Assembly (NCBI GenBank): GCA_951406725.2
Contig: OX597814.1
Span: 152,458,001-152,522,000 of the forward strand
DNA: 64,000 nt
Origin: Octopus vulgaris
Taxonomy: Eukaryota
Reading direction: 5' to 3'
The notes beneath the pieces were generated by a model. The model saw nothing but the letters and a program-made list of their open reading frames with translations, searched no databases and was not told the origin of the DNA. A program made the position numbers and the translations under genes. Shown here one piece after another: positions 1 through 64,000 of the stretch (its first letter is position 1; every line of letters begins with the position of its first letter).

Positions 1-202
1 AATTTAACACTCAAATCTCCTTAAAATCACATCCCTCTGTCTTAAGGAAAGAACGACATTTTGAATCATGTAGATCTAGAGATATTGTCTTTATCTCTAG
101 TTATTTATCTGGCGATAAAGACAAGGAAACGAAATAACAAAAGCAGGTATGACGTAGACTAATGAAAATAAAGAAATGGTACAAAGTAAAGACAGTATCA
201 AG

Positions 203-476
203 ATATATATATATATATACTTATATATATATACATATATATATATACATATATATATACATATATATATACATTTTTATATATACATATATATATACAT
301 TTATATATATACATATATATATATATACATATATATACATATATATACATATATATACATATATATATACATACATATATATATACATATATATATATAT
401 ACATATATATATATACATATATATATATACATATATATATACATATATATATATACATATATATATACATATATAT

Positions 477-518
<42 letters not shown>

Positions 519-568
519 GTATATATATATATATATATATAAATACATATATATATATATATATATAA

Positions 569-619
<51 letters not shown>
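203..619. repeat. (TA)n/(TATATACA)n microsatellite
   Basis: Seen directly; source of the Y/I-rich ORFs. Confidence 0.97.
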
Positions 620-622
<3 letters not shown>

Positions 623-1134
623 GAATGTATATATTTTTCTATGTTTAAAGAAATAATAAAATACAAACTACATATAGAAAAAACAAAAGAAAAGGTGAAA
701 ATAAAAGCAATATGTGAAATCAAAGCGAAATTTCATAATATACTAAGGAAAAAAAATGGACAGAAACATATCTGTGTAGTCAGTTTCCCGAAAGACTAGA
801 CACTGAAACACTGTGTTAATATGGAGGCTAACAGTGACTGCAAATAAAATAATAAAACATTAATACCAACGGCAGTGTGAGCAATAAAGAAGCATTTGAC
901 TGCAACATTTCTAGCTAACAAATTCTTGCAAAAGCAGCCTATCTACAGTCTGGGCAATAAATAAGCTTGTATTTCTACATTAAAACTGAAAATATAAGGT
1001 ATCAATAAGCAATAACTTCAGTTAGTAATAATGACATGACTACGGCACTCTGGTACATGTCTCTGCAGACTAATAATAAGTTCTAACTTTTTGTTATCTT
1101 GTATTTCTGATGCTGGTTGTTCATGTTGAGAATA

Positions 1135-1330
1135 TTGGTTTTAAACTTTAGTACGAGGCCAGCAATCTCAAGGGTGTGGGTGAGTCGATTACATTGCTCC
1201 AAGTGTTCGACTGGTATTTATTTTTATCGACTCCGAAAGGATGATACGCAAATGCGACCTCGACGTAATTTAAACTCAGAGCATACGAAATGCCGCAAAG
1301 CATTTTGCCTGGTGTGTAGCTTTCTGCCTT
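1135..1330 (-). mobile_element. SINE family A, diverged
   Basis: Reverse complement of the family core. Confidence 0.7.
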
Positions 1331-1358
1331 AGTTATGATGTTAATATCCTCAGTTGGA

Positions 1359-1754
1359 AGGCAGTGAACTGGCAGAAACGTTAGCACGCCGGGCGAAATA
1401 CCTAGCGGTATTTCGTCTGCTGTTATGTTCTGAGTTCAAATTCCGCCGAGGTCGACTTTGCCTTTCATCCTTTCGGGGTCGATAAATTAAGTACCAGCTA
1501 CGCACTGGGTCGATATAATCGACTTAATACCTATGTCTGTCCTTTTTTGTCCCCTCTATGTTTAGCCCCTTATGGGTAATAAAGAAATAGGTATTTCGTC
1601 TGCCGTTACGTTCTGAGTTCAAATTCCGCCGAGGTCGACTTTGCCTTTCATCCTTTCAGGGTCGATAAATTATGTACCAGCTGTGTACTGGAGTCGATCT
1701 AATCGACTGGCCCCCTCACCAAAAATTTCGGGCCTTGTGCCTAGAGTAGAACAG
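1359..1754 (+). mobile_element. SINE family A dimer (tRNA-like head, GCCTTTCATCCTTTCGGGGTCGATAAA core)
   Basis: Two bodies joined at AAAGAAATA|GGTATTTCG; TSD AATATYCTCAGTTGGA at 1343-1358 and 1755-1770. Confidence 0.88.
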
Positions 1755-1771
1755 AATATTCTCAGTTGGAC

Positions 1772-1985
1772 AAAGCGGTGAGCTGGCAGAATCGTCAGCA
1801 TACCGGGAGAAATGTTTAGCTGCATTTCGTCCGTCTTTACATTCTGAGTTCAAATTCTTCAGAGTTTGGCTTTAATTTTACCCTTTCGGGGTTAATAAAA
1901 TAGCTACCAGTTAAACACCGGGATCGATATAATCGACTCACACCTCCTCCGAACTTACTGGCCTTGTGTCAAAATTTGAAACTAA
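1772..1985 (+). mobile_element. SINE family A
   Basis: GCGGTGAGCTGGCAGAATCG head and GGCCTTGTGTCAAAATTTGAAAC tail. Confidence 0.8.
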
Positions 1986-2339
1986 TATTAACATTATAAC
2001 TTATTAGGGGACAATTAGACTAGTGATGCGTATTACCTTATTTTGAGTACTAAACTGTTTTAAATATTAACCTAAAGCATCCACTATATTCCTTTTTAAT
2101 GTATTTTACTTTATGTAGTTCCATAATTCCTAATGATAAGTATGTATATTTTGTCTAAGACTAACTCTTCGGGAGAGAGAAAAGTCTTTTAGATCGTCCA
2201 TAGCATCGACCCCAAAAGAATGAAAGGTAAAGCTAGTCTCGGCAGAATTTGAACTCAGGACGCAATAGGTAGAAACAAATATACTTCAGGGGGAGTTTTT
2301 TTTTTAATCCCGTGTTCTAACCATTCTTCCAACACATAC

Positions 2340-3070
2340 AGCAGCAGCTGTGCTTCCAAAGGAAATGGATAACGTATACAATAAACAACGAAGTAAAAAG
2401 TTACAGATAAAAAGAAGTATTTCATTCCTAAATGAAATCAATATCAAAATTCAACAACTAAAATAATAAAAAAAAATAGGAGAGATAAGCTTTATATGAC
2501 AAAAAAAGTATGTGAATTCAAAAGAAGGCATAAAGCAATATATCCTCTCCAAATATAAAATATTTCATTGATATGGAAAGCGATAACGACTTTAGATAAA
2601 CAGATTTCAACTTCAAGCCAAAATTATTTAACCAAGAGCTAAGTAAAATTGAAAAAGAAATGAATTCAGTGCCAACAGCAACAATTCGGCGGAGGACTAT
2701 GAAGAAAGAAACAATCACTTTGACTAGTTTGTTGAAAACAACGAACATAGTACCAGAATAATTGTGACATGCTATCACATCACGAGAAGTAGTGCAGATG
2801 TTACAAAATGCAAAACAAGGAAGGAACCAATAAGAGCCTAAACTTCTAGTTTAAATATTTAGCAAATAAACATCAAACGGTAGCAGAGGTGTTTAATGAG
2901 GTACTGACAGACTCGGAAATAACGCTTGTCTGACTAACTGTGAGGAAAACCAAATTGTAAGTTATAGGCCTATAACTTGCTAACAACAGCTGCATTCGAC
3001 CTACAGGTGCATTCTAAGGATAAGCCCTTTCAACTGGAGGATACTCGCCACTCTCACCGGCATTTCGGCA
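2340..3070 (+). mobile_element. Very degenerate R4/Dong-like LINE ORF fragments
   Basis: A-rich coding-like strand with remnants YRPITC and GDTL(S). Confidence 0.45.
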
Positions 3071-3885
3071 ATGTAATAATAGTTTCTAACATACACACAT
3101 GGAAATAAATTTATGGAGAAGCAGGTTAGTCGTTAATATTAACCCATGTACTGAACTGCTATTTTATTTTATTAAGCCTGAAAGGATGAAAGGTGAAAGA
3201 GAGCTCAGCGAGAATTGAACTGAGATAAAGAGCTGGGGTAAATACATGTCCGATTCGTCAATCCGTCATTCATTTTCAGTAAATAAAGATTTCTTTTACT
3301 TTTTCTACATTTTAAACAGTTGCGTACTTGTTGCTCAAAATCAACCATTATCTCTTATGGCCTTCATATTCTGACATTTATATATATATATATATAGTGA
3401 CATTTCTACATTTATATAATTTGACTGAGAAAAAGACTCTTTTTGTCTCGTGGTGGAATATTATGCAGGTCGATTGTCACGGCCATAATATACAACTGCT
3501 ATTTACTTTATTAATGTAAAGATGTCGACATGAACGATATCTCTAACCCTAATGAGATTTAATGTATTTACTTATTTCTTTATTTGCTTTATCTGAAATC
3601 TAAACCACAATAAATCATGTAGTCTTGCACATTACTATGCACCATCTCAACGACCCTGATTCCTTTTAATATATTGTCTATTAAAAAGAGTTTCATATTC
3701 CAGAAACATCCGACTTGTTTTTTTAATCAGGACTCGCAAAGAAAACATCCATTTAACCAAAGATATATTACTAACTAATATATAGCTGCATAATATTCTT
3801 CAAAATCACTAGCCATACGATATTTTACGCCTGTTATTTTTGTTATTATAGCCTTGTCTACATGAGAGTTAGGTGGAAAGTTCTC

Positions 3886-4270
3886 AGGAGTGGCTGTGTG
3901 GTAAGTAGCTTGCTTACCAGCCACATGGTTCCGGTATCAGTTCCATTGCGTGGCACCTTGGGCAGGTGTCTTCTACTATAGCCTCGGGCCGACCAAAGCC
4001 TTATGAGTGGATTTGGTGAACGGAAATTGAAAGAAGCCCGTCATATATATGTATATATATATATATATGTGTGTGTGTTTGTGTGTCTATGTTTGTCCCC
4101 CCAACATCGCTTGACAACCGATGCTGGTGTGTTTACGTCCCCGTAACTTAGTGGTTCGGCTAAAGATACCGATAGAATAAGTACTAGGCTTACAAAGAAT
4201 AAGTCCTGGGGTCGATTTGCTCGACTAAAGGCGGTGCTCCAGCATGGCCACAGTCACATGACTGAAACAA
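3886..4270 (+). mobile_element. SINE family B (tRNA head, CORE-like CCTTGGGCAAGTG, internal TA/TG microsatellite)
   Basis: GGAGTGGCTGTGTGGTAAG...GCATGGCC...TGACTGAAACAA. Confidence 0.88.
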
Positions 4271-4766
4271 TACTCTTTGCGTAAGAGTATTCAGAAACAA
4301 TCGACATGTTTTTTAATCTGGACTCACAAGAAAGACATTCATTTAGCCAAACATATATTACTAACTAATATTTAGCAGCATAATCTTCAAAAACACTAAC
4401 CATACGATATTTTATGCCTGTTATTTGTGCTATTATAGCTTTGTCTACATGAGAGTTAGGTGGAAAGTTCTCATATCTTCACGAAAAACGTAGTCTTTGT
4501 AAAGCGAAAATATAATAGCATAATTCATCTTTTTGTATTTGTAGAAAAATTTATTCTAAAACCATCTGACCATAACAGTCGATAAATTTGTATGAAAGAA
4601 TCAGATAAGTATGTAAGCCTTTCATCTTAATTACTTTGATCTCTCTCTAAATGTATGCGTGTGTGTACGTACGTATATGCTTGCAAATATATGTATATGT
4701 GCGTGTGTGTGCATGTAGGTATAGGTATGTATATATTTATTATATGTATGTATATACATGCATGTT

Positions 4767-4840
<74 letters not shown>

Positions 4841-4875
4841 CGGACATATTTGTAGATACACACATGCATTCATAC

Positions 4876-4913
<38 letters not shown>

Positions 4914-5547
4914 GTGTGTGTGAGTGTGGAACTCAAAAAAACCTTTTATATGCCATTTTTCTTTAACACTTTAAATGGCTTGAGCAACTTCTATCATCGA
5001 TCAGGTAAAATTATATACTTTGCACATATAATAACAAATAACGGAAGAGTAGCTGAACTTAAAATTGAGAAAGGAAACAAAATGAAAGCAGTTATGGCGT
5101 TAGAAAACATATCAAAGGCAGTACCATCATAATTAAAACAAAATCAGAGTTTTTAACACTTTAACCAAAGGCGGAGGAACAAGCCCGTGCTATTTTCAGG
5201 TCCTTCTTGATTGATGGAAACGCATCCGACTGATCTTGTGCTTAAGCATCTGTTAATCAAAGCCAGTAGGCAAATGTGGGCAGAGGGAGAATGAGTGTTC
5301 TTGGAACAAAATAAATTTTATTAAAGACGCCCAAGAACCAGGTTACGACGTTAAACCGGAAAGACGTAACGAAAGTGAAATTAGCGTCACTAGCAACCCC
5401 TTGCTGGTCAGGCCTCCGCAGACTAGTTTCAGGGTATTTGCCTCTTATCAATGCAGAGCAGCCGAACCCAGCAGGCGTCGCTACTGACCGTCTGTCCGAA
5501 GAATTATCTACCTAAATTCAGTGGAATACATCCACTGGTTTTCAAAA

Positions 5548-5705
5548 ATAGAAATATTAATATTTCTAAGTCTCTCTAAAGGAGACTACGGCAGCGGTAC
5601 TGGATATTAATAGTTATCGCCATATTAGCTTGGCGATAACTATTAATATCCAGTGCCGCTGCCGTAGTCTCATTTACAGAGAATTAGAAATATTAATATT
5701 TCTAT
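5548..5705. repeat. Near-perfect ~158-bp palindrome
   Basis: Arms ...GAGACTACGGCAGCGGTACTGGATATTAATAGTTATCGCCA / TGGCGATAACTATTAATATCCAGTGCCGCTGCCGTAGTCTC... Confidence 0.93.
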
Positions 5706-5731
5706 AAATTCAAACTATGTTGTAAACATAT

Positions 5732-5935
5732 AAGGCTGCAAGTAGGCAGAATCGTTAGCACCTCAGACAAAATGCATAGCGGCCTTTTTTCCGGATCTTT
5801 TTGTTCTAAGTTCAAAATCCCACCGAGGTGAACTTTTTTTCGTCTCTTTGGGGGTCGATAAAATTAAGTACCAGTCAAGTACTGGGGTCGATGTAATCGA
5901 TTTGTCCCTCCCTTCAAAATTGCTTGCCTTGAACA
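5732..5935 (+). mobile_element. SINE family A
   Basis: Head, B-box-like GTTCAAA and core present. Confidence 0.75.
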
Positions 5936-6124
5936 CTGCAACGGACTAACGTCCTATTCAGATGTAATGTTGTGATCTCGTTCACTTATGTGCTCTAGAA
6001 ACCGAGTAACCAGCTTAATGAGTACTAGAACTCGAATACATTTATGAATATAATTCAGATAATTAGCGAAAATAGATACATCAAAGTTACAACGGTTAAA
6101 CCTGTCATTGCTTCAACCAAAATA

Positions 6125-6292
6125 TTGATTTCAAATTTTGGGACAAGACCAGCAATTGCGAGGGATGGTGAGGGGCAAATCGATAACCAAAAAGTAAAGT
6201 CGACCTCGGCGGAATTTGAACTCAGAGTCAGGCGAAACGCCGTTAAGCATTTTGCCTGGCGTTGCTAAAGATTCTGCCAACTCGCCGCCTTC
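6125..6292 (-). mobile_element. SINE family A, internally deleted
   Basis: AAAGTCGACCTCGGCGGAATTTGAACTCAGA...TCTGCCAACTCGCCGCCTT. Confidence 0.75.
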
Positions 6293-6406
6293 GCAATCAA
6301 CCAAAATATCAAAAACGCGAAGATATTAAACATTTGATAAATAAATCAAAAAGACATCTTTCTGTTATAACTCCATTCACATGTAAGATGTTTTATGGGA
6401 ATATAA

Positions 6407-6805
6407 CACCTTTTATGCTATAGGCAGAAGCCTTAAATTTTCGCGGGAGGAGACTAGTCGATTACACCGACCCTAGTGCTTGGCTGGTACTTATTTTATC
6501 GACCCCGAAAGAATGAAAGGCAAAATCGACCCAGGCGGAATTTGAACTCAGAATTTAAAGACGGACGAAATACCTATTTCTTTACTACCCACAAGGGGCT
6601 AAACACAGAGAGGACAAACAAGGACAGACAAACGGATTAAGTCGATTACATCGACCCCAGTGCGAACTGGTACTTAATTTATCGATCCCGAAAGGATGAA
6701 AGGCAAAGTCGACCTCGGCGGAATTTGAACTCAGAACGTAACGGCAGACGAAATACCGCTGAGCATTTCGCCCGGCAGGCTAACGATTCTGCCAGCTTGC
6801 CGCCT
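6407..6805 (-). mobile_element. SINE family A dimer
   Basis: Junction GACGAAATACC|TATTTCTTT near 6572; TSD TTTATGGGAATATAA at 6392-6406 and 6806-6820. Confidence 0.88.
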
Positions 6806-9043
6806 TTATGGGAATATAATATCGATTGCAGTACCTGACAGGTACTTGATCTTTTCGACAACTAAAGGATCGAAGATAAAGTTGAACTTGGCAGGATTTG
6901 ACTTTAAAATGTATAGGATTGTGTCTAAATCTTTCGAGTTCTTTTGGAGAACACTAACATTTCACTTAATCCAGTATTTCCCGTATTCACCGTTCGTAGT
7001 TAAACAATCTCGCTGACATTCTAATATTTTTGCTACCTAAAGTACGTTCCGAATCATTTGCTGATGCGAAAGAAAGAGAGACGACAATCGAGAGATAAAG
7101 ATAGAAAGAGATATATATGTGGAGATAGAGAGATAAATAGAAAGGGAGAAAATTCAAAGATAGGGACCTACAAAGCAGAAAAATCCATTATTTTTTCTGC
7201 TTCTCTTCCCTCTCTTCTTATTTAACTATCAACCAAGCGATAGTTGTCCAATAAGGCGCCATTATGGCTAACTAATAATAAACTTTACTCTGGTCAACTT
7301 TAGATAATCAACTGAGAAATACCTGTCGCCAAACCTAGTAATGATTTTTCCTTTGCCATCATCTTCATGTCATCAACAACATCAATACCACCACCATCAC
7401 CACTACCATTACCATCATCATCATTATTATCATCATCTTAGTTGTCGTCAGGGCATGTTGTCTCTAATGTTGTCATTATCATTAATATTCTCCCTCTCTC
7501 TTTCTCTCACCCCATTTTCGCATATTCTCTTATCTAAGATTTTGTGAATGTGTGTGTGTGTATGTATATATGTATGCGTGCATGTTTGTATGCAAACGTG
7601 TGTGCTATATGTGTATGTGTATGTGTCTACCAATATGTGAGTATGTCTGTATGTGAGTTTACCTATAAGAGAGCGTATATGAATGCGTGTAAATGATTGT
7701 GTATGCGACTACGTATTTGAAAATGTGCTTATATATATGTGTGTGTGTATGTGTGTATTTGTGTGGTGCGTGTGTGTGCACGTGTCTGCGTGTGAATTTC
7801 TGTATTTGTATGTGAGTCTATGTACGTGTATGTCTATGTGTGTGTATGTGTGCTGTATGTATGAGGGGATGTGCGCATAATCTCGCGTATATTTCTTTCT
7901 CTCTTCCCTTTATCATTTTCTTGCTTAATCTTCAAATGTTTTTGCAACAGTTCCTGGCAGTTAAATTAATGTTTAGGCACCATTTCTTCCAGTTGAATGA
8001 CCAGTTTATTTTCTGACATTTCAACAACAGACCAAAGAGCGCCATCTTCAGGAAAAAAAAAAACTTTCGCCATTTACCTTTTTTTTTGTGTGTGTATTTA
8101 TTTGATTCTTACTTCTGTGCTAGATTTCCTAACGCCATCTTGTGGCTATTACTTCAAGCTGAGAAACTACTTTCCTCTTTTTCTTTTTTTTTCTTTTTCA
8201 GTTTCTCTCTTTTATCACCGCCATTTTGTCACGCCCTATATCTCTTTTACTTTTTCTCCTCCACTTCTCTCTTTCTCACCCTCTACCTTTGTCCTTCTCT
8301 GACTCTTTCTCCCTTGCTCTCTCTCACGTTTTCTGCCTTTCTATCTCTCTCTTTTTCTCAATTTCCAAGCTATTTTCCAGAAAGACAGCACCAAATCCCC
8401 TATTGTCTTAATATTATAACAGAACTATTTTAATCACATTTCAAACAGACCCAGAAATTTTCTTAACGGCAAGTCAAAAACTACAAACAAACTATTTTTC
8501 AGAGATAGTTTAGGTATAACCACACTTGTTTAGATATATTTCGTACAATATATCCGTCATTCGTTCGCTCTCAGCAAATCTTTAACTCTGTATGTCTTTC
8601 AGTGTATTTAAATCTCTAGTTAACTTTCCTTTCGATTTTTTCCTTTTTTTATCCCATGGTCTATGTAGATTTGTATCTATGCAACCAACTTATCTCTTGT
8701 CTATTTATCTCGCAGAAACATATACCTCTAATCGCTTTGTCTATTTATAGCGCGCGCGTGCGAGTGTGTCCCATAAATAGATATCTCACTGATATAAGCT
8801 ACGTTACGTGCACGACTGACCGTGCCGAGACGTCAAACCTGCTTTTTATGTTTTAGTATATTGGCAGCTAAATACTTAAATACAAATTTATATTCCCACA
8901 TACTTTTGCTAACACCTCTACCGACTTCATTTTTGATAGAACGTCTGCATTTTATCATTTTATATCGTGGACTGTGGTTTGTGATGTTCATTATTTAAGT
9001 GATATATATATATATATATATACGTTTAAATATTTGTTGTGCA

Positions 9044-9428
<385 letters not shown>

Positions 9429-9949
9429 ACAGACATTAATAGATTAGAATATACCAAAAGGTGCATGGTATATACGGTTACTTCACGTGTGCGAATGACA
9501 GTGCCGAGACATCATTTCTGCTTTTATGTTTTCGAATGTTCACATAAAGATGTAATTTTCTTATTGGTCATTTAATTTTAGTTTGGAATAATTGCCTCCT
9601 AAATCCATTTTCCCATTAAAATCTCAAGAACTTCTCAGAATCATTATTAGAATGAAATTATGCTAACAATACTGCGTTGTTCGTTGCACGCTTTTCCGTG
9701 GATGGCAAACGATCATGGGAATACTGTTATAATTGTCAACACTGGATTTCGAAAATTATATAATGCATTTCTCCGTCAGAGATCATGATTTATTTTACGT
9801 TTGTTGTATCTGCGTAGTGAGATATTGTTTATATTTTGCAATTGCTAAGGCTTCCATAGTTATTCTCTTCATTTTTATGTAATTATATGCAAATCATAGT
9901 CCCCTCAACTAATATTTTTCCATCTTCCTTTATTTTGACTAAGTCCCTA

Positions 9950-11480
9950 CTCCTAATGACCTCAAATTGAGACCTATAATAGCAGTTCCCGCATGCGAAA
10001 CCCACCGCCTCAGTAACTTTTTAGATTCCCTCTTAAAACTATACCTCAAGCATATCAAAAGCTACATAAGGGACGACCAGGATATGCTTAATCACCTTCC
10101 TGAAACAATAAACAAAAACACCTTACTAGTATCCTTCGATGTAGTTAACTTCTATTCCAATATCCCCCACAAATTAGGAATAGCGGCAATTCAATTCCAG
10201 CTAGAGAATTACGCCAACGAACTCCCACATCGCATCAAAAAAGAATTCGTGATAGAAGGGCTATATTTATCTTGGAGAATAACTACTTCGTCTTCAAAGA
10301 CAACTTCTTTCGACAAAAATCGGTGATTGCGATAGGTACAAGAATTGTCCCCTCCTTTGCTAACCTAGTCATGGGATATCTAGAAATTAGTCTTTATCGT
10401 AAGGTACATAGAAAATAACTGGAAGAGACACCTGGGTGACTGTTTCATTCTTTGGCATGAAAGTATAGGGAAACTTAAAGAATTTCAAGCACTTATAAAT
10501 GGACTTGATGTAAACATTCAATTCATGATGGAATATAGCCATCAACAATTTCCCTTCCTCAACATTCTCATTAGGAAATCTAACACCATAATAGAAACAG
10601 ATATATACTATAAGGCCACGGTCTCCAAGCAATAGCTACTGTTCAACTCATGCCGCCCCAGACACACCATAATGAATATCCCCTTCAACCTAGCAAAAAG
10701 GATCTGTACTATAGTTTCTAATGCATGCACCAGAGACACACGACTACACGAACTAAAGGATGCACTCATCACCAGGAACTACCCACCTTCACTAATTGAC
10801 ATATGCTTTCAACGTGCCCTACAACTCAACATCCGCGAACTCAGACATCCCAAATTAAAGAAGGATTTTTACAGCCAAAAGCCCTACCATACATCTCCAC
10901 ACACAATCCTCTTAAAAATGAAGCCTTCGACACCATCCTTCAAAACATTCTCCTGCTAAAAAAGGACCACAGAATGAAATTAATCCTCCAATCACACATC
11001 ATCACAAAAAGCAAGAGACAGAGCAAATCTATTAAAAGTCTCCTAACACAAGCCCGAATACGTTCAACAGCAACACTGAAGCCGTCAGTAAAAAAATTTG
11101 GAAGACCCAACTGTGGAATATGCGTCAATTTAATTGAGGGATCAAAGTTCTCCTTCAAACAAGGACAACGTTTCACAGTGAAAAGCAGCTTCACATGTGC
11201 TTCGGAGAACCTGATATACATAGACCAAACAAAAAACAGTCTACGTCAAAGGATGGCTTTGCACAAATTCCAGATCAAAATTCCGAAAAACAGAAAAATA
11301 ACATTCAGCTAACACATCGACATTTGCGCTAACAAAAATCCAAGCTTCAGAATTTTACCCCTCTATCAATTCAGGGACGATACAACCTGTAGCCAACGAA
11401 TTAATAAAGAGTTGTTCTTTATCACAAAATACAGACCCCTTTTGAACGCATCTATAGCAAATGACATATCCACCACGGCC
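9950..11480 (+). mobile_element. Degenerate Penelope-like element (RT + GIY-YIG endonuclease; CxxC linker suggests Neptune type)
   Basis: RPII...SFDVVNFYSNIPH; NNYFVF...IAIGTRIVPSFANLVMG; degenerate YxDD (WKRHLGDCF); FPFLNILI...TDIYYK; NIPFNLAKRI; RPNCGIC; FTCASENLIY...DQTKNSLRQRM. Multiple frameshifts. Confidence 0.9.
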
Positions 11481-11884
11481 TTAGAATAACACAAATACAC
11501 ACGCAAATATTAAAATCGATACATTCAAAAGAGATACACAAGAATTCATTTAAAACAGTCCCAAGCACTGCTATAATCCACAACGATTCACTTATAGGTC
11601 ACTTGAACATTTAACATCCTACTACTATCATACCACTCCCGCATTCTTTTATTATTCTTTCTCTTCTTCTCCTTCGCCTTCTTCTTCGTCATCTTCTTCC
11701 TCTCCGCCACCTCCTTCCTTACTTTACGAGTTTTAACATCTTCTAAAACAGATGTCCTCTATAGACCAGTCAAGTGTTCCAAATGTCGCTCCAATTACAG
11801 GTTAGGTTTGTCTGTCGAGCACTAGGGCTTAAATGGCAGAGACTTAACTCGGTTTCACTGGTGTATTACTGAGGTTACAACACT

Positions 11885-12083
11885 CCCTCCTGGACGGGAC
11901 GCTGGTTGGTCTCAAGGTTAACTTCCCAGCTGCAACTGAAACTCGTCTTTAGCTGATTAGACTGCAGTAACATGAAATGAAGTGTCTTGCTCAAAAACAC
12001 AACGTACAACCCAGTCCGGGGATCGAAACCACGCTCTTGCGATCGTGAATGCAACACTCTAACCACTAGATCACGTATTTTCA
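11885..12083 (-). mobile_element. SINE family C (tRNA head, CTTGAGCAAGACACTTCATTTCA core)
   Basis: A/B boxes (GGTTTCGATCCC) and CORE-like segment on the minus strand. Confidence 0.78.
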
Positions 12084-13034
12084 CATAATCAAATGTATCG
12101 CGAGATATTGTTTTGCAAGAAGAAAGTTCCGACTACGATATGATTGTTAGAGTTTAGTATATTAGTCTTCGGTTACTTTATCTATGATAGCAGCACCTTT
12201 GTATGATATATTTCCATTAAAAGCTTGATATTTATAGTTCACATTGTCAGAAACAGAGGAAAATAGAGACCATCCATAGGAAACAATTTTTTTATGCGCT
12301 CAACTATCAAATATGAACATGTCTTTAGGCCGAATTCCATCTCTATATCATCTAAAAATGTTATTAAATCCAGCTGTTTCTCAGCAATCTAAATATTTCC
12401 AGAATAGATTTTTAGATGGTCCGCAAATAAATTGAGTTACATTAGTAAGTCTAACACATACATAACGGCTGGACTTTTATGAAAAAAGGCCAGTGGCTTT
12501 GTTCCCGAAATAAACAGAAGTATGTATGTTTATATATATGATTGTATGGATTATGGTGATAGGTAGGTAGGAATGGTGATAAGTGGGTGAGTGGTGGCTT
12601 AGTAGGTAGGTTAATAGGTAGGTATGTAGGTAGGTTGAGAGCGAGGGAGGGAGGTAAGAATTTCATAGATACACGGGTAAGTATGGGTAAGCGAATTGGT
12701 ACCTGGGTGTGCACGGATGGCTATGAAGTATGTAAGTAGATACGTAAATATTTGGTAGGTAAACTGGTGGGCATATTCCCGCGTTGTGATCTATAGTGAC
12801 TCGGTCTCTCAACGAACTAATAGGGAAGCGTTTGTGCAGAGGCTCGATGTACAAGAAATGGCAACCGAATCGCCCTCAAAACATAACCTACTGTCTTTAA
12901 AAAAAGGATGTGTCCCTTAAATAATGCAGTTCTAGAAACACTATCTGAAAAAAAAATCTGGATGATCACAACTAAAATGCTTAGTTACGATATTGAATAT
13001 ATTGACTGAGTATTGTCCATGCTTGCACTAGGTA

Positions 13035-13248
13035 CAGTAATCCCTCGACTATCGCGGGTGTTACATTCCAAAACACCCCGCGATAGGTGAAAATCTGCGA
13101 AATAGAAACAGCACTGTACTGTATATTTTTTTTAATAATTTGTATATATTTATTTTGATATAAATGCAAAACAACGCCATGGAGTAATCGGCGTATGCTT
13201 AAATGATAAACCGCGATAGGTGAACCGCGATATGGCGAGGGATTACTG
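13035..13248. mobile_element. Tigger/pogo-type MITE (214 bp)
   Basis: TIRs CAGTAATCCCTCG / CGAGGGATTACTG flanked by TA; internal CCGCGATA repeats. Confidence 0.9.
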
Positions 13249-13437
13249 TATATACATTTACATTTAATTCTTAATTGGCTCAGTACACTTAGCTGTAAAT
13301 AGGTACGAATTTTAGATATGGCCAACGTACCTTTATATAACACCACAAAAACAAGCTTTATGGATGAGTATGATCCATATCTCCAAAATAATTTAAATTT
13401 CACTCGATAGTTTTCTATTCGATTGATCGATCAATCG

Positions 13438-13870
<433 letters not shown>

Positions 13871-14699
13871 TGTTGCAGATCGTTTTTCTTCCATCACAAA
13901 AGAAAATAAAGTTTATCTGTCTCTGAAATCTCTAGTCAATGTCAATTTGCCATCCATTACTGATATCGTATTCTTTTTTTCTAAACTTCGACACGCTTCC
14001 GGTTACCTTTGTATGTTCATCCAGGAAAAGATTAAAGACAAAAATAAAAATAATAAATAAAGTCGATAACTGTTTCCAATTGATACGAATCATTCAGCGA
14101 TCAGCTTCTCTCGAGAGAATTTGTTATTCTGTGTCACACAAACAACTAACACTTAATTCATTTTTGAATCAGAGTTGGGTTTGATAAGCATTTTATTTAT
14201 TAGTCATTTGTCATTTTCTTTCCCCGTTTGTTCTTGTTTTTTTGTTGGTTTTTTGAGGGGGGGGGGGAGATTGCTCTTTTTTTTTCTTTCTTTTCTGTTC
14301 TATTTCATCGGAGATGGATTATAGGATGAAATACAAGGAAACTATTAATGGTCTACGTTGGCAATGATTATACCGCAAAAGATAAGTTAAGTTGCTACGA
14401 GCAATGAAGAATTCTTTGTGGAAGCCTACCAGTAGAATCATTCTTAGAATCGTTCTTGCGTGAAGGCCATAATCCTTTATCCCTGTCTAACGCTCTCGTC
14501 CGGTCCTTGGGTGTTTCAGGCAGCGATCACATCGTTGCAAGCATTCGGGCTAGTTCTCCGGTCATAGAATAAATTGACTTTGGCCCTTCTTCCCACCAGT
14601 CAAAAGCACTCCACACAGGATCATGAATACTGCCATTCTTCCTTTGGTTTACGTCATCTTTTGTTTTTAATCTAACGTTTCGAGTTCTTGTCCTTTGTA

Positions 14700-15745
14700 T
14701 GAGAGAAGGAAACATACAAAAAGTATTTAGCTTATACATCGTTGATCACTGTACGCTCCCATTCTTCTGATTTTGCTTCTCTCTTCCATTTGGGTCCGGG
14801 CTTTTAGGGTGTTTTGGTTTTTGAGGGTTTTTTTTACTATATCATCTTCCCATTGTTTGCATGCCTTATATCTACTCTCTACCAATCTTTCGGATACCAT
14901 GCAACACCTATACGAGTCCACGTGTTGCCTGTGAGCTTTGCGACATATCCAGTCCAGCAGAACTTATGCATTCGATGCCGTGATCACATCGTTCACGTCA
15001 TCCCATTCTTGAATTATCGTGTTTTGGATATGCTTCCACAATGGCATTGCTAGTATACATTTTCCCAAGTCCCGCTGTACCATAACCATAGCTATTTTCT
15101 GTTGTTGCTTCATCTTAATAGCCCATGTCTCACTTGCATATAAGAGCGCAGGTAAGACGGTGATTTGGAGAATGGCACATAGAGTATTGTCTGGCTGAGC
15201 TTTGAGCACATCTTTAATCGAGGCAAATGCTTTCCCTCTTGCTCAAGGTTTCAGAACTGATGTCTTGATATATATTGATTGTCTGTCCCAAATAGACGCT
15301 CTCCATCTTGTCAATTTTATCGTTTCCTGCTACTACTCAGCGTTTTGGGACTGCATGTATTTTGTTTTCACATGTTTATTTTGAAGCCTACAACTGAACT
15401 CAATGTGTACAGTTCTTTTAGTATGGTCTGCAGCAAATCTGAGGTTTTTGCGAGGAGCCCCATGTCCACGAATCGGAGGTATTTTAACAGCCTGACATTG
15501 ATGTTGACGCCACCTTTCCAATCAAGGTCCCTGACAATTTTTGAGACATGCATTGAAAATCTTTAGAGTCACGGTACCTCCTTGTTTGACGCCCTTGCGG
15601 ACTGAAACTCTTATAGGTAGTGATGACTGATATATATCGATGGCACATCCCTAGTTCGCCTCACTGAGAGGGTCAATATATTGACCCCGATTCCTTGCAT
15701 TTCAGCGAGAATTCAGCGTTGCATTCAAACAGATGCCGCTGTAAT
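14700..15745 (-). mobile_element. Degenerate RTE-clade LINE RT and C-terminal region
   Basis: GVKQGG; LDWKGGVNINVRLLKYLRFVD (LRFADD-like); GFKINM-KTKYM; ITVLPALLYASETW; xWAGHVA. Frameshifted. Confidence 0.85.
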
Positions 15746-16339
15746 GCTTTTAAGTAATTTATGGGGACGATGCAAGAAGACAGCTTATGCTCTTTCTCTC
15801 GTTCTAGAAGTTGTGTTGAAGTGAATATGCAGTCTGTTGTGTCGTAGTCTTTCCAAAAAAATGAAACTTCATAATAAACAATAAAATTCTACAAAAACAG
15901 AAGACTATGAAGAGGAACTTAAAAATCGCCTTGAGTATTCCGTTCTCTACAATGCGATAAGACATCTGGAAAGAGACTTCGAGAATTGTTTGAAGAAGCT
16001 GCTGTGACTGCAAAAAAGTGGAAGAAAAATCTTAAGAGACTCAAGAGAGAAAGGACACTATAAAATCGGTGTTGATGGTACTCATAAATAAAGACAGGCT
16101 CAAGGTGGCAGACAAAACGGTAGCAGAGAAGGTCAGTGAAATCTATGACCCCCAATCTTACTTTATTAGAAAAGTAATTGGGAAGATCTTAAAAGCAAGC
16201 AACCCATATACTTACTGTCTCACTTCTGCAAGTTGTTTGTAGAAGTCATAGTCACCAGCCTAACAAAAAATGTCAATGACCAACAGCCGACGGGGAAGCA
16301 GGTTTTGGATCTTGCTGCACTAAAGAAATTAAACGAGTA

Positions 16340-16660
16340 AAGACTCTTTCGGTCATGAATGATCATGGGATTACACCTTGAAAGTTTCCCTCCTAGGTAC
16401 AAGTCCGAGCAAGATTGTTTATGGAAGACCAGAAGTCGCCCATGCATGCCAGCCTCCCCTCTCCACACCACCGATGTTATCCAAGGGAAAGGCAAAGTCT
16501 GATACAGCTTGGCGCAACCCATTTCTACAGCTGAGTGAAATGGAGCAACATGAAAGAAAGTGTCTTGCTAAAAAACACAACACACAGCCCTGTCGAGGAA
16601 TCGAACTCACTACCTCATGATTGTAAGCCTGACGTTCTAACCACTGAGTCATGTGCCTTC
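16340..16660 (-). mobile_element. SINE family C variant
   Basis: Head GAAGGCACATGACTCAGTGGTTAG...GAGTTCGATTCC; same family as 59885-60222. Confidence 0.82.
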
Positions 16661-16667
16661 ATATGAG

Positions 16668-16787
16668 ATGCTTACAGCACCCAGGTTTCCCTAGCGGTCA
16701 CCGATCTAAGTACTAACTAGGCTCAACGTTGCTTAGCTTCGGTGATCGGACGAGAATCGGTGCATTCAACATCATATGGCCGTAAGC
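16668..16787 (-). pseudogene. Dispersed full-length 5S rRNA copy, probably a pseudogene
   Basis: Minus strand GCTTACGGCCATA...TCTCGTCCGATCACCGAAGCTAAGCAACG...TTAGTACTTAGATCGGTGACCGCTAGGGAAACCTGGGTGCTGTAAGC; 120 nt with paired 5'/3' ends. No oligo-T terminator and not in an array. Confidence 0.88.
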
Positions 16788-16879
16788 ATACTAAAGAAAC
16801 TATATCTGTGTATACTAACACAGACAACACATGCACACACATACGCGTGGATATGCAATCATGCATGTATGCACACATA

Positions 16880-16932
<53 letters not shown>

Positions 16933-17749
16933 AGGCGTACATATACACACTTACATTCACACACACAGAGACTCACACTCACAGACACACACATACACAC
17001 AGACATAATTCATAAAATAATCCCATTTATACCATGAAAAAGTAACTACCGAAGAAAAGATATTGATATTTCTTTTGCAAATTGTTCAATTATTTAATAA
17101 CCATTTGTTATGTTCCAGTTGACGATTCTGTTTATGAAAAGTAATTTTACTTTTAATGTGATTTTGTAAAATTTGAATTACACAAATCAATTTTCTTTTG
17201 CTGGGCCTATTTCCGTTTTCAATTTCCTTACATTGAAGATTTTATCAGTTAATTTATTCCTAATAATTATGTTTCTCTTTCAGGTCGTCGGAACTTCTGT
17301 TGTGGTGACAAGCATTTTCCTTGCCAACAATTCCAATCAGCCAAATCAGAAGTTATGGCGGTACTTAATTAAGATACAAGAATTCATTTAATATACTATA
17401 GAATGCAAAGCCTAGTTATTATTTTGTTGTTGTTGTTGTTATTGCTGAACCAAATCAACTGCAATCCAGCTCGTCTATGATCAAAAGGCATTCCAACCAT
17501 GACAACCCTGCCCATTTTGTCTTTCAAACAGGGTTTCTATCGTCATATTATCTAATGTAAACGTTAGGGTGTTACTTGAGGTAGAGTTGGCTGCTAAATT
17601 TAACAGTACGAACGACCAATTTTACGTGCTGTCCCCTTACAGTTTTCTTTTCCGATAATCCTATAACATGGAAAAAATTACATATATTCGTGTACCGTAT
17701 TTTCTGGACTATGAGCTGAACTGCCCATGAACCCGCAATCCCGAAAACC

Positions 17750-18300
17750 ATAACTTAATCCAAGCAATAGCCTATTGAGGCTATGTTCGGCTCTGTTTTA
17801 GAAAGGGCAACCTTCATATCTGGTGTGATATCCAGTCAATATCCTAACTTCGTTTTAATGGCAAGGAGAGTGGAAAACGCGGTCTCACACTCATAGGTGG
17901 TTGGAAATTGCATCAGTACTTCAAGAGTCATCTTTGTGACATCAGGATATCACCGTGCCATTTCAATCCAAAAGTTAGAACAGCACATTTCACTGAAAAA
18001 AAAACTTTTTGCACCTCCATCACCGACGAAATCAAAGAACTACTCTTGAATTAAATTGTCTTCTGCAGGCTGATCGCCAGCACAGAGTACAAAGGGGTTC
18101 CTGACAAAGAGGCAGTTTTTTGTCAAAGTCTCCATTTATTGAACTTGGATACTTCGTTTCGAAATGCCTCCTAAACTTGCTGGGCTTTTGTGAAGTAATC
18201 GCCAAAACCTCGGAGCACAAAAAGAAATTATGGTTTCTCTTCTCCACCAGGCTTTATCAAAGTAAAACTGAATTTCAAATAAGATTCGTCATATCTCATT
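17750..18300 (-). mobile_element. Internally deleted hAT (Buster/Charlie-type) transposase remnant
   Basis: N-terminal CSEVLAITSQKPSKFRRHFETKYP close to a C-terminal dimerisation segment FWIEM...YPDV...FPTTYECETAFSTLLAIKTK...LDITPDMKVALSKTEPNI. Confidence 0.8.
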
Positions 18301-19684
18301 TTTTTCTTTGGGAGTATTATAAAAAAGATAAAATTCAGTAAACCAATTTAATATAACTACAGAGTGTATTTATTTCGCATTCATCAGGTATGCATATATG
18401 CCTTATTGTAGCCAGCTTTTGGGTGTACCAATTAGCAAAAAAGCTTACCTCTCGCTTATGGAAGAAAACTAAATGTAAGTGAGATAAACCTCCGTAAATT
18501 GATAACCATTGAGAAGAGAGTTCTGTCAGAACACATTGCCATGGAAAACAGCCTTGCAGGATGAGAATGGATGTCTTGCAAAAGGGTTTGTCATGTGGGA
18601 ACATGCACCGGTGAGGATAACAACGGCGTAAGAAATGCTAACATGTGGATCGCAATAGTGGAGTGGTGAATCATGTGAGCGTAGAATACCGACGGCACAT
18701 GCACGATCAACCGTTGTATCCGCATATTTTCCATCGGCCAATCACACTTATTGTACTGCAAGTATGATTAGCGTGCAACCGTTTCTGCCAGCTCTCTGCC
18801 TTTCATGCACATATAATGTGTTGGCACCTTACCAACACATCTTGTTACAAATCCATTACCTAAATAAATCATCTAAAAGTACGAGAGGTATTTTATCGGT
18901 CAAATTTTCGACAGTTATTTCCGTGATTTCTTTTTTCTTTTGTGTGTGTGTGTGTGTGTGTGTGCTTTTTTTAAAGTAACGATTCTCTAAATACATCAAT
19001 TTCAGGTCTTCCTATTAATGACAGCTCAGTTCAAATGTATAGATTTCCTTTAAAGAATGAGAAGAGGAAAATTTGAACCAATAAAAACTCTGAACAAAGA
19101 AGCAAAAAAATTTGTTTTCAAGTTTTTTTTTATAGTTAATGAAATATCATTTAATCATTAGATATTATGATGGATAATTCGGTCTCTTAAATAGCAACCA
19201 TTAATTATTGCAAAGGGTTAATTAATAAATTTAATAATGTTATTTTCATCTATCATAAGATCATTGTTCGATAAATTAATTCTGCTATCATTAAATGTGT
19301 AGTATAATTTTATATGAGCATTGTTTGTTTCTTTGTTGTTGTTGTTGTTGTTATCGTTATTATTATCATTGTTGTTGTTGTTGCTGCTGCTGTTGCTGCT
19401 GCTGCTGCTTTTGTTGTTGATGATGTTTGTTGCTGCTGCTGTTTCTGTTGCTTCTACTGCTGTTCTAAAACTGTTTCATCTTTGGAGATGTCAGATCAAA
19501 TCTGTGATTCGCAGGTTCATCGCTTTAAGCTGCGCTTTAATTAAATTTCCTGCGATATAAGAAGGCTTCTGTTTCAACCCTAGACTGATCGCTTCGTTTC
19601 ATACAATCCGTTTAAAACAATCGCTATTTTCCTCAGAGGACTATTTTCCCCCTTTTCATTTCTTTCAAATATTGTTTTCAATTA

Positions 19685-20018
19685 CTGTAAACCCTCGAGT
19701 ATAATACGCATCTTTTTTCCCAAACTTTTACGGTCAAAATCCCTAGTGCGTATTATATACGAGGTTAAAAATGAGAAATATTTTCTAAGCAATGTTCGAG
19801 TCTCTATTTGCTGTCCGGCAATGTTTATTCAGACGCGTTTTGTGATGTCGGGCGCGAAAATACCTTAAGCTAAACCTGAAAGCAATGAAGTCAAAAGAAT
19901 CATCCATAACTTGCAGTAAGCAACATTTATTAAACGTTATTACTGTTATTTCTTTATTTTCTACAAACAAAATGCACAAAAATGCTAAATTTGCATTATG
20001 TTATATATACAATAATAA
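19685..20018. mobile_element. Truncated, inverted copy of the 39385-39843 MITE
   Basis: Starts TA|CTGTAAACCCTCGAGTATAATACGC. Internal sequence is the reverse complement of ~39535-39843. Confidence 0.85.
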
Positions 20019-20039
20019 TGTGGTTGAGCTTTTTCCCTT

Positions 20040-20735
20040 TTACCAAGTTACTGTTTACGACGTTTAACATTTCGATAGAAGATCCATTTTTCGTCACCAG
20101 TCACAAGTCTATCCAAAAAGGGTGAAATGAGTTCGCGAAAATGGAGAGAAGAGCAGATGTCAACTCGGAATTTGCGGTTGCTTTCAGACAATTCATGAGA
20201 CACCCATTTTCCAAGTTTAGGAAGCTTTCCAAGTTGTTGAAGATAACGATGAACAGTTGTATGATTTGAACTAAGCTTTATTGCCAATTCCTCAACTGAT
20301 AATGCAGGATTTTCTTCAAGTATGGCCTCAAGGGGCTTATTATCAAACTCAATTGGACATCCTGTTCAGTCTTCATCTTCAAGGCTGAAATCTCCACTTC
20401 TGAATTTTGCAAACCATTTTCTGCAGGTTCTTTCATTCAAGCATTCTTTCCCATAAACTAAGTGCCTGTTTCGAGTCGTTTCGGCTGCAGAGTTTCCTTT
20501 TTTGTACTCATAAAGCATTATGTGCCTCAAATGCTCTTTGGATACTTCTATATTAGAAAGGGTTTTAATCAAAGAAATTTTAATTCTGTTATTCTGTAAA
20601 ATAATATTTAATTAGTTTAAATGTACACAAATGCATAAAAATAATTTTTAATTCTATTAGACATTCTAAAATACTATTAAATTTCATTCAGTTCTTAAAA
20701 AGGTAAAATCGGACAGAACTTATGGGATGACCTGA
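20040..20735 (-). mobile_element. 3'-truncated mariner transposase pseudogene
   Basis: KEHLRHIMLYEYKKGNSAAET...WFAKFRSGDFSLEDE, WVSHELSE and LVTGDEKWIFY motifs. One TIR-like end (TCAGGTCATCCCATAAGTTCTGTCCG on minus) with TA at 20736-20737. Confidence 0.9.
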
Positions 20736-20889
20736 TACTTTGCCGGGCTTCTGCCAAAATTTAAAACCAATATGGTGACAGGGCGAGAGAGAGAGAAAGA
20801 AATAATTAGCGATAGAGAAAAATGCGGAGCAAAAGCATGGTAAAATCTCCAAGTCGCAGAGCTTTCAATGAGAATCGAGAAGTTATAAT

Positions 20890-21095
20890 CTTTTCTGCTA
20901 TTGGCGCAAGGCCTGAAATTTTGGGTGAAGGGGTAAGTCGATCGTATCGACCCCAGTACTCAACTGGTACTTAATTTTTCGACCTCGAAAGGCAAAGTCG
21001 ACCTCGGTGGGATTTGAACTCAGAACGCAGCGGCAGACGAAACACCGCTAAGCATTTCGCCTGGCGTGCTAACGATTCTGCCAGCTCGCCACCTT
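20890..21095 (-). mobile_element. SINE family A
   Basis: Reverse-complement head and core. Confidence 0.82.
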
Positions 21096-21712
21096 TCGAG
21101 AAATTATAATAGTAACACACAAAGATTCAACACTGTGGTGAGAGATGAAAAGAGACGGAGGAGACACAAGAAAAAAGAGACGGGGGAGAAAATGAACGTA
21201 TACACACAATCTTTCTCAAATATGTGAGAGTACGATATAAACTGGCAAATATTGAAGTATAAACTCAAAATGAAATGTGAGCCAATCCAGACATACGAAC
21301 TAATACTTATACATAAGCTAACTGCAGAATATAGCTAAAATATGACCCCAATTCTGAATTGTGAACCAATAATGAAATATGAGCCAATAATAAACTATGA
21401 ACCAGTTCTGAAATACGGCGAAATACTGAATTCTGTTATAATGTTAAAATACAATCCATAACGCTGAAATAGGTTGCAATGAAGAATGATGATTCAATCG
21501 TAAAGTATGAGCCAATGGTGAAATATGACCTAATGCTGAAATAATTTTAATTTCATTGAGCTTCGTTTGCCGTATTAACTGTATTGTACAATACAGTTTA
21601 TACTTCTAATATACATTGCTTCCTTTACCATTTGTGTGTGTGTGAAAAAGAAAGAAAGAGTCAGTGAGTCTGTGTGTGGAGTGGCAATGAGTTCAATATC
21701 ATCATTAGAGTT

Positions 21713-22328
21713 AGGGTGGCGAAATGGCAGAATTGTTAGCACGCCGGGCGAAATGATTAGCGGTATTTTGTCTGCCGCTACGTTCTGAGTTCAAATTCCG
21801 CCGTGGTTGACTTTACCATTCATCCTTTCGGGGTCGATTAAATAAGTACCAGTTACGCACTGGGGTCGATATAATCGACTTAATCCGTTTGTCTGTCCTT
21901 GTTTGTCCCCCTCTGTCTTTAGCCCCTTGTGGGTAGTAAAGAAATAGGTATTTCGTCTGCCGCTATGTTCTTAGTTCAAATTCCGACGAGGTCGACTTTG
22001 CCTTTCATCCTTTCGGGGTTGATTAAATAAGTACCATTTACGCACTGGGATCGATATAATCGACTTAATCCGTTTGTCTGTCCTTGTTTGTTCCCTTCTG
22101 TGTGTAGCCCCTTGTGGACAGTAAAGAAATAGGAATTGTTAGCACGCCGGGGAAAATGCTTAGTGGCATTTCGTCTGTCTTTACGTTCTAAATTCAAATG
22201 CCACCGAGGTTGAGTTTGCCTTTTATCCTTTCGGGGTCGATAAAATAAGTACCAGTTGAATACTGAGGTAGATGTAACCGACTTACCCCTCCATCAAAAT
22301 TGCTGGCCTTGTGTCAAAATATGAAACT
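21713..22328 (+). mobile_element. SINE family A trimer
   Basis: Three bodies, junctions at ~21946 (GAAATA|GGTATTTC) and ~22132; flanked by AATATYATCATTAGA. Confidence 0.88.
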
Positions 22329-22472
22329 AATATTATCATTAGAATCAGAAATATTTCGCCATAATCCGTGCAAACCAAGCTCTAAAATGCCAGTTCTCAC
22401 TTGATTTATCTTAGTTGTTTCCATTTTCGTTCAATATTTATTATTGTTGTTGCTGTTATTGTTGTTGTTGTT

Positions 22473-22503
<31 letters not shown>

Positions 22504-23569
22504 TTGCTGTTATTGTTGTTGTTATTGATTACCAAACGAAAAGCCGCACTGATTTCAGCTTTGTAAGTTTTTGTCAAAAATTTCCGTTTTTCCGCCAAGT
22601 TGAATGTTTGTTTACTAATTTATTTTCGATGTTTTCGAAGAACTCAACAACTGTATCAACACGTGATTGATTTTTTTTAAAGCTATCTTCTCGAAGAGAC
22701 GAAATTTTCGACTTTTTTTATATTTCAAACCATGTTGGCCCCCTTCTTACCTTCAAAAATCGATTTGAATTCAAACGAATCCATAATGATCTTAAAGAGG
22801 GAAAAGCACAAAAGCATGAAAGTGAAAAAGTAACTGAGAAAATTTGAGAGAAAGCAAAGAAGCTAAACTGAGGGTGTCATTAATTTCGCTATCCTTGAGA
22901 GGGGTAGTAATGGGATTTCGATGACTTCAGGAATATACATAGCGCAGTATGGGAACAGTAGCAACAACAACAGAAATACAGCAAAACAACAACAACGAGA
23001 AGAACAATAGCGAAAATGAGAACATTACAACCGCAATAAAATATAACGATAATGTTCTGAAATTATGAGTCCTGAGGGAAACAATCTGCAACAACGCAAA
23101 TTCCTTAATTTCCACTGCCACAACCATAGTCACTGTAACCAATCAGAATCACTGGCAACAAAATCAAACAATTGCACCAAAAGTTCTACAAAGGCAGCTC
23201 TTGCAGGAGCAGAAAAAATAATCGAACACGTGCCTATAAGCTTAAGAGAAGTACAAATACACGGTCAGGTAAACGTGAGAGCCGCATTGGTGCCGACATT
23301 AAAGTTGGCGTCTGCCTTATAATTATCAGAGCGAAATGGTAATTTTCCTAAAGAACTTTCCAAAAGATATGGTAATAAATCTGTTGTTGTTAACTCAAAC
23401 AAACCAATCGTGTTATAGTGCAACGCAGAGGTGATACGGATAACGGCACTGCAATAAAAAAAAAGAAAAATCCTTAACAATGACATTGACAAAACTGCCA
23501 ACAATGACAACAAAACCATCATCTGCTGAAAACAAAGAAAAACAACAATGTCATCAACAAGAAGAAAAA

Positions 23570-23932
23570 GGCGCAGGAGTGGCTGTGTGGTAAGTAGCTT
23601 GCTAGCCAACCACATGGTTCCGGGTTCAGTCCCACTGCGTGGCATCTTGGGCACGTGTCTTCTGCTATAGCCCCGGACTGACCAATGCCTTGTGAGTGGA
23701 TTTGGTAGACGGAAACTGAAAGAAGCCTGTCGTATATATGTATATATATAAGTGTGTGTGTATATGTTTGTGTGTCTGTGTTTGTCCCCCTAGCATTGCT
23801 TGACAACCGATGCTGGTGTGTTTACGTCCCCGTTACTTAGCGGTTCGGCAAAAGAGGCCGATAGAATAAGTACTGGGCTTACAAAGAATAAGTCCCGGGG
23901 TCGATTTGCTCGTCTAAAGGCGGTGCTCCAGC
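23570..23932 (+). mobile_element. SINE family B
   Basis: Closely similar to the 3886 copy. Confidence 0.88.
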
Positions 23933-24204
23933 AGACGAGAAAATGAGAACACAAAAATCAACATCAACAACAACAGAAACAACGAAGGGTATAAAGAATT
24001 TTAAAAGCATTAACACCAAGATATATAGATCCCATGGAGGAATCTCATCTTCCGACTGAAGATCGTAAGTGAACCTTTATATAAAAAGACTTTAGGCGAA
24101 TGAACCTTTATATAAAAAGACTTCGGTTATCGTACTTCTAGAGGACGAGCAAAATCTTCCGGCGAGAAGCATGATCATTTACAGATCATTAATCTTTTAT
24201 CTCT

Positions 24205-24619
24205 TATCGTTTACTCGCTTCAGTTATTAGGCTGCGGCCATGCCGGGGCACCACCTTGAAGTATTTTAGTCGAACGAATCGACCCACTGCTTAACTTTTA
24301 TAAGCCTGGTACATATTCTATCGTTCTCTTTTTTACCGAACGGCTAATTTACGGGACGTAAACATGCCAACACCAGTTGTCAAGCATTGTGGGGGACAAA
24401 CACAGACACACACACACAATCACACACACACACACACACACGCATATCTAGTCTATTTTCATTCCTCCACTTCACTCTCTAGAATAACTATTGCTTAACC
24501 ATTTTCTCACACCGTCTCCGATGAAGGGATATATAAAATTTCCCGGAAACAGCTGTAAGGCCTTCTTTATAAATGTTCCGAAATCTTTCACAGCCTTGGA
24601 TTTTTATCACATTCTGTTA

Positions 24620-24667
<48 letters not shown>

Positions 24668-25070
24668 GCATGCTGATATATGACTTACGTTGGACTCCTC
24701 GTTCGCATAATCACCGAACCTGGAGCTTAACTATAGTCTATCCATAGCACTTACTCAGCATTACCTGATACCATTGGGTCTTCTTGACACCATTACCTCT
24801 CATAACCTATATATAGAGAGAGAGGGGGAGGTGATACTCCAGCATGGCCGTAGTCAAATTACTGAAACAAGTAAAAGAATAAAAGAATATATATTGATGG
24901 CAGGCTTCTTTTAGTTTCCATCTAACAAGTCTCCCAAGTCTACTTACAAGACTTTGATTAGCCCAAAGTTATAGTAGAAGACATTTTCCCAAGGTGCCAC
25001 GCTGAAGGACCGAATTCGAAACCATGTGGTTGAGAAGCAAACTTCTTACCATACGGCCATGCCTGTGCTT
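24205..25070. mobile_element. Cluster of SINE family B fragments, mostly minus strand, with intervening repeats
   Basis: 3' half at 24205-24410 (-), tail at 24830-24885 (+), head at 24900-25070 (-). Confidence 0.7.
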
Positions 25071-25598
25071 CTAAATGTATAAATTCTTCTTTTTTTAAGC
25101 TAGAAGAATGCAAATCCTTCCTCCTGCACTGGCAGAAAGAGCCTGAAAAATTGTAGAATGCAATTTAGAACGTCAGAAAAAAGAAAACAGTATGGTTCAG
25201 AGAACCCTTGTACCGAGATGCAGATGAACCGAAAAATCACTGCATCTCGGAAGAATTTAATCCAGATCCTACCTACATTTACCGTCGTTACCAAAGTGAT
25301 GATTCATACCGTGCCGCCAAACTTGAGTCAGTGAATTTCAGTGACGCTAGTTGAGCTACAAGGAGAAGTAATAGATTGTCGGTCTTTCTCTTATGAGAAG
25401 TACTTGGAGAGCAGATCTGAGAGTCAAATGTTAATCATACTCGAATGCTTTCTTTTTCTAATCGCCAGACCAGTTCCATACCGAAAACATACAAAACACG
25501 GTATCAATAGAAGTCAAAAAGTCAAATGGCTTCAAATGTGATGATACTAGGATTCTTGAGCATTTCAATTCCCTTCTTTCTACATAGGAATGACATTG

Positions 25599-25867
25599 TT
25601 CTGTTGTGTCTGGGGAGAGTCATGTCTTTTGTGTGCCTTATAATGTAACACACTCACCGGTAAAATTTCCACTTATTTCTTATTTTTATTTTCCTAAAAT
25701 TTCCGTTGCTTCTTGCAACCTTTTCAATAGTCTTGAGTCTTGAAAAGGTTGCAAGACGCAACGAAAATTTTAGAAAATAAAAATAAGAAATAAGTGGAAA
25801 TTTTACCGGTGAGTGTGTTACATTATAAGGCACAAAAAGAAAATTACTCTCCCCAGACACAACAGAA
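25599..25867. repeat. Near-perfect ~270-bp palindrome
   Basis: TTCTGTTGTGTCTGGGGAGAGT...TTGCAACCTTTTCAA / TTGAAAAGGTTGCAAG...ACTCTCCCCAGACACAACAGAA. Confidence 0.93.
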
Positions 25868-28319
25868 TATGCTTCAACACACGAACTCATATAAAGAATC
25901 TTGCAAACCAAATCCAAAAACGAAATGACATTGTTATTTTCCATTTTGACACGGCATGGTTCATACATTTTACAAGTATTGCGGTTAATTTATTTATGCA
26001 GAGCGTCTCTAATATCTTAGAGTGTAGAATACTGGGAAATGGTTTTCAATAATTAATCCAAGCCATTAACAACATTAATTCCTTATTCTGGAGAATTAAT
26101 GTTATTTTCCCCTCCAGCATCCAATCAGGTGCTAGTTCTGGTCTTGTAATCAGTTTAATGCTGCTATCTTACAACTATGGGTTTTAATAATGTGTTTAGG
26201 CCACAAATTAGCGCTAAAAATTTTTTACTGCCTCCCACTGTTTTCCAGTTGCTTGCAGTTCTTTGTGTTTCATGAGCTTTATATGTTTGGTTCTCCAATG
26301 GTGGGCCATTTTTGTAGTGCTATTACATTTTTTTGTGTTTTTCATTCTGGATAGGGATCATTCCACGTTAAATTATTATTACTTCGGGTCACTAAACCCT
26401 CTCTCACTGCAATGTAATACTGCCCAGTCAGTCCATTAAGGTGTAATAATATTTGTTACAAATGCTATGATAGCCTAAACTCTCCACCAATTGACGAGGA
26501 AGCATCTGCATGGTCTTTCGGCCGATTAGAAATTCAAACCAAATCTCCCTCAAAGCAAGAATGGGATTGTACTTATGAAGCTCAGATTCACTACCCACCA
26601 CATCCCATATTTAATTGATTATAATTAACATTTCAGAGTTGTTTCCTTTGCCTCTTTTTTTACCCAAGTAAATCGTTGAGATAATGATTATTTTTATCAT
26701 TAAAAGTTTAATTTTAAATTATTAAGACTCCTTAGTTTAATACTTCCGCTTTGCTATTGGATAATAATAGCCTCTACAAACTAGTAATGGAACTTCTACG
26801 AAGTCACTTGACCGGCTGGAAATAGTCAAATCTCCTCTGGAACTTACACTATTCTCTTTAAAAAGATATGGTACATTGGGCATGTTGTTAATTTAGTTAC
26901 ATTATGTCGAAGAAAAACTGAGATTGTCATTGCTGGAACACCTGTTTTCATAGGTCTGCACAATCAATGCTAGTCTTGGTCAAGGCAACAACAAAATCAA
27001 CAACAGTTAAACTTTCCCTAAGCCCAACAACAAACATTATTTTCTTCCTTTCATTCCGATTTCTTTGTCTGATCGATTTAAGTTCCATTTTAACTGATCT
27101 AAACTCACGTCAATACATGTCTATTCTTTCATATATGAGAAGACTTCTATACCGTACCAAACCATAGAAAATACTCTTTTTCTCTGTATTGGCTGGTAAA
27201 AATTGACTATTTCAGTTTGTGAGTTAAATTTATAAACAGCGACTCGAGAAGCAGTAAACTTTAAGAGATATAAAAACCAGATGGCCAAAAAGAATACATC
27301 GCTTTTTAAAGGGGCGAAAATTACATTCCTTTGAAGCTTCAGTATATTATTTTTACTTATTCTATTTGCCGCCATCAGAAGTCGATTTAGACTATAATCA
27401 GAAACGTAAGAGCCTGCAATAATTATAAAGAAACATCTCCGGTCTCTACACCAGCAGGTTTCAATCCATTTTACAAATAAATGGCCTTTTATCTTCAAAT
27501 TATACAGCTGAGTAATGGTGTCGTGTAAGAGTATTACAAAAAAAAAACACGCCTAAAAATTTTCCAAACTATTTTCTCAACCAGCAAAATAACACTATCC
27601 GGCAAATGTTTAGTTATCAGAAAATTCAACAATCAAATCGTGTAACCCTAATTAATTCAAATGAACTAATGCCAGCTTTAAAATCGATTTTTTTAGCTGT
27701 ATCCCAGGATTTAAGGGAAATTCGTTGCTAGTAGTTTGGTTTACTTATAATGAAGACACGATAACCCAATAACTCTTATCATGCATTTTATTTTATCGGG
27801 GTTTAAATATAAGTCAATTTCAAATTTTCAGAACCGTTTTCCGTCTATTGCTTAAAATTTAATTTAAAATTTCGTTTATTATCCCAGTTTATGTATAGTT
27901 GTGACTCATGACATGTCAACAATTCGGTTTCGTAGTTTACTCTTTTGGGGGGACTAAAACCAATAAATATATATTTAGCACATCTACGACGCTTGAAGTT
28001 CTGACCAAGAGAGCCTCATTGCACATTCCTGCTGTAGTTAGCAAGTATCGTCTCCGACGGTTTTACCTTCACGTCTTTCAATGACAGAAATATTTCCATA
28101 AATACTTTTGCCTTCGTCGTCAAATGAATCATTATGACTTACATGGACAAACTGCAAAATAAGAATACAGAATGTGAAACTTTAATGACATTTTGCATCC
28201 TAAAGATCGATAGCTCTGAAGCAAATTATATACAATTTGTGCGTATGCTTTATTTATTTATTTATGTTTCAGAAATACCTGGCATAAAACTTTCAAGAAT
28301 TTGCAGCCATCTTATTCCA

Positions 28320-28665
28320 TCTCGAAAATTTCGAGGATACACTCAAAGCCTCACTGAAGTACTTTGAAATCAACGTCGACCTTGGAAATGCAAGCACAGG
28401 ACTGCCCTGTCTGGCATGACTGCACCAACAGAGGTGCAACCTCCTACGAAAGTAACAGGATCACGGAAGCTCAAAGGAAACGTGAGCTCCGCAAGCCTAC
28501 AGCGATCTCCTTGCCTTCAGTCCCAGCGCCCGATCTACGGCAGAACCTTCCGAGCTCGCATCGGTCGCAGCCTGACACAGCGTGACCCATCTTTCCTCAT
28601 GCGATGTCCTTGGTCATCGTGACAACGACGGACGAACATCATCATCATCATCATCATCATCATTA
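28320..28665 (+). mobile_element. RTE-clade LINE 3' end with (CAT)n tail
   Basis: STLEMQAQDCPVW...GATSYESNRITEAQRKRELRK, degenerate zinc knuckle GRTFRARIG, then GACGGACGAA(CAT)n tail. Confidence 0.8.
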
Positions 28666-28712
28666 TTATTATTATTATTATTATTATCATTATTATCATT
28701 ATTATTATTATT

Positions 28713-29267
28713 GAGTGAGAGAGCAGTTCATGCCATCAAAGTGACACTGGGGTAAAATATATACGAAGCCCAATATACCCATCATGACTACCCGTCTGAT
28801 AAGGGTACACCAGGCACATGCATCACAACCATATGTGCGCGACATGGTGATCTCATATCAAGATAAACAGCACATGACCTTGCAGGTGGGGCCCAGTTAG
28901 AATTTTCTTCAGGTTGAGTAGCCCATCCCGCTCAAAAGGTCCCTGAACAAGGGTTGTTTAAGGATGTTGAACGAAACACCCATGTTTCCAGAGGTGAATT
29001 ATTCAAACCCCAAAGAATCCCTCTCAACACATGGCTATGATGCTCCCCCACTACTTCTGCTCGTGATCAGAGATGCACATATCGTCAGCCACTAGGGGCA
29101 TGCTCAACTGGTTAAGGTCAAACAACTGACAAGCAAATCTGTGGTATTGAGCAGAATATTTGCTGTAGCCCATCTTTTATACCAAGACAAAACAATGTAC
29201 ATGATAACACTTCCAATCAGTTAAGATCAGAAGCCATGAGAGCCACTGCCTGGTACTGCATCAGGGC

Positions 29268-29269
<2 letters not shown>
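28713..29269 (-). mobile_element. ~560-bp non-coding retroposon inside an (ATT)n microsatellite
   Basis: (ATT)n on both sides. A diverged partial copy lies at 30482-30745 (shared AGGGTACACCAGGCACATGCATCACAACCA). Confidence 0.7.
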
Positions 29270-29328
<59 letters not shown>

Positions 29329-30128
29329 TTGGTTTGGCTCAGGTTCGATCTTATTCCTGGTAAGATTTATGTGGGTAACGGGTTACTACCTGTAACCTTA
29401 GGTATCCACAAGTTTTCAATGGTCTTTCAAGTGCTTATAACCCTCCTGATAATCCTTGCTGTCGCTAAGAGACAAACTTTCTGTAAGAGCTCTGTCGGGC
29501 ATTCTATTCTAATCTCATTCACCTATTTGTCTATATCTTTACCTACTCTACCCAACGCACCAATTATTATAGGCACGACCTTTACTGTTCATACTTCAAA
29601 TTCTTCCTATTTCAGATTTTATGGGAGTATACTTTTTTTCTTTTGTCTTCGTCCTCTCTCTTCGCGATCCTGGAATCAAACGGGCATGATGAGTCGATCA
29701 GTAAGCAACTTCGCTTTTCCTTATCTATAATTGTTATGTCCGGTCTATTGTTTTCTAATTATTTTCTATTATTTTCTAACTTCTTGTCCGTTTGAGTAGG
29801 AAAGTCCCACAAAATCTTGCATTTCTCCGAGTCCAGTACTCTTTCGAATCGGTGATTGTACCCTGTGTTTCCAGTTTCAAATCCCCATTTCTGGTACAGT
29901 TTCCAGTGTAAAACTTTTACATTTTGGTCGTGTTTCCATTTCTTATATTATTCCTGTGCCAACTTGGGATATTCTTCTACAATGTGTGCCACTGCCTCGT
30001 TCCAAGTTCCACGGGCTGTGTTTTTCTGACACATTCTCTCCATATATATTTTCTCAAGTTGTTTGTTTTTATCGCTTGATTTTGGGCTGCTACAAGTAAG
30101 CTCTCTGTTTCTTTTAACCGCCCCAGGT
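29270..30128 (-). mobile_element. R4/Dong-like LINE 3' fragment (CCHC + restriction-like endonuclease) ending in (TAA)n
   Basis: LKETESLLVAAQNQAIKT; AHIVE; ILWDFPTQTDKKLEN-NRPDITIIDK; VPIIIGALG. Tail merges into the (ATT)n array at 29270-29328. Confidence 0.8.
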
Positions 30129-30129
30129 T

Positions 30130-30481
30130 TTGTTCTACATACGTCTTCAGTGGTCCGGACTTGCAGGTGGAGAAAAACTGGGACGAGCTGACGGGCAGGG
30201 CGGCCAATTTCACCCAGAAATGGGCCGAGAGAAAGCTATCCCTGAAAGGTCGAGCGGAGGTGGCGAATGCATACATCGCATCCGTCATCTATTACCGCTT
30301 GACTGTCGTCCCTTGCCCCGTTTAATGCTTGTTGGAGCTGGTGCGCTTACTCTTCCACTTTCTGAGGAGTGGTGCGTTCCACTGGTCAGGTGTTCCATCT
30401 GCTGTCAACAGCCGATAAATGGAGGGCTGGGCATGCCGTGGTTACTGATGCGCAGACATGTGCTGAGGTTGCGGCATCTCC
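30130..30481 (+). mobile_element. L1/Tx1-clade LINE ORF2 fragment
   Basis: GPDLQVEKNWDELTGR...KWAERKLSLKGRAEVANAYIASVIYYRLTVVPCP...GGLGMP, typical of the Tx1 post-RT region. Confidence 0.75.
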
Positions 30482-30745
30482 AGGGTACACCAGGCACATG
30501 CATCACAACCAGATGTGCGCGACATGGTGATTTCATATCAAGATAAACAGTTCATAACCTTGCAGGTGGGCCCAGTTAGAATTTTCAAAAGGTCCTTGGA
30601 AATGGGTTGTTTAATGATGTCGAACGAAACATCCACATTTCTAGGGGTGAATTATTCAAATCCCAAAGAATTCCTCTCAACACATGGCTGTAATGCTCCC
30701 CCACTATTTCTGCTTGTGATCAGAGATATACGTATCTCTGATCAT
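30482..30745 (-). mobile_element. Partial copy of the 28713-29269 element
   Basis: Colinear similarity to ~28802-29085. Confidence 0.75.
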
Positions 30746-30916
30746 GTCATTAAAGAAATTAGTTTATGAATTTGAGTCCTAACGAAACCAAGCTGCTCCT
30801 GCCTCTTCACAAGGTCGATCATGCTTTTATGAAAATATGATTTGGTTGTGGTACTAAACGAGGAATCTGAAGGAGATGGTTCGAATCTAGGCAGAAGCCT
30901 CACTACACACGCGCGC

Positions 30917-31127
30917 ACGCGTGCGGTTGCTGAAAAGTTCCTGGCTTTAATGGTATTGCGAAAAGCCTGTTTGGAGGTCCAACCTTCCGAATTCTTTTAC
31001 AGCGCTTAGATAAACTGAAGGGCCGCTGCGATAAGTGCGTGAATCTGAGAGGAGGAATATGATAATCAATTTATACCCTTGTATTTCCTTTTACCCAAAG
31101 CCGGAGATTTTTCAGTACCTCCTCGTA
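30917..31127. mobile_element. Mariner-type MITE
   Basis: Degenerate TIRs TTGCTGAAAAGTTCCTGGCTTT / AAAGCCGGAGATTTTTCAGTACCTCCTCGTA. Confidence 0.65.
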
Positions 31128-31702
31128 TATACATACATACACATACATACATGCATGCACGCACATATAAGATTTATGCATACTGTTTCTAAGAGTCTTA
31201 GAGATAGACAAACTATAATTAACTGGTAAATATGTTTACATATTTTTTCAAAGAATAGAGTTGTGGTTGTGAAAGCAGCCCATACGAAACGAGAACCGAG
31301 AGGGAATAAACTTCACACCTCATTGTTCACACGTTGGTGTAATTACCACGATACTATAAAACCTTCTGACAAATACCACCCTACACATCTACACAGTATG
31401 TTTAATCATATGGACTTCTGATCATGTGTAATTTCATAATGTATGTATACGTTCTGATTCTGTCTTTTGATGTAATAGCAAATTTGATCGCAGTCTTTTC
31501 TCCTCATTATTTCGACGCTTGAATCACTAATTTGTTCAGACATAAATTTATTATGAACTTCAGTTTCGACAATTGAATTTTTACTCTATTTTTCTCTGAA
31601 CGACAACTAAACTGAACAGTAAGTATGTTTACACTATTTAAACAGTACTGTTATTGTTGATGTTGATGTTGATGTTGATGATGATGATGATGATGATGAT
31701 GA

Positions 31703-31736
<34 letters not shown>

Positions 31737-32889
31737 GCTGTTGTTGTTGGCGGCGGTGGTAGTCGTGGTGTCATGGTGTCATGGTGGTAGTATAGTTTAG
31801 CTCAAGACACAACTATGCTCAAGTGTTCCAGGAAGATCACCCTCTTGCATGAGATCGAACTAAGTCAATGTTAACAAACACGTGTGTGCAGGCTTAAAAG
31901 CTGCAGCCATTTAGACAAGGTTACACTTAGATTATATGAAGTACTGGTGTTTCTTGTGTCTGTATTTCCCACGAGCTCGTAATAAACACTATATATGTAA
32001 GGCTTAACTTCAAAAAAAAACATTCCATGGAGCAAGGTTATTCACTTGCAACAAAGTCGTCCTCCCTTTTTACCTGATCTTTCCCTGGGGATTTTACGTA
32101 TGGATGCAATACCGTTTCTTAATCTCAACAATACAAACCGTTCTAATATCAAAATCAAGGAGGTGAGCGGCAATAGGTTTGTTTTGACTCTATTATAGAA
32201 CGAAACATACATACTCACATGCGTACATATAAACATACATACATACATACATACATACATACATACATACATACATACATACATACATACATACATACAT
32301 ACATAATGGATAAGAACACGTATTTGTACTCCATCGTGACGCAGTTATCTTTTTACAATTCTTTTAAATTAGTTGCGTTAGTCACGTATTCATTAATTTT
32401 TGAATTGCTTATTAGTTCAAGCATTCATTACTCGCTCAGTTCTTCAAAAGTCTTTCCATTTTCCTCCATTTGCTCACCTGTTTTTGCGTTCACTTAGTCA
32501 TCAACTGCTCAGATGCTAATCAGTTGTTTCATTGTTGGCCAGCTGCTGCATCATTAACTAAATATATAAATTTTCTTCGATGAAAAGAGCTGTTCATAAA
32601 CTGTTTCTCAGTTCTTTCATTTCTAGCGGGAATATTTAGCAATCTCAGATCACTATATCCGATGTCGCGATTCTCTAGAATATTACCTACGTCATCAAAA
32701 AATCTGACCATTCAAGACTTCGCGTGGAACAGGCTCCAACGACAACTTCATCTTTTAGCAGGCTTCTTTCTGAACCTTTATACTACAGCAACAACAGGCA
32801 GCGAACGAGAGACATTAGATGACGGTAGTACAACCAGCAGCTAACCACATTTTGACTACTACTATAATCACACCAATCCAAGAACATTT

Positions 32890-33440
32890 ATAATAATAAT
32901 AATGAAATTATTGTATACAGTGCTCAGGTGCGCCACAACTTGTCAAAAGTGCGTATAAAGCATATGCAGTAATGTACAAATGTCTGGGAAGTGAACTGTG
33001 TATGAGTCAGATACATGCTTGCGTATGTATGGAGGGGAGAAAATCAGGTGTAGTGTTGGCGAATCTCAGGAAGCATGGAAGTTTTGAAGGATGCAGTGCT
33101 CCAACAACTAACAACTGATGCCGGCAGTTTGTTCCATACTTCAGCGACTCTTAGCGTGAAAAAATGCTTCCGAAAGTCATGGGAGCTGTGCTGTTTTCTG
33201 ACTTTGTAAACATGTCCACGAGTGTCACACAGGTGGAGTTTGAAAAGGTACTCAGAATTATTGTTTGTAAGATGGTTAATAATTTTATGGGTGTCTGCCA
33301 AGTCAGCTGCCAGACGTCGGAGTTTCAATGTATCCATGCCCAGGGAAGTAAGGCGTTCAGAATATGGCAAATGCCTGACGGAGGGTATTCTCTTGGTTGC
33401 ACATCGCTGAACGGCTTCCAGACGATTAATATCCAGGGCC
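32890..33440 (-). mobile_element. CR1-clade LINE 3' end
   Basis: PYSERLTSLGMDTLKLRRLAADL...TRGHVYKV...FRKHFFTLRVAEVWNKLPASVV, a typical CR1 ORF2 C-terminus, followed by 3' UTR and an (ATT)n tail. Confidence 0.9.
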
Positions 33441-34372
33441 GTTGTTTTGTCGTTCGTAGCAATGATATCATTTCTCTTTGTTTATGAAAGGAATAAATAT
33501 TTTGTTTATCAAAAATTCAAACAGATATCAGTGTTCTTTATCGTAACAAATTATTAATTAGTTAATTGTTCATTTATTCATAAATAGTTCATTATTCATC
33601 TTTAATAATATTCTCGACAGAAAATGGTAAAATGTATTATCTGGAACAAAAGTTTCAAAGCTGAGATTGTAGCCATGTTTTTGTGAGTAGTTATGTCAAT
33701 AGTTATGGTAGCACATAACTACTTCAGTCGGTTATTGTTCAGAGTTTAAAGGTTGGTTTTGACTAACCAAAATGAATATATACTTGTAAGAGAAGTTAGA
33801 AAAAAACTGACAAGCTCGTTAGGGAAGTTTGTTAACCAACTCAGTGTACTAACGTGATAATCGAACTAATTTCTAAAGTAGCTACTTCGAATTTGAATCG
33901 TAATAACGGTTTAAAGAAGAAAAATGCATAAGCTTTAACTTTCCACGCGTCCCCACCACATATTCAGACAACTTAGAAGCCGCATGCTCTGCAGCAAAAA
34001 TTTATTATCGGTTTGTGTCTGGTCTCTTTGTCCTATACTTCAAAGAACGACAACATCGGTGTGTGAATGTAAATTGCATTGAATTCTCCTTTAAGAAAAA
34101 AAAAAAACAGTCCATCCATTTCACAGACGTTGTTTGCCTGGCAATCAATATTCTTTTCTGCTGTTTCGATTCCATGAGCTCAGCGCACATTAAACTGAAA
34201 TAACAGCGAACAAACATCTAACAGCTCGTTTTAGACTTGGGATTTAGCATAAAGAATCCTTGACAATATCCAATGGCACTGGTTTGCATATTGGCTTAAT
34301 CAATGGCGTAGAAAGTCTACAAATATTCTTCAAGTTTTATAAGTTGCTTTTTCTGCGTATTCGTATGACTAC

Positions 34373-34389
34373 ATGTGTGTGTGTGTGCG

Positions 34390-34421
<32 letters not shown>

Positions 34422-34780
34422 TGCATGTATGTATGTATGTATGTATGTATGTATGTGTGTATGTATGTATGCATGTATGTACGTACGTACGTATGCATGT
34501 ATGTATATATGTACGTACGTATGTATGTATGTGTGTGTATGTGTGTATGTATGTATGTATTATGTATGTATGCATGTAAGTATTATGTATGTATGCATGT
34601 ATGAATGTATGTATGTATGTACGTATGTATGTATGTATGTATGTATGTATGTATGTATGTGTGTGTGTATGTGTGTGTGTATGTATGTATGTATGTATGT
34701 ATGTGTGTATGTATGTATGTATGTATGTATGTATGTATGTATGTATGTATGTATGTATGTATGTATGTATGTATGTATGC
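34373..34780. repeat. (TATG)n microsatellite
   Basis: Seen directly. Confidence 0.96.
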
Positions 34781-35588
34781 TTTTGAATCCGTATTTGTAT
34801 GAGAGGTAACGTAACAGATCTCTGAACAAATCATAGCAGAAATCAGTTTTATTCAAACAATCAAGATTAATTCAAGCTTCACTTGTAAACGTGTAGTCTT
34901 TGAAATGTACCGTATTTTTTAATGACTTCCCCAAATAAGGATTGTATCTGAAATGTTTACGCTCAGAAAACTTCTATGTGCTTCCTCAAAAGATTATTTG
35001 GTTCATAAAACTTATTTATAAAACTTTTTCAAGCAAAAGAAATTTGGGGATTCTTAAGCTAGCTTAGTTCTAACTTCATGAATTATACTTTACGTAAACA
35101 TTAAGGTTCGGAAATAAACGGTAGAACGCAGAAACTACTGTCATATATTAAAGAATTTTAGCCAAAAAGATTCTAATTTCAAAGCTAGCTAGCGCCCACT
35201 TTTTTTTGGGGGGGCGGTTTCCGTTACTAACATCAATAGGATGAATTTCAGAAATATCATGGTTTGCTTCTCAAGATAAAACCGTATCTGAACAAAAATT
35301 TCCCATATAGAAGACAACGGGGATGAATTGACAGCGTTTTCTGGTTGCGTTAGAAACTACCTCTTTACCTTTAAGTTCCGAGTTCAAATCACACCAAAGC
35401 AGATTTTTTCTCTTCCTACATCTAGAGTTGATGAAATATATGAGTTAAGTATCGGATTTCATCTAATGCACTATACTCTCCCCTTTAAATGTATGGCCAT
35501 CTGTCTATATTGAAAAGAAATTAATTGATTACGCACACATACATACAAATAAATAAATGAATGAATTCGCTATGGTTATGTTCTTTAT

Positions 35589-35840
35589 TGTGGAGGCGCG
35601 TGGCTTAGTGGTTAGGGTGTCAGCACCATGATCGTAAGATTGTGGTTTCGATTCCTGGACCAGGCGACGCGTTGTGTTCTTGAGCAAAACACTTCATTTC
35701 ACGTTGCTCCAGTTCACTCAGGTGGCAAAAATGAGTAACGCTGCGATGGACTGGCGTCCCGTCCAACTGGGGAACACATACGCCATAGAAACCGGGAAAC
35801 CGGGCCCATAAGCCTGGCTAGGCTTTAAAAGGGCACATTT
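35589..35840 (+). mobile_element. SINE family C
   Basis: GTGGAGGCGCGTGGCTTAGTGGTTAGGG...GGTTTCGATTCC...CTTGAGCAAAACAC. Confidence 0.88.
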
Positions 35841-36299
35841 ATTTTTTATTTATGTTCTTTGTTGATTATTGTTGACTAAGCCTTCTTAGAGCAACTTACG
35901 GTGAACATTATTTGGTGGCGGTTATGGTTTTACACATTTCGGACGATCAAATACCACCATTTCTTAAATTTCAGACTCACGGAAGTTGTAGTAGAAACCG
36001 GAATAGTTGTGATTCTCTAGTCCCCCACAAGGATTTGCCTTTTTCGGATTCCTGGATGGTAGAAGTCATTATTTTTTATTGATCATCAATGGACGAAATG
36101 ATACATAGATTGTAGGCAACTTCCGTTTCATTTATTTCATTCGTTTTTCTTTTGTTTAATTATATTTCGTTAGTTATCAGGTCATTGTCAAATTTGATGG
36201 ACTAACTGACATAATTGTTCAAATATTGGAAGGTCAGTTGTAAATTATATCAAATTTGTTGAAAATAGGTAATTTAATATTTATTCATACGCTTCCACC

Positions 36300-36570
36300 A
36301 ATGTAGGCGAGGATAGCAAGGAAAAGATGAACAAACTGTTTCCAAACATTACTTCCTCGCGATCCTCAACGACTTCAGCACTCGCCTGGGGCAAAGAGAA
36401 GCTGCTCGCTTCGGCTTCTGTGATGAAACTAATGACAATGAGACATGACTTGAACAGATAAAAGACTACTCTTTACTCGCCTCCAATTCGCTGCTCGAAA
36501 AGAAAATTGAGAAGATCTGGACGTGATTTTCGCTCCATAAAACTAAGGATCAAATTTGTAGCGTACCCTT
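36300..36570 (+). mobile_element. LINE APE endonuclease fragment
   Basis: SKHYFLAILNDFSTRLG...ETNDNE...LLASNSLLEKKIEKIWTxFS resembles GDFNARLG...NxNG...WTW. Confidence 0.7.
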
Positions 36571-37199
36571 AGTGAAATCCCCTCTCTCTGACATATATAA
36601 CACAAATACGGCCGTCTCTGCAGTGGTGACCCCTCGTTTTCTAACATGCAGCCGATATTATACACAGCAGACCTTACATTCACTCAAACGTCTACAAAAT
36701 GGTGACCCAGTGCCAGTCTAATTGACCAACCGTTCTGATTTCACCTCTTCGCTACAGTTATGTCCATTTTATATTATTGCCGTTTTGTCTTCTACAAAGC
36801 GTCTAGTAGGGGGCTCTGTCAAAGATGGCGTCCGGAACAGGGAGAAGATGTGGTCTGCAACAATTTGGTTAAAGGCCTTTTGGTAAAGCTGCTGCTAGAA
36901 TCAAGTTCGGACAGAGAGAAAATATACGTGACCGTTGCCTTCGGTCGCTTTTGTCTCAAGTCGCTGCTTGCTGGACGCTGGTGGTCAACGTCTTACGATC
37001 CCCTTGCCTCGGCTAACTGCTACGTAGGCAAAAGGGTTCTTCTTCCGGTGCTTCGCGCATGCGCGAGAGGGCCCTTCCTCTCTCTGCCTTGGTAAAGGCA
37101 CCAACACGCGCGAAATAGAAAATGGACGGTGCGCGCGCGCGCCGCTGTATAGCGTCACTACATGTTTGTAGTTTATTGTAAATCTTGCAGTCATTATTT

Positions 37200-37372
37200 G
37201 TTGGTATATTTCAAGGGCATCCCGAGTGGTCCACCGAGCAGAGTCACAGTCAGTCCCATTCTCCGCGAGATCCCTCCGCATCTGTCTTGACCATGTGGCA
37301 TGCGACCGACCAACATAAGCCGTCAACCCAGCCGGATCCTTAGCGAAGAGAACATGGTGAGTAGGGTCTAAC
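37200..37372 (-). mobile_element. RTE-like 3' fragment
   Basis: DPTHHVLFAKDPAG...GRSHATWSRQMRRDL resembles GRPxxTWxxxxxxDL. Confidence 0.5.
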
Positions 37373-37398
37373 TGCTGGTGGGAGGGTATAATTTACAG

Positions 37399-37749
37399 CA
37401 GTGGTTCTCGACTAGATCCATATGGCCCCTGGGGATCCGTATAAGATTTGGGTATGGGGATCCATGCAACAAAATAATTAATTGGGATCCACAATAGTAT
37501 TTTAAGGGCCTGAAAATTTTTTCTTTAGATGCATGTGTTGGTATGTATTGCAGGAAATAGCTAGGTTTCTTTCCTTGGCGTTTTACGTAGTTCAACCTAC
37601 ACAAGTTAATGTGTGAAAAACAAAATAAGAATTTTGAAAGAAGTCTCTATAAAACTTAGTTTTTAAACATTGAATGGCTAAGGGGTCCACCAGAATAAAA
37701 TAATAATCAAAGGGATCCATAGATATAAAACAATGGTTGAGAACCCCAG
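37399..37749. mobile_element. hAT MITE
   Basis: Termini CAGTGGTTCTC / GAGAACCCCAG; TSD ATTTACAG vs ATTTTCAG. Confidence 0.82.
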
Positions 37750-38639
37750 ATTTTCAGTAAAGAGAACAAAACAGACCCAATGACGTATGTTAATGAAATC
37801 TGTAGAAATATGTAGAAATACGTAGAATAGAAAAACAAATACGACACAAAGAGGCGAGCGACAACAAAATTTGACTGAATATTTCTTTCCTGTTTTTTGC
37901 TTACAACATAAAATGCGTTAGCACTAACTCAACTATTTGTGCTGTTTATATTATATTTTATTATATGTATATTTATACCTTTGTTTGTTTATTTTCCACA
38001 CAATCTAAAACGCTAGCAAAAAAATATTACTAAATGCTTAACCCATACCGCTCCAAACCACCATTTCACTACTATCTAAATACCGACTAGAAATTTAATA
38101 CTGTTGCTGACATGTTGAAATTCTCGGAGCAGCTTGTTTATTTGTCCATTAAACCTAAGACCTGTTACAACATTGGGATAAGTGGTGAGCGTATGGGTGT
38201 GTTGGTGGGCGCGTGTATGCATGTGTGTATGTGCATGTATATATGCATATATATGTCTGTATGCATATACATATATATACAAATATGCAAATACATATAT
38301 GTATCTATATACATATACATACACACACACGTGTGTGTGAATTTATATACAGAGAGAGAGAGGGGTGGCAAATGAGAAAACGAGAGCGTGAGAAAATAAC
38401 TGTGTGTGTCCGGTGTGTATATATGTCTCTGTATGTTCATATGTGTGGAATTCTATGTATGCTTGCATGTGTATGTGGGTGTGTTTGAGTGTATATGCCG
38501 TGTGTGGCGGTGTTTACATGTGCATTATATCAATTGTAAGCGTTTATCGCCGTGTATACATGCGTTAGTATGTGTTCATATATCATGTATATCAATTTAT
38601 ATATTCATGTGGGTGTATACATCGATTTGTATCTGTGTG

Positions 38640-38875
38640 TGTGAATGTGTATGTGTGTGTCTGTGTATGATATCTGTGTGTGTGAGTGTGTATGTGTGTG
38701 TCTGTGTATGATATCTGTGTGTGTGAGTGTGTATGTGTGTGTCTGTGTATGATATCTGTGTGTGTGAGTGTGTATGTGTGTGTCTGTGTATGATATCTGT
38801 GTGTGTGAGTGTGTATGTGTGTGTCTGTGTATGATATCTGTGTGTGTGAGTGTGTATGTGTGTGTCTGTGTATGA
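38640..38875. repeat. 41-bp higher-order tandem repeat, ~5.8 copies
   Basis: GATATC at 38669, 38710, 38751, 38792 and 38833. Confidence 0.9.
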
Positions 38876-39384
38876 GTGTCTATTATTGCGAATATTATAT
38901 TATTAAAAAAATTCACTATTTTTAACTATTTTTTGTAGCCATTTTTTGTAGACGTCTTTTTTATTTCTATTTTTTTTTATTTATATAGTTATTCATTTAT
39001 TTATTTATTTATTTATTTATTTATTAACCAAAGCTGTATTTGCTTGGCTAAGTGACTTTCTGAACGTATATTTAACCTGAAATAATTACTTTGAGACAAA
39101 ATTGTTATAGCCATCTAAAATATATAAATGTTATTATATTAATATAGAAGTTATTACAATAACTATAATTAAACAAATCTAAATCTGTATCGATATGGTG
39201 AACCTTGCTGAACAATGTTCAAGTAAACCAAACATAAGACAGACAATTAAAAGCGTTAAAAATTATATACTCCCCCTCACTACTATTTCTGAAACGAGTT
39301 AACGCACCAAAGTTCTCAATTAATTAAAAATAGGTAAATTGGTGACAATTAATGTTTAACGGTTGAAGGCTGAGTTGATAAATA

Positions 39385-39843
39385 CCGTAAATCCTCGAGT
39401 ATAGTCCGCCCTTGAGTATAATACGCAGGGGATTTTTAGGGGGCTGTACCTCTAAAAAACTTCTCTAACTTGAGTCAAGGAGGTCTATATAACGTCCTTG
39501 GTTTGTAAAGATGTATACGGTAACGTCTTTTATAATTATTGTATATATAACATAAAGCAAGCGTGTAGCTTTTTTGTGCATTTTGTTTGCAGAAAATAAA
39601 GAAATAACAGTAATAACGTTTAATAAATGTTGCTTACTGCAAGTTATGCATGATTCTTTTATGACTTCATTGCTTTCAGGCTTAACTGAAGGTATTTTCG
39701 CGCCCGACATCACAAAATGCGTCTGAATAAACATTGCCGGATAGAAAATATTTTTCATTTTTAACCTCGTATATAGTACGCACTATGGATTTTGACCGTT
39801 AAATTTTGGGGGGAAAATGCGGATTATACTCGAGAATTTACGG
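39385..39843. mobile_element. pogo-type MITE (459 bp)
   Basis: TIRs CCGTAAATCCTCGAGTATAGTCCGC / GCGGATTATACTCGAGAATTTACGG flanked by TA. Confidence 0.9.
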
Positions 39844-40154
39844 TAATGGTGGTTTGAGTAAGGCTGCGTGTATAGATAAAGGAAAGACGAGGAAACCAGG
39901 ATTAAGTGCTACGATTTATTCAACCCGTTAAAAGCATTAACACGGCAAAGCTGTTGAGATACATCTTGAAAGGACGGCCAGAATATATACACAATGGTTT
40001 AACAAGCAGTTGGTACATAATGATGATGTATACGATGTAGAATAGAAAAACAAATACGACACAACTTCTGCTAGAGGACAGGACAAACGTACGCGGATAG
40101 CTGAAGATGCCTGCGAAATAAAATTTGTTCTCTGCCGAATATCCGAACTCGCTC

Positions 40155-40450
40155 TAGACGACCCACCTCATTGAGGAAAATAACGGGAAGACTCCTCCTG
40201 TGTAGCTAGCGGTGGCCCGCTTGGCTGGTTTGTCACGTGATATGGTGCACAGCCCGAGTAAAGCTTGAGGGACTCGACCATCACGGAATGAGCCAAAATG
40301 TGGGTACTTAAAGGTAAGGAGCCAAACTGTGAACATGCTTCTGCTACAAATAGACGGAGTGGTTGAAGTTGTTTGATGTTTAGTAGACACTAGTAACGAA
40401 GTCTCCGATCATGTTTCCCTACTATCAGACGTCCTCAGTGAAGCATAATG
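40155..40450 (-). mobile_element. Older degenerate RTE-like fragment
   Basis: Minus strand HFGSFRDGRVPQALL resembles GHVxRMxDxRxPKxxL. Confidence 0.45.
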
Positions 40451-40470
40451 ATAAGGATGAGTCGCAGAGA

Positions 40471-40901
40471 GAACATGTCTCTGATGAAGGTGTTGCACAC
40501 CTTTGTCTTCGATCTGAGGCAGACGAGGTTGAACAGCCTGCCGTCCCATCTGGTGCGCAGGAAGTTCCCCACTGTTGCAATGCTTTAAGTACAGAATGAA
40601 GAAAATCCCAGGGATGTTGTAAAAAGAGCTTTGAAGACTCTTGTCATCAACGTAGAGTCCTGAGTGAGCCTCGCAGCTGACCGGCCAACATGGAAAAGAG
40701 GTTAATGTGCACAGCAGCAGACAAGCGAGTCCGCAGTGACTCCAACAGACCTAAGACCGTATACAAATGTGCTCTATGTGGCAGAGTTTGTCACTCATGT
40801 ACAGGTTTGTTTAGCCACCGGAGACGCTGCTCCAGCTGTGCTGAAAGCAGCAAGGATACTGCCCATGGTCAGCTCTGACCGAAGGAGGTCCTAAAAATAA
40901 A
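40471..40901 (+). mobile_element. RTE LINE insertion with inverted 5' segment and 12-bp TSD
   Basis: GAGTCGCAGAGA at 40459-40470 and 40902-40913. Minus strand 40580-40471 encodes RTRWDGRLFNLVCLRSKTKV...IRDMF (RT). Plus strand ~40600-40890 encodes KRALKTLVINVES...AADRPTW...YKCALCGRVCHSCTGLFSHRRRC, followed by an A-rich tail. Confidence 0.85.
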
Positions 40902-41288
40902 GAGTCGCAGAGAAATATTTATACAAGTATGCAAATATGCAAGGGAAACAGGCCAGAGAAAATGCAGTGTGCTAAAGGTTAAACATCATTCAACAATGTT
41001 CACCACATCGATACAGAATTAGACTTGTTTAATTATAGTTATTGTGATAAATTCACTATAAATCTGATAATGATATTTATATATTTTAGATATTCTGTCA
41101 CTATTCTGTTACTATGCAATTATTTTTCAGTTTAAACACATTTCCAGAAAGTCACTTATAAAGCAAATACTACTCTGGCTAATAAATGAATAAATAAATA
41201 AATAAAAGCGTCTACAAAAAAACCTACAAGAATAGTTTAAAATAATGAATATCTTATAATACACTATTCGCGACTATAGACTCTCGCG

Positions 41289-41359
<71 letters not shown>

Positions 41360-41633
41360 CACTCTCAAACATACACCTATACACTCAGACACGCGAGGAC
41401 GTATACAAATCCACACCAGTTGTTAAGCGGTGAGGATAATAAACACATACACAAATATACAAAGCGATTCAGCAAAGGAGACCGATAGAATAAGTACTAG
41501 ACTTAAGGATAAGTACTAGGGGCGATTTGTTCGACTAAAATCCCTTCAAAGCGGTGCTCCAGTTTCGTCGTAGTCCAAGGACTGAAACAAGAGATAAAAG
41601 ATATACAGAGGCAAATTGACCGAATCGCTAGAG

Positions 41634-41916
41634 TAGTGGTTCCCAAAGTGGGCGGTACTGCTCCCATTCCCCCGCCTGAAGGCAGTGGACAGATCCAGGG
41701 GGAAGGCATTGAATAAAAGTTGGGCGATAATAGAGTAGCCGAAAGGGGACAAAGGATGTAAAAAGAAAATAATGGATTAATTGGGTTAAGTTTTATTTGT
41801 GAAATACAGTTGTTTTGAATTTGCTGTAGAAAGTGGTTTACGTTTGTGGTGGCAAATAAGCGTGGGGAGCTGGGGTTCCAAGCGGGGCGTCACCCGAAAA
41901 AGTTTGAGAACCATTA
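41634..41916. mobile_element. hAT MITE
   Basis: Termini TAGTGGTTCCCAAA / TTTGAGAACCATTA; TSD CGCTAGAG vs CACTAGAA. Confidence 0.75.
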
Positions 41917-42244
41917 CACTAGAACACGGTATTTGTTCCGACTCACTGCATTTTAAGTTCAAGTCCCAGTGAGGTTAACTTTGTCTTTCAATCATTCATT
42001 CGAGATTGATAAATAAAGTACCGATAGAGGATGTTGGATTAATAGAATTGGTAGAATGTCTGACGGTAGCTTTTGGATATCTGTGATGGCCCTTTTGCGT
42101 TCTGATAGCAACACTTGCGGCAATACTTGTGCCGAGTTATAACGGCCTAAGTCTTTTCGTTGGACAACATCGACGGTGTAGACAGTGGAGACCGGCATAC
42201 GTAGCCAACGGTTTGTTGTTCATAGAAAGTAATAAATAAATTTA

Positions 42245-42465
42245 AGGCTGCGAGCTGGCAGAAACGTTAGCACGCCGGGCGAAATGCTTAGCAGTTTTTC
42301 GTTTGTCTTTACGTTCTGAGTTCAAATTCCGCCGAGGTCAACTTTGCCTTTCATCCTTTTGGGGTCGATAAATTAAGTACCAGTTACGCACTGGTCGATG
42401 TAATCGACTTTATCCCCTTGTTTGTCCCCTCTATGTTTAGCCCCTTGTGGGCAATAAAGAAATAA
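42245..42465 (+). mobile_element. SINE family A monomer (AAGAAATAA tail)
   Basis: Full head, core and tail; AGAAAGTAATAAA on both sides. Confidence 0.85.
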
Positions 42466-42544
42466 GAAAGTAATAAACCTGCCCAAGTTTGCTCATATAG
42501 GTACAGATGAAAGGTTAATCCTGACAGACTGGGGTCCTATCTTT

Positions 42545-43270
42545 TAACTTTTGTTTCAGTCATTAGACTGCGGCCATCCTGGGGCACTGCCTGAAGAACT
42601 TTCAGTTGAAGGAATCGACTCCAGTAGTTTTTTCTTTATTTTTATCCGGGTACTTATTCTATCGAAATGTTTTGCCGAACCGCTAAGGTACAGTTCTGAA
42701 GGGTTCTGAAGGGTTTAGTCGAACAAATCGCCCCCAGTACATATTTTTACGTCTGATACTTATTCTATCCGATTTTGCAGTCGAACCTCTAAGCTACAGG
42801 GATGTAAACAAAACATCACCGGTTGTCAAATAGTGGAGAACAAGCATAAACACTTAGACTCGCGCACAGGGACATGCATACATGCATACATACATATGTT
42901 TGTGTGTATGTGTGCGTGTGTGTGTGTGTAAAATTTAATTAATGACAAAGAACAAGAAATTAAGCAATGAACTTCATTAGCTCACAGCTGTTTCTGCTAT
43001 AAGGTGCAGTGCACTCAGAGTTGAGAACATGTGCATACTCGACTAGCGATTTATTCTGAAGCATATCTTCAGGTGCGCGCTTGCGCGCGTATGCGTCTGT
43101 ACGCACAGAATGAATTTCGACATAGTTTCCGTCTACCAAATTCACCAATAATAAGGCATTGTCCACCCGGAACTATAGTAGAAAACACTTGCCCAAAGTG
43201 CTACACAGTGGGACTGAACTTGTAACTATGTATTTGCAAAGTAAACTTCTTAAACACACAGCCATGTCTG
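42545..43270 (-). mobile_element. SINE family B, diverged and partly duplicated
   Basis: Tail at 42545-42850; head at 43120-43270. Confidence 0.65.
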
Positions 43271-44590
43271 TGTCTATATACAGAGGAATAACCTATGGAT
43301 ATCATCTACATCGAAAACCACAACTAAGTAAGAGCTAGCACGTTATTTCACTCTTGTTTTGTAACAGTATTTTATATTTCAAAATGTCAACTTAATATTG
43401 TCGTAAATCTAAGATCTGATCACTAACACGCTTTTTTCGATACGGTTTCTGTCAAGAAAAAAAGGACTCTCTCCTTGCACTTCGTAGGTTCTGTGATAAC
43501 TGATCAAATTGATGCGGTTGATGTTCAGTTTGAATAGCTGCAAGTCATCACTTGTGGGAAAACAAGGGTGAGAACGGTACCCCAGAAGGTTGGCCGCCTG
43601 AGGATAAAGGCCTGAAAATGTTGCTTGTGACGGGATTAGGATTTGAGGCACATGCTGGATGACGGCATGAGGTAAGCTGGCTGTAACAGCAGTGATACTC
43701 AACTAGCTATGTCTCCGAAAACGGGGCTTTATACTAACGATTGGATAATCATGGTGACAGACATGTTTGCTGGCTCCCGGTAGGTTACTGAGTTCTTGCA
43801 GATCAGCTGAGTGAATTTCTTTTCAGCAACGGTCGACGATGTTTTTAATATGTGACAGCAACGCCATTACTGGATAGAATAAAGATAAGCGCTGTTTTCA
43901 AGGATAAGGATACAGTTAGTCTATTAAATCTATATGATATTTATTTATTTCATCGCCCCTGGAAAGATAAAAGCAAAGTTGGTTCAAGCAGATGATTGCA
44001 ATCCAATAATATTTTCTTACATAAATATGAAGCTTCAAATGATATTGTTAACACTTTGCTTTTGAGTAAGATATCTGTCGCTTGAAATTAGCTATCATCA
44101 GTCAGATTACCCTGAAAACTGCTCGGGTAGTTACAAAGCTATATTCAAGGAAGATCCATCAGGCCAATTTTCTGATCTGTCAACTCACAAACGTCAGATG
44201 CACAAGATCCAATAATTGATCTGTTTTTATTCTCAGTTTTCACTAGAGATTTTTTATCGTCTTCAAGAATTAACTGTTTCTGAACATTGATGATTGCACG
44301 CTATTTCAACCAATAAAATGTAATCAGCAGATAAAAGTGACCTTGTAGCAGATAGCTATGACCTTGTCAGGATGAAAGCCAGAGCAGATGACTAGAGATT
44401 AACATTTGAGATATCAAACAACAAATCAAGGAAAAGACCATCAAACCGTAAATTGCCCTTTGGAAATTGTAAGCTGTTTGTGAAAAAGCAACTTTAAATT
44501 CTTGCTATTGCTGCTATTGGCAACGAAGATGTGTAAGAAGAGTGTTTCCACCAGTTTTGACAGAAATACACAGAGCTCTGTGCGTGCGTC

Positions 44591-44731
<141 letters not shown>

Positions 44732-45631
44732 ATGATGCGTGCGTGGGTGCGTGCGTGCTTCGCTATAGAAAATCGCTAAACAGAACAGGATCAATGTCTA
44801 CCTATAAAAATCTGAAATATCATAGATAGCAAACGTATCTTTTGGATCAACGCTTCATATAACATATTCACTGAAGAGAAGGAAGCCTTTATATGGTTGT
44901 TCGATCTGCTACAAATATCAGCCAAATGTCCTCAAATATCGTCTAAACATAAAAGATATGCAACTTGCTAGTTCTAGAAGGAAGAGGCTTTGTAGTAGCA
45001 ACAGAATAATTATGGTTGGTGGGAACATATTTGCTGACTAGAGGTTTGTCAGTGAGTCTTTGTAGTTGGTCACGGCTGGAATGCTTTTGATCAGGGCAGA
45101 CCTGGAGCTGAACAACAGCGACAACAATAATCTTCTAGAAATTGCAACCAGATCTCCTTTGAATCACAAGCTATCCAGTTAAATAGAGAAGAAAGCATTG
45201 GATAATGTAGTTCTAAAACCATTGTCTGAAAAAATGTAACGATCATTACTGAAACGCCTTTCATCATAGCAGAAATGAAGACTAGACAACAATCTATCAA
45301 TCAATCAGTTTACCAATCAATCTTGTCGGGCGACTTGCCCAGGCCAATGCAACTTTTCCACGCTAGGCGTCTTGATCGAGCGATGAGGCATGATTGTCTG
45401 ACCTGATTTTTAGACACACTGATCTTCTGCTAGCTAAAGTATATGATCCGCGTACACTACAGAAGAAAGCAAGTTGTTCACTAACTGAACTGGTTGATCC
45501 TAGCCGTTGCTAAGTTGTTTGTTCATCCGCTCAACATCTAATGATAATTCGGCATTGATTTGCTGAAATAGTTAAAATCCACCATGCTGCAACCCATGAT
45601 TTCAGCATATCTTGACTCGGGTGATTCGTCG

Positions 45632-45876
45632 CCCTTTTGAAGCCTAGCCAGGCTCATGGGCCCGGTTTCCCGGTTTCTATGGCGTATGTGTTCCCCAGCT
45701 GGACGGGACGCCAGTCCATCGCAGCGTTACTCATTTTTGCCAGCTGAGTGGACTGGAGCAACGTGAAATGAAGTGTTTTGCTCAAGAACACAACGCATTG
45801 CCCGGTCCAGGAATCGAAACCGCAATCTTGTGATCATGGTGCTGACACCCTAACCACTAAGCCACGCGCCTCCACA
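45632..45876 (-). mobile_element. SINE family C
   Basis: Near-identical reverse complement of 35589-35840; ACTCGG(G/A)TGATT on both sides. Confidence 0.88.
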
Positions 45877-46484
45877 CTCGGATGATTACATTCTATTTAA
45901 TCCAAAGCTGAGACCCTAACAAATTCTATTACTCCAGATCAGAGTAGACTAGCGAACAATAGTTGCTAAGAAGTGATTCCACACTCTTCAAAACACTGGA
46001 ACTCCTGAACGAGACTCCCATTACAGAAAGCAATAACTCAAATTCAATTTTTAAAAAATATCACGATCACTGAAGCTAGTAAAACTGACGATGCAAAACT
46101 AAAAGGCTCATTGTCAGTAATTTACTTGAAGGAAATAATAAATTGCTGTATCAACAGTTTTCTGCCAACTTAACGATGACTAACATATTTATTCTGTATA
46201 TTTTCCAACAGATTCGAATGCAAATAAGCTAATCACTGTTGTGTTCGTCACAGCAAAACAGCTTCTCCTTTCCAATGTGTATTCGTAATATATTGGTTTC
46301 ATAAGTACAAGGGATTCTGCAACACCAGTGTTTCGACATGTTTTATCTCGTTAGCCCAACGAACATTTTGTTCGCTGATCCGTGCTGATATCTTCCAACC
46401 GGTAATAAATCGTTATTTGTTCGGCGAAAAGCGAGAGTCAAAACGATGACTTGCATAGTTGTTCTTAATATGTTCCAATAAATT

Positions 46485-46672
46485 TAGCACGCCGGGCGAA
46501 ATGCTTTGCGGTATTTCGTCTTTTATGTTCTGAGTTCAAATTCCGCCGAGGTCGACTTTGCCTTTCATCCTTTTGGACTCGATAAATTAAGTACCAGTTG
46601 CGTACTGGGGTCGATCTAATCGACTGGCTCCCTCCCCAAAAGTTTCGGGCCTTGTGCCTAGAGTAGAAAAGT
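46485..46672 (+). mobile_element. SINE family A, 5'-truncated
   Basis: Core plus GGCCTTGTGCCTAGAGTAGAAAAG tail. Confidence 0.85.
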
Positions 46673-46789
46673 ATATGTTCCACTAAATTCGAACTCAAAT
46701 ATGCAATAAACTTGAACCACTCGAAATCTTTCCGCTGCTCTGCGAAAAATGTCTCTCTAAGGGAACCAGCAAATCTTTTGTTTTTTATA

Positions 46790-46985
46790 TTTTACTTGTT
46801 TCAATCATTGGATTGCGGCCATGCTGGTGCACCATCTTGACGGTTTTAACCGAACAAAATAACTCCAGAACCTACTTTTAAGTTTGGTGCTTAATCTATT
46901 GGTCTCTTATGCCAAACCGCTACGTTACGGGGACGTAAACGAACTAACACCGGCTGTCAAACGGTGATGTGGGTACAAACACAAA
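46790..46985 (-). mobile_element. SINE family B 3' half
   Basis: TTTTACTTGTTTCAATCATT...GCGGCCATGCTGG. Confidence 0.72.
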
Positions 46986-47231
46986 TATGTACCCACAAAT
47001 ACAGCATATCATTTAATATTTCTCTCGATTACTCCACTTAATTATGACGAGTTATACCGAGAGTATTACAAAAGTGAATGTAACTTTTCTCCTAACTGAA
47101 ATACGTTGTTTAAATTGCTAGTATAAAAATCTTCCCCTATACAATGATATTAATCAACATGATCTCCATCACAAGCGATGCATTTGCGCCATCGGTGAAC
47201 CCAACTCACGAACACTCTTTAAAAAAATTTA

Positions 47232-47378
47232 GGTGGTGTGTGAAGGAAAGATAAACTCAAATAAATATGTGTCCATATTGCAGAAAGGATTCCTTCCAAA
47301 CTTCTCCAGTGGTGAAATGATTAAAGAAGACTCTGTATTAACGGAAGATGGGATTCCTTGTCACATGGTTAACCAAGT
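47232..47378 (+). mobile_element. Tc1-like transposase fragment
   Basis: VCEGKINSNKYVSILQKGFLP...VLTEDGIPCH resembles G.MNS..Y..IL...LLP...FQQDNAPCH. Confidence 0.65.
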
Positions 47379-47589
47379 TTGTGGAGATACCTGACAGTTG
47401 TTCTGGGACTGACATCAACTGTCTACAGTGGATAGTGGCCTGCACTTAAATTTTTTCCACTTAATTTATTTCTACCAAATATTTGTAACTGTTCCGTAAA
47501 ATTAGATTTGACTATTGATTTAACATTTGTCTTAACCTATTCCTATTGTGATAATCATGAATATTTACTTGTTTTTAACAAAGTCCAAA

Positions 47590-48236
47590 TATTTGTTTAT
47601 TCTCTGTATGAGTCTCTGTATGTGTCTCTTTAATAAGTGCATCTAAAATTTTTAACAAATACTAAGTTATAGGAAACTAAAGAATAATGCCAACAAAAAC
47701 ATCAAAGTTTTTTTTAATTGAGAACTTTTAATTTTTATTCATTCAAATTCCTAATTTAATTTTTTTTTTTAATTTTTGTAATCAGAAAAAAAGAATTTAA
47801 ATATTCAGAATAATTTATAATTAAGAGAAATTATAACAGCTTGACCTATAATAATAGCAAATTAACTTAGAGGCTCAGACTTTGAAAAATGCCAGAGCAC
47901 AATAATCAGAACACATCCCCTTCAGAACATTCAATTATTCTTCCAGAGAAACCATTCCCAGCACCGGTACATTGTTTCCTTTGCAAGTTTTCCATGTCCT
48001 TTCTGTTTATTTTTTTTATTTATTTTCTACTTTTTTATTTTTATTTTTATTTAATACACTTTTTTTTCAAAACGCAAAGATAATTTAATTATTTTACAAA
48101 TCTGGTGGGGAAACAATATACATCTCCATTATAGGACTGTCATTAAATACTGATAATTTTCGTAATTAATAAATAATCTGTACAGTCTTCGCTAATGACC
48201 GCAACCAAATTGAATTCTTAAGATTCATTTCTTTGG
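47590..48236 (-). other. DEPDC5: Probable DEPDC5 3' UTR with candidate polyadenylation signals
   Basis: AT-rich unique sequence after the stop. Several minus-strand AATAAA (plus TTTATT) near 48006-48050, 47734 and 47596. True 3' end unknown. Confidence 0.45.
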
Positions 48237-48666
48237 TCAGGTAACCTCTGAAGAGGAAGCTGAGTAGAACTCATTCCAGAAATTTAAGAGTCGGTTTTCA
48301 TTGTTGTTACAAAATTTCCTGAAGTCCAAAAGAACTTTGTCTTGAAAGAGTTCATCTCCAGTGAATGTTGTGCGCCATCGCTTGGATAACATATGGTTCC
48401 ATGACCAAAGTATAGGAAAGTTTGCTGACAATGAATTCTGTTCATGGCGTAGGTCACCACAGTGTTCAATGTAATTTACAGCAGTTTCTGACACTTGAGA
48501 GGAGGAACGAGTTGACCTTTGTTTGGTACCAAGTTTACAGAGATTGTCGATGGTAGAGAGTATGATGAACATCCCTCCAGAACAGTGAATATACTGTTCG
48601 ACTTCAATACAGTACCATGGAGATTGGCTGTCATCATTCTGCATCTTCACGCTAATGAAACCAAAT
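48237..48666 (-). CDS. DEPDC5: DEPDC5 terminal coding exon to the TGA stop
   Basis: Acceptor ttaactttcag|A. Encodes FGFISVK...EQYIHCSGGMFI...WSWNHMLSKRWRTTFTGDELFQDKVLLDFRKFCNNNENRLLNFW, resembling the recalled human C-terminus [44 protein letters not shown]. Confidence 0.95.
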
Positions 48667-48934
48667 CTGAAAGTTAAATAAATAAATGAATGAAACATGA
48701 TAAAATAAACACAACATGTGACTGCAGTTGCAAAACTTAGTCAGACAGAAAGAACATATGCTAACGTGTGCAATTTATGTAATTAATCCAGAAAGAGATG
48801 CAGGAGAAAAAATACAAAACAAACAGAAGTTTTATGAGAATTCAGTAAAGCAAAATAAATAACCACTAAAACGAATGGCAATTAGGAAATGGTTCAAAAT
48901 GTGAATATAGATGTGATAAAAGAATTCACCTTAT

Positions 48935-49110
48935 ATCTTTTACTTGTTTCAGTCATTAGACTGTGGCCATGCTGGGGCACCGCCTTGAAGAATTTTTAGT
49001 CAAATGCCTTAATCCCAGTACTTAATTTTTTTTTTTTTTTAAGTCTGGTATTTATTCTATCGATCTCTTTTGCTGAACTGCTAAGTTACAGGAACATAAA
49101 CATACCAACA
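48935..49110 (-). mobile_element. SINE family B 3' half (DEPDC5 last intron)
   Basis: TACTTGTTTCAGTCATTAGACTGTGGCCATGCTGG. Confidence 0.75.
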
Positions 49111-49463
49111 CACATCAAAAGAGTTATAGACTGTAGCAAATATTATGTGATGGTAATGTATAAAGTGCAACAGATTTAATAAGACAGACTAAGTCACAAT
49201 TGATAGGAAGACAGACATTATACAGGTTTTCAAGTAAAAATATTGATATACTTAAATGCAACTGCTTCTACTAAAACACTTTTGAACCTATATATGGGAT
49301 CAATAAATGGTGGAGAGAGGCCAATGAGGGTGCTTCTATGAGGCCTACTAGAAAATAACAGCTATATCTCTCACGACTCGGTCTTCAAAAAAGATTGCCA
49401 AAAGATTATGCCATATTATTTCTGGCATAAAATCTATTTTAAAACATCACCAGAGAACCTTAC

Positions 49464-49524
49464 CTTTTCACAACTGCGGACTGGAATTTCAAGATAATTT
49501 TTGTAGTTTCATTAAAATCCTTCC
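49464..49524 (-). CDS. DEPDC5: DEPDC5 short coding exon (61 nt)
   Basis: Acceptor ctttctcttcag|GG, donor AAAG|gtaagg. Encodes (G)KDFNETTKIILKFQSAVVK(R). Phase 1 in and phase 2 out link the flanking exons exactly (cf. human LFQEAIAHR-FGF). Confidence 0.92.
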
Positions 49525-49768
49525 CTGAAGAGAAAGAATAAAAAGACCAATTTTTCAAATAACTTTCTAAAAGTCTTTGAGAAGACATGAGAAAGTAGAG
49601 TATTTATGATTAACACACTTACACACAAACACTGTTAACTTTCATTATACTAGGTATATATTACTTGTTAAGATAAACATCCTAAAGGCCAAAGTGCATC
49701 CAACATTATTTTTGAAGTATCAAGTAATTTTACAATCATTATTGTTTTCGTTACTTTTGTTGTAGTTA

Positions 49769-49980
49769 AGGTAGTGAGCTGGTAGAATCATTATGATACC
49801 AGGAAAAATGCTGAGTGGCATTTTGTCCATTTTTACATTCTAGGTTCAAATGCTGCCAGGGTCAACTTTGCTTTTCATCTTTTCGAGGTCTATAAAAAAA
49901 GTTCCATTTGAGAACTGGGGTCAATTTAATCGACTTAACTCCTCCTCTGAAATTGCTGGCCTTGTACCAAAAATTTGAGA
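49769..49980 (+). mobile_element. SINE family A (DEPDC5 intron)
   Basis: Diverged head, core and tail. Confidence 0.75.
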
Positions 49981-50305
49981 TTATTATTATAATTATTATG
50001 ATTATTATTACTATAATTAAAGTGGTGAGTGAACTGGCAATCCATTTTAACCCTTCAGCATTTAAACTGGCCATATCCAGCTCAAATATTCCACTTGTTT
50101 TATGTTGAAAGTGATCATATCTTGCCTCTCACACCAACCCTACAATGTCACTCAAAATATAAACAATCACATCATAGAGGTCTCGATTGTACGAGAAAAT
50201 GCATGATTAATTCAAAACAATGTAAATAAATAGGCATTACATTTGACAGAATAATCTGAATGCTAAAGGGTCAGTGTTAGTAGGGTATGATTTGACCCTG
50301 TAGAG

Positions 50306-50464
50306 CAGTGTTTCAAGCTTTTTACCCTTGTGTAACCCTTAAAATAAATTACATATCTCAAGGAACCCTTGCACGAAAAAAATTATATACCATATCTTTC
50401 TCATATTTTTTCATTGTAGTTCACGTGGTAAATATCACATGCTAGCATGGAAAACGGACGCTAA

Positions 50465-50506
<42 letters not shown>

Positions 50507-50572
50507 CATGTGTGTGTGCATGCTTGCGTGTGTACATACATACATTCATACATACATACATACATACATACA

Positions 50573-50603
<31 letters not shown>

Positions 50604-50809
50604 GGTTGTTTTATTTTTTTGATAACATAATAGATTAGACAGGATGATGTCTATATTACAATACTGTAGTAATCAATAATATTTTGTGCATGTATTGTAA
50701 TAGTATGATCATGAAATTAGCATTAGTTTATCTCACTCTTTCTCATGGAACCCCTAGAAGCCTTTTGCAGAACCCTAGTGTTTCAGAGAACCCCAGTTGA
50801 GAAACGCTG
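50306..50809. mobile_element. hAT MITE with perfect 8-bp TSD, containing a SINE 3' tail and microsatellites
   Basis: CTGTAGAG at 50298-50305 and 50810-50817; termini CAGTGTTTC / GAAACGCTG. Confidence 0.88.
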
Positions 50810-50918
50810 CTGTAGAGATTTCATCATGTGTTGGTGTGGGTACAGTGATAAATTTTTCTGAGTGCAACTGTGCATGCATGCTTACATGTTATCATATACA
50901 TCAACAAATAAAGTTTAC

Positions 50919-51087
50919 CTTCGATACACCCTGACGCTAAGCATTTAATACAAGAGAGATCCATTTTTAGGGTAAATGGTCCTCTTAAAGGATCTGATTG
51001 AGGCCACTGTGGTAAAGCAAATGGATCCAGAGGTACAGGTAAGAGATGGAACCCGCCGTTCTGGGTTTTCCGAGACCACGTGTAAAT
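50919..51087 (-). CDS. DEPDC5: DEPDC5 coding exon (169 nt)
   Basis: Acceptor tttcttttcag|ATT, donor GAAG|gtaaac. Encodes IYTWSRKTQNGGFHLLPVPLDPFALPQWPQSDPLRGPFTLKMDLSCIKCLASGCIE (cf. recalled human [23 protein letters not shown]...DPLRAQLFIPLNISCL). Not in the ORF track in this frame. Confidence 0.94.
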
Positions 51088-52294
51088 CTGAAAAGAAACA
51101 AATATTTCAATGATAAATTAAACAAACCAAAATGAAAAAAATACAATAGCAGAAGTGTTAGTAACCAGATCAAGGATTTATGAAGAAATATTTTCAAAAG
51201 TGGTAGGCATTCAGAAGGGTATTCAGTTGTAGTAGGAATCAGAACAGACATTAGGGCTCAACACAGCCCTCTGACCTGTCAGATGTTGATAAAACACCCA
51301 ACCGATACCAGTATGGAATATGGATGCTAAACGATGATGATGATTATGGTGATGATGGTGATGATGGTGATGATGATGTTGTTGTTGTTTGAGCCTAAAT
51401 CAACCCTGCAGCTCACGAGTTCTCTGTAAAACTGTCCAACCCATGCTAGTGTGGAAAGCAGACATTAAAAATGATGGTGGTGGTGGTGATGGTGGTGGTG
51501 GTGGTGGTGATGGTGATGATGATGATGATGGTGATGTTGTTTGAGTCTAAATCAACCCTGCAGCTCACCAGTTCTCTGTAAAACTGTCCAACCCAAGCTA
51601 GCATGAAAAGCAGACATTAAATGATGATGATGATGATGTGATAACGATGACGATAACGATGGTGGTGATGACGACGACTCCACAAAGGTGTGATTGTTTC
51701 AGCTTTGAACATAAAAACTTTAATCTTATTCAGATCAAGTCACTTACGAAACAAGTACAACTCTGAACATAAACTAAGTTCCGAAAGAACATTAATCCCA
51801 ATACAATAATTGTTTGGCAAAAGGAATAAGAATCCAAAATCAATATTATCAGCAAAATACATTCAATGTTAACAGAAAGACCAAACAAAACAAGTTGGAG
51901 AAAACCACAATGGAAATTACCTTCTAGGTTCTGCTTTTGTTTTTCTTTTGTTTTTTTTTTTTCAAAAAATATTTAAACATGGAGAAGTTTAAAATTTTAT
52001 TTTATTGTTATTTCTTTAGCTAAACCCAGACAGAAAGTCAAATATGTGCTGACATTTTCAAAAGTGGGCGGATAAACATCGTTTACAATGTTTATCAGCT
52101 CACAATGTCACTCAAATACAATTGTAGTTTTATTTTATCAGAAATTTAGAAAGAAAAATGTTTCAGAAGTTCCACCACAAACTAATTCTTTTTACATTTT
52201 CGTTATCACCATGACCATCACCACCACCATCTTCTAGTTTTCCCTATAGAGAAATCAATGCATGACTACACACACACACACACACACACACTCT

Positions 52295-52710
52295 TTTAAT
52301 CTTTTACTTGTTTCAGTCATTTGACTGCAGCCATGCTGGAGCACCACCTTTAGTTGAGCAAATCAACCCCAGGACTTATTCTTTGTAAGCCTAGTACTTA
52401 TTCTATCGGTCTCTTTTGCTGAACCACTAAGTTACAGAGACACAAACACACCAGCATCGGTTGTCAAGCGATGTTGGGGAGACAAATACAGACACACAAA
52501 CACACACACACACACACACTCACACACACATATATATGCATATATACAATGGGTTTATTTCAGTTTCCGTCGACCAAATCCACTCACAAGGCTTTGGTAG
52601 GCCTGAGGCTATAGTAGAAGACACTTGCCCAAGGTGCCATGCAGTGGGACTGAACCCGGAACCATGTGGTTGGTAAGCAAGCTACTTACCACACAACCAC
52701 TCCTGCACCT
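52295..52710 (-). mobile_element. SINE family B, full length
   Basis: Reverse complement of the 3886 copy. Confidence 0.88.
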
Positions 52711-52807
52711 ATAACAATACTGTGCATCAATCCCTTCATTTGTTCCTAATTTGACTAAGTTAATTAAATTAAGATTTTCTCAGGCAAAAACAGCAATACT
52801 AATAATA

Positions 52808-53248
52808 CTGGTTTCAAATTTTAGCACAAGGCCAACAATTTCGTGGGGGGAGGGCGCTTAAATCAATTGCATTAACCCCAGTAGTCAGCTGGTACTTATT
52901 TTATAGATCCCAAAAGGATGAAGGTCAAGCTGACCTCAGTGGAATTTGAACTTGGAACATAAAGTAGGACTAAATGCCGCAAAGCATTTTGTCCTGCATA
53001 CTAACAACTGTACCAACTTGCCACCTTAACAATAATAATCCTTTCTACTACAGGCACAAGGCCTGAAATTTGTGGGGGTGGGAGGGGACTAGTCGATTAC
53101 ATCGACCCCAATGTTTCACTGGTACTTAATTTCTCGATCTCAAAAGAATGAAAGGCAAAGTCAACCCAGTCGGAATTTGAACTCAGAACAAAGACAGATG
53201 AGATGCCACTAAGCATTTTGCTCGGTATGCTAACGATTCTGCCAGCTT
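52808..53248 (-). mobile_element. Two adjacent SINE family A copies
   Basis: Reverse-complement cores at ~52900 and ~53150. Confidence 0.78.
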
Positions 53249-54532
53249 AGTCGTTTACAGACTATAACATAAAAGTAGCAAAGTTAAGAAAGTATCTCAA
53301 TAATGGTACAATGGTACCATTAACAGATTTCAATCTGACACAGCTATTCAGACCAGACCTCTGATTACCTCTCCAGCCACAATTTTTTTTTCCCATCACA
53401 TACTCAGACAATTGTAAAAACCTCACCACTTTGCAAACGTCTACAAAGGTCACAGGTTCTGTCTCTTCTTCTCCGACTAACTTATAAGAAATGAGTACAG
53501 AATACATGTTATTCATTTGTTTATTGTAGGTGAGGCTTGGTGCTGGCATTGCTATGTGGTAAGTTTTCTTCCCAGCCATATGGTTCAAATCCACCACACA
53601 GCACCTTGGACGAGTGTCTGCTGCCATAGCCTCAAGCTAACCAAAGCCTTGTGATTGAATAAGGTTGATGGAAACTGAAAGAAACCTAACCATATATCTC
53701 CCAATGGTGGTGATGACGATGATGATGGAATTATTGCTGCTGCTGTTTTTATCAGAAGAGGAAAAGTCACACCTTTACATGTGGATATTAAATATTTTTC
53801 AATTAGGTTTCACTGAGACAAGTAAAATGATTCTATTTGAAATGAATAAAAATCTTGGTTAGCCCTCATCAAACACCTACACCCAGGACAATCTTGTCTT
53901 CCTCTCTGGAATAGCATACCTCTGATTAATTAACCAATGTCTCCTTAAGACTGAGGTTTAAAGGAGATTTAGCTCTTATTTATAGCAAGTCAAGCAACAA
54001 TGTAAAATACCCCTTGTTAGTAGTAATCTATTGTTAATTTCATCATCCTTCTTTAACTGAAGCATCATTACCATCATCATTTAATGTTCATTGTCCATGC
54101 TGGCAAGGGTTGGATGGTATGACCAGAGCTGGCAAGCTGGGGAGCTGCACCAGACTCTAGTCTGATTTGGCATGGTATCTACAGCTGAATGCCCTTCCTA
54201 ATGCCAACCACTTTACAAAGTCTGCTGGATGCTTTTACATGGCACCTCATGGGTGCTCTTATGTGGTACTGCACATACACTTTTACATGGCACTGCACAG
54301 GCACTTTTAGGTGGCACTGCACAGGCAATTTTTACATGACACCACTATGAGTGCTTTACACCACCAGAGGAACCAATCTTAACACTTCTGCTGTGGAGTA
54401 AATGTTTTCTAATTCTTATAAATTCTCATAAATTCTGACTCCAGCAAATTTTTATATAAAACTGGATGTAAATCTGTTTTAAATAAATGGGAATAATTTT
54501 TGTACCATTGCTTTATTTATTTATTTATTTTA

Positions 54533-54566
<34 letters not shown>

Positions 54567-55869
54567 GCTTAGTCAAAAAGGAAGGGCAAGAGCCCATGAC
54601 CCTTTACAGGGCCTCAAGACTGGTAGAAGGGCAAGAAAAAGGTATCCTTAAACCAGAGATCTGGCTCAGAGTGAACACTGCTAAAAGGGACCTAATGGAT
54701 CATTTGGGTGTTAAACTGAGCAACAGATGGAGTCCACCACCCCAACTAGACCTCAGTAGGATTTGAACTTGTAATGCAAACAGCCAAAAGAAATATCACA
54801 AGGTATCCTATCTGATGCTTTGAAGTTTCCACCTGTCCACCATCTCTATCAGCTTTGGATGAATTAAAATCAAAGCTGACCTCAGCGGGATTTGAACTCA
54901 GAAACCAAGGTACCAGAGTAATTACTGCAAGATATGCTGTCTGATGTTCCAATTCACTGCTTTGAATAATTTTTGTTGTAATTCACTTCACACCATGACC
55001 TAATAAATTATAAATTGTTGTTGTGATGATGGTGGTGGTGCTTGTTATTTAACCCCAGATCACCTCTGGTTGAGTAGATCTATGATTAAAGGTATTCCAG
55101 CATAGCTTTGCCACCTTGTTCACTTCAGACAGAATGCATTTAGGCCTACACTACCCAATGTCTTTTACATCTTTTTACTTTTTTCAGTCATTGAACTGTA
55201 GATATGCTGGGGTACCGCTTTGAAGGGTTTTAGGTCAAACAGTCAACCCCAGTACTGATTTTCAAGCCTGATACTTATTCTATCAATCACTTCTGTCGGA
55301 CTGCTATGTTACAAGAACATAGTCAAGCAGAGGTCACACACACAGAGGCACAGACACAGACACACGAACATGCATGTATACAACCAGCTCTTTCAGTTTC
55401 TGTCTACCAAATTCATTCACAAGGCTTTGGTCAGCCCAGCTATAGTAGAAGACACAAGCCCATAGTACTACATACAGAAATTTTTAATATGGTAGTATGT
55501 GACATGAGGAAGATTTGGCCAATTGTTCTAGAAAGTATAGAAAACACATAGAAGTTCCTTCATTAACTTCAATGATAGACAATAAAAAAAGGGCTGTACC
55601 AAAAATAGTGCAAAAATGGAAATTTTTTTTTTCATTAAGTGGCAAGAAAGGTAAGGGAGACAATTCCAAAATACAAATTAAAAGATGAATGAAAGTACTG
55701 ACTGGGGTGAGGTAGGTTTGATCTTTGGCAAGTACAGTGACAACCCATGTTTCCATCTTTTTAGACCTCCTCAGCAAAACTTGACAAATACAAGAGACAA
55801 CTCTAGATATATTTGACTGTTATTGAAATTCTTCAGCAGAATTATATTCTTCTGTAACAAGCTAAAAGT

Positions 55870-56275
55870 AGGTGCCAGTATGGTTGTGTGGTTAAGAAGC
55901 TCGATTTGCAACCATGTCGTTTCAGGTTCAGTCCTACTGCATGGCACCTTGGGTAAGTGTGATCTACTACAGCCCTAGGTTGACCAATGCTTTGTGAGTC
56001 AATTTGGTAGACAGAAACTGTGAAGAAGCTTGTCATGTATATGTATGGATGTATGTGTGTGTGTGTGCTTTTGTGTTTGTCCCACACTACAGTTTCATAA
56101 CAATTATTGGTTTGTTTACATCCCCATAACTTAGTGGTTCGGCAAAAGAGATCAATAGAATAAGTACCAGACTGTAAAAAAAGAATAAGTCAATTCATTC
56201 AACTAAAATCCTTTAAGGTGGTGTCCCAGCATGGCTATAGTCCTTAGACAGACATAAGTAAACGATAAAAGAAAA
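55870..56275 (+). mobile_element. SINE family B
   Basis: Head GGTTGTGTGGTTAAG and core CACCTTGGGTAAGTG. Confidence 0.8.
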
Positions 56276-57119
56276 GTGTTTTTTCTTCTTGTGTTCAAGG
56301 GAGAATGACAAAAAAATTAACTTCCGGTAACATGAGACCATATCAATCAGTCAATCCTGAAATGCATGATATCACAAAAATCATACTAACTTTGTTAACA
56401 TTCATTTTGAAGGAAGTGAGGAACTCTCTAATGTAAGGGAGGGAATTCTAATTCCTCCTTCTGTCATTCATATGTTCTGTAACAGAATAACTAGAGGACT
56501 AGGTTTTTAAATTAGAATTTTTTCATAGGATATTAAAAGATGTTGAACAACTGAGCATACCATTTTTTGCATATCTAAAATTAAAGTACCTAATGTGTCT
56601 TTTTTTTTTTTAAAGATGAAGTGATTTGAAGGTGTGATACAATGGCGATTTAGCAGTTATTTTTAACAGAATGAAGAACCATGTATCACAAACATTCCCA
56701 AGCATTTCACAATCAAACACCCCTTTTAGATTAATTTTCCCGTGGATCTCAAGCTTTTTCAAATCTCCATCTACACAACAAACAGATTTTGTTCTCTAAA
56801 AACAAGCTATTTGCCCACTTTTATCTTTTAGCTGAAAGGTATATGTAATTGAATAATTATAACTGAATAATTATACATTCTGCACTTCAACTTCTTAAAA
56901 TTTTGAAAACTGTTCACAGACCAACAGTACTATCTTTAATCACCTTTGGTAACCAACAAGCATGAACCAATGAGGAAGCTTCATTGAACCCACAGCAGAT
57001 TTAAAGTCAGAACCCAGAAATAGACATAACTATATATACTGTGAGCCATTCTGCTGCCAACTCTGCTGTTTCTGTCACACACCTACTCTTCTTTAGTGCC
57101 TCTGATAATAAAATAGAGA

Positions 57120-57719
57120 AGGTGGCGAGCTGGCAGAAACGTTAGCACGCCGGGCAAAATGCATAGCCGTATTTCGTCTGCTGTTACATTCTGGGTTCAA
57201 ATTCCACCGAGGTCAACTTTGCCTTTCATCCTTTCGGGATTGATAAATTAAGTACCAGTCACACACTGGGGTCGATGTAATCGACTTAATCTGTTTGTCT
57301 GTCCTTGTCTGTCCCCTCTATGTTTAGCCCCTTGTGGGTAATAAAGAAACAGGTATTTCATCTGCCGTTACGTTCTGAGTTCAAATTCCACCGAGGTTGA
57401 CTTTGCCTTTCATCCTTTTGGGGTTGATAAATTAAGTACCAGTCACGCACTGGGGTTGATGTAATCGACTTAATCTGTTTGTCTGTCCTTGTCTGTCCCC
57501 TCTATGTTTAGCCCCTTGTGGGTAATAAAGAAACAGGTATTTCATCTGCCGTTACGTTCTGAGTTCAAATTCCACCGAGGTCAACTTTGCCTTTCATCCT
57601 TTCGGGGTTGATAAATTAAGTACCAGTCACGCACTGGGGTTGATGTAATCGACTTAATCCGTTTGTCTGTCCTTGTCTGTCCCCTCTATGTTTAGCCCCT
57701 TGTGAGTAATAAAGAAACA
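57120..57719 (+). mobile_element. SINE family A trimer: head plus three 184-bp units
   Basis: GTATTTC at 57169, 57353 and 57537; perfect 16-bp TSD GATAATAAAATAGAGA at 57104-57119 and 57720-57735. Confidence 0.92.
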
Positions 57720-58369
57720 GATAATAAAATAGAGAGTTGACAGAAATGATATGATTCCACAAGGAATGCTTTCACTCCCTCCAAAAGAATGCAAAAATAA
57801 GTATCAGTAATATATCCATAGGGGTCCATGAATACCATGTTGGGGATAGCTGGTTCACAGGCGTCATCATTGACTCAAACTAGTTGGTTACAGACAATGA
57901 TTAAATCAAACAACAGCTCTCCTTCTTATCACAAGTTATGATTTGGTGCCAATAACTGAAATGAAACGTAAATTATCAAAGTTGATGAATTAATAAAAAT
58001 CATTAAAGCATCTGACTGAAATGTCGTGCAGTGCTTTGTTTCACTCTTTTTTTTTTTTTGATTCCTAGTTAAATATCTCAGCAAAGCCAGATGGGAGTTG
58101 CTTTCATCTGGGCAATGTGGTGTTGGAGTGATCAGTAAATGATTGGGATACAATTCAAAGTCTGTCTTCCTTCAGAAATCACTATTGAAGAAATTGACCA
58201 GTTACAATGTAACTATCAATTGACCATACTGTTGATGGCAAAACACACACACGCACTCACAAATACTACATATACACATACATATTCACTATGCAATGGC
58301 CATATTCTTAATATAAAAAATCTTGTGAGAATACACACACAAAAAAAATGTACAAATACTCTCATACAC

Positions 58370-58444
<75 letters not shown>

Positions 58445-58533
58445 AAGGTTTTCTGTGCAGTTTGTCTACACCCACACGTCTGTGTGTGTAAATATATATA
58501 TATATATATATATACATACATACATACATACAT

Positions 58534-58566
<33 letters not shown>

Positions 58567-59279
58567 GACATGCTCTGTCAGATTATTTTTTGAGCATCAT
58601 ATGTTGATGTTACCCACTAAACAGCAACAGATGGCAAGCTTTAGTCATGCTAATCTGTTTTTTACCTCAAGGAATCAAATAAATAGACTAGTTAGATAAC
58701 CTCTTGTATAAGGGAAAAGTTGAAATGGTTGCGACATGGAGAGATTATTAGTTGCTGTTATTGCTGTTTTGTTAATTATTTTCTTTAGCATATATGCCGA
58801 GTGGAGTAAAAAGTTTATCAGGAAAAACTGGTTGCTTTCACTCTCAATAAAAACCAAGCGAAAAGATATAAACTGTTCAGATTCAAGTTACTCTATTGGC
58901 AAATAAATAAATATATCCACATGCACACACACACAGAGAAACATACACTTATATGTGCAAACATGCATATATACAGATACATCATACACATGCATACATA
59001 TATGCATGTACACACTCTGCACTCTTGTTGGAAGCAAGTCCTGTGAAACACATACAACTAAATGCATACACACACACATGTTGAAGCATTTAAATATTAA
59101 CTGTACACACATACAATCACATATGCATCATCACACTGATATGCGTGTGTGTGTGTGTGTGTGAATGTACATGTGTAGTTATATTCTCATATATACATAT
59201 ACATATGGTGTCACTACATACATATAGCCACATAGTTATATGCAAATGCATCAGTCTCATACACATACATCCATATTTA

Positions 59280-59342
<63 letters not shown>

Positions 59343-59539
59343 AATACACAAATACATGAACACAAACAAATACACACATAAATACATATATACTAACAAA
59401 AGATGCATAGTAACATGCACACACATTTAAATGTACAAAGAAACATCCTAGAAGATATATGTGTCCGTATCCAAAGACATTTGTCAAAAGACAATTCCAT
59501 CCTTTCATCCTTACATACATCATTCTTTAATCACAATAG

Positions 59540-60383
59540 TATGTAGGGTCACTAGACATCAATACAATTTGTAATACATCAATGCCATGATGTAGGGTTA
59601 TTAGGTGATCATACAGTAATATGCCAGTGACATAGTATAGAGTTATTACTGTTGTAATATTGTATGTAATACATTAATGTCAAAATGTAAAGCTACTACT
59701 GAAGTGATATGGTATGTAATACAGCAATGTCAGTGTGTAACATTACTACTGTGGTAATACAGTATCTAACACATTAATGTCATACAGTAGGATTGCCACT
59801 AAGATGACACAGCATGCAATACAGCAATGTTACAATGTAGGGTCACTGCTGTGGTAATATGTTATGTAATACATCAATGAACAGTGAAGGCACATGGCTT
59901 AGTGGTTAGAGGGTAAAGCTTACGATCGTGAGGTTGTGAGTTCAATTCCCAGACCGGGCTGTGTGTTGTGTTCTTGAGCAAGACACTTTATTTCACGTTG
60001 CTCCAGTTAACTCAGCTGTAGAAATGAGTTGCGACATCACTGGTGCCAAGCTGTATTGGCCTTTGCCTTTCCTTTGGATAACATCAGTGGTGTGGAGAGG
60101 GGAGGCTGGTATGCATGGGCAACTGCTAGCCTTCCACAAACAATCTTGCCCTGACTTCTGCCTCGGAGGGTAACTTTCTAGGTGCAATCCCATGGTCATT
60201 CATGACCGAAGGGGATCTCCTCCTCTTAATACATCAGTGACATAGATTAGGTTTACTACTATGATGATACAGCATGTAACACAGGAATATTGTAGTATAA
60301 GGTCACAAGATAATGATACAGCAATGTTATAACATAGGAGCATTCTTTAATGATATAGTATGTAACAGATGAATGTCAAACTA
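59540..60383. repeat. Degenerate ~50-bp minisatellite in a DEPDC5 intron
   Basis: Recurrent TGTAGGGTCACT...GTATGTAATACATCAATGTCA units; resumes at ~61940-61997. Confidence 0.75.
59885..60222 (+). mobile_element. SINE family C variant
   Basis: Head GAAGGCACATGGCTTAGTGGTTAG; flanked by TAATACATCARTGA. Confidence 0.85.
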
Positions 60384-60385
60384 TA

Positions 60386-61676
60386 CGAGGGGCGTTTAAT
60401 AAGTAATGCCCCTGACCCACTTCCCATAGCAGTAGAGCAACGAAATTTGGCACAGTTATTAGTCTTTTTCTACATAAAAACCACCCAGAGTTACGCAGTT
60501 CTCCCACCGTTTGACGCAGCTCTGGAGACCGTTTTTGTAGAAGATCCCAGCTTGGTCCTCCAACCACGACGTGACTTCAGAAATCAAGGCTGCATCATCT
60601 GGGAAACGCTTTCCTTTCAAAAACAACTTCATGGCTGGGAAGAGGTGAAAATCAGAGGGTGCAAGGTCAGGAGAGTAGGGGCATGGGGGAGGAGTTCATA
60701 GCCGCATACCTGTGCTCCTGATCTGGTGACACGCGAGTTGTGGACCGGAGCGTTGTCCTGCAGCAGGAGGATGCCTTTGTTGATCTTGCCCCGCCTCTTG
60801 ATTTTGATAGCTTCTCTTAATTTCCTCAAAAGTGAAGTATAATAGGCTCCTGTAACTGTGGTACCCTTTGCCAGGAAATCTGTCATCACTACTCCGTCCT
60901 GGTCCCAGAAGACTGTGAGCATGACCTTACCAGCGGAGGGCTGCACCCTTGCCTTCTTTGGAGGAGGTGAGTCACGGTGCTTCCACTGCATTGACTGGGC
61001 TTTGGTCTCTGGATCATAGTGATGGATCCAGGTTTCATCCTGTGTAATCAGACTTTTGAAAAATTTTGACTCATCTTCTTGGCACATCTCCAAATTCACC
61101 CTCGAGCACTCGACGCGTTCTTGCTTCTGGAAAGGCATGAGCAACCTGGGAATCCATATGGCAGACACCTTTTGCATATGCAAATGGTCATGAATGATAG
61201 TTTCCACAGACCCGGTACTAATCTTGACCTCATGGGCTATTTGGCGAATAATTATGCGTCGATCTTCCAAAATGGCAGCCTCAACTTGACGGACAGATGC
61301 CTCATCAATGGCAGAAGGGGGTGACCAGATCTGGGAGCTGTTTCCACAGAGTTCCGACCATGTTTGAATTCACGATGCCAGCGTTTTACAAGGTCATATG
61401 ATAGGGCATCATCACCATAAGTTACTTTCATTTTATCAAAAGTCTTCCGTGGTGTGCGTCCTTTCAAATACAAAAACCGGATCACTGTTCGACACTCAAC
61501 AGGCTCCATTTCACACTTGACTCAGTTCAAACACGTGTAAATCAGAAACCACAATTATTTCAGAGCTGTAATTTGCCACTTAATCTATAGAGATATAAAT
61601 AATTACACATGCAAAATTTCAGCTAGATCAAACAACTGCAAGTAGGTCAGAGGCATTACTTATTGAACGTCCCTCG
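60386..61676 (-). mobile_element. Full-length mariner (DD34D) transposon in a DEPDC5 intron; transposase frameshifted
   Basis: ~37-bp TIRs CGAGGGGCGTTTAATAAGTAATGCCCCTGACCCACTT and its near reverse complement (4 mismatches), with TA on both sides. Transposase 61509-60459 has HTH, WIPRLL, DETW, QDNAPVH and YSPDLAPSDF motifs; frameshifts near 61320 and 60680. Confidence 0.96.
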
Positions 61677-61681
61677 TAGAA

Positions 61682-61936
61682 CAGTGTTTCTCAACCATTT
61701 TTTACTTAAAGACCCCTCAGATTCCTATTTTACTCAAATGGACCCACCTAGCCATTTGATGCTTAACAAATCATATTACATTTTTATAATTAAATATCGA
61801 GAGGAAATGTATAACAGAAATTGTTAAAATATTTTGTGCATTGTAGAAGCATAACCAATGTATTGCAGATAAATTTTAACAACAAAATCTTAAATGGACC
61901 TCCAAGGGTCACATGGACCCCAATTGAAAACCACTA
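61682..61936. mobile_element. hAT MITE adjacent to the mariner
   Basis: Termini CAGTGTTTCTCAA / TTGAAAACCACTA; internal GGACCC repeats like those of the 37399 element. Confidence 0.78.
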
Positions 61937-62030
61937 ATCTAGAGTCACTCAGTTGTAATGATATGCTATGTAATACTTTGACATTATATAAGGGTCAATA
62001 CCAAGATGAAAGATAAATATGTCTACTTAC

Positions 62031-62197
62031 AAGTTCACCAAAGACAGGTCCCGATGCCACCATCCATTGGACTTCTAACTCAAAAGCACATTTGGAATGG
62101 AAACCCGAACTATATTTTGCTCTTGCCCATTCTACACGGTCACTCTTTTTGCCAGGATCAACATCCACATTACAAAATTTATAGATTTCATTTTTAA
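62031..62197 (-). CDS. DEPDC5: DEPDC5 (GATOR1/Iml1) internal coding exon; upstream exons lie beyond the window
   Basis: Acceptor ttcatttcag|TT, donor CTT|gtaagt. Encodes KNEIYKFCNVDVDPGKKSDRVEWARAKYSSGFHSKCAFELEVQWMVASGPVFGEL, resembling the human C-terminal domain (recalled as [46 protein letters not shown]). Ends phase 0, matching the next exon. Confidence 0.93.
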
Positions 62198-62284
62198 CTG
62201 AAATGAATTGAAAAAGACAAAAATAAAGAAACAAAAACAAAAAGAAACAACTTATAAGTAACATTTAAAAATATGATAGAGTTC

Positions 62285-62486
62285 TTTCTAATTTTGGCAC
62301 AAGACCAGCAATTTTGAGACATAGAGAAAGTCAATTACATCAACTCCTATACACAACTGATACTTTATTTTATCAATCCCAAAAGGATGAAATGCAAAGT
62401 TGACCTCAGTAGGATTTGAAATCAGAACAAAAAGAGCCAGAGTCTAAGCATTTTGTCTGAGGTGCTAATGATTCTGCCAGCTCACC
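62285..62486 (-). mobile_element. SINE family A
   Basis: Reverse-complement head and core. Confidence 0.75.
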
Positions 62487-62924
62487 TGTATTAATAATAC
62501 AGGTGAAAAAAAAGCTGGAATAAGTTGAAGTTGAAGTGAAGCGATAGTCAAAAATATTTCAACTATGATCATCCTAATTTGGTGTGTTTGAGTGTTTAAA
62601 TATGTTAGAGTATGATTTGAGGGAGATTTGGTTGTTGTTTCAAGCATGTCAAATGACCACTTAGAGGTGCTGATGGTGATGCAGTTTATCTTCAAGTCAG
62701 CAATGTTCAGGTAGACAGACTAAATCCACTGCCTGGTTTTAAACTCTAACATCTGGCCATACAAGTGTCTTTAGCTTTGCTAACTCAATAACAAGTATTC
62801 AGGCTAAAATGCAATCTGGGATAACTTACTCTCTTCCTTTTATCAGTTTCAAAGGTGTTAGAAAAGGTCACAAACACTGACCTTCCTCCTCTAAATCATC
62901 ACCATCATCATTATTATTAACTAT

Positions 62925-63300
62925 TAATCAAAAAGTCCACCTTTAATATGAGGAAATTCATTATTAAAATGAGATAGAATGTATATACCTACAAGATCAG
63001 TAACTTCAGCAGAATCAGCTGATCCCATCGTAATGTCAAAAGAATTATTAGTATTTTTCTTGGTCCAGTACTCAGTGACCATTGTAATTGCTTTGATTTT
63101 ATCTATTTGAATTTTGGTTTTATTTTTTTTTATATTTATCATAATATAAATTATTAATGCTTACACTTGTAAGTAGGTATATTTTAATCAGTCTATTTTA
63201 TGATTTAGCAGTCCTTGCATGAAATTTTTTTTCTATTTTTTAGACAAATATTACCCTGACAAGACTCATTTGCCTAAATGTGAATTTTTATAAATTCACT
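62925..63300 (-). mobile_element. Penelope-like RT fragment of a second family
   Basis: NNSFDITMGSADSAEVTDLVGIYILS...GGLF resembles the PLE RT motif FDVTMGSxDxAExxELVGL...GLYRDD. Heavily truncated. Confidence 0.65.
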
Positions 63301-63674
63301 AGTGGATATGAATTGAAACAAATTGTAGGATATATATTTGTTTTGATTATCTGTTATATTATATTATATTATGTTATATTATATTTTTTTATAGTATAAT
63401 TATATTATATTATAATCATCATTGTCATCATCGTTATTTAATCTTCGCTTTCCATGTTGACATGGGTTAGTAAATTTTTAATATGTCAATTGTATTTTTC
63501 TATTTCCTTTAATATTTAGATATTGAAATTATACCATTTTAAGCTCCAATTTTTTCTCTACTATATTGTAGTATTTAACTGAAGAACCAGTTAAAATTGG
63601 ATGTTTTCCATCCCTTTGAAGGAAATTGCTTTTTCTTTGGATTGATTATAAATACATATATATACATATTCTTT

Positions 63675-63960
63675 TATTCTATTACTTGTTTCAGTCATTT
63701 GACTGCAGCCATGCTGGAGCACCACCATAAAGGGGTTTTAGTCAAACAAACTGACTCAAGGATGTATTCTTTGTAAGACGAGTACTTGTTCTGTTGGCCT
63801 CACCAAGCAATGGTGTGGGGGAGAAACACAGGCACACACACATAGATATATACATACATACATATATATATATATGATGGGCTTCTTTCAGTTTCCATTT
63901 ACCAAATCCACTTACAAGGCTTTGGTCAGCCCAAGGCTATAGTAAAAGACACTTGTCCAA
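63675..63960 (-). mobile_element. SINE family B
   Basis: Reverse-complement tail and core. Confidence 0.78.
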
Positions 63961-64000
63961 TGACTAACTCATAAAATTTTGTTGTTCTTTTTTTTTACAA

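Follow-up and report, generated by a model that had tools for sequence, protein, structure and literature searches.

The window analysed here, a 64-kb stretch of animal DNA in which microsatellites are abundant, contains on its minus strand an open reading frame (48240–48740) that encodes the DEPDC5 C-terminal domain (PF19418), an exon of a DEPDC5/Iml1 gene. This exon is 85% identical to that of Argonauta hians, and since this species is the only homolog at E ≤ 1e-20 among 37 candidates, we assign the window to an octopod. The SINE multimers that are the subject of this report may lie within introns of the same gene.

One SINE family accounts for 27 BLAST matches in the 64 kb, which makes it a short interspersed repeat, and 223,640 to 392,784 contigs per DNA run align to its free monomer. 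Seven fragmentary matches were excluded; the remaining 20 units from 14 loci were aligned and numbered from the first G of the SINE head. According to this alignment, a unit consists of a 47-base head, a shared central part that extends to about position 165, and an exchangeable tail. Tail A comprises 66 bases and terminates in AAAGAAATA; tail B occurs in three subtypes (B1, B2 and B3). Motifs at positions ~10–21 and ~72–82 resemble the Pol III A box and B box, respectively, as we presume their consensus to read. ARAGORN reported no tRNA gene, and Rfam gave no tRNA match for the window and two multimer loci. A run of four T (the T4 terminator) is absent from the consensus unit, and the T runs that do occur are locus-specific. 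TSDs of 13–17 bp were present at all seven SINE loci examined. Within the 64-kb window tail A matches the eight SINE units alone, and no partner LINE was found there. The units and loci on which the following analysis is based are:

1343..1770, plus strand: 1.36-kb dimer with its TSDs (1343–1358/1755–1770, 15/16 identical); tail-A unit 1359–1589, junction at position 48, last unit 1590–1754 with a young tail B1
6392..6819, minus strand: 6.4-kb dimer with its TSDs (6392–6406/6805–6819, 15/15, or 16/17 when extended); diverged head, near-pristine tail-A body, junction at position 48, old last unit 6574–6407 with tail B2
21695..22343, plus strand: 21.7-kb trimer with its TSDs (21695–21709/22329–22343, 14/15); tail-A units 21715–21946 and 21947–22131 (185 bp, junction at position 48)
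22132–22328, plus strand: last unit of the 21.7-kb trimer, old, tail B3, re-entry at position 16
42224..42477, plus strand: free tail-A monomer (42246–42464) with its own 13-bp TSD, the reference for the read-contig overlay
46468–46689: tail-B1 monomer, truncated at position 22, with a 17-bp TSD; a 5′ truncation away from position 48
57104–57119 and 57720–57735, plus strand: left and right TSD of the 57-kb trimer, identical at 16/16 bases
57120..57351, plus strand: unit 1 of the 57-kb trimer, a full-length SINE with A- and B-box-like motifs, central domain and tail A; C at position 48
57352..57535, plus strand: unit 2, positions 48–231, no A box, tail A, 184 bp
57536..57719, plus strand: unit 3, positions 48–231, tail A, 184 bp

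Several other repeats share the window. Another tRNA-type SINE family, distinguished by its tail, occurs at 23570–23760 and in eight more places; its nine longer matches are dispersed, and none of them forms an adjacent multimer. Full-length tail-B copies at 52815–53253 (minus) and 49771–50040 end in an ATT-rich tail that is followed directly by another head, which is ordinary head-to-tail nesting. A full-length 5S rRNA match (16669–16787, minus, 92.5 bits) adjoins the apparent tRNA-type head of another SINE and is possibly a 5S pseudogene or a composite element. Two old SINE copies in opposite orientation (1135–1334, minus; 1775–1990, plus) in the region 1120–2005 have apparently swapped their flanks: the 5′ flank of one copy is the inverted 3′ flank of the other over 15 of 16 bases, and the converse holds for 10 bases. 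This arrangement fits an inversion by recombination between the two copies at one palindromic AATATT site, and the 1.36-kb dimer is a later insertion at the same site. The window also contains a mariner-type transposase ORF of 246 aa (60629–61369, minus; PF01359, E = 3.8e-25), a 152-bp tandem duplication of a different repeat with GAT/GGT microsatellites at its borders (51347–51671), and a 170-aa ORF with a cysteine pair (10800–11312; no Pfam match) that we take to resemble a fragment of a Penelope GIY-YIG endonuclease.

Junctions and re-entry sites

At the four multimer loci, tail A is joined to the following unit by the junction AAAGAAA(T/C)A|GGTATTTC five times: at 1589|1590, 6575|6574 (minus), 21946|21947, 57351|57352 and 57535|57536. 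All five re-enter the family at unit position 48 and are base-identical (5/5), and the initial annotation was right to describe these multimers as joined at one internal point. That four loci share the same base out of ~165 candidates far exceeds what chance would give (of the order of 1e-7 if the loci are independent). Each of the four multimers is indeed bounded by one TSD, and the length of 184 bp ascribed to the 57-kb units is reproduced in units 2 and 3 as well as by TRF (period 184, 3.0 copies, 95%). A last unit with a different tail had been noted for the 1.36- and 6.4-kb dimers, where it is present, and had been missed in the 21.7-kb trimer. Across the four loci the unit numbers are 2, 2, 3 and 3, with three SINE units as the largest tandem array in the window, and the last units carry tails B1, B2, B3 and A. 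The unit number is hence not fixed, and because the non-A last units belong to three different tail-B subtypes, one fixed dimeric master is excluded. We can also rule out an assembly artefact: the 57-kb units differ from each other at 11, 10 and 5 of 184 bases, and three DNA runs contain 85–90% of the words of 56000–59000.

Eight tail-A ends are present in the window. Five re-enter at position 48, one at position 16 (the sixth junction, 22131|22132), and two, at 57719 and in the free monomer, abut their own TSD. These last two identify tail A as a true 3′ end and not an internal linker. The initial annotation had overlooked the position-16 junction and the free monomer. Its notion of one recurrent junction is too narrow, given the other hotspots that appear in read contigs. 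Logan contigs from the runs X1 (organism A), X8 (organism C), X17 (organism D) and X7 (possibly RNA of organism A) were aligned to the free monomer. Contigs in which a tail-A end rejoins the head number, in this order of runs:

position 15: at least 32, at least 29, at least 33 and at least 4
position 16: at least 10, at least 1, at least 3 and 0, among the joints listed
position 17: at least 5, at least 3, at least 9 and at least 1
position 5: at least 14, at least 10, at least 2 and 0, among the joints listed
position −2: at least 14, at least 6, at least 9 and 0, among the joints listed

Re-entry junctions are neither single nor scattered, but fall on several hotspots common to three organisms. 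Among the 27 joints listed (the best 15 of 1040, and 12 of 626 with letters between the two ends), for which the ranks of the hotspots hold, positions 15–17 are the commonest re-entry site, and one joint is an explicit position-48 junction (X17, 42464 to 42297, with GGTA between), versus five of six junctions in the window. This scarcity is not contradictory, since the reference monomer is poorly suited to position 48, with five mismatches against young copies in 42293–42308. The position-15 site starts with AGAA, resembling the tail end. Joints from 42468/42469 to 42308 were set aside as candidate position-48 junctions; their left ends fit a position-15 junction as well, and they are therefore counted for neither site. 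Because contigs show neither circles nor transcription, the four position-15 contigs of X7, which is RNA by guess, were not used. Contigs that leave the core with other tail types, at 42359 and 42385, also return to the head (42244, 42306 and 42307), and re-entry may not be confined to tail A. Scans of viral, metagenome and genome contigs with the multimer pattern gave no match.

The initial annotation had also suspected a hairpin at the junction. A hairpin does lie at this site, but it is the native one of the SINE head:

6746..6773, minus strand: native head hairpin, 12-bp stem 32–43/48–59 with loop 44–47 (ViennaRNA pair probabilities 0.98–0.99)

In the ViennaRNA fold of the 6.4-kb first unit, the 3′ arm starts with junction base 48, directly after the four-base loop. 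The 6-bp inverted repeat GAAATA-GG-TATTTC that had been proposed instead exists at the junctions outside 57 kb; at the 57-kb locus the tail reads GAAACA and the repeat is mismatched. It arises because the tail end resembles the native 5′ arm of the head hairpin. Inverted repeats of at least 5 bp are expected at 5 of 166 possible re-entry positions (46–50), and we regard the one at the junction as a modest coincidence. The junction hairpin alone amounts to −1.4 kcal/mol and reaches a probability of ~0.3 in a circular fold. Pairing of the RNA 3′ end with the re-entry site, which the initial annotation had offered as the cause, is rejected as a driver: its probability in the monomer fold is 0.0, the duplex yields only −3.6 kcal/mol, and stronger sites exist at 92–97. 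Rfam detected no ribozyme at gathering score across the window and none at E up to 5 in two multimer loci.

Age and kinship of the units

One of the options considered initially, that young copies insert into older family members, gains support from the old–young–old order at 6.4 kb, from a 19-bp duplication at 21.7 kb, and from heads that are more diverged than the bodies behind them. At 6.4 kb the head shows 5/45 differences, the middle core 2/118 and the last core 15–16/119 from either consensus (middle versus last core, p = 0.0003 on counts of 1/118 versus 15/119). The last unit carries the young T at position 50 and old-type bases from position 59 onward; C50 is found in all four old monomers that have C59 and an aligned position 50. 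For the three A-to-B multimers, a set of three loci chosen after the alignment had been seen (the polymorphic position 19 was skipped and the 1.3-kb minus copy excluded), the heads show 16/135 differences from a leave-one-out consensus and the adjoining cores 15/355 (Fisher p = 0.003). The corresponding head and core counts in controls are 8/161 versus 40/463 for four young controls and 63/269 versus 158/704 for six old monomers, and two of 286 triples of 13 loci attain the observed head/core ratio. The last unit at 1.36 kb is not clearly older than the first (8/119 versus 4/118).

The last unit of the 21.7-kb trimer begins with a repetition of bases from the first head:

21730..21748, plus strand: left copy of the 19-bp internal duplication (positions 16–34), identical to the right copy including a shared variant
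22133..22151, plus strand: right copy, preceded by a G that is missing from the host head

Exact identity over positions 16–34 occurs in none of 52 other young/old pairs. The duplication is likely the TSD of a nested insertion; read in this way, it marks the spot where an element entered an old copy and had its 5′ end joined to the homologous point of the host. The position-16 junction, by this duplication, and the 6.4-kb dimer, by its age polarity, both qualify as nested self-insertions. The six bases that follow the tail match GGTATT at 5/6 positions at the position-16 junction, at 4/6 in the 57-kb flank (the start of the right TSD) and at 2/6 in the free monomer. The extra G and the 5/6 match are as expected if the inserted RNA continued past its last tail into a position-48 junction. 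None of the five position-48 junctions shows an internal TSD. The old head, young middle and old end at 6.4 kb, together with the 19-bp duplication, lead us to favour a nested origin, in which the element enters a family member and its 5′ end is joined seamlessly by homology.

The three units at 57 kb form a clade (98/96) and have five clear derived variants in common (positions 86, 121, 140, 189 and 230); three further differences fall at sites that are polymorphic among other loci. Since their common ancestor the units have undergone 8, 5 and 4 changes (p = 0.47), a star-like divergence, and the pairwise-shared CpG decays number 4 versus 2.7 expected (P = 0.26), so that identity at birth is not rejected. 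The tail-A units at 21.7 kb also group together (92/90), yet they differ at 17/185 positions. A core-only tree resolves little (0 of 17 branches starred). Grouping within a locus indicates one source that was copied more than once; it is the strongest argument for the rolling idea of the initial annotation and speaks against homing alone. Of the multimeric master proposed earlier, this grouping calls for a weaker form and not for a fixed single master; a multimeric source is compatible with varying numbers of units. A circle is not required at 57 or 21.7 kb, because the direct repeats of a multimer let RT jumps or unequal exchange alter the number of units. The variant TTCCACC had been described as private to the 57-kb units. 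This description does not hold, since TTCCACC results from CpG decay, is shared by other copies and is present in ~13% of the read-contig depth (42331 G>A). Similarly, 42370 A>T, a marker of the 21.7-kb locus, makes up ~7–12% of the depth, and some of the "private" variants are subfamily-level.

Possible routes to a multimer

The route that we favour, and to which we give even chances, is nested TPRT into family members with homologous resolution, combined with inheritance of the junction and re-aiming by read-through RNA. Young tail-A SINE RNA would be reverse-transcribed into an existing family copy at few preferred sites, and the product is of the kind seen in the window: a host-like head, a tail-A body and the remainder of the family member inside one TSD. 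We infer, with support from the 6.4- and 21.7-kb loci, that a partner LINE enzyme cuts one strand of the resident copy and starts synthesis on tail A. The 3′ end of the cDNA would then anneal to the homologous upstream strand, with trimming of mismatched host bases, which would explain why a second head is absent. Because the consensus unit lacks T4, Pol III rules (accessible text of PMC8466645) predict that a transcript from the first unit would pass through the junction and contain tail A followed by GGTATTTC. Priming at this internal tail, with extension that matches the target, would favour position 48 of any family member and reproduce the junction to the exact base. In addition, complete multimer RNA may integrate at unrelated sites, and homologous jumps by the RT or unequal exchange may alter how many units there are and homogenise them, as would suit the 57-kb trimer.

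A precedent for such joins is provided by R2. In PRINT, the template 3′ tail anneals downstream of the nick and the cDNA 3′ end upstream, giving seamless junctions, and where homology is provided, R2 mostly yields 3′ and 5′ joins made seamless by template–target annealing (PMC11371274, accessible parts). It is partly on the strength of these joins that we rate nested insertion with homologous resolution as we do, and by analogy the octopus element likely works like homology-guided R2 insertion. Unlike R2, which relies on protein specificity and an rDNA target, the octopus element would target the SINE family itself with the enzyme of a putative LINE partner.

Nested insertion is supported by the head/core polarity, the three tail subtypes of the non-A last units, the old end at 6.4 kb, the 19-bp duplication, the GGTATT matches and the hotspots in three organisms. 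Other observations weaken it. The star-like clade at 57 kb points to repeated copying of one source and away from entry into an arbitrary old copy, the two 21.7-kb tail-A units cluster as well, and internal TSDs are absent at the position-48 junctions. The outer TSD at 6.4 kb matches at 15/15 although the presumed host is ~13% diverged, and the 1.36-kb last unit is not clearly older than its neighbour. The head test covers three loci and is post hoc, the window did not yield a partner LINE, and the junction sits at the edge of an RNA hairpin loop, which would suit a cut or jump at the RNA level.

The explanations considered here are not mutually exclusive. Template jumping without a covalent circle has a minor but real chance of being correct. 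The RNA would be cut or blocked at loop 44–47, and the LINE RT, on reaching position 48, would jump to the tail-A 3′ end of the same molecule, giving A–A multimers, or of another molecule, giving A–B multimers, all in one insertion. Such jumps would account for position 48 as the first base after the loop, for the single TSD around every multimer, and for the grouping of units by locus with star-like divergence at 57 kb; since this trimer looks copied from one source, it leaves room for template jumping or a circle. R2 proteins indeed jump between template ends (PMC11371274, accessible parts), and DRT2 yields precise concatemers by programmed intramolecular jumps on a non-circular RNA (PMC11100668, accessible parts). 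However, template jumping predicts a young head, whereas the heads of the A-to-B multimers are more diverged than their bodies. It requires RNA from old copies that are 10–13% diverged, and it makes the 19-bp duplication a coincidence (0/52 controls). None of the 10 aligned monomers starts at position 48, and the tail does not pair with the re-entry site in the monomer (probability 0.0).

We consider it unlikely that a multimeric master and DNA recombination produced the multimers, with ectopic gene conversion spreading the junction, unequal exchange altering the unit number, and no targeting by RT. The base identity of all five position-48 junctions would suit inheritance of this kind, and conversion from a multimer donor would also yield the old–young–old order with the host TSD kept. 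Unequal recombination has been proposed for SINE-derived satellites in reptiles (PMC10702118, accessible parts). Nevertheless, both switch points at 6.4 kb fall in ~44–58, beside the junction, although 118 homologous bases were available, and recombination would produce neither the position-15–17 hotspot (at least 32, at least 29 and at least 33 contigs in three organisms) nor the 19-bp duplication. Decidedly improbable, in our judgement, is a scheme in which the 184-nt segment parasitises its own SINE family and guides itself there: an RNA lacking a ribozyme would be opened at the hairpin loop and copied repeatedly, either in circular form or through programmed jumps. The junction of this RNA would aim the product at position 48 of resident copies, and the segment would then take over their Pol III promoter.

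We regard as very improbable a covalently closed 184-nt RNA (positions 48–231) that is reverse-transcribed in the rolling-circle manner proposed for non-LTR retrozymes, an option raised by the initial annotation: the unit length lies inside the 170–400 nt range of metazoan retrozyme circles (PMC7229834, accessible parts), the 57-kb units are compatible with identity at birth and the junction hairpin forms to some extent in the circular fold, but the Rfam searches returned no ribozyme, tail pairing in the monomer has no measurable probability, every multimer starts with a full head that a circle would not contain, at three of the four loci the last unit is of another kind, partly old and of one of three subtypes, the loci have 2–3 units versus up to 62 in retrozyme arrays, and the hairpin is mismatched at 57 kb.

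Relation to known elements

The octopus multimers resemble metazoan non-LTR retrozymes, which are mobilised by LINE or PLE RT, in their short tandem units of similar size. Retrozymes need hammerhead ribozymes and form circular RNA (PMC7229834, accessible parts), whereas no ribozyme was found in the octopus window or in two multimer loci; the multimers are therefore not members of this group.

The SINE family itself is presumably OR1/OR2-like. Published lists of CORE-SINEs include OR1 and OR2 for octopus (PMC4824008, PMC4758252), and tRNA-Core and tRNA-Deu dominate octopus SINEs (PMC8967140). The family studied here has in common with these elements, as far as the accessible parts of these sources describe them, the octopod host, an apparently tRNA-type head, the shared central domain and the exchangeable tails; no mention of internal-junction multimers was found in the accessible parts of the literature searched.

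Self-insertion at one nucleotide of a family is known from Alu, for which thousands of sense-strand insertions at consensus position 133 have been reported (Levy et al. 2010, PMC2836564, accessible parts). The Alu hotspot is attributed to the A-rich linker and to L1 endonuclease sites, whereas the octopus sites lie in the tRNA-like head and show a seamless 5′ join without a second head. B2, Dip and Ves SINEs form head-to-tail dimers to octamers, which represent 40–49% of B2 and Dip copies, and full-length SINE multimers are common in rodents and bats; their origin has been left between tail insertion and multimeric templates (PMC8466645, accessible parts). In contrast to these units, described as full-length, downstream units of the octopus multimers start at a fixed internal base and lack the A box. 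In squamate sSat elements, part of a SINE is repeated in tandem, and some of them carry SINE termini on either side (PMC10702118, accessible parts). Their long arrays are explained by DNA recombination, whereas the octopus multimers consist of 2–3 units, are bounded by TSDs and have unit ends at the retrotransposition tail. Multimers of the octopus kind are not described in the open literature searched, a scope outside which Repbase, Dfam and subscription papers fall, and the accessible text of two recent octopus repeat papers does not mention them (PMC13282606, PMC12988792). SINE multimers and self-insertion hotspots are already known, and the octopus case is a variant with a fixed internal re-entry base.

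In the usual view, SINEs do not influence the choice of their insertion site, apart from microhomology over a few tail bases. Should nothing more than ordinary nested insertion and recombination be involved, the multimers would be a tidy octopus example of known behaviour. If instead read-through RNA aims copies at a fixed site of their own family with homologous ends, this SINE would be a natural counterpart of the engineered R2 templates, with homology as the guide to insertion. Dispersed SINEs would thereby have a concrete path to SINE-derived tandem repeats, and young tails a means of taking over old heads (module exchange); the resulting copies would be mosaics, and their age would be misread. 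Because SINEs constitute ~11.6% of the O. vulgaris genome (PMC13282606, accessible parts), the effect there could be large.
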